The translations under genes were made by a program, and so were the position numbers. A stretch of DNA of 64,000 bases from Euprymna scolopes. Taxonomy: Eukaryota. Below the pieces are notes generated by a model that saw only the letters and a list, made by a program, of their open reading frames with translations, did no database searches and was not told the origin of the DNA. Below are positions 1 through 64,000 of this stretch, piece after piece. The stretch's first letter is position 1, and each line of letters starts with the position of its first letter. The DNA lies in the NCBI GenBank assembly GCA_053919585.1, contig CM132792.1, one strand, 5' to 3'.

Positions 1-473
1 CAATTGCTAAACTGACATATATCTGCATGAAAATGATGAGAAATTAATGAGCAATCAGAGAAGGAAAAATTGTTGACTAGTTCAATTGTAAATATTGATA
101 AAACTTTTTTTTTTTTTAGAAAAGAACACTGTGTTATAAACTGTCTAGATTAAGATGAGTTCTTTTTCTACTGATTATCTAAACGGCCTCAATATTAAGA
201 TATTAGTAATGCTTGTAATGAGATAAGCTGTTTAAATGGTTCAGTTTTTGTGAACATTTTTACTCCTGAATGACTAATACTTGCAGAAAATAGATATGAT
301 TGTCTTAATTTTAACACTTTTAGAACTGCAAGCTTTGTTGAGTTAACATTCTTTTATTCAAGAATATTTTTTGTATAAGTTATTTGGCGTCTATTTGGAC
401 TAATTTATCATTCTTTGCAAAACTTTAAACTTACAAATCTCAGTGTCTTGTACTCTAACTACTGCATCACAAG

Positions 474-787
474 TCCCTGTGCAATGGTTAGAGTACTTGT
501 AAAAATTCAATTGTAAAAGTGATCTTCTTCTGGAGGTTGAATCAATGTTCAATCCTCAGTGTGGGCAACCGAAAACACAATTGCAAATTACTTAGCACCT
601 TTATTCAGTCATCGCTGACAGAATGAGAGTAAGCTACCACCTGTCAATTAAATAAAGTGTTCCCTTCAAAATTCTGTGCAGATTCCCGAGTTTGGCAAGA
701 TACACCTGAAGAAGGTCAGAGGTTACCTTGACTGAAACGAAAAAATGACACTCCAGTAGAGTAGTCTGAAAAATCCAAATAATACAT
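474..787 (+). mobile_element. tRNA-headed short element ending in a Penelope-type terminal repeat with minimal hammerhead motif
   Basis: A-box-like TGTGCAATGG (478-487) and B-box-like TGTTCAATCC (546-555). The 3' part CAAGATACAC-CTGAAGA-AGGTCAGAGGTTACCTTGACT-GAAAC (696-738) matches the Penelope-associated ends at 1940-2035 and 2943-3040. Confidence 0.65.
703..741 (+). ncRNA. Degenerate minimal hammerhead ribozyme motif
   Basis: CTGAAGA (706-712), stem II GTCA-GAGG/CCT-TGAC, GAAAC (734-738). The cleavage triplet is decayed. Confidence 0.5.
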
Positions 788-1976
788 TTTTTTTTTTTTT
801 TTTCAAATAATAGATTAAAAAAAATTAATATGGAGAATCTATGCAATTTTGATAATACGATCCAAACTAAAACTGCCAAAGGAGGTCACCTTGGAAATAT
901 GGTACCAGAAGAGTAATAACTTGCACATTAGCTCAATTTTTATGAATACAACTTATTTAGCCAAGATGACACTGTCTTGAGCAACTCTACTTTTAGTAAG
1001 TTATAAAAGAATTGGTTTTGTTCTGTTAAAAGGTCTTTCTTTGCAATGCTGTTTAAATTAAATTTTACAGTGACTTATTTCTGATACTATGTATTGCTTC
1101 GCATTTTGATAGACCTCCCCCTTTTCTTTTTCTTAACGTTGGCAAGAATACTATGACTTTGTCAAGTAAGATTATCTTTATATTTTATTAATACTGTAGG
1201 AAGAAGGGAGGCTAAGAAACTGACTCCTTCAACAATTTCTTCCTCTGAATCCACATCAGAGCCTATCAAATGACAATAAACAAAAATAGACTACTCCAAT
1301 TCTAACTCCCCCATTTGATGAATTTTCCAAAGAAAACTGTTGGTTTGAAGAATACATTGGATCATTTGTCTCTTGGTGGTGAATTTTGACACTTATTCAG
1401 CAGTAATAGAAATGAGGTTGTCTTAATTATCAAAGTCTTTCAAAAGATTCAAGTTAAGCTTTATCATCATTGAGATATTGTCGGTAATGGATGACCTTGG
1501 TGTTTTGTAATTTTCATTCATTCTTATCTTTAGTTTGCTACCAATGTTTTTCATTTTTGGGTCTTTAAAAATATTAAATGCTTGAATTACTATAGAATAA
1601 TCAAAATAGGTTACTCTGTTATAAATTAGAATTAATTAGAATAAAAAAATTGTTTTCAAATATAATCCAATTTTCAAATTAAGGAGCATTTTAAACATGT
1701 ATTTTGTGTAATAAAATATATAAGGACAATCCCTAAGGAAATAAGGTTTGTTTAATTCACATTTAGTATAAAATATATACTACTAATAAATCTCTAAAGA
1801 TCTTGTTATCTGGCTTGTTTATTTGTCCCCATGCATACTGAATGGCATCATTATTTTATGTCATCCATTAAAACAGATGGGGGACAATTATACACGGTGT
1901 ATAATGTAACAGAATTCTGTTATCTATCCTCAGTCTTTATATCAACACAAAGACCACTGTTCTTGAGTGTCATTGT

Positions 1977-2018
1977 CGCAACGTTTCAGTCGATGTAACC
2001 TCCGACCTTCTTCAGGTG
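1977..2018 (-). ncRNA. Minimal Penelope-type hammerhead ribozyme motif
   Basis: Minus strand reads CAC-CTGAAGA-A-GGTCGG-aggttaca-TCGACT-GAAACGTT-GCG: core boxes, 6 bp stem II and palindromic AACGTT in place of stem III. Confidence 0.65.
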
Positions 2019-2059
2019 TACCTTGTTGAACTTGGAAATGTTTCTGTCGAACTCCACAG

Positions 2060-2424
2060 ACAAATTTATCTTTAGTTGACCTTTGACAACTAAATATTTT
2101 TGCTTACTAGCCAAATAGAAAAGTTACTAGCCAAATCCACATGATTTTTGGAATATGACATCTTTGTTCTGTGACGAGTACGTACATCATAAAAATCTTC
2201 ATTATTTTTATTTAAATAAGTGTATATTGTTCTATTAAACCTGTTATTGTTTAAATAATTTTACTTTTCTCGTTTTATTAAAAAAAAAAAAACAAGAGTT
2301 GAAAACATTTTTCATTCAGCTTTAGAAAATTGTCGGTGAAAGGAACACAATCGTCAAAAGATAAACGTTTCATTATTTCTAGTTGCCACTTTAAAAAAAA
2401 AATCACTCGCAATGTAGAGCCCTG
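2060..2424. mobile_element. Probable DNA-transposon fragment nested in the Penelope copy
   Basis: Unrelated AT-rich block interrupting the PLE right after the NCVY codons. It ends in GTAGAGCCCTG (reverse complement CAGGGCTCTAC, hAT-like terminus); the other end was not found. Confidence 0.4.
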
Positions 2425-3089
2425 CATATACACAGTTCTCAGTCATGATTTTTTCCGTAGGGAGTCTGACTCTCACAAGCTGTTTTTGGAGAGCTGAATT
2501 GCTCCTGGGTACTGTCCTGATGTCATATGGATTATGTATTCTTTGAAATTTTTCAGACAAGCCCATCATGTATGGTATACATTCTGAATATTTCTGAATC
2601 ATGTTCTTTTGTGTCTGGTCCAGATGTCTTGGAACTAATGTTATGCTCTTTGGATAGTTTCGGTGGAGGATTTCTCTTAAACTGTCCATCTCCTCTTGAT
2701 ATACATTGCTGTTACTACATATTGCTTTGCTTGGTGTTGTAGGCAATCGACAGTTTCTTTCTTTACATTATATGGATGTTGGGAGTTTAGATACTGTCCA
2801 GTTAAAGTTTGCTTTTGGTATACAAATGACATAAACCCCTGACCAGTGTGAGCAATCAGCACATCTAGGAACGGTAATTTGTTCTTTTTTCCATTGTGAA
2901 CTGTATAGTTTGGATGGATAGAGTTCACGTGGTAATTTTTGAGTTCAACAAGATACACCTGGAGAAGCTAGGTTACATTGTGAAAATGACACTCACGGTG
3001 AGAACAGTCGTCCAATGAATCCAAATAACATGAATAACCAATCCTCATCTCAGAACTTCAGATTCTGCAAAAATGTTGGACTTTATATT

Positions 3090-4200
3090 GCCACTATGAT
3101 AGTGATACCGACTCTTGCGAAATGATCTTTTAGAGTTTTCCACACTCAATTAAAAGGCTTTGGCAAAATGGACGAATCAAGAACGACTATGAGGTTCTTG
3201 GGTTTTGCAATCTTAATTAATATGATGGTTAAAATTTGGCCAACACTTGATTTGTTTTGTCTGAAACCATTTTGATGTTTACAGAGGATTTTGTCTGCTT
3301 CAAGATGTATACGATTCAATAAAGGCAACTTGCAGATTTTAGATGCTATTGTGATGAGTGCTATCATATGATTGTTTGGTCAAAGTCTCCCTTCTTTGGA
3401 AAAAGGAGTATTGCAACCTTCTGACCAGCACTTAATAATCTGATTGATAAACTTGATTGCAAAATGTGAAAAAGTCATTATGAAACTAATGTCAGCCAGA
3501 CTTTGGTAAGAATGTTATTAAATCTACAAGCCTTTCTGTATTTTCTAGCAGCCAGTTTGTCTATGCTCTGAAAACTCCTCGTCTCATGATTATTGTTTAT
3601 GTAGTTTTTCTCCAGTTGCGGGAGTCTTGCCAAATAAGTATTCAATTATTTTTTTTTTTTTCATTCCTAATCCTCTCGGTTTGATCAATAACCTCTAATG
3701 TGGGCTTTCACTTTTTCGACCACTGATTTCATTGAATATTTTCAGTGCACCCACTGCTTGCTTATTTACAGATGCATTTGCAATATCAATTTTGGTTTGA
3801 ATGAATATCCTTTGTTCCAGGTCATATGTTTCTCTTAGGAGCAACCTAAGCATTTCGATGGAGATATGTTTTCTCTCTTCTCTTATTGTGTTTGTGTTTA
3901 TATTCTTTTTTTATTTTTTCAACTTTGTTTCTTGATTAATTCTTCAGCTTTCCAAAGAGTTTAGTGCGAGGCTTTTTGTTTTACTTGGATTATTTTACCT
4001 GCTGCCTGTGCACAAGTTTGTTCAGAGTTTATAAGCTGAATTTTTAGATGTTTTTACTATTCACACCCTGAAAAGAATGTAAACTGTAAGAGAAATCTTG
4101 AACTTGTTATGGACATCACTGTTGCACAGCAAAGACTTGTTTTCTCTGAGACAAACTGAATGGTAACAGTGATAATGCGATGGTCTGAACTCCCTGTACT
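3090..4200 (-). mobile_element. Decayed RTE-clade LINE (endonuclease end plus RT N-half)
   Basis: ORF 3146-3367 ITIASKI..LLNRI..KILCKHQNGFRQNKSSVGQILTI; SDHRII endonuclease motif near 4170-4190; many stops and frameshifts. Confidence 0.8.
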
Positions 4201-4290
4201 GAAGGAGTTGGTATTGCTATTAAATAACCCAAGAGTGCTAATTAGTCATAAAACATTTTAGATATAATATTCTATAAAACCAGTTATCTC

Positions 4291-4580
4291 TTTCCCACAG
4301 TGGGATAATCTGACACAAGGGTCGGGAAAGTGGGATTTGAAAGATCAGCACCATAGAGGAAGAGCACACTGACCTGCAAAAGATGCCTAGGCAGCCATCC
4401 TCGGCATTCCCTGATAGGGTCTCCTCAGGCGATTATAAATAAACTAACCCATTCTTAAAGGGAAAAGGCAAAGCCTGGGAGAGTGAGCCTCTTAGAACTG
4501 TACAAAACCAGAGACTTACTTTAGTCAACAGGGGAAAAAAGCCATCTGAACAATGGTCTAGGCGCTGTAGGCTTTGATTC
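4291..4580 (+). repeat. Unclassified ~280 bp interspersed repeat, copy 1
   Basis: Shares blocks such as GGCAAAGCCTGG(G/A)AG and GAAGAGCAC with 19890-20155 (inverted) and TGACACAAG/GGCAAAGCCTGG with 42355-42565. Confidence 0.7.
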
Positions 4581-5909
4581 AATGAGAGACATCATGCACA
4601 GGTTTTCCAACTTGTGAAGCACGATTTAAATTGTTGAAATAGAGGTTTATATTGTGCTGTCATAATAGATCTTCCCCTTCTTTTAGTTATTTACATCATC
4701 CCATTAATGTTATCACTTCAGCTGATGTACATTTAGTGACAAACAACAGCAGAAGCTTGTTCTAAAGGAGTTGGTATTTTTATTAAAAAAATCCAAGAGT
4801 GTTGATTTGACATAAAATAGACCATGCAATGAAAATGTTTTCAAAAGGTGCGCAACTTGTGATGCAGGATTCAAATGAGTTCAATCACACATTACTCAAA
4901 TTCAAGACGACATTTGTCACAAATTAGTATTTATATTTTGTCTTTTACACACCAATCTGAATACATGAAGAAATTTTAATAGAACCAGAAATTCAATGTT
5001 ATTGATTAATTTTAATGAGTTTTCATGTATTCATTTGCACTAAAGTTGATCATGAATGGATTTAAAAGAAGAAAATGTATATTAAAACTATCAATATTGT
5101 TTTGATGAAATAAATCCATTTGGCAACCCTCCATCTGTCTCTGAGGGTTAAACTAGTGATCAGCTTTCTACTATGAATAACCGGAATAATCATGGCAATG
5201 TACAAAACCTGTCCATTTGTCATCATTTGAATTCATGCCAAGGTCAAACCTCTAAAGCTTATTCAATGAATAATTGCAGTAGTTTAAAACACACAATCAT
5301 ATGGATTTAATACTTATATATCAAAGTTTATTTTTCTTTGAAAAGTTGGATTCCTTTTATTAACTAGCAGGACCTGTTTCTCGGCATTGCCTGAGGATAT
5401 ATAAAAGAATGTTAAGAAAAATCTTTTTAGATATCCTTTTTAATTGTCAAGTACCTGTGTACCTGTGTTGTCTGTTGAAATATGGCATAAAGCCAGAACA
5501 GATTCGGTAAGAGAATCTGCCTCTCTCCCCCAAAGTAAACTAGGGTTATCTGGTGCATCATCAGATGTGAATCATGTAAAATAGTGAGAATTGATGTTTG
5601 GGTACATCCTGAAATCAAAAACACATAAAGGAAACTGTCTACCTTTTAACATAAAACTATACTGCTCATAGACACAGATCAAAAGTGTTGACATTATTTA
5701 CTCTAATAACATTTAATATGTCGTTTAGATCTCTCTCGAAATAATGTATTAGCAAAATACATTTAGGTTTCTGTAGTCTCTTTCACTAAAATGAAGAACA
5801 ATTGTTTTGTATAATCGTGTGTGTGTACTACATATGAGTACAGAATGTGAAATTGGCTATGTTCTATTTTCATCAAGTCTGTTGCATTAACACTAATGTA
5901 CTATATATT

Positions 5910-6236
5910 TTTATTTTTTTGGAATCCATTGAGATGAGGCTTCATAATTTGTGTATTCATTCTTTTTGTGGACTATTATCCTCATCTTTAGAGTTGTTTT
6001 CACCACGTTTCAACCAACTCATTCTCTGGCGTTTTTCAGGTGATTAACCATGATAGGATAAGAATGTTGAGTTTTGTAATTGTATCCCCAGTAATTGCCT
6101 TCCATAGTTGTTGTCTCACCATATTTCAGTGAACTAATCCTCTGGTTTGCTTGGGTAGGATTGAAACCGCTATCTTCAGACAATGCTCACCTGGAACTTG
6201 AGATTCAATGCTTCTATCCACTGTGCCATGGGTCTC
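5910..6236 (-). mobile_element. tRNA-headed short element with Penelope-type HHR tail
   Basis: Minus strand: A box TGGCACAGTGG (6228-6218), B box GGTTTCAATCC (6168-6158), body, CAC-CTGAAAA..GAAACGTGGTG (about 6043-6000), then an A-rich end near 5910. Confidence 0.7.
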
Positions 6237-6325
6237 GAAGAAGGCCAGAAGATGAGTTGACTGAAACATGGTGAAACAACTATATATATGAGGATAACAG
6301 TTTGCAAAAGAATATGCACTAATAC
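6236..6325 (+). mobile_element. Inverted partial copy of the same terminal repeat at the element's 5' end
   Basis: GAAGAAGGCCAGAAGATGAGTTGACTGAAACATGGTGAAACAAC..ATGAGGATAA is the diverged reverse complement of about 5960-6040. Confidence 0.75.
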
Positions 6326-7860
6326 TGTTGGGAAACGTGTCAATCCTCATTTTTGGGTAAGATAGTAACTTGTGTTCTATGAATCATATACAACGAGTGA
6401 ATCATTTAAAATAGGAATCATTTCATGTCAAATCCACTAGAGGTCAGATCATACATATTCTTTTGGCATTAAATCCTTAACAAAATACTAACCTCTTTTT
6501 TTTTTAAAAAGAGAACAAGTGTCTCTAAGATTTGTACTTTCATTTTGAAGTGGCTATTCTGTTACATGTTTCGAAACTATATCGTTCGTGTGGTCAAACT
6601 ACGTTAGTTGAGTAAAGATTATTTTTTTTTCAAAAATTTAAAGCTTCCTTGAGCTATTTTCATTCATTTTATTTAGATGTGTCTATTTACAAGATGTCTG
6701 TAGGCGTGACAGTAGCATTTCTTTTTGTTATCTTTCTGCTTTCTACATGTCTCCTTCTCCTCTTCTAAAATGGTAATAAAATTGGAAATATTTAAATTCT
6801 ACACTGTTTTATTCTATTAAATTTTCTACTACGCTAGCACCAGACAGCTTTACTAATCATGAATATTATACAAGAAAGTGATAAAATTTTGTTCTGACAG
6901 AAAATCATATTCATTTCTTGACAGCAACATATATTCTTATCACAAATTAATCTCAAGTTTGAAAATCTAAGATAAAAAAAAATTGTATTAATTTTCACAG
7001 AATAAAATAAGTTTTTTCAAAGTACGGTTTCTTGCACCTGTCAAATGGAAATCAATATAATGCCTTAAAATCATGAAAATAAAAATGTGTTTCCATTGTA
7101 TGGATGTTTCTTTTGACACATTTGACATTGTTTTCCTGTAAATAATGTTCCAAAATCAAAACCCACATGTAAATCTTCATAAAGCAAAACTACTCATCTT
7201 TCTTTGTAAATATTGGATTTCCAATGATTTTTGAACCAATACTTATTTTTCATTGCATTAACTTTGCTATCACTCTGAAAGACTGCAATTGAATTATTTG
7301 AATGTAGATCCAGTTTGTCAGATCTGTTTAAGAAGTTGACTTGTAATTAATATATTCCTTATATTAAATCTTATTTTTGTTTTATATAAATCATCTCCTT
7401 TTTAATTAGTAGCAAAGAAATCTGGCACTGTCCGGGAGTAATAATTCAATCTTGAAAGTTGAAAATTATTTCTGTATTATATTTTTAGCTTTTTTTTTTT
7501 CCCATCTCTTTGTTCCAGTGTCCCTAATTATGAAATTATTTTAAATTGTCCTCAATTGAAATATGTTGATTAAAAAATTTACTATTACTCCAATGTTATA
7601 ATCTGGATTTAGTTATTTATAATTTCTATTGTGACGTGGCTCATACCATATGACTTCCAATTACCTAGAAATATAAAAGAAAATGTACGGAGCATGTAAA
7701 AGAATGTGCATTCTTTTAACCTGGACTTGTACCAACACTTACTATTGTAAATATTTCTTGTTTGATTACTTAAAGTAGTTATCTATATTTTCTGTCTTCT
7801 CGTTCTTTTTTGCACGATATAATTTCAGATCTGAATTTTTTAGATGAAGGTTGATTGTTT

Positions 7861-8078
7861 ATATTACTTGTATTGATCAAACTATTGTTCTTATCTTGAG
7901 GAGTTATTCGTGCAACGTTTCAGTCAGTGTAGTTTTCGTCCTTCATCAGCCAGTAACTTTTCTCCTTTTTCAAGATAACCACTAACATACCTGACGAAGG
8001 TCAAAGGCTACACCAACTGAAACATTGCACAAATAATACTCAAGATGGGAACAATAGTCTGATCAAAACAAGTAATAT
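7861..8078. mobile_element. Divergent inverted pair of Penelope terminal-repeat fragments, each with an HHR core
   Basis: Arms about 7861-7949 and 7991-8078 are diverged reverse complements. Cores CTGATGA..GAAACGTT (-) and CTGACGA..GAAACATT (+). Confidence 0.8.
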
Positions 8079-8329
8079 CATAATTTCAATTCTACTGTTC
8101 TCTAATTCTATAATGATATACTTTCAGTACACTAAAAAAGAAGAATGAAGTATTTTCTGTGATTCGAATTGTATATTTAGATTTGATCAATAAGTGTGGA
8201 TCAGTATGTTTATAACCTGAAATATTGAATTTTGATTTGAAACTTTCAATTTCTATAGTCTGAGATATTGAATTAATTCTAACTTCTTTTAGAATATTGA
8301 CAAAAGAATATTTAGAAAGAATGTTCTTA

Positions 8330-8955
8330 CATGTGCCACCGCGTCTTCTTGAGTGTCCATCTTTCAGTTGCTCAGTCGTGTTTCGTTTTTATTGCTAAGC
8401 ATGCAGATAGATGCATCTTGTTTTAGTTACATTCAAGCATCTTCATCGGAGCCTTGGTTTGTCACACTTTAGTTTAAAATGGCACATTCAGTGTACACCT
8501 TAACAAATCTCGTTGGCAATATCTTTTTCTCTTCTTTATTCCCTCTTTCTCACAGAAGAGATATTGTTTATGCTCTGTCGTTTTTTTCATGGCAGGTGCT
8601 CAGCTGAGCTTCAATCAATAGTCTTCTCTCCTGTAAATCATAACAAACACTTGTTTAGCTACAACTACTGTCAATAATTCCCCCTTCTCTCTGTCTTTTC
8701 GTAAAACTAAATGAAAATTCCATGCGCATAGTTTCTATCCTAGAATTGTCTGTGTGTGGAACATGATACTGCTGGGCTGCTTCCCAACTGACTACCACAA
8801 GGTCACTTTAAAGTCCAATGTAAAATAAGTTCTTGATCATGCCTCTTAAAACTTTAGCCATTCTACTGATCATGGTATTATCTCACCTGATTTCACCTAT
8901 CCTCGAGTGGTCTTTAGGCCTTAATAAGCAGTGACTCCCTTATAAAAGAAAAAAG
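8330..8955 (+). mobile_element. Old CR1-group LINE 3' end
   Basis: Decayed PLSHRRDIV..FFHGRCSAEL..CFP motifs resemble ORF 55144-55572. Alignable with 37970-38685; A-rich tail. Confidence 0.65.
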
Positions 8956-10794
8956 TTCATGTTCTATTGTTGAGTTTGTGCATATTCTAACAAGATTTTC
9001 AACTGATGGAATCATTTCATCTTTAGATTCTTCTGCTATATTGGACCTACTTAAAATGTTATTTTCAAGAGTGAAGAATGGATTTAACAATACGTTCGTT
9101 TTTTTAAAATAGAATTCTGATAAAATCTAATGTTACTTGATGATTCCAAAATATTTCCTGCATCAATTGATGCTGACTTCCTTCACTCCTTTATTATACT
9201 CTTTCTTCTTATAATATTTTCTTTGTAAATTTCTCTTCATCCACAGAATGAAAACCGGAATTTTTATGCATTTATCTTTTTCTTCTCTTTATTTATAGTT
9301 GCATACATCAAAAAAGAAAAAAAAGCAATCTTTGTAGTCTATTTGCAGCAAGCTTTTCAGAATTTAATTTTATCCAAAGTACATTTAAATCCATAAAATG
9401 CATGAGAATGCATTTTTTTTCATAAAAAATAATTACTAAAATATATATTCAATTATTTCAAGCCTATTTGACATTTAGATTGAAGTAGACAACATCAATA
9501 GAGGAATATTCTCTTAGAATCCAGAAAATATAAATTTAGCTTTACAAATGAAATGTATATTCTTTATTCAAAACCAGAATTATGATAAGCCAATTAAAGT
9601 TGCCATCAGCAGTTTTAAATTGGCTACCTGCATTTCAAATTGCAAGAAAATGGGGAAGAAAAAAACATTTTATGTTTACTGAATGCACAATATTCATTTT
9701 AAAAAAATTGATCTTTGTAAAAAGGTTTTATTATATTTCCTATACTTACATTTTTTTTTAGCCAAATTAATTCTCTACTCAAAATATGTTGTGTAATTTT
9801 GAAAATTGTCATTTTCATGATAATATTTAAACTGTCTATAGTTGATTTACCTATTTATGTTGTTTCTAAGTGCTAGGATCTATAGGCATTAGATCTTAAG
9901 TATATTAATAGATTGAATGCTTTAAAGCAAATCTACTTAGAAGCTTAACTGATGACTGCTGTGGAATGTGTATGATTTACAGATGGCAGTTGATGAGAAG
10001 TGTTTCAATATCGTTTATGAATGCATTAGTAATTTTCCCAGTAATTTTATCTGGATAAAAGTGTAATGTATAGTTTTGAAAAAGTGGGAGCCGAAAACAA
10101 AAAGGTTGGGGATGGTTTTTTTGTTTCCTTTCAACATTATTTATATCAAGATTATTCAGACAGCAACAATTGCTTTTTCTTTTCAATTTCCTTGAAAATT
10201 TGCTTGTGTGCTTTTCTTTTGTATTTTTATGGTCTTGAATTGCTATTTCATTTGACAAAATTCTTTATGGCTTCTGTATATTCCATGCTTACGTCAATTC
10301 CACTTACTGTCAGTACATTTTTACAGCAGCTTTAAATAACTTGGAAAATTCATTTTTTTCTGTTTTAGAAATAAACAGGAGTGGGTAAAAGTCTTTGTAA
10401 AATTTACTATTTCATTTTAATTCTTTCTATTGTTTTCTGAAAAGAAAAGAGGGAACTTTTTTTTTCTCTCCTTTTGACGGATACAAGAACTGACTGGAAA
10501 ATGATGGGCTAGCATGTAGAAAGTTCCCCAAATTCCTTGTTACTGAAGAATTATCACTTATCTGCATTGCAAATATGGAGCAAATGCACATTTTTGTAAA
10601 ATGACAACAAATAAGTGTTGCTCTTATTTATTTTTCTTGGCAAAAACAAGTTTAAGTGAATCACTTGTCATCATTTCAAACCGAATTCAATTTACTTTCT
10701 TTTTCAATAAATAAGAGTAAAAAAACATGCATCTTTCGAATTTGTATTTGCCAATTTCTTTCAATGAAAACATTTGTATGAAAACCTTTTGGCA

Positions 10795-10900
10795 GGAGGT
10801 GCTATTGGCATAATGATTGTCAGAATCGTATATGGAACTGGCAAATGGAGTTCAAATCCTGTCGGATATTTTCTGTTTCCTTATACACTAAGTGTGGAAA
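10795..10900 (+). mobile_element. tRNA-derived SINE 5' remnant
   Basis: GGAGGTGCTATTGGCATAATGATT (A box) and GAGTTCAAATCC (B box) followed by ..ACACTAA; a probably related remnant lies at about 60345-60470. Confidence 0.55.
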
Positions 10901-11076
10901 ACCAGAATTAGGGAGTTTGAACCTGTCCGACTGATAGGATTAAAAAAAAAGTTCTGACTCCGAAAGTCTCCCAATATTCAATAATAATGGTAATCGAAGC
11001 ATTCTAGTGAGTTTGATTACAAAATCCTGCAAACCTGTGAAAATGTATGAATTTTTACTTTCACCTTTATTTACAA

Positions 11077-11584
11077 CTAGTGGGGTTACCCGGCGTTGCT
11101 CGGGTGTAGAGAGGTAATGTAGTAAGGAATCCAGGGAAGGGGGGGGGTAGGAAAAAAAGTGGTAGTCTCAGGGTTCCTTGGCATTGCCTGAGTTGAATAA
11201 ACTCTGATGGGGGGGGGGGGTAAAAAAATAAATTGGTAGTAGGGGAGGGGCAAAACAACAGTAGGCAGTTTGGCTGGAGAAAGAAAGAAAAAATGTGGGA
11301 GTAAGCAGGCAGGCTTGAAACCGTAACACAAAGGAGGAAAAGAAAATGATGTCACCATCACTAAACCAAAATGGAGAGCATTAAAATTAAGCCTAGTCAA
11401 TAGGAAGAAAACAATGACATGCGAAAATATCGAAGAAAAAGCGACCCCCTATTTGTAAAAAATGGTCGAATTTAGGGTGAAGGAATTAATGTTTTTGGCC
11501 AATTTTTTGATATTTGTTGTCCGAAGGACGGAGCTTTAAAACGATACTGATTTCGTCAGGATCCGTCACCTCTTATATATTAGA
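11077..11584 (-). mobile_element. Non-autonomous Helitron
   Basis: Minus strand: A|TCTAATATATAA ... CCCGAGCAACGCCGGG hairpin, short spacer, CTAG|T; no TSD. Confidence 0.8.
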
Positions 11585-13097
11585 TGAGTAAAATAGCAGT
11601 TTGTCTTCAATCAGTTGTGTACAATAAGTCTTGTATTATTTTTGCATTAAATAAAGCATGACTGGTGTTCAGTAAAGGCATAAAGCCAAACCAACATTTA
11701 TTGTTTTGAGATTAAATAACCCCATGTGTTAAATGATGTAAAATGTTTCAGCCAAACTAAAAGTAACTTATTAAACTCTTACAAGTGCTATTCAGCACAA
11801 GAAACTTTAAAATTATCAGTTAATATTTTGGTGAATGTATTAACCCCCCCCCCTCCCAACAACAAAAAAAAAAAAAACAAGCAAAAAAAATGAGTAAGTA
11901 AACTGTGGGAGTATGGTATTATGAGCACAAAACAGATACTACACTATCTTTCCCTTATCCAAAGAGGGAGAAGTAATTTCTGGAAAAAAGTTTAACAAAA
12001 TACTTTTTTCCCTTTTGACTTAAGCAATGAAAATTAATACATGAGTGAAATAGTAAACTGAATTGCATAGTAAAAAAACGTACAGTAGTACACTTAATAG
12101 AACTGATGGTATTGTTTCAGTTTAAGACAGGTACAAAATCTCCATAAGAAATAAATTGTCATCTCAAGTTGATTATGATAATTTAAAAAAAACAAACAAA
12201 TAGTAATCTCTCAGGAAGTTAAATCAATAGGTTTGGTTTATTGATTGAACTTTGGTAGTTTTTACATGTGGATATCACATCTCTATAACTGGCTATGTCC
12301 GTTGGTAACGCTTGATTTTAACCATGAAATCTATTAAATCTGTTAAATGCTGGCAAACAGATGCTACACGCTTGATTGCTTTTACAAGTAAAATTGTCTC
12401 CATGAAAAGAGTATATGACAAGATTCAAATTCTATCTCCTCTTAATCCAATGTTTTTTCCATTTCCTACTTGGACACATATTTCACCTTGTTTTCTTCTT
12501 TTGCCATTTGTAGACAAATATTGTTATGCTGCCAAAAGGCATCTTATTTTTTTCTAATACTTATCTAATTAGGGAAGAATTTACTCCTGTTTTGAAGGCA
12601 ATATTTCAAATGGGTTTTCCTATGTGTCAGATTAACTGTTTATTCAGGAGGAAGATATATTAATCCACTGCTTCATCATCGCCTTTCAGATCTGATAAGT
12701 ATATTTTTGATTGATGTTTCAGCTTCTTATCCCTTATACTATTTGGAACTCCTTTTTTTACAAATTGAGATAATGCGGAACCCAGAACCTCTCATCATCT
12801 GGGTCAGTTTTATGCTTACCAATAGAATCGGTACTTTTGCAGTTCATTTTTATTTGTTCAAAGCAAAAATCCATTCATCACTTTCATCATTCTAATCATT
12901 GTTCAATTTATTTTGATTTCCTTTAAAATCTCCCATAGTCGCATTTTTATATTTTACATCAAAATGTTCCAATCATTGATGATTTTAGCTTTACTCTTTC
13001 TTTTTGTTTTATTTTTTGATTTTTTATTAATATTTTTTTCTCTTTATAATCTCCACTTGTAAGTTTTCATGCAAAATCTGACCCTTCATTTTCAGAA

Positions 13098-13744
13098 TCT
13101 CTATTTTATAAAAGCAACTTTGTGTGTGTTCGTTCTGTATAGACTCTGCAATGGCTGGGCCGAGTTTTATCAAATTTCACACAAATGTATTTTATGTGTC
13201 TGGTAGTGTTCTTAGACAGGTTTTGTATTGGCACGCCTTCGATAAGTATAGATAATTGAAAAAATCCAAAACCAGGAATGGCGATTTTTGAACAAAGTTA
13301 ACACCTAACACAGCCTAACATCCCAAATACATTCGAGAAATTTTATTACCACACAAGCAGAAAGGCCCAGCATATAAAATAAACAGTAGGTCCTTTGAGA
13401 TGACAGGGATGCGTTCAAAATGAATGTTTCTGTTTAAAGCACTATTGAACCATGGTACTTGATGTTTGCATTTTAAATTATAATTCAAGCCATCATATAA
13501 AAATAATTTTTAAAAATCAACAGTAGGTTCTCTCTACAGTGCAATGTAGATTACAATGTATTGTGGACAAAGTCGCTGTGGGGAGGTATGTAAAATTTCC
13601 TCTCGAGTCCTCAACTAAAGCAGGCAATAAATCGAGTTGATTGAAAAAAAGGTCATTTCACCAATTTTGATAATAAAAATATACGAGTGTGAAACATTTG
13701 TTGATCATCATTCAATCTTTGGCAACGTTGGGTCTCTCTGCTAG
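13098..13744 (+). mobile_element. Non-autonomous Helitron
   Basis: A|TCTCTATTTTATAAAAG start; decayed hairpin GGCAACGTTGGG then CTAG|T at 13741-13745; partial second copy at 52088-52315. Confidence 0.75.
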
Positions 13745-14139
13745 TATAGATATAATTTAGGTTTGTCTACATATTTATATGTAAAGGATTCGCTCTTAAG
13801 CTAATTCATTAATCGTTACAAATTTTGAAATAGAGCTGCTAGGCGTAAAGCGTCCAGACTATATTTAGATATCAACACGCAAAATGCAAAGGGGAGTGGA
13901 AGTCCTGTAAAAATTCAGACATCAGCGATTTTTGCAAAACTTTAACAATATTAGACATAAGTTAATGTTCTCCAAATTTCAGTTTCTTTGGAGTATTGAA
14001 AAGTTTTTTGGGGAGCATTCTATTGGCACAATCTCCCATTTGAAAATAAACGCATTTCACAGTTGCATTGAATTTGATCCATAATCATTAGGCATCAATG
14101 TGTCATCCTGGGCACATTAATCTGACATGTCTTGTGTGG

Positions 14140-14960
14140 TTGACAGATCACTTTAATGAGCTGCTCAATCACTTAACTCCATGCTGAACTGGCTGAGGAG
14201 GAGTATGACTGCAACACAGTTGCACCAACAGTAAAGGAAGTACAGCAGGTTCTACATCTGTTGTGTAGTAACAAGGCTCCCGGAGAGGTTGAGATTTCTG
14301 CTGAAGTATCCAAGGCTATGTCAGTGGGGTTTGCTGAATGGGTACGTCACGTGTTTAGTGTAGCATGCATGACTGGAGTGACCCAATCATCCTAAACTTC
14401 CATAGAAAGAAGGACTGGAAATCGTGTTCAAATTACAGGCGTATTAGCCTCATCAGTGTTGTGGCTAAAACATTTGCAATTTTATTTCTGAAAAAGTTCC
14501 AGAAAGCTTGCAATCTCCATACATGCCTGACCCAGGATGTCTTCTGTCAGGAATGGTACTGTGTTGACGAAATTTTCGCATTTATCTGTATTGAGCTTGT
14601 CAAATAGACTTTGTCGATTTTGACACTGTCTTGGACCTCTAGCGCAGCATACAGTCAGATAGTGTTCCTACAAAGCTCCTTTCTCTGCTGCTACAGGTTG
14701 ACACTAACTTGAGTATGAGCATATAGTGATAAGTTCTAGACTTTTGAGGTGAAAACTGTTGTTCACAGGAATGTGCACTTTCTTCAGTTATACTATTGAC
14801 TACATCCTCGATAACGCTCTCTACGACTATCAGGGGTTGGCAGTTGGATGAGAGGTGAATGTGTCGAAGCTGGCTTATGCTGATCACCTTGTATTGATGA
14901 GGATAAGATGCAGATTTTTCTGAACAAGTTGCAGTATGCTGTATTTTGTGTAGATATGTG
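14140..14960 (+). mobile_element. Decayed LINE RT fragment (RTE-like)
   Basis: APTVKEVQQVL..NKAPG, then ORF 14365-14607 DW..II..CSNYRRISLISVVAKTFA; later FVDF and LAYADHL remnants. Confidence 0.8.
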
Positions 14961-15753
14961 TATCGATATACTGAAGACTGTAGGTTGTCCTTAGTCTCTC
15001 CAGAAGACTGGAAACCACCGTCTCTGAATGACATTGGAGAACATGGAATCATTTGTACTTCACCATTATTCCATCCAAGCAGGGTATGGCAGAAGTCGAT
15101 TATCGAGTGGAAGGCGGGGGGAGTTGTAATTTCTAGGGGTTATGATAATCTGTATTCAAAGCCCTTCTCATAAAATTGGGTGATTAGATAGGATATTATT
15201 GTACACTAGTGCTCTCTAAATATTATTTTCTCGATTATTTTATTAATAATGTGAAACCAATATAGCTGTTTTAATTGCTAGAGCTCCGTTTTAATACATT
15301 GAACTTCAAATTCTTTTAATTTTTATTATCATTATTATTAGGAGCTATCTTTAGGATACTTTCTTACTTGCTTTGTACAAATAGAAAATAATTAAAATTT
15401 TTTGCATATGGAAGATACATGCTATGTACAATCTTATTTTATCCCCCTTTTTTTATTAATTTCAAAATTAGATTTTTCTGTTATTTTGTTTCCCTTATAT
15501 CTTGGTTTGCATTCTATAATTTTGGGCGCCTATCCATTTGTGAATTTTAATCAACTCCTATTGACTGCCAATCATCTCGGCTTTACCCTTTCACCAATAA
15601 TAGATACAATATTGATTTATGTCCAACTTCTCTCTCTTGGCTAAAAGTATGTTTCTGCTGTCTTCCAAGTTGATCTGAGACCTTCTATTGCTAAGACTAA
15701 ATGGAGCCAATTTCTGATAATTTATTTTATTGTTTGATATTTCTGTTTTACTC

Positions 15754-15789
<36 letters not shown>

Positions 15790-17274
15790 CTAGATCTGTG
15801 CTCTATCTTGAAAATATTTTGAATTCACCTTTCTTCAAAACACTATTTTCAAATAGACTTACACTTGAATGCACCGTGCTGTCAAAAGTTCAGGATGCAA
15901 ATTGATTTTGTTAGAATGCTCAACTCATTAAATTATCCTTTACCTTCTGAGAATAGAATGGAAACCAATTTAAGGCAACATGTCTGAGAGGCCAAAACAT
16001 TCTAATCCGTTATTCTAATTGGTTGATTTTGAAAGTGTGAATGGAAAGGTAAATATTTTCTAACTTTTGTTCACTCTCTGTCAAAATATATGAGATAAGA
16101 AATAATTATGCTTTGGCAGTGTTTATACCTGCTATTCAACTAGATATATTAGTAAAATATTTATATAAAATTATAGAATTACGTTAGTAATTTAAATTTT
16201 TAGACATAAATTCTCATTTCTGATCTAAAGAAAATTTATTTTAAAGTGAGGAATTTCCTTTTGAATTAATTTCATGCAGTGAAGTGGCTTTTTTGGTTCC
16301 CGTGATCATTTGAAAATAATTTATAATTTAAAAAATTTTGTTTGCTTTCACTTCATATGTAGTTCTTTGTAAATTTTACTAACAAACACAAATAATGTAT
16401 TCAAAATATATATTTTTAAGTAAGCATTTTTTTTGTATACGATTTGCTGCTATGTTTACATATTCCGCCCCCCCCCCCACCAAATCGTTACTTATCAAGG
16501 CTAAAAACAACTGAAGGATAAAGGTTAATTAGATGAATAAATTGACGGTTGCATGATGTATATTATGAGAGGATTTTAAATTCCTATAGGTACATATAAA
16601 ATGTAAAAGTTCTTTATTCTTTAGTTAAAAAATGTTTATAATACTCCCGTTACATTAAAATAATTTCCATTTTTTTTTGTTTACACATCAAACATTTTAA
16701 TGTAGAATGTATTTTTTATTACCCATATAAATGTTGAAGCGTTAAAATAACTTTTTTTTTTTATATGTATATGATTTTATCATAGTTGTTGTGACAGTCT
16801 CATAAAAGCTAGAGCCTTTCTTTGATTGGCTCAATGGTGATACATCATGTCAATTCAGTCCTTTTTATTTTGATGCTTTCTTGGCTTGATTGCATATTTT
16901 TCATCTCTCTTTATCTTTTGTTATAAGCTTTTGTGGCATCATTTCGATAGAGCATTGGTCATTTTCCAAAAGCTCCCCACTCATGTTGCAGCTGTCTCTG
17001 ACCATGTCTTTTGTTGTAAATGTTCAACAATTCAAAAATATTGTTAGCTCTGACTACTCGGTGTTGCTCAGGAATCTTTTACGATTTGTTTTTGTAGTTT
17101 TTGTTTAAATTGTGACATTTCACGAATACAAAGAAACTTGCAATCATTTTTTTTTTTTTTTTTTGGAAAGCATACGAGTAATGCCAAAGCTCATTTTAAC
17201 TAAAAATATTTTGTAAAAAAAAAAAAAAAGGTAAAGCTAAAAATTGAAATTGTTAAAGAAAATAAAAGCAATAC

Positions 17275-17345
17275 TTTTTTTTTTTTTACACGGTGGTCAC
17301 CACTTATCAAGGCTCGGAAGCCACTCAGGGATGACCTGACAAACC
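17275..17345 (-). mobile_element. Short 3' tail of the CR1-group family
   Basis: Poly(T) then GTCACCACTTATCAAGGC..CCACTCAGGGATGA, the diverged reverse complement of tails at about 8900-8950 and 38630-38685; another remnant near 16485-16525. Confidence 0.5.
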
Positions 17346-18280
17346 TGAATGTAAAAAGACTCCTGGGCAATGCTCGGTAGTAGCATGTTCTTGTTCTCAT
17401 TTAATTGAAATATCAAAAAGAAGAAAAGAGTAAAAGAATCGGTGAGATTGATCTAAAATATTCTTTCTCTCTAAAAGAAAGCTATAACAGAGTATAATAA
17501 AATGTGCAAACATTAAACTTAAAACCAGAATGTAATGTGTAAAAAGTTTTAAAGCACAAGTTTTGTGTCTTTTTCACAAACGAAATAAAATGCCGTTTTT
17601 TATGCAATGAGAATGAAAGAAAAACTAGCAACCTGTGTAATTAAAACAGCCTTATTTTCGATTTCATTCTTATCTCTTAGTGTAGTTTTTCTCAGTGTAG
17701 TTTTAAGTGTTTACATCTAACTTTTTCACTATTAAAAATAAATTGTCTAGCGACCATTTTACTTTTTAAAGTCTATAAAATTGAACTTTTTATGCTTGAT
17801 TATTGCCAGTTGCTGCCATTTTCTTTTCAATAAAAAATGGTCTAATATTACTTTTGTCAGTGAAAACTTCCCCATTGGCCATTGCTAGTAATGGAAGTAA
17901 GTTTTATAAGAGTGAGGATAATAAAATAAATGTAAGCTTATAACTTAAGTTAAATTTTGCAGTGAACAAAAGAAATAAAATGAAAATGTCTTTGTCTCTG
18001 AAAGTTGAAGAAGGTGATCTTTGAATCTTTGTACATTTATTTTATTTACAACATTAATACTGTTGAAAATTATATACTCACTTCCTTCAGCTGCGTTCAA
18101 TTTATCATATTCAACAAATTGTTTTCAATAGTATTGTGTTTCACCATATACTGCCATAAAACTGTTGTTTTGGGGAGAATGCATTACTATTAATTTGCCA
18201 CCTTATTAACAATAAACTTAATAAAATAAAATTAAAAAATTTTTTTTGAGAGAATTCAGTTTCCTATTACATGTATCATA

Positions 18281-18630
18281 CAAGGGTCGTTCCAAAAGTA
18301 AAGCCTCCTATTTTTTACTTAAAGTTGGAGAGCTACGAAGACAGGAGTAATACTATTAAAACGAGCGACCATTTGTGCTCGATAATGTATTTTTTACATA
18401 GGTACCACCATTCGTAATGCACATTTTTTTGTTAGGAATTCAATGATGCATCTTTGCTTCTGATGATCTTTGCTTTCTTAATCTCTCATCATCAATATCT
18501 ACAACAGGCAGATGAAACTTTTAGATCATGAATGCATAAGTTCAATCATTATAACAATGCAGTTTGCAATCTCCACTGATTCATATGGGCAGAATAAAAA
18601 AAAAGAAAAAAAAAAGAGGCATTACCTCTT
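18281..18630 (-). mobile_element. Mariner-derived MITE (inverted relative to 21888-22249)
   Basis: TA|CAAGGGTCGTTCCAAAAGTAA terminus. Internal AGATCATGAATGCATAAGTTCA is the reverse complement of 21978-21999. Confidence 0.7.
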
Positions 18631-19889
18631 TGTAAAACAGATACTGATGTTATCATCATTGATTTAACCTCGGTTTCACATGCTTGCATATGTTGAACAT
18701 CTTTTAGAAACTGACTTCCAAACTAATAGATCTTTTTATTTTTTATTTTTTTCTCAACTTACTTATCACTTTCTCCCATATTTTCTTTGGCCTTTTCCTG
18801 CAAATTGATCTTGCTATCTAAATTGTTCTCCATCTACTAACCCAAGAACTCTTACGGCACGAATCAATTCTTAACGTTTCTTTTTCTTACGATTGTTAGG
18901 TTATTGAACCGTAAAAATAATAAAAAAAACTAAAACTGAAGTTGAGATGAATGACACCATTTTAAATGTTCAGTTTATCCACAATGGGTTCACTTGGTTT
19001 ATCAGTTTTTTCATTCTTTCTGTAGATTATTTAGTGTGAAATGCGATACTTGTTTGTAATGAGCTGCTGTGGGTGGAAATTCATACCTTTCCTAAAAGTA
19101 TTAGAATGGTATTTGAGATTGTTATACTTTCAATGACATAAGACATATGTATAAATCAACAGAATTTATTCGTCAGAATCAATATACAAAGGAAAGGTTA
19201 GCAATACACTTAAGTGCTGATCTAAACAGACTGCTTTCTGCTGTCAACTAGTTTAGCTTATATTGCATTGGTTTTGTCCATCATTTTGGGGGTGGTCGTA
19301 CTATACTGCAACAAAAAATTACTTGTGGATTTCATAGTCTACTTTTGTATCTATTATGCCAGTTAAGAAACCTTCACATTAACTTGGAAAGTAAAATAAT
19401 TTCGTTTATCTTGAAATTTAAAAAAAATTCAGCTTTAAATTACTCTTGAAAGTTTGCCATGAATAAAATGGACTGCCCCTTTTCATCTTGTTGATGTCTC
19501 ATTTTCAAAATAAGATTGATCGCTTGGTAACAAAAAGTCTTATTTAATTTTTGTTCACCTGTTAATGCTAATTCTACTTCTGAGTTTGCACTTCTCCAAC
19601 CTTTAAACTGCATTAAGATGTGCAATTAACATGCTCTACCGCACAATTGTCTACATTGAAATGTGTAGTATTTTTTAAAACACTTTTGCATTCGTCTCTA
19701 CTTTGATGTTCCCTTGAAAGTTGCTTATTATATGTTCTGGTTGTTGTTAAGCATGCTCTCTTAATGGCAACTGTCTTTTCCTGCATTAAAACATGCACAA
19801 CAATAATTTATAGATTAATCTGTTATATGAAGGGCAGTTGTGTCCAACCACCTCATGAACTACCAAAGATACACTTAGAAACCTTTCTT

Positions 19890-20155
19890 TAGCACCAAAG
19901 CCAGCAGAATCTAGGCCGTTGTTGAAATGATGTATTCTTTATTAACTGACATGTCTCTGGTTCTCTACAGGTCTAGGAGATCCACCCTCCCAGGCTTTGC
20001 CTTTCCCTTTGATTGCTAATTGCCTGAGAAGCTCTTGCCAGGAAATGCTAATATGGATGCCAGGCATTTTTTGCAGGCCAGAGTGCTCTTCTAGGACACT
20101 AACATTTCAAACTCCACTTTTTAGCTATTGTCACATAGTCCTGCAATAGGAGGGA
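19890..20155 (-). repeat. Unclassified ~280 bp interspersed repeat, copy 2
   Basis: Reverse-complement similarity to 4291-4580 (CTCCCAGGCTTTGCCTTT, GTGCTCTTC). Confidence 0.7.
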
Positions 20156-20479
20156 GATAAATAAAATACTGTAATATTCATTTGGTGTCACCAGGTCCCA
20201 AATTAATGATTTGGGGTAGAAATCAATGCCTTTTATATTCAAGAAAAAAAAAATCAGTTATGTCTTTCTTCCTAAAAATATGAAAATGATGCCCAAAACT
20301 GGCTGTATTATGATAACCAACATCTTACATTCTTTCAGTTTTTTCCTTTTTTTTTGTGTATGAATGGAAGATGGAGGAGAGAAAGAAATATTTTTCTGCT
20401 TCCTCATAAATTCAACCTTAATAGGTTATGTACCTAAAAGGGGTGTTTATGGTTAGTAAGAAATTGCTTATTTGAATCC

Positions 20480-20720
20480 TAGTTAAGGCTGGTTTTTAAT
20501 ATGGGCAAAATCCAGCCTTCCAAAATGGGGCACTCTTGATAAGAACAAAAATTACTTGAATTATTATATTGATGCTCTCTCATGAATGAGAGGGAGGGTT
20601 AGATGACAGACGATACTTTTTCTCCCTCTTAAAGAAATGACCAAAGGGGGTAATTGTTTCCCTTCCTCCGAAATGTCTTGGAGGATGGCCTCCTGAGGCA
20701 GAACAGATACTATTCTAAAT
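20480..20720 (+). repeat. Unclassified interspersed repeat
   Basis: GGTTTTTAAT..GG.AAAATCCAGC..GCACTCTTGATA.GAACAAAAAT and GAACAGATACTAT are shared with 53265-53420. Confidence 0.65.
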
Positions 20721-21887
20721 CAAATAGTTGTCTGCTTGCTGAAAATTACATCTAAACGTAAACATTTTGTTGTACAGAACTTCACTGGTTTTTTTAATCT
20801 AAATATGAAACAGTAAAAAAGGAAAACGGTTTATTTTAAACTGGTCTATTGCAAAGTTGGTATTAAATGTTTTTTGTTATTTTGTTTTTTTACCAAAATG
20901 AACCATTTAGAACCTTTCTATAAAAATGAAGTAATTAGTAAATTTTTCTTATTATTTTGCTTATCATGATATCAAGTTGGCATTTACACTGCCATGCCAC
21001 TGGGAGATGCCAGAAGTGAGTGGTAGACAACAAATCCTTTGTTTTTAGAATTAAAAATGTTTCTTGATTTTATTCACTCGAGGAAGAGATGGAGATGTAT
21101 TAAAAAAATACAAATGACAAGATTGTATTATGTTTGGATGTCAGAAGAAGTAGATATGACTATAACAGAAAAAAACTCTCCATTCTTCCTTGAAAAATAT
21201 ATTGGTTAAGACTAAATATTAAAATACTAAAATCTATCCAACGTATACATTTTATAACAACACAAACCAATATTTTTATTTGACTAATGAAACCGATTTA
21301 ATTATGTAGCTTGTATTAAAAGAATATTGACCCCAAATATCCTGGGGGAATCTTTATTTTAAATATAGGATAAAATAATGAAACCTCATTTCAATATTTA
21401 GTTAGAAATGAATTTTAGTAATCTTAATTCTAAATTTGCATATTTCTAATACTATTTTTAATTTAGTGTATGTGAAATAAATAATAAAAGAAATTAAATT
21501 GCAAATATTCTTCCTGAAATATTCCGTTACTAGAGAAATAGAAATTGTTTATATATTTTTTATATTTTTTTCACTAAGATTTCTTATATTAACAATTAAA
21601 TAATGCTTAATCACTTGTATTATTCTTAAATAGATCCATGGCAACACCAGTTGGCTTTGCTAGTTAAAAAAGAAAGAAAAGGATTATTGTGTAAATAACA
21701 CATTAATTTGCTTACTTAAAAACTACAATTGTCTAATGTAATATTTCTCACTAAGACAACTGATAGCAAGCTTATAACTGGAGATTAGTTACTTTAATCC
21801 TGATGGAATGTTAATGGATTTCAGAAATCAATTAATCATATTCTTTTATGCTAAATGAATATTTATGTGTGCAGTCTCTCACTAATA

Positions 21888-22249
21888 GGACGGGCGTTCC
21901 ATAAGTAATGTTTCCTATTATCTTTTATTCCATCTAAATGAATCCGTGGGGATTGCAAATTGCACTGTTATGATGACTGAACTTATGCATTCATGATCTG
22001 AAAGTGTCATCTCCCTGTTGCAGATATTGACAGTGTGAGACTCTAAGGGACCAATTCCTGTCATGAACATTTGTCAGAAGCAGATGTGTTATTGAATTCC
22101 TGGAAAAAGTACATTAAGAATGATGTTAACTATGTAGAAAAATAAATTATGGAGCACAAAAGTTTTAATCGTACCAATCCTAGTACCATTAAAAGCTCTC
22201 AAGTTTTTTAGTTTAAAAAAAATCAGTCTTACCTTTGGAATTACTCTCG
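21888..22249 (+). mobile_element. Mariner-derived MITE, about 360 bp
   Basis: Imperfect TIRs TA|GGACGGGCGTTCCATAAGTAA and TTACCTTTGGAATTACTCTCG|TA; TA flanks. Confidence 0.7.
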
Positions 22250-22773
22250 TAATGGCTTCTATTGAAATTAAAGCTCTGTATCATGATCAATCGACTTTTT
22301 GTATTAAAATTTTTTGCAAGAAATGGTTTATTTAATCCTTTCTTTTAGTTTTCTTTACCATTCATGACTATAAAAGTTGATCTTATTATATGACGTGTTT
22401 GCATGAGGTTGGGTTCAAATCCAAAGACTAATATAGCATATTAACATTTTCTCTTTTTTATTTTCCATACTAAATGCATTCTTTTTGCTTGTCACTCACT
22501 ACGTTGTTGTCATTTATGACTTTAAATATAGTGAGGGGAGAACCATATAGAACACACTACAATTATTGTAATTTTTTTTATACAATCAAACCTGTGATTA
22601 AGTAATGGACGGTTTTAAATAAAACCCTTTGTTATTTTCATCAAGTGTGCTAGAAACTAATGAATGGTCGCTTTACCTCAACATCAGATTGAGAAGATTA
22701 CCGAAAAGGAATGCTCAATAGATTTACAATTTTAGTTTCATTGAATATTAGTATTGTGATATTTATTTATTTA

Positions 22774-23122
22774 CAAGTTAGAAAAGCATTTCATCCAAGG
22801 CATGAAAATTGTTAAACAAAATGTTTTTACTATAGTCTTTAAAAAAAAATCATAAAATTTTTTATATCTATATCATTAATTGCTAGATGAAAGATAATGT
22901 TTTTAAATTGCAACAAAATGTACATTACATAAAATAAATCCAAGGTAATTTTTTGATTCAATTTAAATTAAATTTTTATACCTTACTTTGTAAAATTTAT
23001 AAAAGTGCACTTTGAAGATAAGTAAATTTCAAATTGAATTTTGTACCTTTATTTTTAAAGCCTATAGTAAAACAGTTTGTTTAACAATTATCATGCCTTG
23101 GATGAAATGCTTTTCTAACTTG
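22774..23122. mobile_element. MITE/fold-back element with about 70 bp terminal inverted repeats
   Basis: CAAGTTAGAAAAGCATTTCATCCAAGGCATGA(A/T)AATTGTTAAACAAA.. occurs inverted at both ends with few mismatches; TA on each side. Confidence 0.85.
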
Positions 23123-23584
23123 TATTTTTTTAAGATTATATTTTAAAACTCTCCTTCTCTCTATTTCAGTTTGTATTTCTCCTCACACCACAACTCATTT
23201 TTTTTGCAACCCCTTTTTGTAATACAGGTCTGAATAATGAGAAAATCTGAATTTTTTTTTTTAACAAAAACTTTAAAAATAACTTTTTTAGATTAAATTT
23301 TTTTAAAACTTCTTTCAGAATAGAAAATCTTTAAAATTTAATAAGGAACATATTTCATATAGGTTTCATTAACAAATATTCAGTACATAACGAGAAAAAT
23401 AGAGATGAAAATTTCAAAAGGACTGTATAACTGGTTACGGTCAATAGTAGTCCTCGCCAGCGAAAGTCTTTGTTATTCCATTATTATTTAAAACATTTTG
23501 TGTCCTGCTCTTTTGCGCGAGGACTAATTTTTTTTTTCTTTTTGAAAAGTTAAAAATCTAGGCTTGTTTCTTTAAACATGCATA

Positions 23585-24262
23585 TCTCTATATAAATAAA
23601 ATGAACTCATTTTTTCCCGTCTGATTTTGACATTAATAGGATTAAAAATCAAGATATTTCATGCAAATATAATATGCACAAACGGCAGAACAATATCTGA
23701 GGTGTGTTATAGGCTTATTATTTCTCAAATTCCTCGATAATCTTAGATTTCTATACTTTTTCTGCTGAGAAGTCACGGCCAAAATCGGTTAAGATCAATG
23801 GAAGTGGTAAAATATTTTTTCTCTAATAAATTCCTCCCCCCCCTGCCACCACTTAACACCGTTTGGGGATCGTTCACAAGGAACAGTTGAGAAGAGAACA
23901 CCGGTTTAGCTTCGTAGTTCTTTCATGTGAAGTTATTTAAAATCACTAAACTAAGCTGCAGTGCTCTGTGGCGTAGTGGTTAGCGTGCTGGACAATTCAC
24001 ATTATATTTTCACGTTCGCGCCGACCTACCGTAGTCGTTTTTTTTTTTTTTTTTCCTAAACAACTGGAATGGACTTTTCTTGGTGGCCGAACTGTTAACG
24101 TTGCAGATGTTTTTTTTGGTTTTTTTTTCACACTTTATTTTCCTACTTTTACTCATGACTCCGGGTTTGATCCTTCCTACTTACCTACCATAACATTTTT
24201 TAAAACTCCCCCCCCCCCATCCCGGAAACAAACACTCGGGCAACGCCGGGTACCCCCGCTAG
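23585..24262 (+). mobile_element. Non-autonomous Helitron carrying a tRNA-like segment
   Basis: A|TCTCTATATAAATAAA start; CTCGGGCAACGCCGGG hairpin (24235-24250); CTAG|T at 24259-24263. Confidence 0.85.
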
Positions 24263-25213
24263 TTGAATAATAATTTAAGATTAATTATTAGCTTTAATAT
24301 TTTCATCATTGTTAATCATGGTGGGGGAAAAAAAAAAACTTTGAAAATTTTAATGGTTGAAATTTTTAAAGATGTATAATTAAAAACAATCCTTAAATTG
24401 CTGTTAAATATTTTTATGTTTTGAGATTGTTTGGAAATAGAAAAATTAGGAACAAATATTTAGTAAAGGTTTTCTTGATTTTTTTTTTTTTTTTTTTTTT
24501 CATTCTGAAAACAAAGTATTTCAATACTCAATATTACTGATATGACTGTGTCCATGGAATATGTTATTTGCTCTTGTCACCAATCAAGCTGCTGCCTCCT
24601 CTCCATTTAAAATTTTTAAAAACTTTTACTTAATGTAGTCGTTGTGCAAAAAAGAGTATACATATAGATGTGAGTGTAGAAACCTTTGTTTCACAATTCT
24701 TCTGTAAGTCTTTGAAAATGTGTGTGTGTTCATAATGATGTATAATTTGTTGAGCAATGACTGATGGTAACTGTTCCCCAGTTTGCCTGAAGTCATAGGA
24801 GATTATATGATCTTCCATTTGATCTGAAATGGAATGCTTTCTTCTCAGAAGACCTGAAGACTCCTCTTCCTTATTAAATCTCTAAGGACAGTGTCTACTG
24901 ATTATATGTACTATACACAAAAATGAAAACAAAAACTCATTACTTGAAATATTTCAGTAATTCATTGTCTTTCACACATGAAAAAGATTAATGAAGATAG
25001 GACAGGAAATATTCCATTTATGATTCTAGAATGATATTTTTAGCTTTCGTGTGTGCAATTACAAATGATTCTCATGTCATGTGTGCTACATTTATATTCT
25101 ACTTAAAAAGAAATAGGATTAAAAATATTTTCTTGGTCTTTAAGTTATTTGATAGTTAATCGCAAAACTCTTGAATATAAGTGCTTGTACCGAGATGAAC
25201 TTTATAATTTTTA

Positions 25214-26285
25214 TAATGCAACACTTCATAATCCTGGGTCTGACATAAAGATGGTGATATTAACAAATGAATCCATATGATTTTTATAAAGTACTACTGT
25301 TCAAATGGCACATGTCAAAATTTCAACCAATCAAATTATTAGTTTATAAACTACAAGTATTTAAGTGAAGCTATGGTTGCAATTTCATTTGTTGATAACT
25401 AAAGTTGCTTTTTGCTGCAAAACTAAATACTGTTCAAACAAAATATTATTTAGACTCTGCTCTATCGGAAACGGTTAAGATATACTGCTATTAAATACAG
25501 TCATATAAACATAAATGATGCTGAATGCTGAGATTGTCTAAATTCGACAGTAACTTGTTTTTGCTGATTGTAAATTGCAGTTGTATGAAATAGATTTTAT
25601 ATTAGAAGGTAATGCATTTATTTTGCCTGATTATTAATGAGAAGCGGTGTTCAAAGAGTGTTTGCGTACAAATCAAATAACATATTGATAATTCAAGATG
25701 TTCTATTGCATCAATAGAATGAAAAACATTTTTGCATTTCTATTTGACAATGGATGAAATGTGGATTCACTACTTCACTTTACAGTCAGATCGTCAATTG
25801 AGTGGACAGCACCAGGTGAAACCTGTCTAAAGTGACAAAAGTATTTTTATCAGTTGAAAAAAAAAAAAGAACCATCAATAACGAATATTATATAGTATTA
25901 TTGGTGTGAATGTAGAAATTGTCAAAAACAGCCACAAGAAGTGCTTTTTGACTGCATTATGCCAAAAGTTGCTTGTGACAATGACTAAACTACATAAATT
26001 GCATTTTAACTTTCTTTCACACCTATCTTATTATCCAGATCTGACTACTGGCTGTTTACAGACCTCAAAAGAATGCTTCAAGGAAAAAGATTTAATTCTA
26101 ATGAAGAAGTGATATCAGAAATGGAGGTATATATTGTGGCCAAAGACAAATCATTTTATGAAAACGGCATTTAATTGTTAAAATAGTGTTTGAATCCTTC
26201 TAGAGTGATAAACTATACTAATGAATAAATTCCAATTTTGCTTTGTTGCTTTATCAGATAGGCTCAGGATTTAAGTGATGTATTA
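25214..26285 (+). mobile_element. Decayed mariner transposon (irritans/Himar1-like)
   Basis: YLTMDEMWIHYFT..EWTAPGE (25741-25820), RTINNEYY, LHFNFLSHLSYYPDL (decayed HPPYSPDL). Degenerate TIRs at 25214-25250 and 26249-26285. Confidence 0.85.
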
Positions 26286-29200
26286 AATATATATGAGTAT
26301 GTGTGTTATCTGTAAATATGCTAAAACCTTTTCAGAAAACAATCTGGAAAATGAATATTGTTCTATTTGCCATCAAATGTGTCCTGCTGGATTTCCAAGG
26401 AGTTCCAATTCTTGCATTATTTATATCTGTTAATAGTCAATTTCCTTATTAATTTTGACGAAGTGTTTGTACCCATCACCCATTGAATTATAACCACTAT
26501 CATTATTTGTTCTACTTCGATTTCATTTCAACATTTATAATCTGTGAAATATTTAAGAAATTGTTTTTACATAATTAAAAGTAATAGATCCTTTATGGAT
26601 AATATAGAAGTAAAGAGTCCTATTATTTTGCTAATTTACATGCTAACCATACAGGTACATTATACAAATTAAAAGTCACTTAAATATTCAAACGTTACAG
26701 AGTAGTTGATTCTGTTATAGACTAAGAAGGCAAGAGAAAGAGATTGCTGAATGAGAAATGGGTGGCTTGTACAGTTAATTACAATCTACAGCTAAGTAAA
26801 AGAATTAGACCTTTAATACTAGGAATATTTTAGCATTTTGTGTGAGTAATGTGTAGTTTAAAAAAAACTTTAGGGAAACAAATGTTAATGAACTACATTT
26901 TATTATATTTTAAAATTCTGTAAAACAACTGCAACTAGTTAAATTTTTGAGGCATTTCTTTCTTGGGCTCTCACCAAAGAATGTCTTGAAAAATCAGTTA
27001 AATCTGAAACCAAGACAAATTCGAAATATTGTTATTAGTATAGAAGAGAAAAGAAAAAGAAAAATGTTTATTTCCTTTTCGGATTTAATGATTGTAAAAA
27101 CCTTGTTGAATGCCATTTTTATTTTTGACATTTTGAAGGATTGTAATTTGTCTGAAGTTGCAATAACATTTCAAATATTGTTTCTTTTTTACTGTTAGCA
27201 ATCATGACTTTATGGTGATTCTATTTCTCCCAAATAAAACAAACTTCCAAAATTATACCATCTTGAAATGTGAATTGCTTCTCTTTGTATTCCATTATAA
27301 ACTTAATGCAAAGTCATTCAGAAATCAGATTTGAAAATGAGTTTCATTTTGTTGAAAGTTAATATTTAATGATTTGTTATTATGATTGTTTATCACCATA
27401 GAAAAGAATGATTTTCAAAATGTTACTTTCATGAAAATATAAAAGCTTTATCATTGCAAATAAATTTTAGTCATCTATTTTCTTTCTTGTTCATTTATAT
27501 TTTGAAAAAGGAGTTGGCCTGTCAGTTTTCTTGTATACATATGGAATTGTCATAACTTGTTAAGATTTTCAAAGGAAATACAATGAAATTGTTTTGTTTT
27601 TTAATGGAAACTGGAATCTGTTTGATCATTGGTTAATCTCTTTAGGGATATTCTGTTTAATTCATGAAGAAATTATGAATAGAGTATTCATTGAAAACGA
27701 TTCTAAATATCAATATTCAATCTAATATTAATTTATACAGAATTTGTTTTCTTACTTGCAGACCCAATTTATTACTCCTTGTTCAAAGATAATGTGTAGC
27801 CAAAGTTCATTTTTTCTAACCTTTTTGTCTATGCAAATTAACATTGTTTCTCAAAGAAGAAATTAAAATAATATCTCACTTACATAATTTATTTCTTTTC
27901 TATTTCAATTTTTTTGTTACTCTATCAATATTTCTGAAAGCAATTTGTTATTTTCCACAAATTACTTGCTATATAGAACTTGTGTTGCAACGAACCCATT
28001 TTTTTGTTTTTCTGCATGTCTTTTATCATACAGTCAAGTTAAAAGGCTAAAGTGTACAATGGCAGCAGCCAAAAAGGAAAACAGTCAAAACCCTGTTTCA
28101 TCTCCATTGTAAAAAGGATTTTTTTTTTTTTTTTGTTAAACAGATCCAACCACAATTGCTTTCTCTTTGCATCTTTGTAAAGAGACATTCATAATGGCCA
28201 GGCTGAAATCAACAAATCTCTTTTGCCCAACCATTAAGGCTTGTATTGTTTACTATTCAAACTTAAGATGGTTGCTGCTCATTCCTTGCAGTTGAATACA
28301 AATGATCATTCCTTGCAGTTGGATATGAACGAAACGAAAAAAAATGAATGCAACAAATTGATTTAAAATAATGTATTTGTGAATAAATCTGTTTTCTTGT
28401 TTAGGATCAATCCAGATCAGATTAAGGCAGAGGAATTAGTCTCGTTTTTATACTGACTTTTTCAAAAAGAACAGTTTTTTTTATAGTGTTTTGGTTTTGG
28501 TTGTTTAATTTCTATAGACAGAATCAGTAATTGATAATGTAGGGAACTTATTTTAAATTTGATGTTTTTATTTTCCAACAAATGTCAATAAAGATGGACA
28601 GTATTTGTATTTTGATGTTGAGTTTGTCTTCAAGATTGAAAATTCTTTCATCACAATCTAATTTGAATAGTTCTTAAGAACACATCTTTGATTAAAATAG
28701 ATTCAACTGAATGCATTATTATATTTGTTTTCCTATGATGGTTTTAGTATACAAATTTAAAAAAAATGCTTGTATTTTGTTAGTTTTCAATTACTTGTAC
28801 AATTAGAAATTTATAACCTTTCTGTGTTAATGTGATGAAAATATGGAATTTGTATATTTTTTTTTGTCTGCAAGCCACAAACTATTATGATTATAAATAT
28901 GACATTTTCTAACAATGCGGCAAATAAATTTCATATTACTGTAAGATCGTATGTGGCTTACACCTGTCTGACCTGCCAACCTTATATCTAGTCATACGAG
29001 TCGACTGCTACTGTTGAAGTGAGCATTTTAAGTTGATTAGAAAGTCATTTAAATCTTATTTTTAACCCCGGAAAAATGTTTTTCGTGGACTACAGAAAAC
29101 AATATTTTTAAAAATCTTATACTGGTGTCAATATCTTTTAATAAATTTATTAATTAAAATTGAATATTTTTTCTAAAGAAATTTATAAATCATAAAAGTA

Positions 29201-30637
29201 AGTTTATCTTCACCCTTCTCTTATATTAAGAAAGAATTGAATTTGGAATAATGTATGTGTTGATGGCGTAATTGTCCATATAGCTTCATGATGTAAAATG
29301 ACTACCCCCATCGGAGTTGATATTTCCTGAAGAATTTGTTCCACCTTTTAAAGTTTTTATTTCATTAAAAATATATCTATCTGTCAAAATTATATCAATT
29401 TTATTGGGTACATATTTTGGAAAAAACTATTCTCTTCAATGTTTTTCAAAAGAGGACAATTTATGTAAGTTTAACTTAAAATGACCTCCCTTTTAGACAC
29501 TCTATACTTTTGAAAATTTCAATAATAAAAAGGTAGAAATCTGTTACTTCCATATTTTTTTTTTTTTTATTGAAGTTTTAAGTAATTTGTTACTGGACTT
29601 TGCAATAATTTTGTGAAATGGCAGAAGTTATACAATTTTTAATTACTTGTATATTTTTCTTTCATTGTTGTACACGTAAATTTGTTCTTTATCTTATATT
29701 TTGTTATGCTATTTTAGTTTTAAGTTTTAAATGATAAAATACATTTCTATGCATTGCTTGAACAACTTTCACTAACCACCTGCTTGCCTCTAATTTTATG
29801 CCATGCGTCTGTCAGACATCTTGAAATTTACAAAACCAAACCGTATTTCATCTATGCTTGATACTAATTATTCTCTCAACCACTTTTATATTTTTTGTAA
29901 ATGGATATTAAAAAAAATCTTACTATTAATTAAAGCCCCCCTCCTACCCCCAATATTGATAAAATGCCTGAAAAACTTTTTATACTACTGTTCTTCCAAA
30001 TTTTTAAGTAGTTGTAGTCATAGCTTTATCTGAGAAAACATCTCTGAGTGGACGGACTTGGTAATTCTTTATAAAGTCTGTATAATTTCATATTTCACTC
30101 AATAAAAGATTTGATAATTACATTTGTTTCTCTACAGATTTTGCTTCAGTTTTTTTTTTTTTTCCACAATTTTTTTGTGCATTAAAATAAATGATTAAAA
30201 ATCAGTAATACTTAAAATCTCTTAACATGAGTTTTAAATAATGAATGTTACTTAGCCATAACATTCACTCTGTGAAGGGTTTATTTATTAGTGGTTTGGA
30301 AGGCCACAAGAGAGACAACCAAGCAAAAAAACCCCCCCAAAAAACCCTTAAGCAAAATTCATCCCAAAACAGAAAAAATGAAGCTGGCCTACCAGGACAC
30401 TATATATACAGATGTAGGCAAATTTTTGCATATTTTATTGGTTTGAAAATATAGGTTATTTTTTACAAATTGTGATAAACTTTTAACCATATAATAGTAT
30501 TAAGTTTGCAAATTTTCACATAGTTTTGTTCCATAGAACCAAAGACAAGCATTTCAATATTAAATTTGGCTACTATTGTGTGTGTGTGTGTATATATATA
30601 TATATTTATATATATATATATATAATTATAAAACTCA

Positions 30638-31494
30638 AATGACCTTGTGATGTAACCCACTTTCTGGTTTACGACATCCGGTTGCATATGCGCGCATAAA
30701 CATTAACCCATAAAAACGTAAACAAATAAACACAAATCGCTTCGTTTGCAGATTTGGACCTGCGCACTGAAATATTAACGTTATTATTTCGAAATTATTA
30801 TTTAACATGGGAAGAGTGGGGGGTGTTTTGCAACTATTCTTTATTACAACTATACTGTCGCTATTTTCTTACAACTAAACAACTTTAACCCGTTGACAAA
30901 CATAAGAACAATTATAGTAAAGCCAAGACTACTACTACTACTACTACTCTCTATCTGCCCCTTTTCCTTCCTTTTTTATCTTTTGTTTACATTTCTAGAT
31001 ACAATATAGTTGTGTGAGAACGGTGAATTTGTTGACACATTTACTAATCTGTTTCGATATTAGTTTTATTTTATTTTATTTAGATTTTATTTTTTTGCTC
31101 CAGGTTTTATTTATTTATTTTTTTTTTTTTAGATTTTAAGTTTCTATAACTTGGTTGAAGGATTCCAATATGGGTTTTTCATTCTTATATTCTCATCGGT
31201 AGGTTCATGTGCGTTTTTGCTGCTAAATGACTTTCGTCGGCATTCGATTCGTAGGAAAATCATGTTTAATTCTTGATTTTTGAACGATTACTTGTAAAAA
31301 TAGATAACTTTACATGAATAGGGAGGATTTTTTTTCTTGTTTGAATGATCTGTCCATGATTTTTCGTTTTAATATACTTTCAAAGAAATGTTTCTGTTAT
31401 GTCAAAAACTATTTTCTTTACGTCACAAGTGTCACTTGTACATGAATTCCATAGCTAATATAACATACTGACCCAACGGGTCACAGGAGGTCTA
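30638..31494. mobile_element. Possible non-autonomous DNA element between two (TA)n tracts
   Basis: CpG-richer block. Right end GGGTCACAGGAGGTCTA and left end GACCTTGTGA form weak inverted termini. Confidence 0.35.
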
Positions 31495-31542
<48 letters not shown>

Positions 31543-31815
31543 CTGTAGAAATATATTTTATTATATATCAATCCTTATATAAAAAGCTCAATGTAATTAC
31601 AGAGCAATATATATAATAAATGACAAAAAGTTATATTCCAAAATTCATGATGTTGACCATAAGTGTTTTGTCCGAATGAAATGAAACTTTGGTCATAACT
31701 AAGTTTATTATATTCAAAACACCACACCAAAACACCAGGGTCTTTGGCCTTTTTTAGTCCGTTCTACAGAATATGTTCTAGATATACTTTCTATGTGTTT
31801 TTTTGGGTCACCCTG

Positions 31816-31889
<74 letters not shown>
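31495..31889. repeat. (TA)n/(TG)n microsatellites flanking a Tc1/mariner-type terminus
   Basis: TA tracts at about 31499-31540 and 31816-31889; TTTTGGGTCACCCTG|TA at 31801-31817. Confidence 0.6.
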
Positions 31890-31891
<2 letters not shown>

Positions 31892-32529
31892 CAATCATTT
31901 GAAACCATAGCAGCAAGGTTTAGTCTCCCTATCATCAAAACCAGAGTTTCTGGGGAAATATATATAACATTATTAGTTAGATATGTGCATACATGTTTCT
32001 GCTAATCTAGGAAACTACATTTGTAATTCAAACTCTTTTTTTTTTATGCTTTTTTTTTCTTTTGGAAAAAGATTTGATTCATGAAATATCAAAGACATTT
32101 ACTATCCCATTTATATTAGTAAATAAGTTGATATTTTCTGATTTACATATGAGATTGATTTCCAAAAATATACAAAGATTTATACAATCAATAATTAATA
32201 ATTCGTTTGTTTTTGTTCATGTGTTACATCACTTCAATACCCCAACATTCTTATAAACTTACATATTTGCTTACCAGCAAACTACTTTCCTTTATTTATT
32301 GCTAGTAATATATAAGAGTATTAAAGTAGATAAATTAAGTGCAAATCATATAATACATTATTTCTTAATCAAAAGTTAAAAATAAATAAAAAAAACATTT
32401 GAAATAACAAAAAAGCTTGAGGAGAAATATGATGTAGGTAATAAGTTTCTGTTACAGACACAAAAGTCCCAATATAATAATATTTTGACAATTTTCATCT
32501 TTGCCAGCATAATGTTTTTGTATTTAAGG

Positions 32530-32707
32530 TGCTGTGAGTATCTCAGATTTCAGGGTGGGCAGCACTAAGCAATGTCTCACCCCTGCTCTTCATGTGGTCC
32601 AATCCAAACGGTTGATACAAGTCATGTTGCAAGCAGTCAAGTCATTTTGTATGCACTGAAGTCAGGTTTTCCTTGGTCTTTCATGCACCCTAGTGCCTGG
32701 CAATCAT

Positions 32708-32709
<2 letters not shown>
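32530..32709 (-). mobile_element. RTE LINE 3' remnant next to a 46-nt A tract
   Basis: Minus frame GTRVHERPRKT*LQCIQNDL resembles the GRPRKTW..DL C-terminus of RTE ORFs; poly(A) at 32710-32755. Confidence 0.6.
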
Positions 32710-32758
<49 letters not shown>

Positions 32759-33194
32759 ACTTATTTCTATTATTATCTTAAAAAGGCCTTATTTTTATCA
32801 TTACTTTGAAAAGTCCTTAAAAATATAGAAAATGTTTTCAAAAAGCTTTGAAAATCGTGTCCTTTATGTCCAGTAAAACTATGTCAGAATATCTACACTA
32901 CTATAAATCTGTTTTTTTTTTCTGTATTGATATATTAAAAACCCTTTTTTCTATTTATTTAAAAAGAAAATACAATATTGTTATACATAGGTTGTTGAAT
33001 TGCATTCATCTGCAAAAGATCTAGCTAATTTTCATATTCCTTTAAACTTTCATTTTAATTCCCTGTTTTTTTTTTTTTTTTTCGGTTTTCTTATGGGATG
33101 ATCATCTATTACATTTAATTATATTCATGCAGATATTCTAAATGATTTATACTTGTGTAATATTTGCTTAAAAAGGTTATAGTAAACACAAACC

Positions 33195-33700
33195 TCTTTC
33201 TATATATATTTATTTGTATTTGTTAAAAAAATTTCGCCTACCAAACTCCTCTGTCAGTTTTTGGTCTACAGACATGGAACTAAATATATAAGGTATTTGA
33301 ACCCATGCGAAACTTTAGAGTTGGGTTTTAGCTGGGGGAAAAAATGATGTGAAAATTAAAAAAATGGAATTTGCCAGGTAACGGTTGAACGACAGCATTA
33401 CGAATATGCATGCATAACGTAATAGCTATTGGTTCATGTTTAAATTTTTACCCTTGCAGCAAACATGTCTTCATATCTCAGGCATTAATGGCTAAGGAAA
33501 AAATGTCATAGGCTAAACATTTTGGTTTCGATTCTCTGTGGTGGTGCACAAGTCATTTTTTTTTTTTTTTTTAAATTTTTTAAATCATTACTAGATATTG
33601 GGTTCAATCTAATATAAATAATAAATATGAAATCTATATTAATCAAAATATTATACTTAAGCATATTTTACAACCGGGCAATGCCAGGCGGTCTGAAATA
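33195..33700 (+). mobile_element. Decayed non-autonomous Helitron
   Basis: TCTATATATA start; hairpin remnant CCGGGCAATGCCAGG at 33674-33688; the terminal CTAG is lost. Confidence 0.5.
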
Positions 33701-34429
33701 AATGCTATTAAATTATTTTTTAAGTATTAATAAAAATATAATTAAAATATTTTTCAAAAATTAAAAATAAAACCGAAATACATTCTTCTGAAATTGCATT
33801 GTATTATTGTGGATAGAAGAGTTACGCTCGTTTATCAGGGATGTACCTAATGTTTTCCAGTTAATAACATCGGGTAGTTTCGAGATAAAGGGATGTAACT
33901 CTTGTTTCCACAATGCCAGAAATTCAGAATTTAAAAGTAAAACAAACACAGCGTATTCCAATCTACAATGGAGAAAATAACGTTTAATTGCACTAGGTTG
34001 GCGAAATATAAGTGGGTCAGGAAATGTAAATATGATCGTCCACAGTCATATTGTTGTGTGTAAAAAGGTATTTGATTAGAGCAAAATGAGTAAGAGTGCC
34101 TTGAAATCGCACATGGATGTGCAAAACGAACAAAAGCGATAAATAGTTGACCAGTTTTTGTTGCATTAGCGACTTTCATGTAAGTGTTTGTGTGACCTTT
34201 AAAACTACTTCAGAGATAAATGAAATTGACTTTTACTGTTGTGAATTAAGTCTTTAGTTTATTATATAATTTTTTATATATCAAATTTTGTTGTGAAAAC
34301 TTAAATTTTGCCTGAAGAAGGCCTTGAAAAACTTTAAAAATTTCTTGAAAATGGACATTGAAAATATGTATGAACCACTTAAGATGTTGAGTGCATAGGG
34401 CATCCAAAATCCCCTTAATACCTGATAGG

Positions 34430-35450
34430 GTACAGTTGCAAGTTATTTTCCCTCTGGTTTGCTGCCACATATCAACCTGACAAAGTCATGGTCATGACTC
34501 TGAAGCCATTACAAATCAGAAGCATTTGAGGCCCATATTTCACTGGCATGTAAGATGGTGGAACAAACACAAGCTGAAAGGTCTTTGCTTAGATTCCTGA
34601 AAGAAATGTGCTTATATGTGAGGATTGGCAACAACTTCCTGAATCTTTCTCAAGCAACGCAGCAGCAAGCAGTGATAGCATGTTCACCATCACCTAGCAT
34701 TTAACAGGCCATGGATGGTAGTTTCAACGTCAAGTGCCACCATTCAACCATTGGGCAGACAACATTGAGACATCTGCAACAAATATAAGCATGACCGTTA
34801 CACTTCTTGTGGATCCATAGTTTGCACTGATAGCATTCAATGGAATTTACACTTATGCTTCTGCAATAGATGGTGCAGGGAAACTGCAGGAGGTTGCGAT
34901 CAACATTGGAGATAAGAAATTCTCTTCATGTTGACTCTCAGTCCTTTGCTCTCTATGCCTGTCTTCCATTTGAGTAACCAGGAGTCAAACTCCTTCAGAG
35001 AATCCGCAATAATAATAAGTTTATCTGCATACAGGCTCTCTCACACCTTTAAGATGATGGTGAAAAGAAGTGGGTTAAGTACAGAGAATTGATGGATCCC
35101 AATGGCCCCTCCACATTGACATAAAGATGACTACAACCATTTGCATACAAGCTCTCGACAACATAAGCCATTCCTCCATACAAAGGCTTTTCATTGCCCA
35201 CCAGATCGCTTTGAAATCTGGTTAAATGCTTTCTCGAGATCAACAAATGCAAAAGAGAGAGGTGTCCTAGATGCGATGTACTTTTCCTACAGTTTGCGTT
35301 TTACCTCGCATAAAATCAAACCTGCATCTTGTTGATGCTCACCATCCAACATGCATGAGTATTAAAGATGTTCTCAAGTTTCATTGCCTTGCCAGTAAGC
35401 TTAAGACCATGATAGTTGCTGTGATCAAGGGCCTCACCATTGCAGAAGTT
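34430..35450 (-). mobile_element. Decayed RTE LINE with RT and Cys-rich finger
   Basis: AFVDLEKAFN, WWAMKSLCMEEWL, LYADKL, KGLRVNMK and VNSIECYQCKLWIHKKC occur in broken frames. Confidence 0.8.
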
Positions 35451-36827
35451 AAATGATTTTCTTAGCAACAATTTTATTGATTTATTTGCATCCAAATCAT
35501 TTATATTCCAATTAATGAAGTTTTTCCTTGGCTTTAAGATTTCTTTATTTCCAAAAATTAAACCATAGATTAAAAATAAAATATAGAGAATTTTTTTCCA
35601 TTTCATTTCTTTTGATCTTGGCGTTCCTCGTGGATATGAGTTTCACAAATCTGTCAAAATATCTTGAACTAAAAATTTCTCCAAAATTTTGTTTGCTCTG
35701 CCATTTTTTGTTTTGCTTTATCAACTAGGTAGAAATCCCCCAAAATTTAAAAAGATTTCATTTTTATGCATTAAATTGTATTTTTTACAGTTGTGCAATT
35801 TTTCTTTTTATACTATTTTCAACCTTAATCTAATATTGTCTCTGTTATCATCAATAATATTTGTAAATTCTTTATATACACAAATGGAGAACTGTTGTGT
35901 CTATTGAATGTTTTGAACAACATAATGCATCGATTAAAAAAAAAAAAAAATCCTAGTTTTTCTTAGTACCATTCTCTGTGCCCAACGTGAAAATGTTTTT
36001 GAATTGTCAATATTTTTTATTGCTGAGAAAGATGTAAATGGCATCAGTTGAGAGAATTGTTCTTAGAATTAAAGAATTATTTTGCCATAAATGCTCAAAG
36101 TTTCTTCTGACAATTTTGCTTTTAGAATTTTGGTTTTATTCATTTTTCTTTCCAATTAATAATTAATATGATCTCTTGAGTGAAAGTAGTGTAACTTATT
36201 CAAAGACTTGTTTTACAACTGCAATTCAATTAGACTGAAGCAATAATTATTCACTGCAGAAAAAATTGCTACTTATGATGAATTGAGGAAAGGCAGAAAT
36301 TTATTACACAATTGTGTAGGGGGGATGGGTTAATGAAAACTCCTTCAATATAAATTTGATTGTATTTTCCGTTTTTCTTTTAATGCAGATTGATTTTTCG
36401 GAAAGAGTTGAAGTATTAGAAAAGTATACCTGTCGAATAGTGTGCTATACATGCATTGCCTGCTATGTGCAGGGTTGGAATGTTAGCAGTCAGCTTTTTA
36501 AATCTTCAAAGAATCAAGAGACTGAATATTGGAACGCTTTAAAATGGTCTAAGTTTGTACTTTTTTGAATTATCAGAGTTTTGACTTTATATCTTCCAAC
36601 TCTACAAACATGGTTATGTGAATATTAGTGGTTCTTAATGGTATCATCCTTATCTTCTTTATATTGAACACAAAAATTCAAAACATCTCTTATGTTGTTT
36701 AATGAGATAATTGACATTACTTCTTTAATGGTAATCAACTATAAAAGTGAAAATGATTAAAAAGAACCTCCATCCCATTCTGCTTCATCTTTATCGTTTC
36801 TAAAGCAAGCACAAGAGAATTGGAATG

Positions 36828-36830
<3 letters not shown>

Positions 36831-36862
<32 letters not shown>
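36831..36862. repeat. (GT)16 microsatellite
   Basis: Read directly. Confidence 0.95.
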
Positions 36863-36865
<3 letters not shown>

Positions 36866-37969
36866 TTTTCTTTTCCTTCTGCTTGAAAGTACAGTCTTTT
36901 ATGTTGAAGTTTTTAAACGTGACAACTCTAAATCTAAACATATTGTATCTGAAATGAGAAATGGCCATCTTAATATTTGGACTTTTTTTTTCACTTGTTT
37001 TGTCTTTTATTAATTTCTCATCTGACATCTTGGAAATTTGATAATCTTTAATTTTGTCTCCTCTTCATTAAAAAGCTATTTGTGGTAAATGTAAATTTGA
37101 AAATCCTGAAGACAAAGTGAGTCTGATGTTGCAAACAATGGACCATGAGCGAAATCGGCCAGTTGAAAGATATGTTCTTTTGGTGCTTTCTCGCTCTTTC
37201 AGAACCATGTTGGAATGAATCAAATTAATTCTGAAGAATTTCTGGATAAATTGCCATGACTTGTACACTGATTTTTGCCGTGGTGGATAGAAATGATCAA
37301 ACATTGTGTAAAGGCGAGCACAGTTAGCCTAATGGTTACAAACACTGACTACGAAATGAAATGATTCAGATTGAACTGTATCTATAATGTTGACATGCAT
37401 TATCCTGGGTGTGGGGAGCATTATTTGCATAATGGATGTCATTGTGATCTCTACGATTTGATAGTCCAAGTTTTATCAGATCTATTTGATCCAATTAGCC
37501 ATCAATAAAAATGGTGACCTGTATTTATAACTAACCCTATCCAATTGTTGACAATAGTTATTGTGTCGTCGTATTTAAAATGACCTAAGAGAGTTTGATA
37601 TGCAGTAAAACACACACCGTCAACTTTGGTTAAACAACCATTTGTTTGAAACATCACTCATAGAATGTGAGGACTAAATGGCAAAATGGGAGTAAGAGAG
37701 TTGTGAGGTTGCTGAAAGTAACCACATTATACATTTCATAAAAGTGATATACTGTAAACTAACCAAGCAAATCAAACAAATTGCATAAGTTTTATAGCAA
37801 TTCTACACTGATAGGCTGTCAACTGACTTATACATTTCAATCTATTTATGTTTATTGGTAAGATTTTGTGGAAATATTTTGCTGCACTACATGGAAAAGT
37901 TGTATTGATGCAATTCTTGACATGTATAAGAGCCAAATATGTCCTACTATAAAGTTATGTTGACACATT

Positions 37970-38685
37970 TAGGGGAGGTGCTGCTCAACACATAGGGTCG
38001 AAAACCAACTTTGTAATCTAGTGGGTGATATCTTCTCTTCCCCCCTACTACCTCTTTCTCACAAAGAAGACATTTGTTTTTGTATAATGTATCGTTATTT
38101 TCATGTTGGGTTCTTGGCTGAGCTTTAATCTATGATCTCCACTTGTATAACATTCACAATAAAAACTTGTTTATTCATTTTTTGAGGATTCTTATCCTCA
38201 TCTTCATAATTGCTGTTTTACCACGTTTTGGCCAATTAATCCTCTGGTTTTCAGGTGATTAACTCTATCCCTCTCGACTGCAAGGTATGAATATACAATT
38301 TATGAATCCTCATCTCAAAAGATTTCAAAAAATAAAATTATAAAAACTTGTCTAACCACAACCACTGTCACTAATTTTCTTTTCCCTCTCTTTGTGCCTA
38401 AAACTAAACAAGACTTCTGTCAGCAAAGTTTCTTTAGTAGAACTACCAGTCTGTGGAATAATACTGTGAAGCTGCTTCCCAGTTGACTACAACATTGTAG
38501 TTTTCAGGTTCAATGTGAAAAAACTTTTGTTGATCCATCCTTTTAAATAATCTGATTCTGCTAAATTTCCATCATCTTTGTGAATTATCAGTGAGTTGTT
38601 GTCTCATGACCACCTGATAATCATTTCCCCTTATCCTTGAGTAGCCTTTGGGCCTTGATAAATAGTAACGCGTAGAAAAAAAAGT
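37970..38685 (+). mobile_element. Old CR1-group LINE 3' end interrupted by a Penelope-end insertion
   Basis: Colinear with 8520-8950 on both sides of 38171-38339. Confidence 0.7.
38171..38339. mobile_element. Penelope-end insertion with internal inversion and 12 bp TSD
   Basis: ATAAAAACTTGT at 38159-38170 and 38340-38351. The insert is similar to 5910-6050 in two opposite orientations. Confidence 0.75.
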
Positions 38686-39589
38686 TTATTTACTCTCGTA
38701 CCTGTCATGTCAAAATAAAAGTATGTTTCTCATCCAGCAACCTGTTTTTACTATTGTATAATGTTGCATTGTACAAGTTGCATGATTTTAATGGTTTTGA
38801 TATGTTATTTTAAACACTTCAGTGGCAGAAATGTAAAGTTAAACAGGAAAGATTGAGAGTAAAAAGAGCAGATGATGAATGAGAGGAAAGATTTAAATAA
38901 GTTTCGTCTTTTTTACAAGAACGCATCAAATTTGATTTGAATCGGGCAGATTGAAATTTATTGCCCCCAGCAAATTTAAATTGAAACTAGAAAGAATAAA
39001 TCTAGTGTTGACAGAATGAGATTCAATTTGAACTTAACATATGTCTTTTTTTTTTCGCAAGAGTAACAAAAGAATCTGCGTCTCTATTTAAATCTTCATC
39101 ATTATAGAACTCTGACTCATCTTACAGCATTAGTTTATTCAGCTTCAATTTGGAAATACATTAACGCTTGTTATCTGATGGCTTTTCTTTTTTCATTTCT
39201 AAATCATAATTAACATACGCGTGTTTTTTAGTGGTACATTTTTATACGACCTATATCTTGTGTATATAGATCATAATAGTTAAACGAAAATATGTTTGAA
39301 ATAAAATATATTCTTTAATATCTATTTAAATTTGACAACTATTTCAGCAACTATAGCAGAATAAAGTGAAGCTAAACAAAAAAAAAAAAAAATCACGGAC
39401 TTTTCAAATGATATTAAACGGTGTTTACCCAAGGAAAAAATCAAGTGAAAATATATTCGCAGATACATTTCATGTTTATTATTTAGAAACAATCTTTTTT
39501 ATCTTATGATATATCATTTAGGTAATTATGAGCTTATTTGTCCATTTTAAAGCCATGCATTCTTAGAAGTAGATAAGTAACCTAATCGC

Positions 39590-41416
39590 TCACGCTCTCT
39601 CTCTACTCCACCTCCCGTCTCTATCTACCCCTCCCGTCTCTCTCTACCCCTCCCGTCTCTCTCTACCCCTCCCGTCTCTCTCTACCCCTCCCGTCTCTCT
39701 CTACCCCTCCCGTCTCTCTCTACCCCTCCCGTCTCTCTCTACCCCGCCCGTCTCTCTCTCTACCCCGCCCGTCTCTCTCTCTCCTCCTCCCGTCTCTCTC
39801 TCTCTCCTCCTCCCGTCTCTCTCTCTCTCTCCTCCTCCCGTCTCTCTCTCTCCTCCTCCCGTCTCTCTCTCTCTCCTCCTCCCGTCTCTCTCTCTCTCCT
39901 CCTCCCGTCTCTCTCTCTCCTCCTCCCGTCTCTCTCTCTCTCCTCCTCCCGTCTCTCTCTCTCTCCTCCTCCCGTCTCTCTCTCTCTCCTCCTCCCGTCT
40001 CTCTCTCTCTCTCCTCCTCCCGTCTCTCTCTCTCTCTCCTCCTCCCGTCTCTCTCTCTCTCTCCTCCTCCCGTCTCTCTCCTCCTCCCGTCTCTCTCTCT
40101 CTCTCCTCCTCCCGTCTCTCTCTCTCTCTCTCCTCCTCCCGTCTCTCTCTCTCTCCTCCTCCCGTCTCTCTCTCTCTCCTCCTCCCGTCTCTCTCTNNNN
40201 NNNNNNNNNNNNNNNNNNNNNNNNNNNNNNNNNNNNNNNNNNNNNNNNNNNNNNNNNNNNNNNNNNNNNNNNNNNNNNNNNNNNNNNNNNNNNNNNNNNN
40301 NNNNNNNNNNNNNNNNNNNNNNNNNNNNNNNNNNNNNNNNNNNNNNNNCCTCCTCCCGTCTCTCTCTCTCTCTCCTCCTCCCGTCTCTCTCTCTCTCCTC
40401 CTCCCGTCTCTCTCTCTCTCCTCCTCCCGTCTCTCTCTCTCTCCTCCTCCCGTCTCTCTCTNNNNNNNNNNNNNNNNNNNNNNNNNNNNNNNNNNNNNNN
40501 NNNNNNNNNNNNNNNNNNNNNNNNNNNNNNNNNNNNNNNNNNNNNNNNNNNNNNNNNNNNNNNNNNNNNNNNNNNNNNNNNNNNNNNNNNNNNNNNNNNN
40601 NNNNNNNNNNNNNNNNNNNNNNNNNNNNNNNNNNNNNNNNNNNNNNNNNNNNNNNNNNNNNNNNNNNNNNNNNNNNNNNNNNNNNNNNNNNNNNNNNNNN
40701 NNNNNNNNNNNNNCCTCCTCCCGTCTCTCTCTCTCTCCTCCTCCCGTCTCTCTCTCTCTCCTCCTCCCGTCTCTCTCTCTTCTCCTCCTCCTCCCGTCTC
40801 TCTCTCTTCTCCTCCCCCTCCCGTCTCTCTCTCTTCTCCTCCTCCTCCCGTCTCTCTCTCTTCTCCTCCTCCTCCCGTCTCTCTCTCTTCTCCTCCTCCT
40901 CCCGTCTCTCTCTCTTCTCCTCCTCCTCCCGTCTCTCTCTCTTCTCCTCCTCCTCCCGTCTCTCTCTCTTCTCCTCCTCCTCCCGTCTCTCTCTCTTCTC
41001 CTCCTCCTCCCGTCTCTCTCTCTTCTCCTCCTCCTCCCGTCTCTCTCTCTTCTCCTCCTCCTCCCGTCTCTCTCTCTTCTCCTCCTCCTCCCGTCTCTCT
41101 CTCTTCTCCTCCTCCTCCCGTCTCTCTCTCTTCTCCTCCTCCTCCCGTCTCTCTCTCTTCTCCTCCTCCTCCCGTCTCTCTCTCTTCTCCTCCTCCTCCC
41201 GTCTCTCTCTCTTCTCCTCCTCCTCCCGTCTCTCTCTCTCTTCTCCTCCTCCTCCCGTCTCTCTCTCTCTTCTCCTCCTCCTCCCGTCTCTCTCTCTCTT
41301 CTCCTCCTCCTCCCGTCTCTCTCTCTCTTCTCCTCCTCCTCCCGTCTCTCTCTCTCTTCTCCTCCTCCTCCCGTCTCTCTCTCTCTTCTCCTCCTCCTCC
41401 CGTCTCTCTCTCTCTN
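39590..41416. repeat. Polypyrimidine minisatellite [CCCGT(CT)n(CCT)n], 19-29 bp units, with assembly gaps
   Basis: Read directly. N runs at 40197-40348, 40462-40713 and 41417-41552. Confidence 0.95.
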
Positions 41417-42354
41417 NNNNNNNNNNNNNNNNNNNNNNNNNNNNNNNNNNNNNNNNNNNNNNNNNNNNNNNNNNNNNNNNNNNNNNNNNNNNNNNNNNNN
41501 NNNNNNNNNNNNNNNNNNNNNNNNNNNNNNNNNNNNNNNNNNNNNNNNNNNNTTGGTCCTATTCACTACATTACATGATCCACATATTCATGTCTAGATG
41601 TCGTCAAAATAGTTTGGACAGTTATTTTCATGCTGCCACATACAAATTTCAATACAATTTATTTTGTTCTGTCTATTTTTCTTGGATCAGAATCTATTGT
41701 TCTAATCCTGTATGCATGGGAAAGTTTAAAAATAATAAAAAAATATCTTCAGCATGCACAGTATGTTTAATCTGATTTTACTAAAAACTATTAAGGCAGG
41801 TATGATTTTCTTCATTGTTAGCCTTTTATAGCTTGGATTTCCTAGTCCGCTTTTTGCATGTTGCTCTACATTGTTGCACGGCATTAGGCAGACCATTGTT
41901 CATTTCCACACAGTTGGTCGTATTTACCAGTTGAGCACAAGTAATGCTAATCTGATTGCTTAGAATTAGTTTTTGTAATCATTTTCATGGATTGAACTCT
42001 GTTGAACTTCTTGTCGGATCTCTGGATTACAGGAGAATTAGTATTCTTTTACTCCAATATTAAAAACCTTTCCTCTTGTACTGAAAGCATCATACTAATT
42101 CTTTCTAAAAACTATTTCATCTGTTTTTGTTATTCATTTGAACTATTATTTTAGACTTTTTTTTTTTTTAATAAAATCGGTTATTTAATATGATTTACTA
42201 TTTAGTTTTTATTAGTATGCAGTTTGTTGTAGCCTTGTACACCAATAACCAAGACAAACCCAGAAACAAAAAGTGTATTAGTAAAAGTATGTTACAGAAA
42301 TACATATGATTCTGAAAGCCATAACTGCCACATATTGCAGTATTTATTTGCTTT

Positions 42355-42565
42355 CTGTCACAGAAAATTGTGACACAAGCTTGCAAGGTTGAAAGTCAAG
42401 TCAGCATCCCTAAAGAAAGAGCCCTCTAGCCTTTTAAAAATTGTCTAAGCAGCCCTGTCAGCATTCCTTTGTTAACGCGCCTCTGACAGTAAGTCGTAAA
42501 CTTACTTCACCTGAAAGGTGGGAGGCAAAGCCTGGAAGGGTGGACTCTCTAAGAGTATCTAGAGT
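42355..42565 (+). repeat. Unclassified ~280 bp interspersed repeat, copy 3 (partial)
   Basis: TGACACAAG..GGCAAAGCCTGGAAGGGTGGAC matches 4291-4580. Confidence 0.6.
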
Positions 42566-43763
42566 GACTGCCTCAGCATGACATAAAAGACCATCGAATG
42601 ACTTTGTCTCTGAACTTATCGCATGTGTCTGCAATCTTGACCTGACACCAAATGAATTATGTAAATCTGTGCATCAATGTTGAGGTGTAACTATATTTAA
42701 AGTCCTTGGGCAAGTTTATTATTGCTGAAATAGGTAAATCAGCTTACCTCATAACAGATAAGTAGGAAAAAGATATTAGAAAAACTTCTTTTTGTCTAAT
42801 CTAAAGTTTATTATAAGTAGAATGTATGAATAAATTGATTTTCTAAGTGTGATCGATTTGTTCTCCATCAATATGATTTTTTGTACCTTGTGTATCACTG
42901 GATAATGTTATTTTGTTAATACTAGTTCAATAGTTATTTAGATTTTATATATCTTAAAGATTAATGAATATGCAAAAACAACTAAAAGTTTTTGTAATCC
43001 AAACACTAATATTCTCTGAGAAAATCTACTCGGTTTTACTAGTTAGGTGGTGCTTATCAAAAAACATCAAAATAGATTGACATATTTAAAAAGAAATGAT
43101 TTGTGAATTGTTAATGTATAATTATTCTGTGGGTATAATCTTTTATTATTTCGTTTATTTGCTGATTATTTCAAATTGTATCTAAACCAACAAATTGAAA
43201 GCATCTTTAATGTTCGTGTGTTGCTACTAACGTTTAACTCTTGTGGGTCTTCTTGGATGAGATGTCATCATCTTAAACTGGAGATTTGCTAGATCAATCA
43301 CAAAATATGAAATCATCCCCAACTTTTTGAATGAGATCCATTAAGTACACTCAACTAAATTAGAAGAAAATTGCAGTTCCAAGTTGAAAAGCATTTTTTT
43401 AATTATTGTATGTTTTGATTTTGTATTTTTGATTTTAAACATTTAAAAACTATCCAAGTGACTTTGACTGAAATTAGCAAACCTCTCTATATGACACTTA
43501 AAGAATGAAAACAAAAAGGTTTTGTGCTTAAATCAAAGTATTTTTATATGATTGATATTAGAGATCTTGTAAAAATAATGATATTATATCAATTTGCTGT
43601 TCAGTTAGTGCTACTATATACAAGTAATATAAGTTAGCAGTTCAGGATGTTTCTGGGATAGCCTATATAAATTGGAGATTTTTGGCTTGTATTATATTAT
43701 TATATGGTATTAATGTTGAATATAGCTGATTTTGAATCGCTCAACCAGCAATAATTATCATTT

Positions 43764-43806
43764 TCTGCATTGATGAGTGCGAACGCATGAAACTAGTGTC
43801 TCAAGG
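43764..43806 (+). ncRNA. Type-I hammerhead ribozyme, copy 1 (C3 mutated)
   Basis: TCTGCA-tTGATGA-GTGC-GAAC-GCAT-GAAAC-TAGT-GTC-tcaagg. Confidence 0.7.
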
Positions 43807-44106
43807 TTGGAAAATAATTATTAATATTTATAATTATAAACCTTTTTAAGATGTTTAGTCCTGTCTGGGAAACAAAACAAAACAAAAAGGCAGGAAGCTA
43901 GTAGGATGCAACATTTATGACTTCCGGTCATTATAATACTCTATCATTGCTTTACTGTTATGCCCACATTTGACATTTATAGGCGTTTAATTTCCTTTAA
44001 TTCTCTTGTTAATTAATGCTACTCCAAGAGTAACGTTCTAGTTAATCCAGTTAAAGGTGACTTTGTAACAGGGTTTGAATCTCTCGACTAGCAGTAATTA
44101 TCACTT

Positions 44107-44151
44107 CCTGAACTGATGATTGCGAAAGCATGAAACCCTAGTGTCTGTAGA
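44107..44151 (+). ncRNA. Type-I hammerhead ribozyme, copy 2
   Basis: CCTGAA-CTGATGA-tTGC-GAAA-GCAt-GAAAC-CCTAGT-GTC-TGTAGA: intact core boxes, GNRA-capped stem II, GUC triplet. Confidence 0.75.
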
Positions 44152-46943
44152 TATAAAAATAATTGATGTATATATGAATAAAATCCTTTTCTCTATGTAT
44201 GAATTACTAAAAGTCTTTAAATTTAAGTATTTAAATGTATATAATTTCAAATGCATGAAATTGCAGCAATTTCGGAAGTATTATCTTGCAATTATTAAAA
44301 TCATCTGACATTAATTTATATGAGCACCATTTTGAAATTAAAAAAATATTTGGAAATAAAACCTGCCATGTTGAAATGCAAGGTTATGATGTAATGTTAT
44401 TATAGACCCTCCCGTCTCTTATTTTATGTATATCTTTTCTCTCTCATCACTTATCAGTTGTCCTTTATTTACATCATTAGCCCCCCCTCCCCACCACAAA
44501 ATTTAAAACACGGACAGATGAAAAGAGAGCTCACTGACAACATTATCAGCTTGTTAATAGTATAGAGATTATGCCTTTTTGGTCAGTTTATTCCTTTTCT
44601 TAACTTGATTAGGTAATCTGTTTGAAAAATCCATCTAATTGTGATTTCATTATTGAAATCTTGCTTGCCAATCAATTTCCACTGAACTGGTGTGAGGAGA
44701 AAACTGATCTTATCTGTTTACTGTGTGAAATGCTTAGTTCCTTATATTTTGGAAATTTATTTCGGTCTGTTTTATCTGCACACCCTGCCTTCCTTTCATA
44801 TGCATGTATAATAAGTAGGTGATTCTCCCCCCCCCCCGACGTACCTTGTTCTTCTTTTCCTAATGTAAGTCATTAAATATGAAATACTCTATAATGTTGT
44901 TAATTTCAGAAAGCAGGTAGATACACGTTTTACAGGTGTGTAATCCATATAATAGACATTGATTCGATTTATGCTTATTTTATTTATCAGATTTTATATT
45001 TGTGTTACTGCCACTTTCTCTTGCTCTCTCTCTCTCTTTCTGACATGCTGAATCTTGTTTATCATTGGCCACAATGTGTTTGATTTTGCTTTGCTTGCTT
45101 GAGCTTCCATGTTTGAACACGTCTAGACAGTTGCTAGGAGACTTGTTAAATGCCAGCCTATTCTTTTTTACCCTCTACTCACACGACATTCCACATTGCT
45201 TTAACAGTTGACCTCCCTCTTTTGTTAAATAAACAAATAGATACATTGAAATATTAAGTTGTTGAAACAAAATATACATAAAAATAATGAAAATAGAAAA
45301 AGAACAATCTAACTTTTTATGTTAAAAAAAATTAAGGTTTTCTTTAAAATTTTAAAAGGTGAAAGAATTTAGATTTATTAGCAAAAATAAAAATATTCAA
45401 AGTATAAATTTGTTTTGCTAAGTTTTATTAACTCCAATCGTTTTTCGGTATAGAATTTTCTTTAAAATCAAAATTCTCTTGATTTGTTTTGTGCAATCAT
45501 AAAATGCAATTTTTATTTATCTTTAAACAAAAAACATTCTGACATTTTTAAGAATAAATTATTACTTGTGACAGTTTTTGTTAAACAGAAGCAAAATGTC
45601 CGTTATCACAATTCCTGATATTGACATGAATATATGGAATTTCAAATTATTTTAGCGAAAGAATTGATTTGTGCAAGTTGTGATTTGTAATTGGTTTTAT
45701 GTTACTCTTTGGGGCAAAGTAAATTTATTGCTTACTGCCTGAGGTACTTCAACCAGAGAATGCCGACAGAGCTGCCAAAGCAATTTTTAAAAGGCCTGAA
45801 TCTGTCTCCTTTAGCTGTGCTTACTTAACTCTTCCAATCTTGTTTCACATCTTTCTGCAGTGGAAAGGAAATAAATATTACAATTTGTGTCAGTTATGTT
45901 CCCCAAAATCATGACGTGTACTTCTGTAAATACTTTTGCTAATACATATTTTTTGTCAATTATACCACTGTGTTGTCTTGATTAGTTTTAGTTTCTTTTT
46001 AGAATGAAATATAGAATTCAAGAAATCAGTTTTTAGTCACTTTTACAGTTTTTGACCTTTTAGCTTAATGATTCGCAGAACATTTTTTTCTTGTCTTAAA
46101 CCAGTTTGTATAGGATTAAAACTGAGCACATTATCATATTGCCGTACACACTATACCTGTGAATGGATGGTTTTAATGCTGGGAAGAAGGACAACTAACA
46201 AAGTTTTAATGGTAAGAGAAGGGTGGAAAAAAAATTGAATGGCCTAAATAATTAAGAGAAAAGAGGGGATGTTTTTTTTTTTTATGATATCACAATATAG
46301 TCTGAAATCCATTGTATTTGTGCATGAATTGTTTGTGAGAGCAAAAGTGGATGATGATAATGATGAGAAATTGATGAAAATAAGGAAGGAAAAAAGAAGA
46401 ACCAAAACAAACATTATAGACTCTGTATGTTTGTGATGACACGAAATTGATTGAAGTATGGAAAACTTGATAGTTGCCAAATGATGTGAATTTCAAAGAG
46501 AATTTGTGTTCATTCCTAGGATGAAGGTTTTTGTTGTGTTTTGAAGCAGATACTCTTTCTTTTCAAAGAGTTCCGTTTACATTAGGATTTGCTTTTAATC
46601 TGGCTATTCACGAATGATAAACACAGATCTTGGGTAGTTTTGATTTATTTATAATAACCTGTGTTTCAACACCGCCAGTTTTATGTTACATTAAGTAGAG
46701 TGAAATGGAAAGAGAATATTAAGGTATTTGTAAACTAAGATAAATGTACAAATACTATGAATAAAGCGGTTTTCAATTAATAATAGTTTCCTGTCATTGT
46801 AAAAACATGATTATCAACTAATGCTAAAAATAAGAAATAATCTATTTTTTTAATATATGTAATATTGGCTGCGATAGTAATATATAACTTTATTTTTTGT
46901 AAAAATAGCTTTTTTCCCCTTATATTTGAATTCTATTATTATT

Positions 46944-49000
46944 TATTTATTTGTTTATTTTTATTTTACATATTTACAAAAGAACTGGTTGAATGTTACG
47001 GAAATACTTTTAATAGATAACTGATATTTCCTCATATGAAAACAAATTATATATTTATTTGTTTATTTTTATTTTACATATTTACAAAAGAACTGGTTGA
47101 ATGTTACGGAAATACTTTTAATAGATAACTGATATTTCCTCATATGAAAACAAATTATATATTTATTTGTTTATTTTTATTTTACATATTTACAAAAGAA
47201 CTGGTTGAATGTTACGGAAATACTTTTAATAGATAACTGATATTTCCTCATATGAAAACAAATTATATATTTATTTGTTTATTTTTATTTTACATATTTA
47301 CAAAAGAACTGGTTGAATGTTACGGAAATACTTTTAATAGATAACTGATATTTCCTCATATGAAAACAAATTATATATTTATTTGTTTATTTTTATTTTA
47401 CATATTTACAAAAGAACTGGTTGAATGTTACGGAAATACTTTTAATAGATAACTGATATTTCCTCATATGAAAACAAATTATATATTTATTTGTTTATTT
47501 TTATTTTACATATTTACAAAAGAACTGGTTGAATGTTACGGAAATACTTTTAATAGATAACTGATATTTCCTCATATGAAAACAAATTATATATTTATTT
47601 GTTTATTTTTATTTTACATATTTACAAAAGAACTGGTTGAATGTTACGGAAATACTTTTAATAGATAACTGATATTTCCTCATATGAAAACAAATTATAT
47701 ATTTATTTGTTTATTTTTATTTTACATATTTACAAAAGAACTGGTTGAATGTTACGGAAATACTTTTAATAGATAACTGATATTTCCTCATATGAAAACA
47801 AATTATATATTTATTTGTTTATTTTTATTTTACATATTTACAAAAGAACTGGTTGAATGTTACGGAAATACTTTTAATAGATAACTGATATTTCCTCATA
47901 TGAAAACAAATTATATATTTATTTGTTTATTTTTATTTTACATATTTACAAAAGAACTGGTTGAATGTTACGGAAATACTTTTAATAGATAACTGATATT
48001 TCCTCATATGAAAACAAATTATATATTTATTTGTTTATTTTTATTTTACATATTTACAAAAGAACTGGTTGAATGTTACGGAAATACTTTTAATAGATAA
48101 CTGATATTTCCTCATATGAAAACAAATTATATATTTATTTGTTTATTTTTATTTTACATATTTACAAAAGAACTGGTTGAATGTTACGGAAATACTTTTA
48201 ATAGATAACTGATATTTCCTCATATGAAAACAAATTATATATTTATTTGTTTATTTTTATTTTACATATTTACAAAAGAACTGGTTGAATGTTACGGAAA
48301 TACTTTTAATAGATAACTGATATTTCCTCATATGAAAACAAATTATATATTTATTTGTTTATTTTTATTTTACATATTTACAAAAGAACTGGTTGAATGT
48401 TACGGAAATACTTTTAATAGATAACTGATATTTCCTCATATGAAAACAAATTATATATTTATTTGTTTATTTTTATTTTACATATTTACAAAAGAACTGG
48501 TTGAATGTTACGGAAATACTTTTAATAGATAACTGATATTTCCTCATATGAAAACAAATTATATATTTATTTGTTTATTTTTATTTTACATATTTACAAA
48601 AGAACTGGTTGAATGTTACGGAAATACTTTTAATAGATAACTGATATTTCCTCATATGAAAACAAATTATATATTTATTTGTTTATTTTTATTTTACATA
48701 TTTACAAAAGAACTGGTTGAATGTTACGGAAATACTTTTAATAGATAACTGATATTTCCTCATATGAAAACAAATTATATATTTATTTGTTTATTTTTAT
48801 TTTACATATTTACAAAAGAACTGGTTGAATGTTACGGAAATACTTTTAATAGATAACTGATATTTCCTCATATGAAAACAAATTATATATTTATTTGTTT
48901 ATTTTTATTTTACATATTTACAAAAGAACTGGTTGAATGTTATGGAAATACTTTTAATAGATAACTGATATTTCCTCATATGAAAACAAATTATATATTT
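46944..49000. repeat. Tandem array, 19 copies of a 108 bp AT-rich unit
   Basis: AGAACTGGTTGAATGTTACGG recurs at 46981, 47089 ... 48925. The only variant I saw is C>T at 48943. Confidence 0.97.
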
Positions 49001-49884
49001 GTTTAGAATTGAATGATTTCATATGTTTCTTCAGGGCACATTTTTCTTTTTGTTTTCTTGTTATAAATTTGTGTAAAATGCATGTCAATGTTCACCACAT
49101 TTTGACCATGTAAATGATTGTAACGACTTTTAGCTGATATGAATAGAAAATGTGGGGAAAATGCTAAAATGTTTTCATCTTGTGAAAAAAAAAAATTGTT
49201 TTTATTATGATTTGAATAATTTAAATTATCTCCCCCTCCTTCGTCATCTATCTTTTAGATACTCATCAATTACTATTTTCTGTTTATTTTCTTAATGTGC
49301 TTTCTGAATTTTCATACCAGTAATGGAAAACTGTGAAAAGCCCTCTAATTCTGAATATGAACATCCATTAATTATATTTGCCAGTCTATCCGTGGAGGCT
49401 TACATTATCTTCTGGGAATCTAATTTATTAATTGTATTACTTTGATTTTGATATATTGATCTTATTTGATAAGACCTAATTTACTGGAAGAGTTATAATT
49501 AGATTTACCCTTCTGAAGGAATTTCATTTTTCTTGAAATTTTAGAAATATTATCCTTTCAATTTGATTAAGACATATCCAATTTGACAAATTAGTATTGA
49601 AAGTCATTACATATAAGTATATTATTTATCAAAGTAATCTTAATCTCATACAAAAATCATTTATCAACCGCAAAAAAAAAAACAAACAAAACAAACAAAA
49701 CATCTTGTTCATTTTGATATACTTGCATAAAAACTTGAATCATAGATTTCTGGTTCCGTCTGTAAGATTGTTTTTCAACAAACAAATGTATATTTTATGA
49801 GGATTTTTTATCGTATGATTTAGTCCTTTCTTAGATGACTTGGTTGTACAGATACTAAGATGTTCAATTATTCAATTATACCTC

Positions 49885-49925
<41 letters not shown>

Positions 49926-51712
49926 AAATTGGAGAATATTAGATATTTTATACTAGGTAGCACTTTATGTTATCTGGGAATGAACAAGGAATGTACTTCT
50001 GCTCCCAGCTCTACACTAACATTTTTATTTTTAATTTCTGTAATTTTCAAATTTTAAGTCCTAAATATAATAAATTCTTATCTTTACTGTTTATTAATGT
50101 CCTGTTTAAATGCAGACACTGTGATATTATATTGTAAAAAGCCCTCATACAAAACACTTTGTAAAATTATACTAAGAAAGTAGTTTAATCTTGGTATAAA
50201 ACCTGGTTTTCAATTGCATCCGCACACATAAAGATAGCTTTACTATGTTTCTGCTGTCTATCTTACAAATTTTGTTTGGTTAAAGTATGGTGTATGAAGT
50301 GGTACTGAAATTTGTTTAAAGTCTAATGTTTAGATGTGCATCGTTTCTGATTTTTTTGTGTCACCTTTGATTGTGAAGACATTGAATTATTAGTAAAATT
50401 AGACTTATAATTTTGGTTTTATATTTTAACCAATTTGCTCATAAGTTTTTCCTCATTTTTAGAATATATCTGATTTTTATTTTTATAATTTGGATAAACG
50501 CTCTAAATAAATTTGAGTTTATTAAAATCATTCCAAAAAATAATTCTAGTCTACCTTTTAAAATTAGAAGTTATTAAGAAGTCTTTTCATTTCAATAGGA
50601 TGTATTAGAACTTTGTTACCAGAAATGTCACTGGAAATTTCAGGTTCCATTTTATCTGTGTAAACAAATTCCTTTTATTATATATTTTGTAAAAAAAAAA
50701 AAAAAAACAACCCAAAAAAACCCTGTAAAATTAGTGGTTGTGAATTCGGTTTTTATATTCCATGCAATCTTTTGTTTTACATTTGCTAGTTTCAAATTCT
50801 GTTAGTTTTAAAACCAGCACTAATTTCTATTTGCCACCAATTGAAATGAATTCATTAAATTAGTTTCTAAATTATTGGCTTGTTGGAGTTGATTGATTCA
50901 TTTCTTTCACACATTTCTTTGGCTTCCAATTCAGTTTGAATATCCATTACTTTGCTTAGTTCTGTAAGAAAATGGCAAATGAAACCACTAACGGTCATCA
51001 GCTTAAAAGGCACTTGGCTTCTATGGGATTAATTGTCTTTAAATGCTTTCTAATTGTATCCTATTTGTCGATTTGGCATGCCCCGTTTCTTCCTGCTTCA
51101 AATACGTTCTGTTTCTTCACATCTGTTTTCTTGTTTGCAAAATTATAAAATTCTTCCCCTAGTTTTTGTTTCAGAATATTGGCTGGAACTTATTCTGACT
51201 TAAAAAAAAACGCACTTAATAATTTTCTAACGGATATCTAATGATTTTGATGTAAATATATTAAGCTATTGTAGAAGTGTAATAGAATTTCTTCCAACCA
51301 TGAAAATAAAAATTGACTCCTTCCCCTCAAGATATTGCACAATCCATATTGAGAAAAGCTGATCTATTTGTTGGTCAATTTATATTTAGTGATATTCAGT
51401 GAAATGTTAGGTGTTCCTCAATGTAGTTTCCCTTGTATTTTGGTAACATCCCATTAACAATATTTGTTACTTTATTAGAATTTTCTGTGCGATTGCTAAT
51501 CTGATAGAATATGGTGGATTTTCTCTTAAACTCATTCCTGCTGTTACCCTTAACTTGATGTGCTTTAATGAACATTGTTCCACTTAAACCAATGAGATAC
51601 CAAATGCAGTCGAGGTTTCCATAAACATGTAAACCACTCCATACAACTTTTTAAAAATTTTTTATTTTTTTTTATAAAACAATAGAAAATAACACCTTTA
51701 TTTTGAGATATC

Positions 51713-51761
51713 ATTAAAATAAGCATCCTAGGGTTTTAAACCCTAGGATGCTTATTTTAAT
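51713..51761. repeat. Perfect palindrome, 24 bp arms, 1 nt spacer
   Basis: ATTAAAATAAGCATCCTAGGGTTT-T-AAACCCTAGGATGCTTATTTTAAT. Confidence 0.95.
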
Positions 51762-52087
51762 TTTTTGTGGCTGATGCCCAGCAGAAATTCTTAAAAGGCC
51801 CAATACAAATTCGCTTTATAGATATTTAAATGACTCCAATTAATTGTAGGAACAGAATAAACTTTAGGATAACTAAAAAAAAAAAATTAAATATGAGCAC
51901 AAGTCAAAAATAAATCAAAGATAGAGACAAGATAGGTAACAAAAAAAAAAAAAATAAATGGGACAAATTATTTTAGTTCCCTCATGTCAAAGTAAAGGTC
52001 ACCTTTTATTACTTTGACCTACTTAAAAATGACAAGTGCTAAAACTAGTTTAGTAAGGAGTAATAAAATCAATGAATCTGATTAGCA

Positions 52088-52315
52088 GCTTAACATCACA
52101 TGCAGTTGAGAAGTTTTATTACACAAGCTGAAAGGCCCTGCACATAAAATCAACAGTAGATTCTTTGATATTCGAAAACAAGTCACTGCAGAGAGACATA
52201 TAAAACTTCATCCTCATGCCCTGTGGTGAGTTCTCAACTAGAGCCGGCAATTTATTTGATTGAAACATTCCTTATTCTTCGTTCGATCACGGGTAATGTC
52301 GGGTCTCCCTGATAG
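52088..52315 (+). mobile_element. Partial copy of the 13098-13744 Helitron family
   Basis: ACACAAGC.GAAAGGCCC.GCA.ATAAAAT.AACAGTAG and CTCAACTA.AGC.GGCAAT are shared; decayed end CGGGTAATGTCGGGTCTCCCTGATAG. Confidence 0.7.
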
Positions 52316-53074
52316 ATAGAAAAGCAATCATTAAACATAAGCACATACAATTAACCTAATGATTTTCTTTGGGAATGAAACAAACAGTTGTGTGTAGCTT
52401 ATTGACCGTAAGTATATTTTCAAATTACTATTATATTTAAATAGTACCAAAATAATAAACATGCACTAACCAAATCTAATTTGATTGTTTTAGCTAATTT
52501 TAAAACCTAATCAATTGTTTATAATTTAATATTGTGATCCAAGTGAACTTGTAGTATTAAAAGATATTAGCTGTCTTCTGTAACTAATGCTTTCTGAACT
52601 GTTAAGCGGATTGAAATTCTTTATATTTAGTTCACCAGTTCCTTGACATATCGAATGACCTTTATTGGTAGCAGGTGTTCGTCTTAGATTAATCAATCGA
52701 AAGTGCTGGCAAAATTAATTAAAGGTATTTTAATGCTTTTTCTCGTGTCTGCTGTAGCATAGCATAACAAACCGCTTGCTAAATTGCCTCCGGTTAAGTT
52801 CAAAGTTAAATTGTTTGAAAGCTTCAGAATGCTCTTCCATATTAAATAAATTAAGTGGAACTGGCTGAGAGAATTCAAATGGTAATTAAAAGAATTGGTT
52901 TTGGATGATTTGCAGTGAAGAATTTCCTTGATATTAAGCTTTTAGCTTACTTTAAATCTCTCCTATTTTCGTTTGTAAATGGAGAAACTAGTTTAATTTA
53001 CTCTGTACTAAACAAGCGATGTCAATAACATTCTTTCTTTGATATTATCGACCCCCTCCACAAATATTATGAAG

Positions 53075-53076
<2 letters not shown>

Positions 53077-53133
<57 letters not shown>
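53077..53133. repeat. (AT)n microsatellite
   Basis: Read directly. Confidence 0.95.
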
Positions 53134-53134
<1 letters not shown>

Positions 53135-53634
53135 CAAAGAAAAAAACCGAAATAAGTTTATCAGCAGAACAATGGAGAGAGAGTTGTTCATTAAGGTAAT
53201 CAAAGGAAGTTGAATAGGATTGTTCCTATTTACTTGCCTCCCCACGAGGGCAGAGTTAGGCATATGGTCGGTTTTTAATGTGGGGAAAATCCAGCTCCTA
53301 TAAAAGGAGCACTCTTGATAGGAACAAAAATAAAAATTGTCTCTATCAAGAAAGATTTCTCCTCCACTGATCGAGGACAAAAGGTGAAGTGTGGTATCAG
53401 AACAGATACTATACTTGGGCAAAAGGCCAAGAAACAAATAAGAATAGGATTGTTAATCAAAATCTGGTGGCCAAAATAGTTTCAGGAGTTGCAAAAAGTT
53501 TTACCACAGGAGACAGTTTATGTAGGGTGTGGTTCAAAGCAGATGGAGATAAGCTGATGATCACTAATGGGTCACTACAGTAAACATAGATCTGGACTTT
53601 ATATACCAGTACACTTGCTATAACTATTCTATAG

Positions 53635-55663
53635 AAAGCCCCACTCCCCCCAATGGTTTACCTCTGCTTGTGCAGCTGCCATTGCTCAAAGGGAGCACGC
53701 GTTCTGCAGATTCAACCGACATAAGTCCAGTTCACACAGACAGAAGTATACAGAAGCCAGAAATAATTGTAAGAGAGTAATAGCGACAGCTAAGAAAAAT
53801 TACACTGAAACCACCAGGAAATGCCTCGAAGTACATAAATTAGGAACCCGTGATTTTTGGTAAATCTACAACAGTGTAGTAAATGATAGGCAGACAACAA
53901 TTCCCCCACTTTCAAACAATCATGAGGTTGCTTGCATGGCAACCGACAAGGCTAATCTGCTTGCCAGTCGGTTTGCCTCAAATTCAACACTGGACCAGGC
54001 ACACCACTCCCTCCCCGACTTTCCTTTGCGGACAGACGCCACACTAGACGATTTGAAAATCACCCCTTCTCAGGTGCATGGTATCATAAAAACCTAGACA
54101 CCTCAAAAGCATGTGGACCAGGTCTCATCCCGGCTGTACTAATAAAAAAAATGCTCTGCTGAGGTTGCTCCAGTTCTCTCCAAATTTTACAATAAATGCC
54201 TTAACGAATCTTGCTTTCCTGACTGCTGCAAAACCGCTTCTGTGGTACCAGTCTTCAAGAATTCTGGTGAAAGAACTGACCCACTAAATTATCGCCTCAT
54301 TAACCTCCTCTCACTTTTCGCCAAAATATTTGAGTCCTTAGTTAACCAAGCCATAGTCCAACACCTAACAGCTGTTAAACTCCTGACTGACAAACAATAT
54401 GGATTCAGGCAAGCCCGTTCAACAGCAGATATCTTAACTGTAGTTTCTGAACGTATATACCGTTCACTGGACAAAACAGGGGAGAGTAGAGCGGTAGCCC
54501 TTGATAAGGAAAATTAGAACATATGGTATCACTGAAAGAATACATAATGTAATTAAATCCTTCTTAAGTAATTGTTTGGATGTACGACCGTCGAGGACAA
54601 CTTGGATTTTTATCCAAGTTGTCCTCTACGGTCATACATCCAAACAATATGATATAAATGCGGGAGTACTCCAGGGGTCTATCCTTGGACTTTTATTATT
54701 CCTGATATTCATAAATGACCTCCCTGATAAAATTGTTTTGGAGATGGGTATATTTGCCGATGACACCACCCTCTATAACAGGCATGAGGGGAAAACAAAT
54801 GAACACATATCTAAGGAAATGGCAGAAACACTTGAGGATGACCTCCAATCTGTAGTGGAATGGGGACAAAAATGGATGGTCACATTCAATGCTACCAAGA
54901 CTAAGCTTGTTTCCTTCAATAACTATAAGAAACTTTCTCTACCACCAATAGCAATGGCCAAGAACACACTACCTGGAAGTACTTCCTTTAAACTCCTCGG
55001 CCCTAACATTTACAGGGAACAGGAACTGGAATATAAACATTGAGAGCATTGCCAAGGCTGCTGTAAAGAAGGTAGGCTCTCTCTACCATTCCTGAAAAAT
55101 TACTTATGCCTGAAAGTATCCTGCACTTCTATAAGGCCACCATTTGCCCATGTATGGAGTACTGTTGTCACATTTGGGCTGGTGTATATGTTGCTTGTCT
55201 CTCGCTCCTGGACAGGGTTCAAGAGAGATAGGTCCTGAACTGTCATCTAGGCTTCAGCCTCTCTCCCATCGACGAAATGTTGCATACCTCTGCCTGTACT
55301 ACAAATACTTTAATGGTGAATGCTCTGACGAACTGCAAGCACTTGTACCTCCTCGACGTGACTACCCCCGACAAACCCGACAAGCAACTAAGTCCCACCT
55401 CTTTACAGTAGAGATCCCTAGATGTAAGAAAGCCTTTTATTCCAATAGTTTCTTCCCCAGAACTGCAAGTTTTTGGAACTCCCTTCCGGGATACTGCTTT
55501 CCCAACTGTACTGATATGCAGAAGTTCAAGTGTAATGTGAACAAACATCTTTCTACTCATCTCTCTTCATAATGCCCCAACAAATTATGTCCCCGATAGT
55601 AGCCCCCATTTCAAAGTGGCACTTAGCTTGTTTGGGGTGAAAATTCAATTAAAAAAAAAAAAA
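53635..55663 (+). mobile_element. 5'-truncated CR1-group LINE, pseudogenised reverse transcriptase
   Basis: WFTSACAAAI, LDTSKACGP, VVPVFK..NYR, QYGFR, GVLQGSILG..IFINDLP, FADDTTL, LSHRRNV..RTASFWNSLP. Stops and frameshifts; poly(A) at 55651-55663. Confidence 0.92.
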
Positions 55664-58600
55664 TAATTTGTTTTAAATACTAACACCTGATTCGCAGTAA
55701 AAATGCGTTTGGCAGTAATGTTAAAAGACATTTCATTGTAAATAATTAACAACCATAAATGAGTAAATTTATGTTGGTGAAAATTTACATTTCCAAATTA
55801 TAAAGTGTACAATGGAAAGTAAATAAAGTATTTGTTTCGGATTTCTTGTTATACTGTCTTGTTAAAATCGTGTAAAATAAAGATCTAAATCAAGACTACT
55901 TCTCAATCTTCTTCCCCCCCCCCATTACAATTTGCTTGTGTTTTATGGCATGGTGTTAGTGTGGGCAAGTGTGTGAATGTTATTTAATCTAAAAATCCAA
56001 TACTTATTTTTTGATAAGTCATTAAGCACACTTATTTCTTTCATAGCGGGGGGGGGGGGGGCTGAGATGAGTTTAAATCATAATATACATTTTATTTTAT
56101 TTATTTTTTGCAAGATTCTTAGTCTGATATTAAAAATTTTTTTAAATCACCTTGAGAGTAAAAAAAAACAAAACATTCATGCAATTTCCGAATAATGACT
56201 GGCAGAGGTGGGGAGAATGAGTGTTCATAACATTGTTGGTTCTATTAAGCTTTTAATAGGATCTGACCAAATTTGAACCGTCCTCCTGGAACTGGAGCAA
56301 TTTTGGTATCTCTACTCATCATTAAATTGGTATGTTAAAGAAAAAAATGAGAGCAATAATGAAAAGCTGTGAATGCATGTGTTAGAAAATCTCTGAAGTG
56401 ATGAAACTGAGCCATTTAATGATGGAGGTGTGTTTCAGCGTTGATACATTGATGTGATCAGAGATAATCAGTCTATTCTTCTGTAAATGCTTTTAATGTT
56501 TTTTATCTTCAGAAAAAAAAAAATCACTGCACCAAGAATACCATTTGGAAGAGTGTATGAAGAAAATCTTAATGAATGATGAAAAATCCGAGACTTTTTA
56601 TTGTTCCGTAATCGTTTGTAAAACTAAAACTGTTATTGCCAATGCCAACTGCACATTCTAATACTGAGGCATCATTTATACTTTAAACAAAGTATCAACG
56701 CGTTTGGAATTGTTACCAGATTAGAAGAGCAGGGTGATGTGGAGGTGGAATTAGCTGTTTACTGAAGCAACAAGAAATAAGGTAGAAAGCAAGTGAACCC
56801 TAACCCATTTACTGCCCCCCCAATGTCTGCCTTAGCCTGTAATCTGATCGCAATATGCTAACAAAAAAGTAGGAAGCAAAGAAAACTTGAAGCTGAAAAG
56901 AATACTATGAACAAAAAATGTCCTTCCTTTCTTGACCTATTTCTCTCTCCAACGGTTAATTTTCTACACATTACCCCCCCCCTTTTTTTTTACCTTTTGT
57001 TTGTTTCAAGTTTTTTTTATTCTTACTTTTTATGTATTCAACTTTTTCTATTACTCACTTCCCTTTCATTTTTGGAAATTTTTATGAATGAACAGTTGGA
57101 TCATTTGTTGAGACGTCCATGCTGTTAAGACGAGCAACCAACCACTTTAATCAAAATCGTTAATACAACTAGGACTTAAATTTTGATTAAACAAATTTCA
57201 AAGTTTTATTGTGGTAATCAAATGTAAAAAAAAAAAAAAAAAAAAAAAATCTTGAAATGCATATTTAACTATAAACCAGCTATTTCTCTCCGGCGTTGTT
57301 TAGGAATCTTATTTTTTAATAAAACGAAAGTTAAATTTAATGATAACAACACCATCGGTATTAAATTAATAATGGAACCAAATTATTATAATACTACAGC
57401 TATTAAGATCATGTTATTCTAATGAAGGCCAAAATATCAGAAAGACAAAAGGCTATTTGAAAATGACGTCAGGTAGTTGGAGTGGAGTAGGGAGTGCTGA
57501 TTTTTTTTTCGCAGTCGTGCATCCCTAAGTTTGTATAATTTTTACCATTTTGTAAAATTTAATAATTTTTCTGTGTTCCTGCTTTTAAATTAAACATTTT
57601 TATTTTTATTTTTCAAGATATAAAAATTATGTTATGCTGATAGATGTTCATTCAAGCAAGGAAAATATTAGAATTTTACATATAAAAATTATGCGAAACA
57701 TGTAATCTAAAAAAAATAGTAAAAATACTTTTTGCAATTACAATTTTTGTATGTGAAAATATTAAATAAACAATGTTTAATTGAATGATAATATCAGTAG
57801 TTCGCGAAATTAATTTTTCTTCGATGTATATTGAATTCATTAATACAGATTTTTGGGGCTTTTTTCGTAATGTTCCTTCTTTTTTTTATTGTTGCAGTTT
57901 ATGGTGTTTTATTTTCATAAAAAAAAAGCAAATTCACTTTTTTTACTACTGAAAACCATAACTTTTTAGATTGCTTATTTATATTGATAAAATTATTAAA
58001 ATGAATCTTTGCTTATTTTTATGATAGTTTTGCAATTCTAATTTTTGGTTTAGGCCTACAGAAAAACATCTTTTGTGTTTAAACTTTAATTCAAATCCAT
58101 AAGTTACTTTCTAGTCATCAGTTTAAAGTCTTATGAATTGGTTTTGAATATCATGAACACAATGGTTTTTGACTTTCAATTAAAATTTCAAAGAAAATTA
58201 TATTATGCCTAACGAATTTCAATTGTATCACTAAAAAAATCAAATTTAAAAACAACTGAGCTGTTTACATATTCTAATTGATGAGATTTATATCTTTTAA
58301 TTGGTTTATCATATTAATACATATGAATGCGAGTCTGCAGTCAAAACCATTTGAGTCTCCTGTCCTACTCATCCTCAAAATAAGTTTCAACCCATGGGGG
58401 TCTGTTACATATACTTTTAAAGCAATTAGAAAATATTTTATTTATTTTTAATGAAAAATATTTCAAGAATATTTTTAATAGGTTTATACCATGCTATTTC
58501 AAGGAAAGTTTGTTTGACCAAAGTATCAGTTATTTCATATATTAAAATTTTGATGTTCTTTAGCATAAACGAAAAATGTCCCCAGTTTATAAAACTTATA

Positions 58601-61600
58601 GCCAGAATAAGTATTTTCTGAAAGACTTTCAAATTACTTTTTTGTTATTGTCAGTATGTGACAAGGGTAAAAAAACGTGCTGGTTAGAATCAAATATCTA
58701 TTTACCAAGTGCAATGTTAAAATGGATCTATTGGGAAGAATCCGACTGGCTTTTCTTATATATATATCTTTTTTGACCAGCTGAAATAATATGCAACAAT
58801 CTCATCTATTTACTGTAGACATTATGTCAGTAGTATCACACTTCCGATACCATCTTGTGAAAATGTATCCCATATATCATAGAAATGTAGAGAGGTTGTG
58901 TTTTGTGATAGTGTAAATTCTTGAATATTTATCACTTGAGAATTTCGTTTGATTCCCTCTGCTCTGTTTGCTTTACATGACTTTGTCATTTTTGTTTATC
59001 TTTGAAATGAATGGATTCTGCATTTTGTATTTTGCCTTGTGATCTGTCAGTGTCTCTCGCTTCCCTATAAGATTTCTGTCGGGTGACATTTGAATAGTTG
59101 CGCCTGTATTTTTCAGTCGCATATGTGGTAGTTTTGATGATCTTCTCATGCTCGCTTGGCCTTTAAAAACAAGAAGGATTATTTCTCTGAAGTTCGGCTG
59201 GCACCAAAAAGGAGATAACATCTTAATTGCTGACAATGAGAATCTACAGAGAAACAACTACAATGTTTTGCTTCAATGCTAACAATCAGAAAAGTAGTGA
59301 GGGTTAGGGTTTTGTTTACAAGTTTGCCTTAATAATTATGAACAGTAACTAATAAAATATCTCTTATAGATATGTCAAAATGTTCAAAACTCTTTACTTC
59401 CGGTGTTTTTGTTTTTTTAAAAAAAAAGAAAAAGAAAAAAAAAGCTACATTTACCATCTTTTTTTTTTTAATCCAAACAAATATGAGGTTTTGTTATATT
59501 GATTAAATTCTAATTCTGATTATCATTTACAAAATATTGTTTATTTCTGTAACTGTTGCAACAATTTTCGATGTTTATTTCAGCATAAATATTTCGGCTG
59601 CACAAATTCTACAGCCAACCTTTACAAAAAATAAAATTTTGAATAATTAGAAAAATAAACATATCTCAAACATATTGAAACATTTTGTTTTAGGATTTAA
59701 GTTTTGTTTCACTAACAGCAAATGTCTAAGATTTTCTTTTAATGGTGGCGGGGCTTTGTATTTGATAAAATTACATATACATCTTGCAGTAGATACTGAC
59801 CCCTGCCCTCATTGATCTTAAATTATCTGAAAGTGCTTATGAGGCTGTAAAGTTCATGAATTGAGATTCATTTTAATCTATATGCCAGATGTTATAAAAA
59901 TACACTAAAATAAGTTTTGTAGATCAGGGTTTGAAATTTTGATCTTGTTTATGATACATTTGACCCGCACACAGTATAACTGCACTAGTAATTTCTTTGA
60001 AACACATTTGTTTAAAACTGAGAAATAGCAATGTTGGTTACTTCCTTTAAAAAAAAAAAAAAAATGCCAACTTTCTTAATAGATAACCTTTTGAGAAAGG
60101 ATATTAATATGTTGTCAATTTCACATGAACATAAAATCTTGATAGTCCATTTTCATAAAGATTTTCCTTTTGAAATATCTTGAAATGTTAATGTTTAAGC
60201 TGTTCTTTTGTTGATTATATATTTCACAAACCGATTACTTTTTTTTTTCCAAACTTTTCTAAAGCAAATATAGTAGATTGAAAAGTTACCTACCTCCTAT
60301 ATCGTCATTCATTTTCAGATAAATGTCTAAATCCATACTCATGGTAGAGGGTGCGTGGTTGGCCTAATATGGCAGAGGTTTACACAGAATTTCCTATCAT
60401 TAGTTACACACTAATCTTGTTGGAAGGTATGAAAGCAAAGTTTCTCCCAGCTATGAGCAGAATAGCAACTTATGTTCAAATCAGATTTATTGGCAAGTAA
60501 CAAAGTGCAAGATGTGTATATTTATATACTGAATCTGAATGTTAGTTTGAGATAACTTTAAACCTGGCTATGGTAGGGATCATCACTACCTCTGGTAGGC
60601 TCTCCCACAAACACAGAATGCTGACTTTCTCCTGTTGCGACAAAAATACCGATGCTATCTTTTTCTGGATCCCATGATTTGATTTCATTTTTCATAGGTT
60701 TTCTTTTCCTTCCTCATATGTATATGATAAAAAATTGAACGTGAATTTGAGCTTAGTTTGTAGAAGAGACTATTATGATGAAACCATGTTCTTTTATAAA
60801 GCATCTATTATGATAGGCAGAAGTAGGTTGGGGAAGTGAGAAATTATGGAACAAAAAGAGAGTACATAAAATATATTAATATTAGAAATAAAATATTGTA
60901 AGTCAATAAATCAAACCTGGAATCCTGCAGTCGGTCAACTGTTACTGGATCCAGATCTATCAGTTCAATGTAATGTGAAGAATTTAAGAATGTTCTTGGT
61001 CATTTGTTCTTATAGTGATCTATCCTATTCATAACTAAATGGACCCTTCCAGAAACTATGGAGATTACAAGTCTTGAGGCAGTTTTTCTGTAACTTGCAA
61101 CTATTCGTTATGTGTGTTAATATACCGTGTTTTCTTATTGACCTTTCAATGTCACAACATTTGGTTGTCATCATTGCATATACATCCAAAATAGTTGATA
61201 TGTGGTATACATAGAATTGCTGAATATAATCCATTCCTTGTGTATTGCATTGCGATTATTATTCTGTTATTACTTTTTATAAAAAAAAACGATTTTCATG
61301 GCTTAATTTTTAAAAAGAATGTTTTTGATTTTATTTTTACTCTTTACTTTAAAGACGAATTGTATACAGTTATCTTGCTAGTCGATCGTCTGCTTTTGTG
61401 AAAGCTGTTTTATGTATTTTCTTTAATCAAACGTGAAATGTAATAAATTGAGAGAGGGGAGCATTTTGGTAACATTTATGAGGAAGACTACAAATTGAAG
61501 TTTATAAAAATAGCATATTCATTTTAAAAGGAAACCATTTGAAAATTCGCCATTAATATAAAGCTATTTTCTTTTTCTTTTATTTATTGCTTATATTCTT

Positions 61601-64000
61601 GTACTTTTCTGATAATTTTTACTCAAAAATATGAATGATTTATATTTTCTTGTGTTAAAGAATGACATTGTTCACCATTCAAGTAGGATTTCACCACTCT
61701 GCAAACTAATAAATATGTCAAACCGTTATAATTGAGTTTAGCATCAAGTTTTTTACTGTTAAGAATGCGCCATATTTTAATATAAAATAATTTAAAAATG
61801 TGAATGACTTTAATTTGCCAGCATATTTCCATTCTAATCCTTTACTTATAATTTTACTGTTTTCTTTCTAAAGTTTATTATATTCTAGCATTGTTTACTG
61901 AAGCAGTTCGAAGTCTTATTGCGGTTGTGCCATTTTCATACTTATTTCAATATCACCTTGGTCTTGTTTTTCATTTTCTCTTCAGAAAATGAAGGTTCTG
62001 TTTTTTGTCTGCAAAAGATTTTGAAAGCACTGGAAGAATTTCTCTGAAAATTGACATCCAAATAGCTTATGTCAAATTAATTTAGGTAAATCTTTCAGTC
62101 AAAATTAGGGAGAAAGATCTCATTTCTTCTAAAGGGACACCGATAACGATTTAGTAATAAAATAAAAAAATTCTGATTATGTGGAGATCTCTACCTCTTT
62201 GCAAGTACGATCCTTTATAAGTGAATGTAACATATACTAGAGGAAAAAAAAACATTGAACTCTTGTTAAATTCTTCGAATCCAAAAATATTAACATCTAA
62301 AATTAGTCCTTTTGTGCTCCCTTCATCTCCCACTATGGGGTTATTAAACCTTGTTTCACGGTAGACTTCTTGTCACATACAAACATTATTTAAAAAAATA
62401 TCAATGCACACATTGAGAAAAATTTGGCATTATGATAGAGATAATGTCGGGAAACATTGTTTTTAATATGAAATAGGCTTTATTAAATTAATTTTGTTAG
62501 CAGCATGAGAAACGTTTTTACTTTATTATTTTTATTTTATTTTATTTTTTTTCAGATTGTAAAAAATACCTTCATTTTCTCTCTTCATTCAATATGGATT
62601 ATTTCCTTCTCTTAATCCACATCTATTCTCATTTCTTTTTTTCTCAGAATCCATCTTATTTTTACCATATTCATAATGTAATGTTTTCTCAGAGTTGATG
62701 CCATCCTTTTCTAGACATCTACAGGTGTACATTTTACCAAAACGTCTTGCAGATTGAATAAAGCCAGTTTTAAAACGTGTTTTTACTTGTCATTAGTTAT
62801 ATCACACAAACACGTTTCCTGATAGAAAAAAAAAGATAAATGTTATGATTTTGAGTGTTTTTCGAATTTTGGTTTGTGTTGTACTGTTTCGGTTATTTTG
62901 TTTTTCAGCTTTCTTCAGATGTTTTGTGGGTTAAAAATTTCATAACAATTCACAGGTTTAACAGAAGGCACCTTTAGAAGGCTGGAGGGCAACATAGCTG
63001 TAATGGTCTGATAACCACCAAGATTAGAAGATCTGTCAGACAATCGTAAATGAAAATCCTTCATCCGATTAGAGCAAATATTGCAGATATGATTAAACAA
63101 GAACTTTGTTGATAATTTATCCTAGACAATGCTTGGTTTCTTTGTTCATCAGAACGTTTATTTGTTAAAATTGAAGGAAAAAATGTTATACTCAGGATGT
63201 ATGTTTGTGGTTAAGTGATAATATGCGTTGGATGGGGTTGAGGTGGAGTAATATGCTCAAAAGGTTGCTTTAATTTCTTTCATCATTAAAACTTCAAAAA
63301 AGTCCAATTGAAATAAATATGTACTTTTATAAAAGTATATAAAATTATTCACAGCACCCCCCCACCCCTTTGTAAAATTCAAATCTAGTTTTTCATGGCT
63401 AGTAAAACATGAATTATAAATGAAAACATTTTCTACTGAACAGAAAAGATAGAATGAGGAAGTAATTTGTTTATCTTTTTGTTGTTGTGTTCTCATGTAT
63501 GCATGAAAGTCACGTCCTATTAAATATTCTAGTGTGAAATTATAAATAAAACTGCATTGCTCAGAAGAATAACAGCAGTTAGATATTATATTGACCTGCA
63601 CTGAATATATTCAAAGCAGCTTGAATGTGAAATGTTGTACTTGAAAAGTTGTAAACTTGTCAAATCGGTACAATTCATGTTCGCATTGTATGTGCCAACG
63701 ATGATACACTCTTATTATCTTCAAATCTTAGTTCAACTACTTTGTTATATGGAAATGACCTTAAGCATAAATATTTATAAGAGAAATCACACTGCTTTTG
63801 TCTTTTTTTTTTCTTTGCATGAGGTCTCAAATGGCATAAAAGCATTAATTACTGTTGCGGGATTTATTTTAAAATTATTTGGACTATTCTTTTCATTTCA
63901 GGTTTTTGTATTTGGAAACATTTCAACTGATGTAACCTAACTTTCACATGTATTGTTTTTAACCTTGAAACCTGTATGCAATTTTGAACCGAACACTATT

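What the first reader, a model, noticed from the sequence alone, without database searches (positions are those of the whole stretch)
43731..44151. Tandem hammerhead ribozymes 345 nt apart: candidate retrozyme / small circular RNA unit
Seen: two ~70 bp direct repeats, each ending in a type-I HHR, with GTC cleavage triplets ending at 43800 and 44145. The copies' defects are complementary. Together they suggest the ancestor TCTGCA-CTGATGA-GTGC-GAAA-GCA(C/T)-GAAAC-ACTAGT-GTC-TG(C/T)AGA, with a 6 bp stem I and a palindromic ACACTAGTGT stem III/loop of the kind that lets minimal HHRs cleave as dimers. Known: metazoan non-LTR retrozymes are tandem HHR repeats of a few hundred nt that yield circular RNAs and are thought to use PLE proteins. 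Inference: this is a decayed member of such a family, distinct from the long-stem-II HHRs elsewhere in the window. It is the best candidate for an undescribed system here.
Basis: partly seen in the sequence, partly recalled or inferred. Interest (0 to 1): 0.8.

Follow-up and report, generated by a model that had tools for sequence, protein, structure and literature searches.

The report
Dead hammerhead-ribozyme retroelement copy
This is an old, mutated copy of a short non-coding jumping element that carries a self-cutting hammerhead RNA motif; thousands of relatives sit in this 5.9-Gb mollusc genome, the kind of element is already known, and this copy is no longer functional.

Summary
Two ~90-100-nt direct repeats lie 345 nt apart, and each ends in a type-I hammerhead (HHR) motif with GTC ending at 43800 and 44145.

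The whole feature (43722-44164) is one insertion of a dispersed 345-nt-unit repeat family:
- The first look found at least 3,600-4,500 candidate copies.
- 786 HHR sites match the family motif with 3 or fewer mismatches, against 0 in the reversed control.

The family shows the insertion marks published for Penelope-like elements (PLEs). It has continuous 5' truncation and partial tandems of 1.1-2 units. A 19-41-nt tail follows the last HHR, and copies tend to land in (TA)n microsatellites. Intact RT + GIY-YIG PLE genes exist in the genome.

The family HHR has an intact core, a 6-bp helix I and a palindromic helix III whose predicted dimer is a double hammerhead. It also has a U-U mismatch at the base of helix II, as published for the axolotl HHR_Amex2. 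A sister lineage carries a compensatory G-C to C-G change in helix II.

The window copy is about 16% diverged and both of its ribozymes are damaged. Rfam does not recognise the motif, and circular RNA was not shown.

The scan has already found this kind of element, including a 345-bp-unit family, on other DNA of this genome. It is a new member of a known kind (animal retrozyme, Sm-alpha-like).

The parts
43722..44164 (+). Whole insertion: 1.27 units of the 345-nt family plus the 3' tail. GC is 33% and it is non-coding.
   Evidence: nhmmer with a profile of 23 natural units gives profile 267-347 followed by 4-347 (L001 coordinates converted). GC and the longest stop-free stretch of 39 aa come. 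It is 83.9% identical to the family profile.
43722..43800 (+). 5'-truncated partial unit (the pseudo-LTR-like repeat). It holds the 3' part of the B-box/tRNA-like segment plus HHR copy 1, and lacks the A-box-like part.
43764..43806 (+). HHR copy 1, dead. C3 is changed to U, the helix II loop reads GAAC, helix III has a 2-nt deletion, and the 3' strand of helix I reads TCAAGG instead of TGTAGG.
   Evidence: Sequence. Family CM R1 scores it 38.3 bits, E 5e-6. Compared with natural intact copies.
43801..44145 (+). One complete 345-nt unit, running from one cleavage site to the next.
   Evidence: Copies elsewhere in the genome are 72-84% identical to it.
43801..43838 (+). UA-rich start of the unit. 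This is the stretch that forms the 3' 'tail' of insertions, and is where I infer cDNA priming on (TA)n.
   Evidence: Tail mapping in 58 elements.
44018..44095 (+). Weakly tRNA-like segment. It has a decayed B-box-like GGTTTGAATCT at 44072-44082 (family majority GGTTCGAATCC) and a decayed A-box-like TAGTTAATCC near 44039 (family majority TAGCAAATGG).
   Evidence: Column majorities. ARAGORN at a relaxed threshold hits this relative position in about 15 loci, but there is no hit at default settings or in Rfam.
44107..44151 (+). HHR copy 2. The core CUGAUGA / GAAA / GUC is intact. Helix I has one A-G mismatch (44111 A, family C), helix III reads ACCCUAGUGU (palindrome broken), and the last helix I pair is lost.
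   Evidence: Sequence. R1 scores it 69.4 bits, E 9e-13. RNA-library contigs from other copies read C at 44111.
44146..44164 (+). 3' tail: the first ~19 nt of the next unit. It is followed by degenerate TA-rich flank (GATGTATATATGAATAA).
   Evidence: The L001 tail maps to unit positions 19-27.

Best explanation
Window 43722-44164 is one old, dead insertion of a non-autonomous, non-coding retroposon with a 345-nt unit. Each unit carries a weak Pol-III-type (B-box / tRNA-like) segment followed by a minimal type-I hammerhead ribozyme.

Likely life cycle (inferred):
1. A source copy longer than one unit is transcribed.
2. The two hammerheads pair through their palindromic helix III (ACACUAGUGU) into a double hammerhead. 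They cut after GUC and release a unit-length RNA, which a host tRNA ligase can close into a circle.
3. A reverse transcriptase/endonuclease of a Penelope-like element nicks a (TA)n microsatellite. It primes cDNA synthesis on the UA-rich stretch 19-40 nt downstream of the ribozyme site of a continuous template, either a circle or an uncleaved multimer.
4. Synthesis stops after a variable distance. This gives 5'-truncated copies or copies longer than one unit, whose repeated ends look like tandem ribozymes.

Shown here: the family, its anatomy, its target preference, its age, the ribozyme motif and its sister-lineage compensation, and intact PLE genes in the genome.

Inferred: self-cleavage, circularisation, the use of PLE enzymes, and priming by microhomology.

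The window copy began inside the tRNA-like segment, so HHR 1 has no promoter of its own upstream. It has since diverged about 16% from the family profile, which has damaged both ribozymes.
For: 1. Family size. The 434-nt feature has at least 4,520 first-look candidates on many chromosomes, and the 43 scored were 72-84% identical. A better-preserved copy gives 3,635 candidates.

2. Anatomy across 58 elements:
- 5' starts are spread over the whole unit. Lengths run from 42 nt to 2 units, with no break at one unit.
- About 29% of HHR-selected elements exceed one unit.
- The 3' end lies 19-41 nt after GTC.

3. Target. (TA)>=5 lies just downstream in 23 of 58 elements and upstream in 10 of 58, against 4.2% of background windows (p=5e-17 and 1.5e-4).

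4. These are the published PLE hallmarks: 5' truncation, partial tandems forming pseudo-LTRs, a 30-40-bp tail, (TA)n targets (reported there for the Naiad clade) and HHRs in pseudo-LTRs (PMC8557442; PMC4209133). A preprint derives animal retrozymes from PLE pseudo-LTRs (10.64898/2026.07.22.740005).

5. PLE enzymes are present. GIY-YIG has 15,397 first-look candidates, many in open frames of 804-808 aa. One fetched copy encodes RVT_1 + GIY-YIG in 808 aa.

6. The ribozyme:
- The pattern CTGATGA-N8-20-GAAACACTAGTGTC has 6,169 matches against 0 in the control.
- Helix II is UUGC-N4-GCAU in this lineage (2,143 matches to the degenerate pattern, most of those listed G-C) and UUCC-N5-GGAU in a sister lineage (5,513 matches). 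Of 200 listed sites, 198 have a complementary 10.3/11.3 pair. This is a G-C to C-G compensation.
- Helix I varies G-U / A-U / G-C at one pair.
- The predicted minimum-energy homodimer of a natural copy is exactly the double hammerhead, at -30.4 kcal/mol. The monomer HHR fold (-6.8) is not the monomer optimum (-9.8).
- A U-U mismatch at the base of helix II is published for the axolotl HHR_Amex2, which self-cleaves weakly as a monomer and well as a dimer (PMC7229834).

7. Age. Copies are 72-91% identical to the family profile and the window copy is 83.9%. The best pairwise identity is 85%. The HHR columns are no better conserved than the body (0.91 against 0.88). Pair counts equal the shuffles (89.5% against 89.1%). 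This is neutral decay.
Against: - Rfam recognises neither a hammerhead nor a tRNA. This holds in the window, in 20 loci with intact motifs, and in a 241-nt stretch at E<=10.
- The family lacks the G10.1-C11.1 pair that is highly conserved in canonical and PLE hammerheads (PMC4209133).
- No cleavage or circle was observed. RNA-library contigs are assemblies that cannot show ends or circles, and exact-locus contigs cross both GTC sites uncut.
- No autonomous PLE sharing the HHR + tail module was found.
- The dimer energy is only about 1.4 sd below shuffled homodimers.
- Only 40 of several thousand candidates were scored per search, so a young subfamily could have been missed.
Confidence: 0.75

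Rival explanations
1. It is a tRNA-derived SINE mobilised by a LINE rather than a PLE. The (TA)n next to it would be a 3' tail made by the LINE reverse transcriptase, and the hammerhead would be a passenger or a 3'-processing signal.
For: - A B-box-like GGTTCGAATCC and an A-box-like motif lie upstream of the HHR.
- Copies show 5' truncation with a fixed 3' end.
- LINE fragments occur near some copies, for example an Exo_endo_phos_2 ORF in L056.
Against: - (TA)n is also enriched on the 5' side (10 of 58 against 4.2%). This fits a target, not a tail.
- More-than-unit partial tandems, the variable 19-41-nt tail and an occasional inverted 5' partial copy (L010) are PLE marks, not LINE marks (PMC8557442).
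- No tRNA is recognised at default thresholds.
Confidence: 0.12
2. It is the remnant of the terminal repeats of a coding Penelope-like element whose ORF was deleted at this locus.
For: PLE pseudo-LTRs carry HHRs and form partial tandems (PMC4209133).
Against: - The same 345-nt non-coding unit separates the repeats in dozens of independent loci.
- The longest stop-free stretch here is 39 aa.
- No RT or EN ORF adjoins any of about 60 family loci, apart from an unrelated LINE fragment.
Confidence: 0.03
3. It is a local DNA-level duplication or a piece of satellite DNA with a chance hammerhead-like motif.
For: Only 1.27 units are present, Tandem Repeats Finder reports nothing here, and Rfam is negative.
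Against: - Thousands of dispersed copies have the same architecture and target.
- The motif control gives 0 matches.
- Helix II shows compensation between lineages.
Confidence: 0.03
4. This locus is itself an active retrozyme source that makes a ~345-nt circular RNA today.
For: HHR copy 2 keeps the full catalytic core, and RNA libraries contain contigs over the HHR module.
Against: - Copy 1 has C3 changed to U and no helix I.
- The two copies no longer form a double hammerhead in silico.
- The contigs piled on 44048-44179 are 90-95% matches from other copies, reading C at 44111.
- The few exact-match contigs run uncut across 43800/43801 and 44145/44146 at low depth.
Confidence: 0.02

Closest known systems
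Metazoan non-LTR retrozymes (Cervera & de la Pena 2020, PMC7229834), especially the axolotl Rtz_353 / HHR_Amex2
   Same: - Low-GC, non-coding repeats of ~350 nt with a type-I HHR.
- A short helix III capped by a palindromic tetraloop.
- A U-U mismatch at the base of helix II.
- The ribozyme is expected to act as a dimer.
- PLEs are present in the same genome.
   Different: - The copies here are mostly single 5'-truncated or 1.1-2-unit insertions in (TA)n, not long arrays.
- Helix III has 3 bp.
- There are no recognisable loop1-loop2 tertiary contacts, because helix I is a plain 6-bp stem.
- Circular RNA and cleavage are not shown.
- The host is a mollusc, probably a cephalopod. I found no published description for that group.
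Schistosoma Sm-alpha SINE-like elements with hammerheads (Ferbeyre 1998, as cited in PMC4209133). That Sm-alpha combines a Pol III promoter with an HHR is from my own knowledge.
   Same: A short non-coding retroposon that pairs Pol-III-type box motifs with a type-I HHR, present in thousands of dispersed copies.
   Different: - The HHR here has U-U instead of G10.1-C11.1, and a GNRA-capped helix II of 3 paired bp.
- The tRNA ancestry is only weakly supported.
- The (TA)n target and the tail point to PLE-type integration.
Minimal hammerheads of Penelope-like element pseudo-LTRs (Cervera & de la Pena 2014, PMC4209133)
   Same: - A palindromic helix III region.
- Dimeric action is expected.
- The HHR sits in the repeated end of a partial-tandem insertion.
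- Copies show 5' truncation and a tail.
   Different: - PLE min-HHRs have a long helix II (6-8 bp), a bulged base after A9, a conserved G10.1-C11.1 and a short helix I.
- This family has a short helix II, a symmetric U/U at its base and a 6-bp helix I.
- It has no ORF.
Newt / salamander satellite 2 hammerhead repeats (Epstein & Gall 1987, as cited in PMC7229834)
   Same: A ~330-nt unit whose HHR has a weak, palindromic helix III and cleaves as a double hammerhead.
   Different: Those form long tandem arrays with full tertiary-contact loops. These are dispersed insertions targeted to microsatellites.

Membership tests
Hammerhead ribozyme, type I | Conserved core CUGANGA ... GAAA ... and a cleavage triplet UH (GUC) | tested here: met
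   The family motif and window copy 2 have all core bases. Window copy 1 has C3 changed to U. There are 6,169 genomic matches to core + helix III against 0 in the control.
Hammerhead ribozyme, type I | Three helices around the core, supported by compensatory changes | tested here: met
   Family: helix I has 6 bp, helix II 3 bp + GNRA, helix III 3 bp + CUAG. G-C to C-G compensation occurs between lineages at 10.3/11.3, with 198 of 200 listed sites complementary. Helix I shows G-U / A-U / G-C variants. Within the family there is no covariation beyond the shuffles. The window copies have broken helices I and III.
Hammerhead ribozyme, type I | G10.1-C11.1 pair at the base of helix II | tested here: not met
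   The base is U-U in both lineages. The same exception is published for the active axolotl HHR_Amex2 (PMC7229834).
Hammerhead ribozyme, type I | Recognised by the Rfam hammerhead covariance models | tested here: not met
   No hit at gathering score in the window, at E<=10 around the finding, at E<=1 in 20 loci with intact motifs, or at E<=10 in L031:1480-1720.
Hammerhead ribozyme, type I | Site-specific self-cleavage | not testable with these tools
   Only in-silico folding was possible. The dimer optimum is the double hammerhead. RNA contigs cannot show ends.
Animal non-LTR retrozyme | Non-coding, low-GC repeat of 150-450 bp carrying a type-I HHR, in tandem (dimers to multimers) | tested here: met
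   The unit is 345 nt, GC is 33%, and there is no ORF over 39 aa. Copies span 0.1-2 units and about 29% exceed one unit. No long arrays were seen for this lineage.
Animal non-LTR retrozyme | Expressed as linear and circular RNA of unit length | tested here: inconclusive
   HHR-module sequences from other copies are present in RNA-library contigs of three studies. Contigs cannot show circles, and DNA carry-over is not excluded.
PLE-mobilised non-autonomous element | Frequent 5' truncation, partial tandems (pseudo-LTR) and a 30-40-bp tail | tested here: met
   with the criteria taken from PMC8557442. The tail is 19-41 nt, in two clusters.
PLE-mobilised non-autonomous element | Microsatellite, (TA)n, target preference | tested here: met
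   23 of 58 elements downstream and 10 of 58 upstream, against 4.2% background.
PLE-mobilised non-autonomous element | 3'-end similarity to an autonomous PLE of the same genome | tested here: inconclusive
   Intact PLEs exist. The single one fetched (L073) shares nothing with the unit.
tRNA-derived SINE (Sm-alpha type) | tRNA-like head with A and B boxes | tested here: inconclusive
   The family majority has GGTTCGAATCC (B-box-like) and TAGCAAATGG (A-box-like) about 35 nt apart. ARAGORN and Rfam find no tRNA at normal thresholds. At a relaxed threshold ARAGORN hits the same relative position in about 15 loci, but not the majority sequence.

The most novel reading that the evidence does not exclude
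The 3' junctions always lie 19-41 nt past the ribozyme cleavage site, inside UA-rich stretches that merge into (TA)n. Copy lengths also run smoothly through one unit. Together these could be a genomic footprint of reverse transcription on a covalently continuous, ribozyme-processed and religated circular RNA, primed by microhomology at TA microsatellites. That would be direct evidence for rolling-circle retrotransposition of retrozymes by Penelope-type enzymes, in a lineage (cephalopod-like mollusc) where retrozymes are undescribed. It would also involve a U-U helix II hammerhead variant shared with the axolotl.
Probability: 0.3. Interest if true: 0.55.

Novelty: new member of a known kind. 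Interest (0 to 1): 0.3.

Why it matters
For this locus, little: it is a dead repeat copy.

At family level it adds a large mollusc (probably cephalopod) genome to the hosts of hammerhead retrozymes, with several thousand copies. It shows that the U-U helix II variant is not peculiar to salamanders. It also gives clean insertion junctions (tail, (TA)n target, more-than-unit copies) that bear on how Penelope-like enzymes copy ribozyme-bearing RNAs.

For annotation, such elements should be masked as repeats. They also explain many hammerhead-like motifs that Rfam misses.

Tried and rejected
- **Rfam.** Run at gathering and at permissive thresholds on the window, on 20 family loci and on a 241-nt stretch. 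It gave no hammerhead or tRNA hit, only microsatellite-driven miRNA-like noise.
- **ARAGORN.** Default settings found nothing. Relaxed settings were noisy.
- **Single-strand folds.** Folds of the motif are no better than shuffles.
- **Structural descriptor scan of the window.** It found only the two reported motifs plus two chance-like hits.
- **Other copies in the window.** BLAST of the unit against the window found none. The HHR element noted at 5910-6325 is unrelated in sequence.
- **Young copies.** A search with a better-preserved copy gave a best identity of 85%.
- **Read laying.** Only assembled contigs were available, so ends, strand and circles cannot be seen. The 'go back' joints with extra letters are what partial tandems of other copies would give, and are not evidence of circles.
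- **Autonomous partner.** The GIY-YIG search worked, but the loci could not be cut out. One PLE was fetched.
- **Fuzzy regular-expression scan.** It timed out.
- **Earlier findings by sequence.** The look-up was blank.
- **Within-family covariation.** None beyond the shuffles, as expected for dead copies.
Full report
**1. Observation.**
The sequence shows two hammerhead-like motifs on the + strand.
- Copy 1 (43764-43806) reads TCTGCA-TTGATGA-GTGC-GAAC-GCAT-GAAAC-TAGT-GTC-TCAAGG.
- Copy 2 (44107-44151) reads CCTGAA-CTGATGA-TTGC-GAAA-GCAT-GAAAC-CCTAGT-GTC-TGTAGA.

The GTC triplets end at 43800 and 44145, exactly as reported. The repeat finder gives the direct repeats 43731-43793 / 44074-44136 (84%) and 43793-43819 / 44138-44164 (78%). 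A global alignment of the two ~100-nt repeats gives 77% identity with one 2-nt indel.

It finds nothing at gathering score in the whole window and no hammerhead at E<=10 in 43000-45000.

**2. What it belongs to.**
The window lies in a 5.9-Gb genome of 925 contigs with about 30% GC.
- The 434-nt feature has at least 4,520 first-look candidates. The 43 that were scored lie on many chromosomes at 72-84% identity, and most cover the whole shape of partial unit, full unit and short extension.
- Natural copies with an undamaged motif read CCTGCA CTGATGA TTGC GAAA GCAT GAAAC ACTAGT GTC TGTAGG.
- This 45-mer occurs 4 times exactly and 786 times with 3 or fewer mismatches, against 0 for the reversed control.

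Helix I has 6 bp and helix III is the palindrome ACACTAGTGT. The one error is the base of helix II, which is U-U in the family rather than G-C/U.

A covariance model built from 32 natural copies finds exactly two sites in the window: 44103-44153 (69.4 bits) and 43760-43808 (38.3 bits).

**3. Anatomy of the family.**
I built a profile from 23 natural units and mapped it onto about 60 independent loci.
- Among loci chosen only for an intact HHR, element lengths run continuously from 42 nt to more than one unit.
- About 29% exceed one unit, the longest seen has two full units, and there is no break at unit length.
- The 3' end is not at the cleavage site. It lies 19-41 nt beyond it, in two clusters (about 19-22 and 32-41 nt). 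Both clusters fall inside UA-rich stretches of the unit's start that merge into the flanking microsatellite.
- (TA)>=5 lies just downstream of 23 of 58 elements and upstream of 10 of 58, against 4.2% of background windows (p=5e-17 and 1.5e-4). Other flanks are (CA)n, (GA)n or (TTA)n.
- An inverted partial copy abuts the 5' end in L010.

High 5' truncation, partial tandems that make pseudo-LTRs and a 30-40-bp tail are features published for Penelope-like elements. A (TA)n target preference is reported for the Naiad clade, and HHRs in the repeated ends for canonical PLEs (PMC8557442; PMC4209133). A 2026 preprint concludes that animal retrozymes derive from PLE pseudo-LTRs.

The genome holds many PLEs. 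GIY-YIG has 15,397 first-look candidates, many inside open frames of 804-808 aa. The one I fetched encodes RVT_1 plus a C-terminal GIY-YIG in 808 aa, with 98.6-99.5% identical inverted and tandem partial copies around it. It shares no sequence with this family. The specific autonomous partner is therefore unknown.

**4. The ribozyme.**
- The family motif has the full catalytic core and a GUC site.
- Helix II is U-U, U-A, G-C, C-G with a GAAA, GUAA or AUAA loop.
- A more abundant sister lineage has U-U, U-A, C-G, C-G with a CGAAA loop. It is homologous along the unit (L019:601-921 and L005:2802-3098).
- Degenerate patterns that allow any combination at 10.3/11.3 return 2,143 sites (4-nt loop) and 5,513 sites (5-nt loop), against 0 in controls. 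Of the 200 listed, 198 are complementary. This is a compensatory G-C to C-G change between lineages, with U-U kept in both.
- Helix I shows G-U, A-U and G-C at one position.
- Within the family, genomic copies show no covariation beyond the shuffles (89.5% against 89.1% paired). The HHR columns are no better conserved than the body (0.91 against 0.88 outside CpG). That is what dead retroposon copies should show.
- The monomeric HHR fold (-6.8 kcal/mol) is not the monomer optimum (-9.8). The predicted optimum of two copies (-30.4) is exactly the double hammerhead, with a 10-bp intermolecular helix III. The energy is only about 1.4 sd below shuffled homodimers.
- The missing G10.1-C11.1 pair is a departure from canonical and PLE hammerheads. 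However, a U-U mismatch at the base of helix II is published for the axolotl HHR_Amex2 on a 350-bp retrozyme. That ribozyme cleaves 22% in one hour as a monomer and much better as a dimer (PMC7229834).
- Rfam does not recognise intact family motifs either.

**5. Promoter-like segment.**
Upstream of the HHR the family majority has GGTTCGAATCC (B-box-like) and, about 35 nt before it, TAGCAAATGG (A-box-like). ARAGORN and Rfam find no tRNA at normal thresholds. At a relaxed threshold ARAGORN repeatedly hits that relative position (about 15 loci). A tRNA origin is possible but not shown.

**6. Age and state of the window copy.**
- Copies are 72-91% identical to the profile, and the window copy is 83.9%.
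- The best pairwise identity found with a well-preserved query is 85%, so no young copy was seen among those scored.
- The two repeats of the window element, presumably identical at insertion, now differ at 23% of columns.
- The element starts at profile position 267. HHR 1 therefore has no promoter-like segment of its own, and only read-through transcription could place both ribozymes on one RNA (inference).

**7. RNA.**
Three RNA runs and one probable RNA run, from three studies, hold parts of the stretch. When they are laid on it, contigs pile on 44048-44179 at 90-95% identity and read C at 44111, the family state. They therefore come from other copies. Some are parts of long poly-A contigs.

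The few exact-match contigs cross 43800/43801 (X2 record 1) and 44145/44146 (X7 record 31, X6 record 24) uncut, at low depth. Contigs cannot show ends or circles, and DNA carry-over is not excluded. Expression as circular RNA is therefore untested, and nothing suggests that this locus self-cleaves.

**8. Verdict.**
The feature is a real but dead 1.27-unit copy of an old, abundant, non-coding hammerhead retroposon with PLE-type insertion marks. It is a new member of a known kind (animal non-LTR retrozyme, Sm-alpha-like).

Earlier notes of this scan describe the same kind of element on other DNA of this genome. They include families with 345-bp and 322-bp units inserted in (TA)n. I saw sister-lineage HHR pairs 311-334 nt apart, which fits the latter.

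I found no paper describing hammerhead retrozymes in cephalopods. That the host is a cephalopod is itself an inference. It rests on genome size, numbered contigs reaching at least C45 among the hits, and RNA runs labelled 'mollusc metagenome'.

Noticed in passing
window 39595-41413: A CT-rich minisatellite with periods of 19-67 nt, mainly 23-27, and up to 98% matches. It explains the extreme GC/AT skew at 38-42 kb and the 621-aa ORF (39701-41566, minus strand), which has no Pfam match.
   Followed up: partly
window 5910-6325: Another element noted by the scan as 'tRNA-headed HHR, capped by an inverted copy of its own tail'. It shares no detectable sequence with the 345-nt unit and did not pass my HHR descriptor.
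   Followed up: partly
L073 (G000:C2:14893300-14898300), minus strand: A very young Penelope-like element. [quoted passage not shown] The repeated part holds a hammerhead-like string, TTGAAGA-A-GCCCG-TTTAAAT-CGGGC-GAAA, with U instead of C at core position 3.
   Followed up: partly
G000 genome-wide, e.g. C1:26091477/26091799 and C1:34907719/34908030: The sister HHR lineage (helix II TTCC-CGAAA-GGAT) is more abundant than the window's lineage: 5,513 against 2,143 pattern matches. It occurs as pairs 311-334 nt apart. It is probably the 322-bp-unit family noted elsewhere by the scan.
   Followed up: partly
L013, L021, L024 (5' junctions); also L040: The 5' ends of three or four elements fall at the same place, 'ATGAAAC', 12-17 nt upstream of the cleavage site at the 3' base of helix II. 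Starts at profile positions 188-193 recur six times. These may be reverse-transcriptase stall points, or chance.
   Followed up: no
L027 / L031 (G000:C13:116.53 Mb): This family copy contains an internal inverted duplication of the B-box region. It forms a long perfect hairpin that Rfam scores as several miRNA-precursor-like hits below their gathering thresholds.
   Followed up: no
window 43650-44250 (run X4, organism B): A DNA run of a different, coded organism holds about a quarter of this locus's 31-mers. This suggests the insertion, or part of it, is shared with a related species.
   Followed up: no
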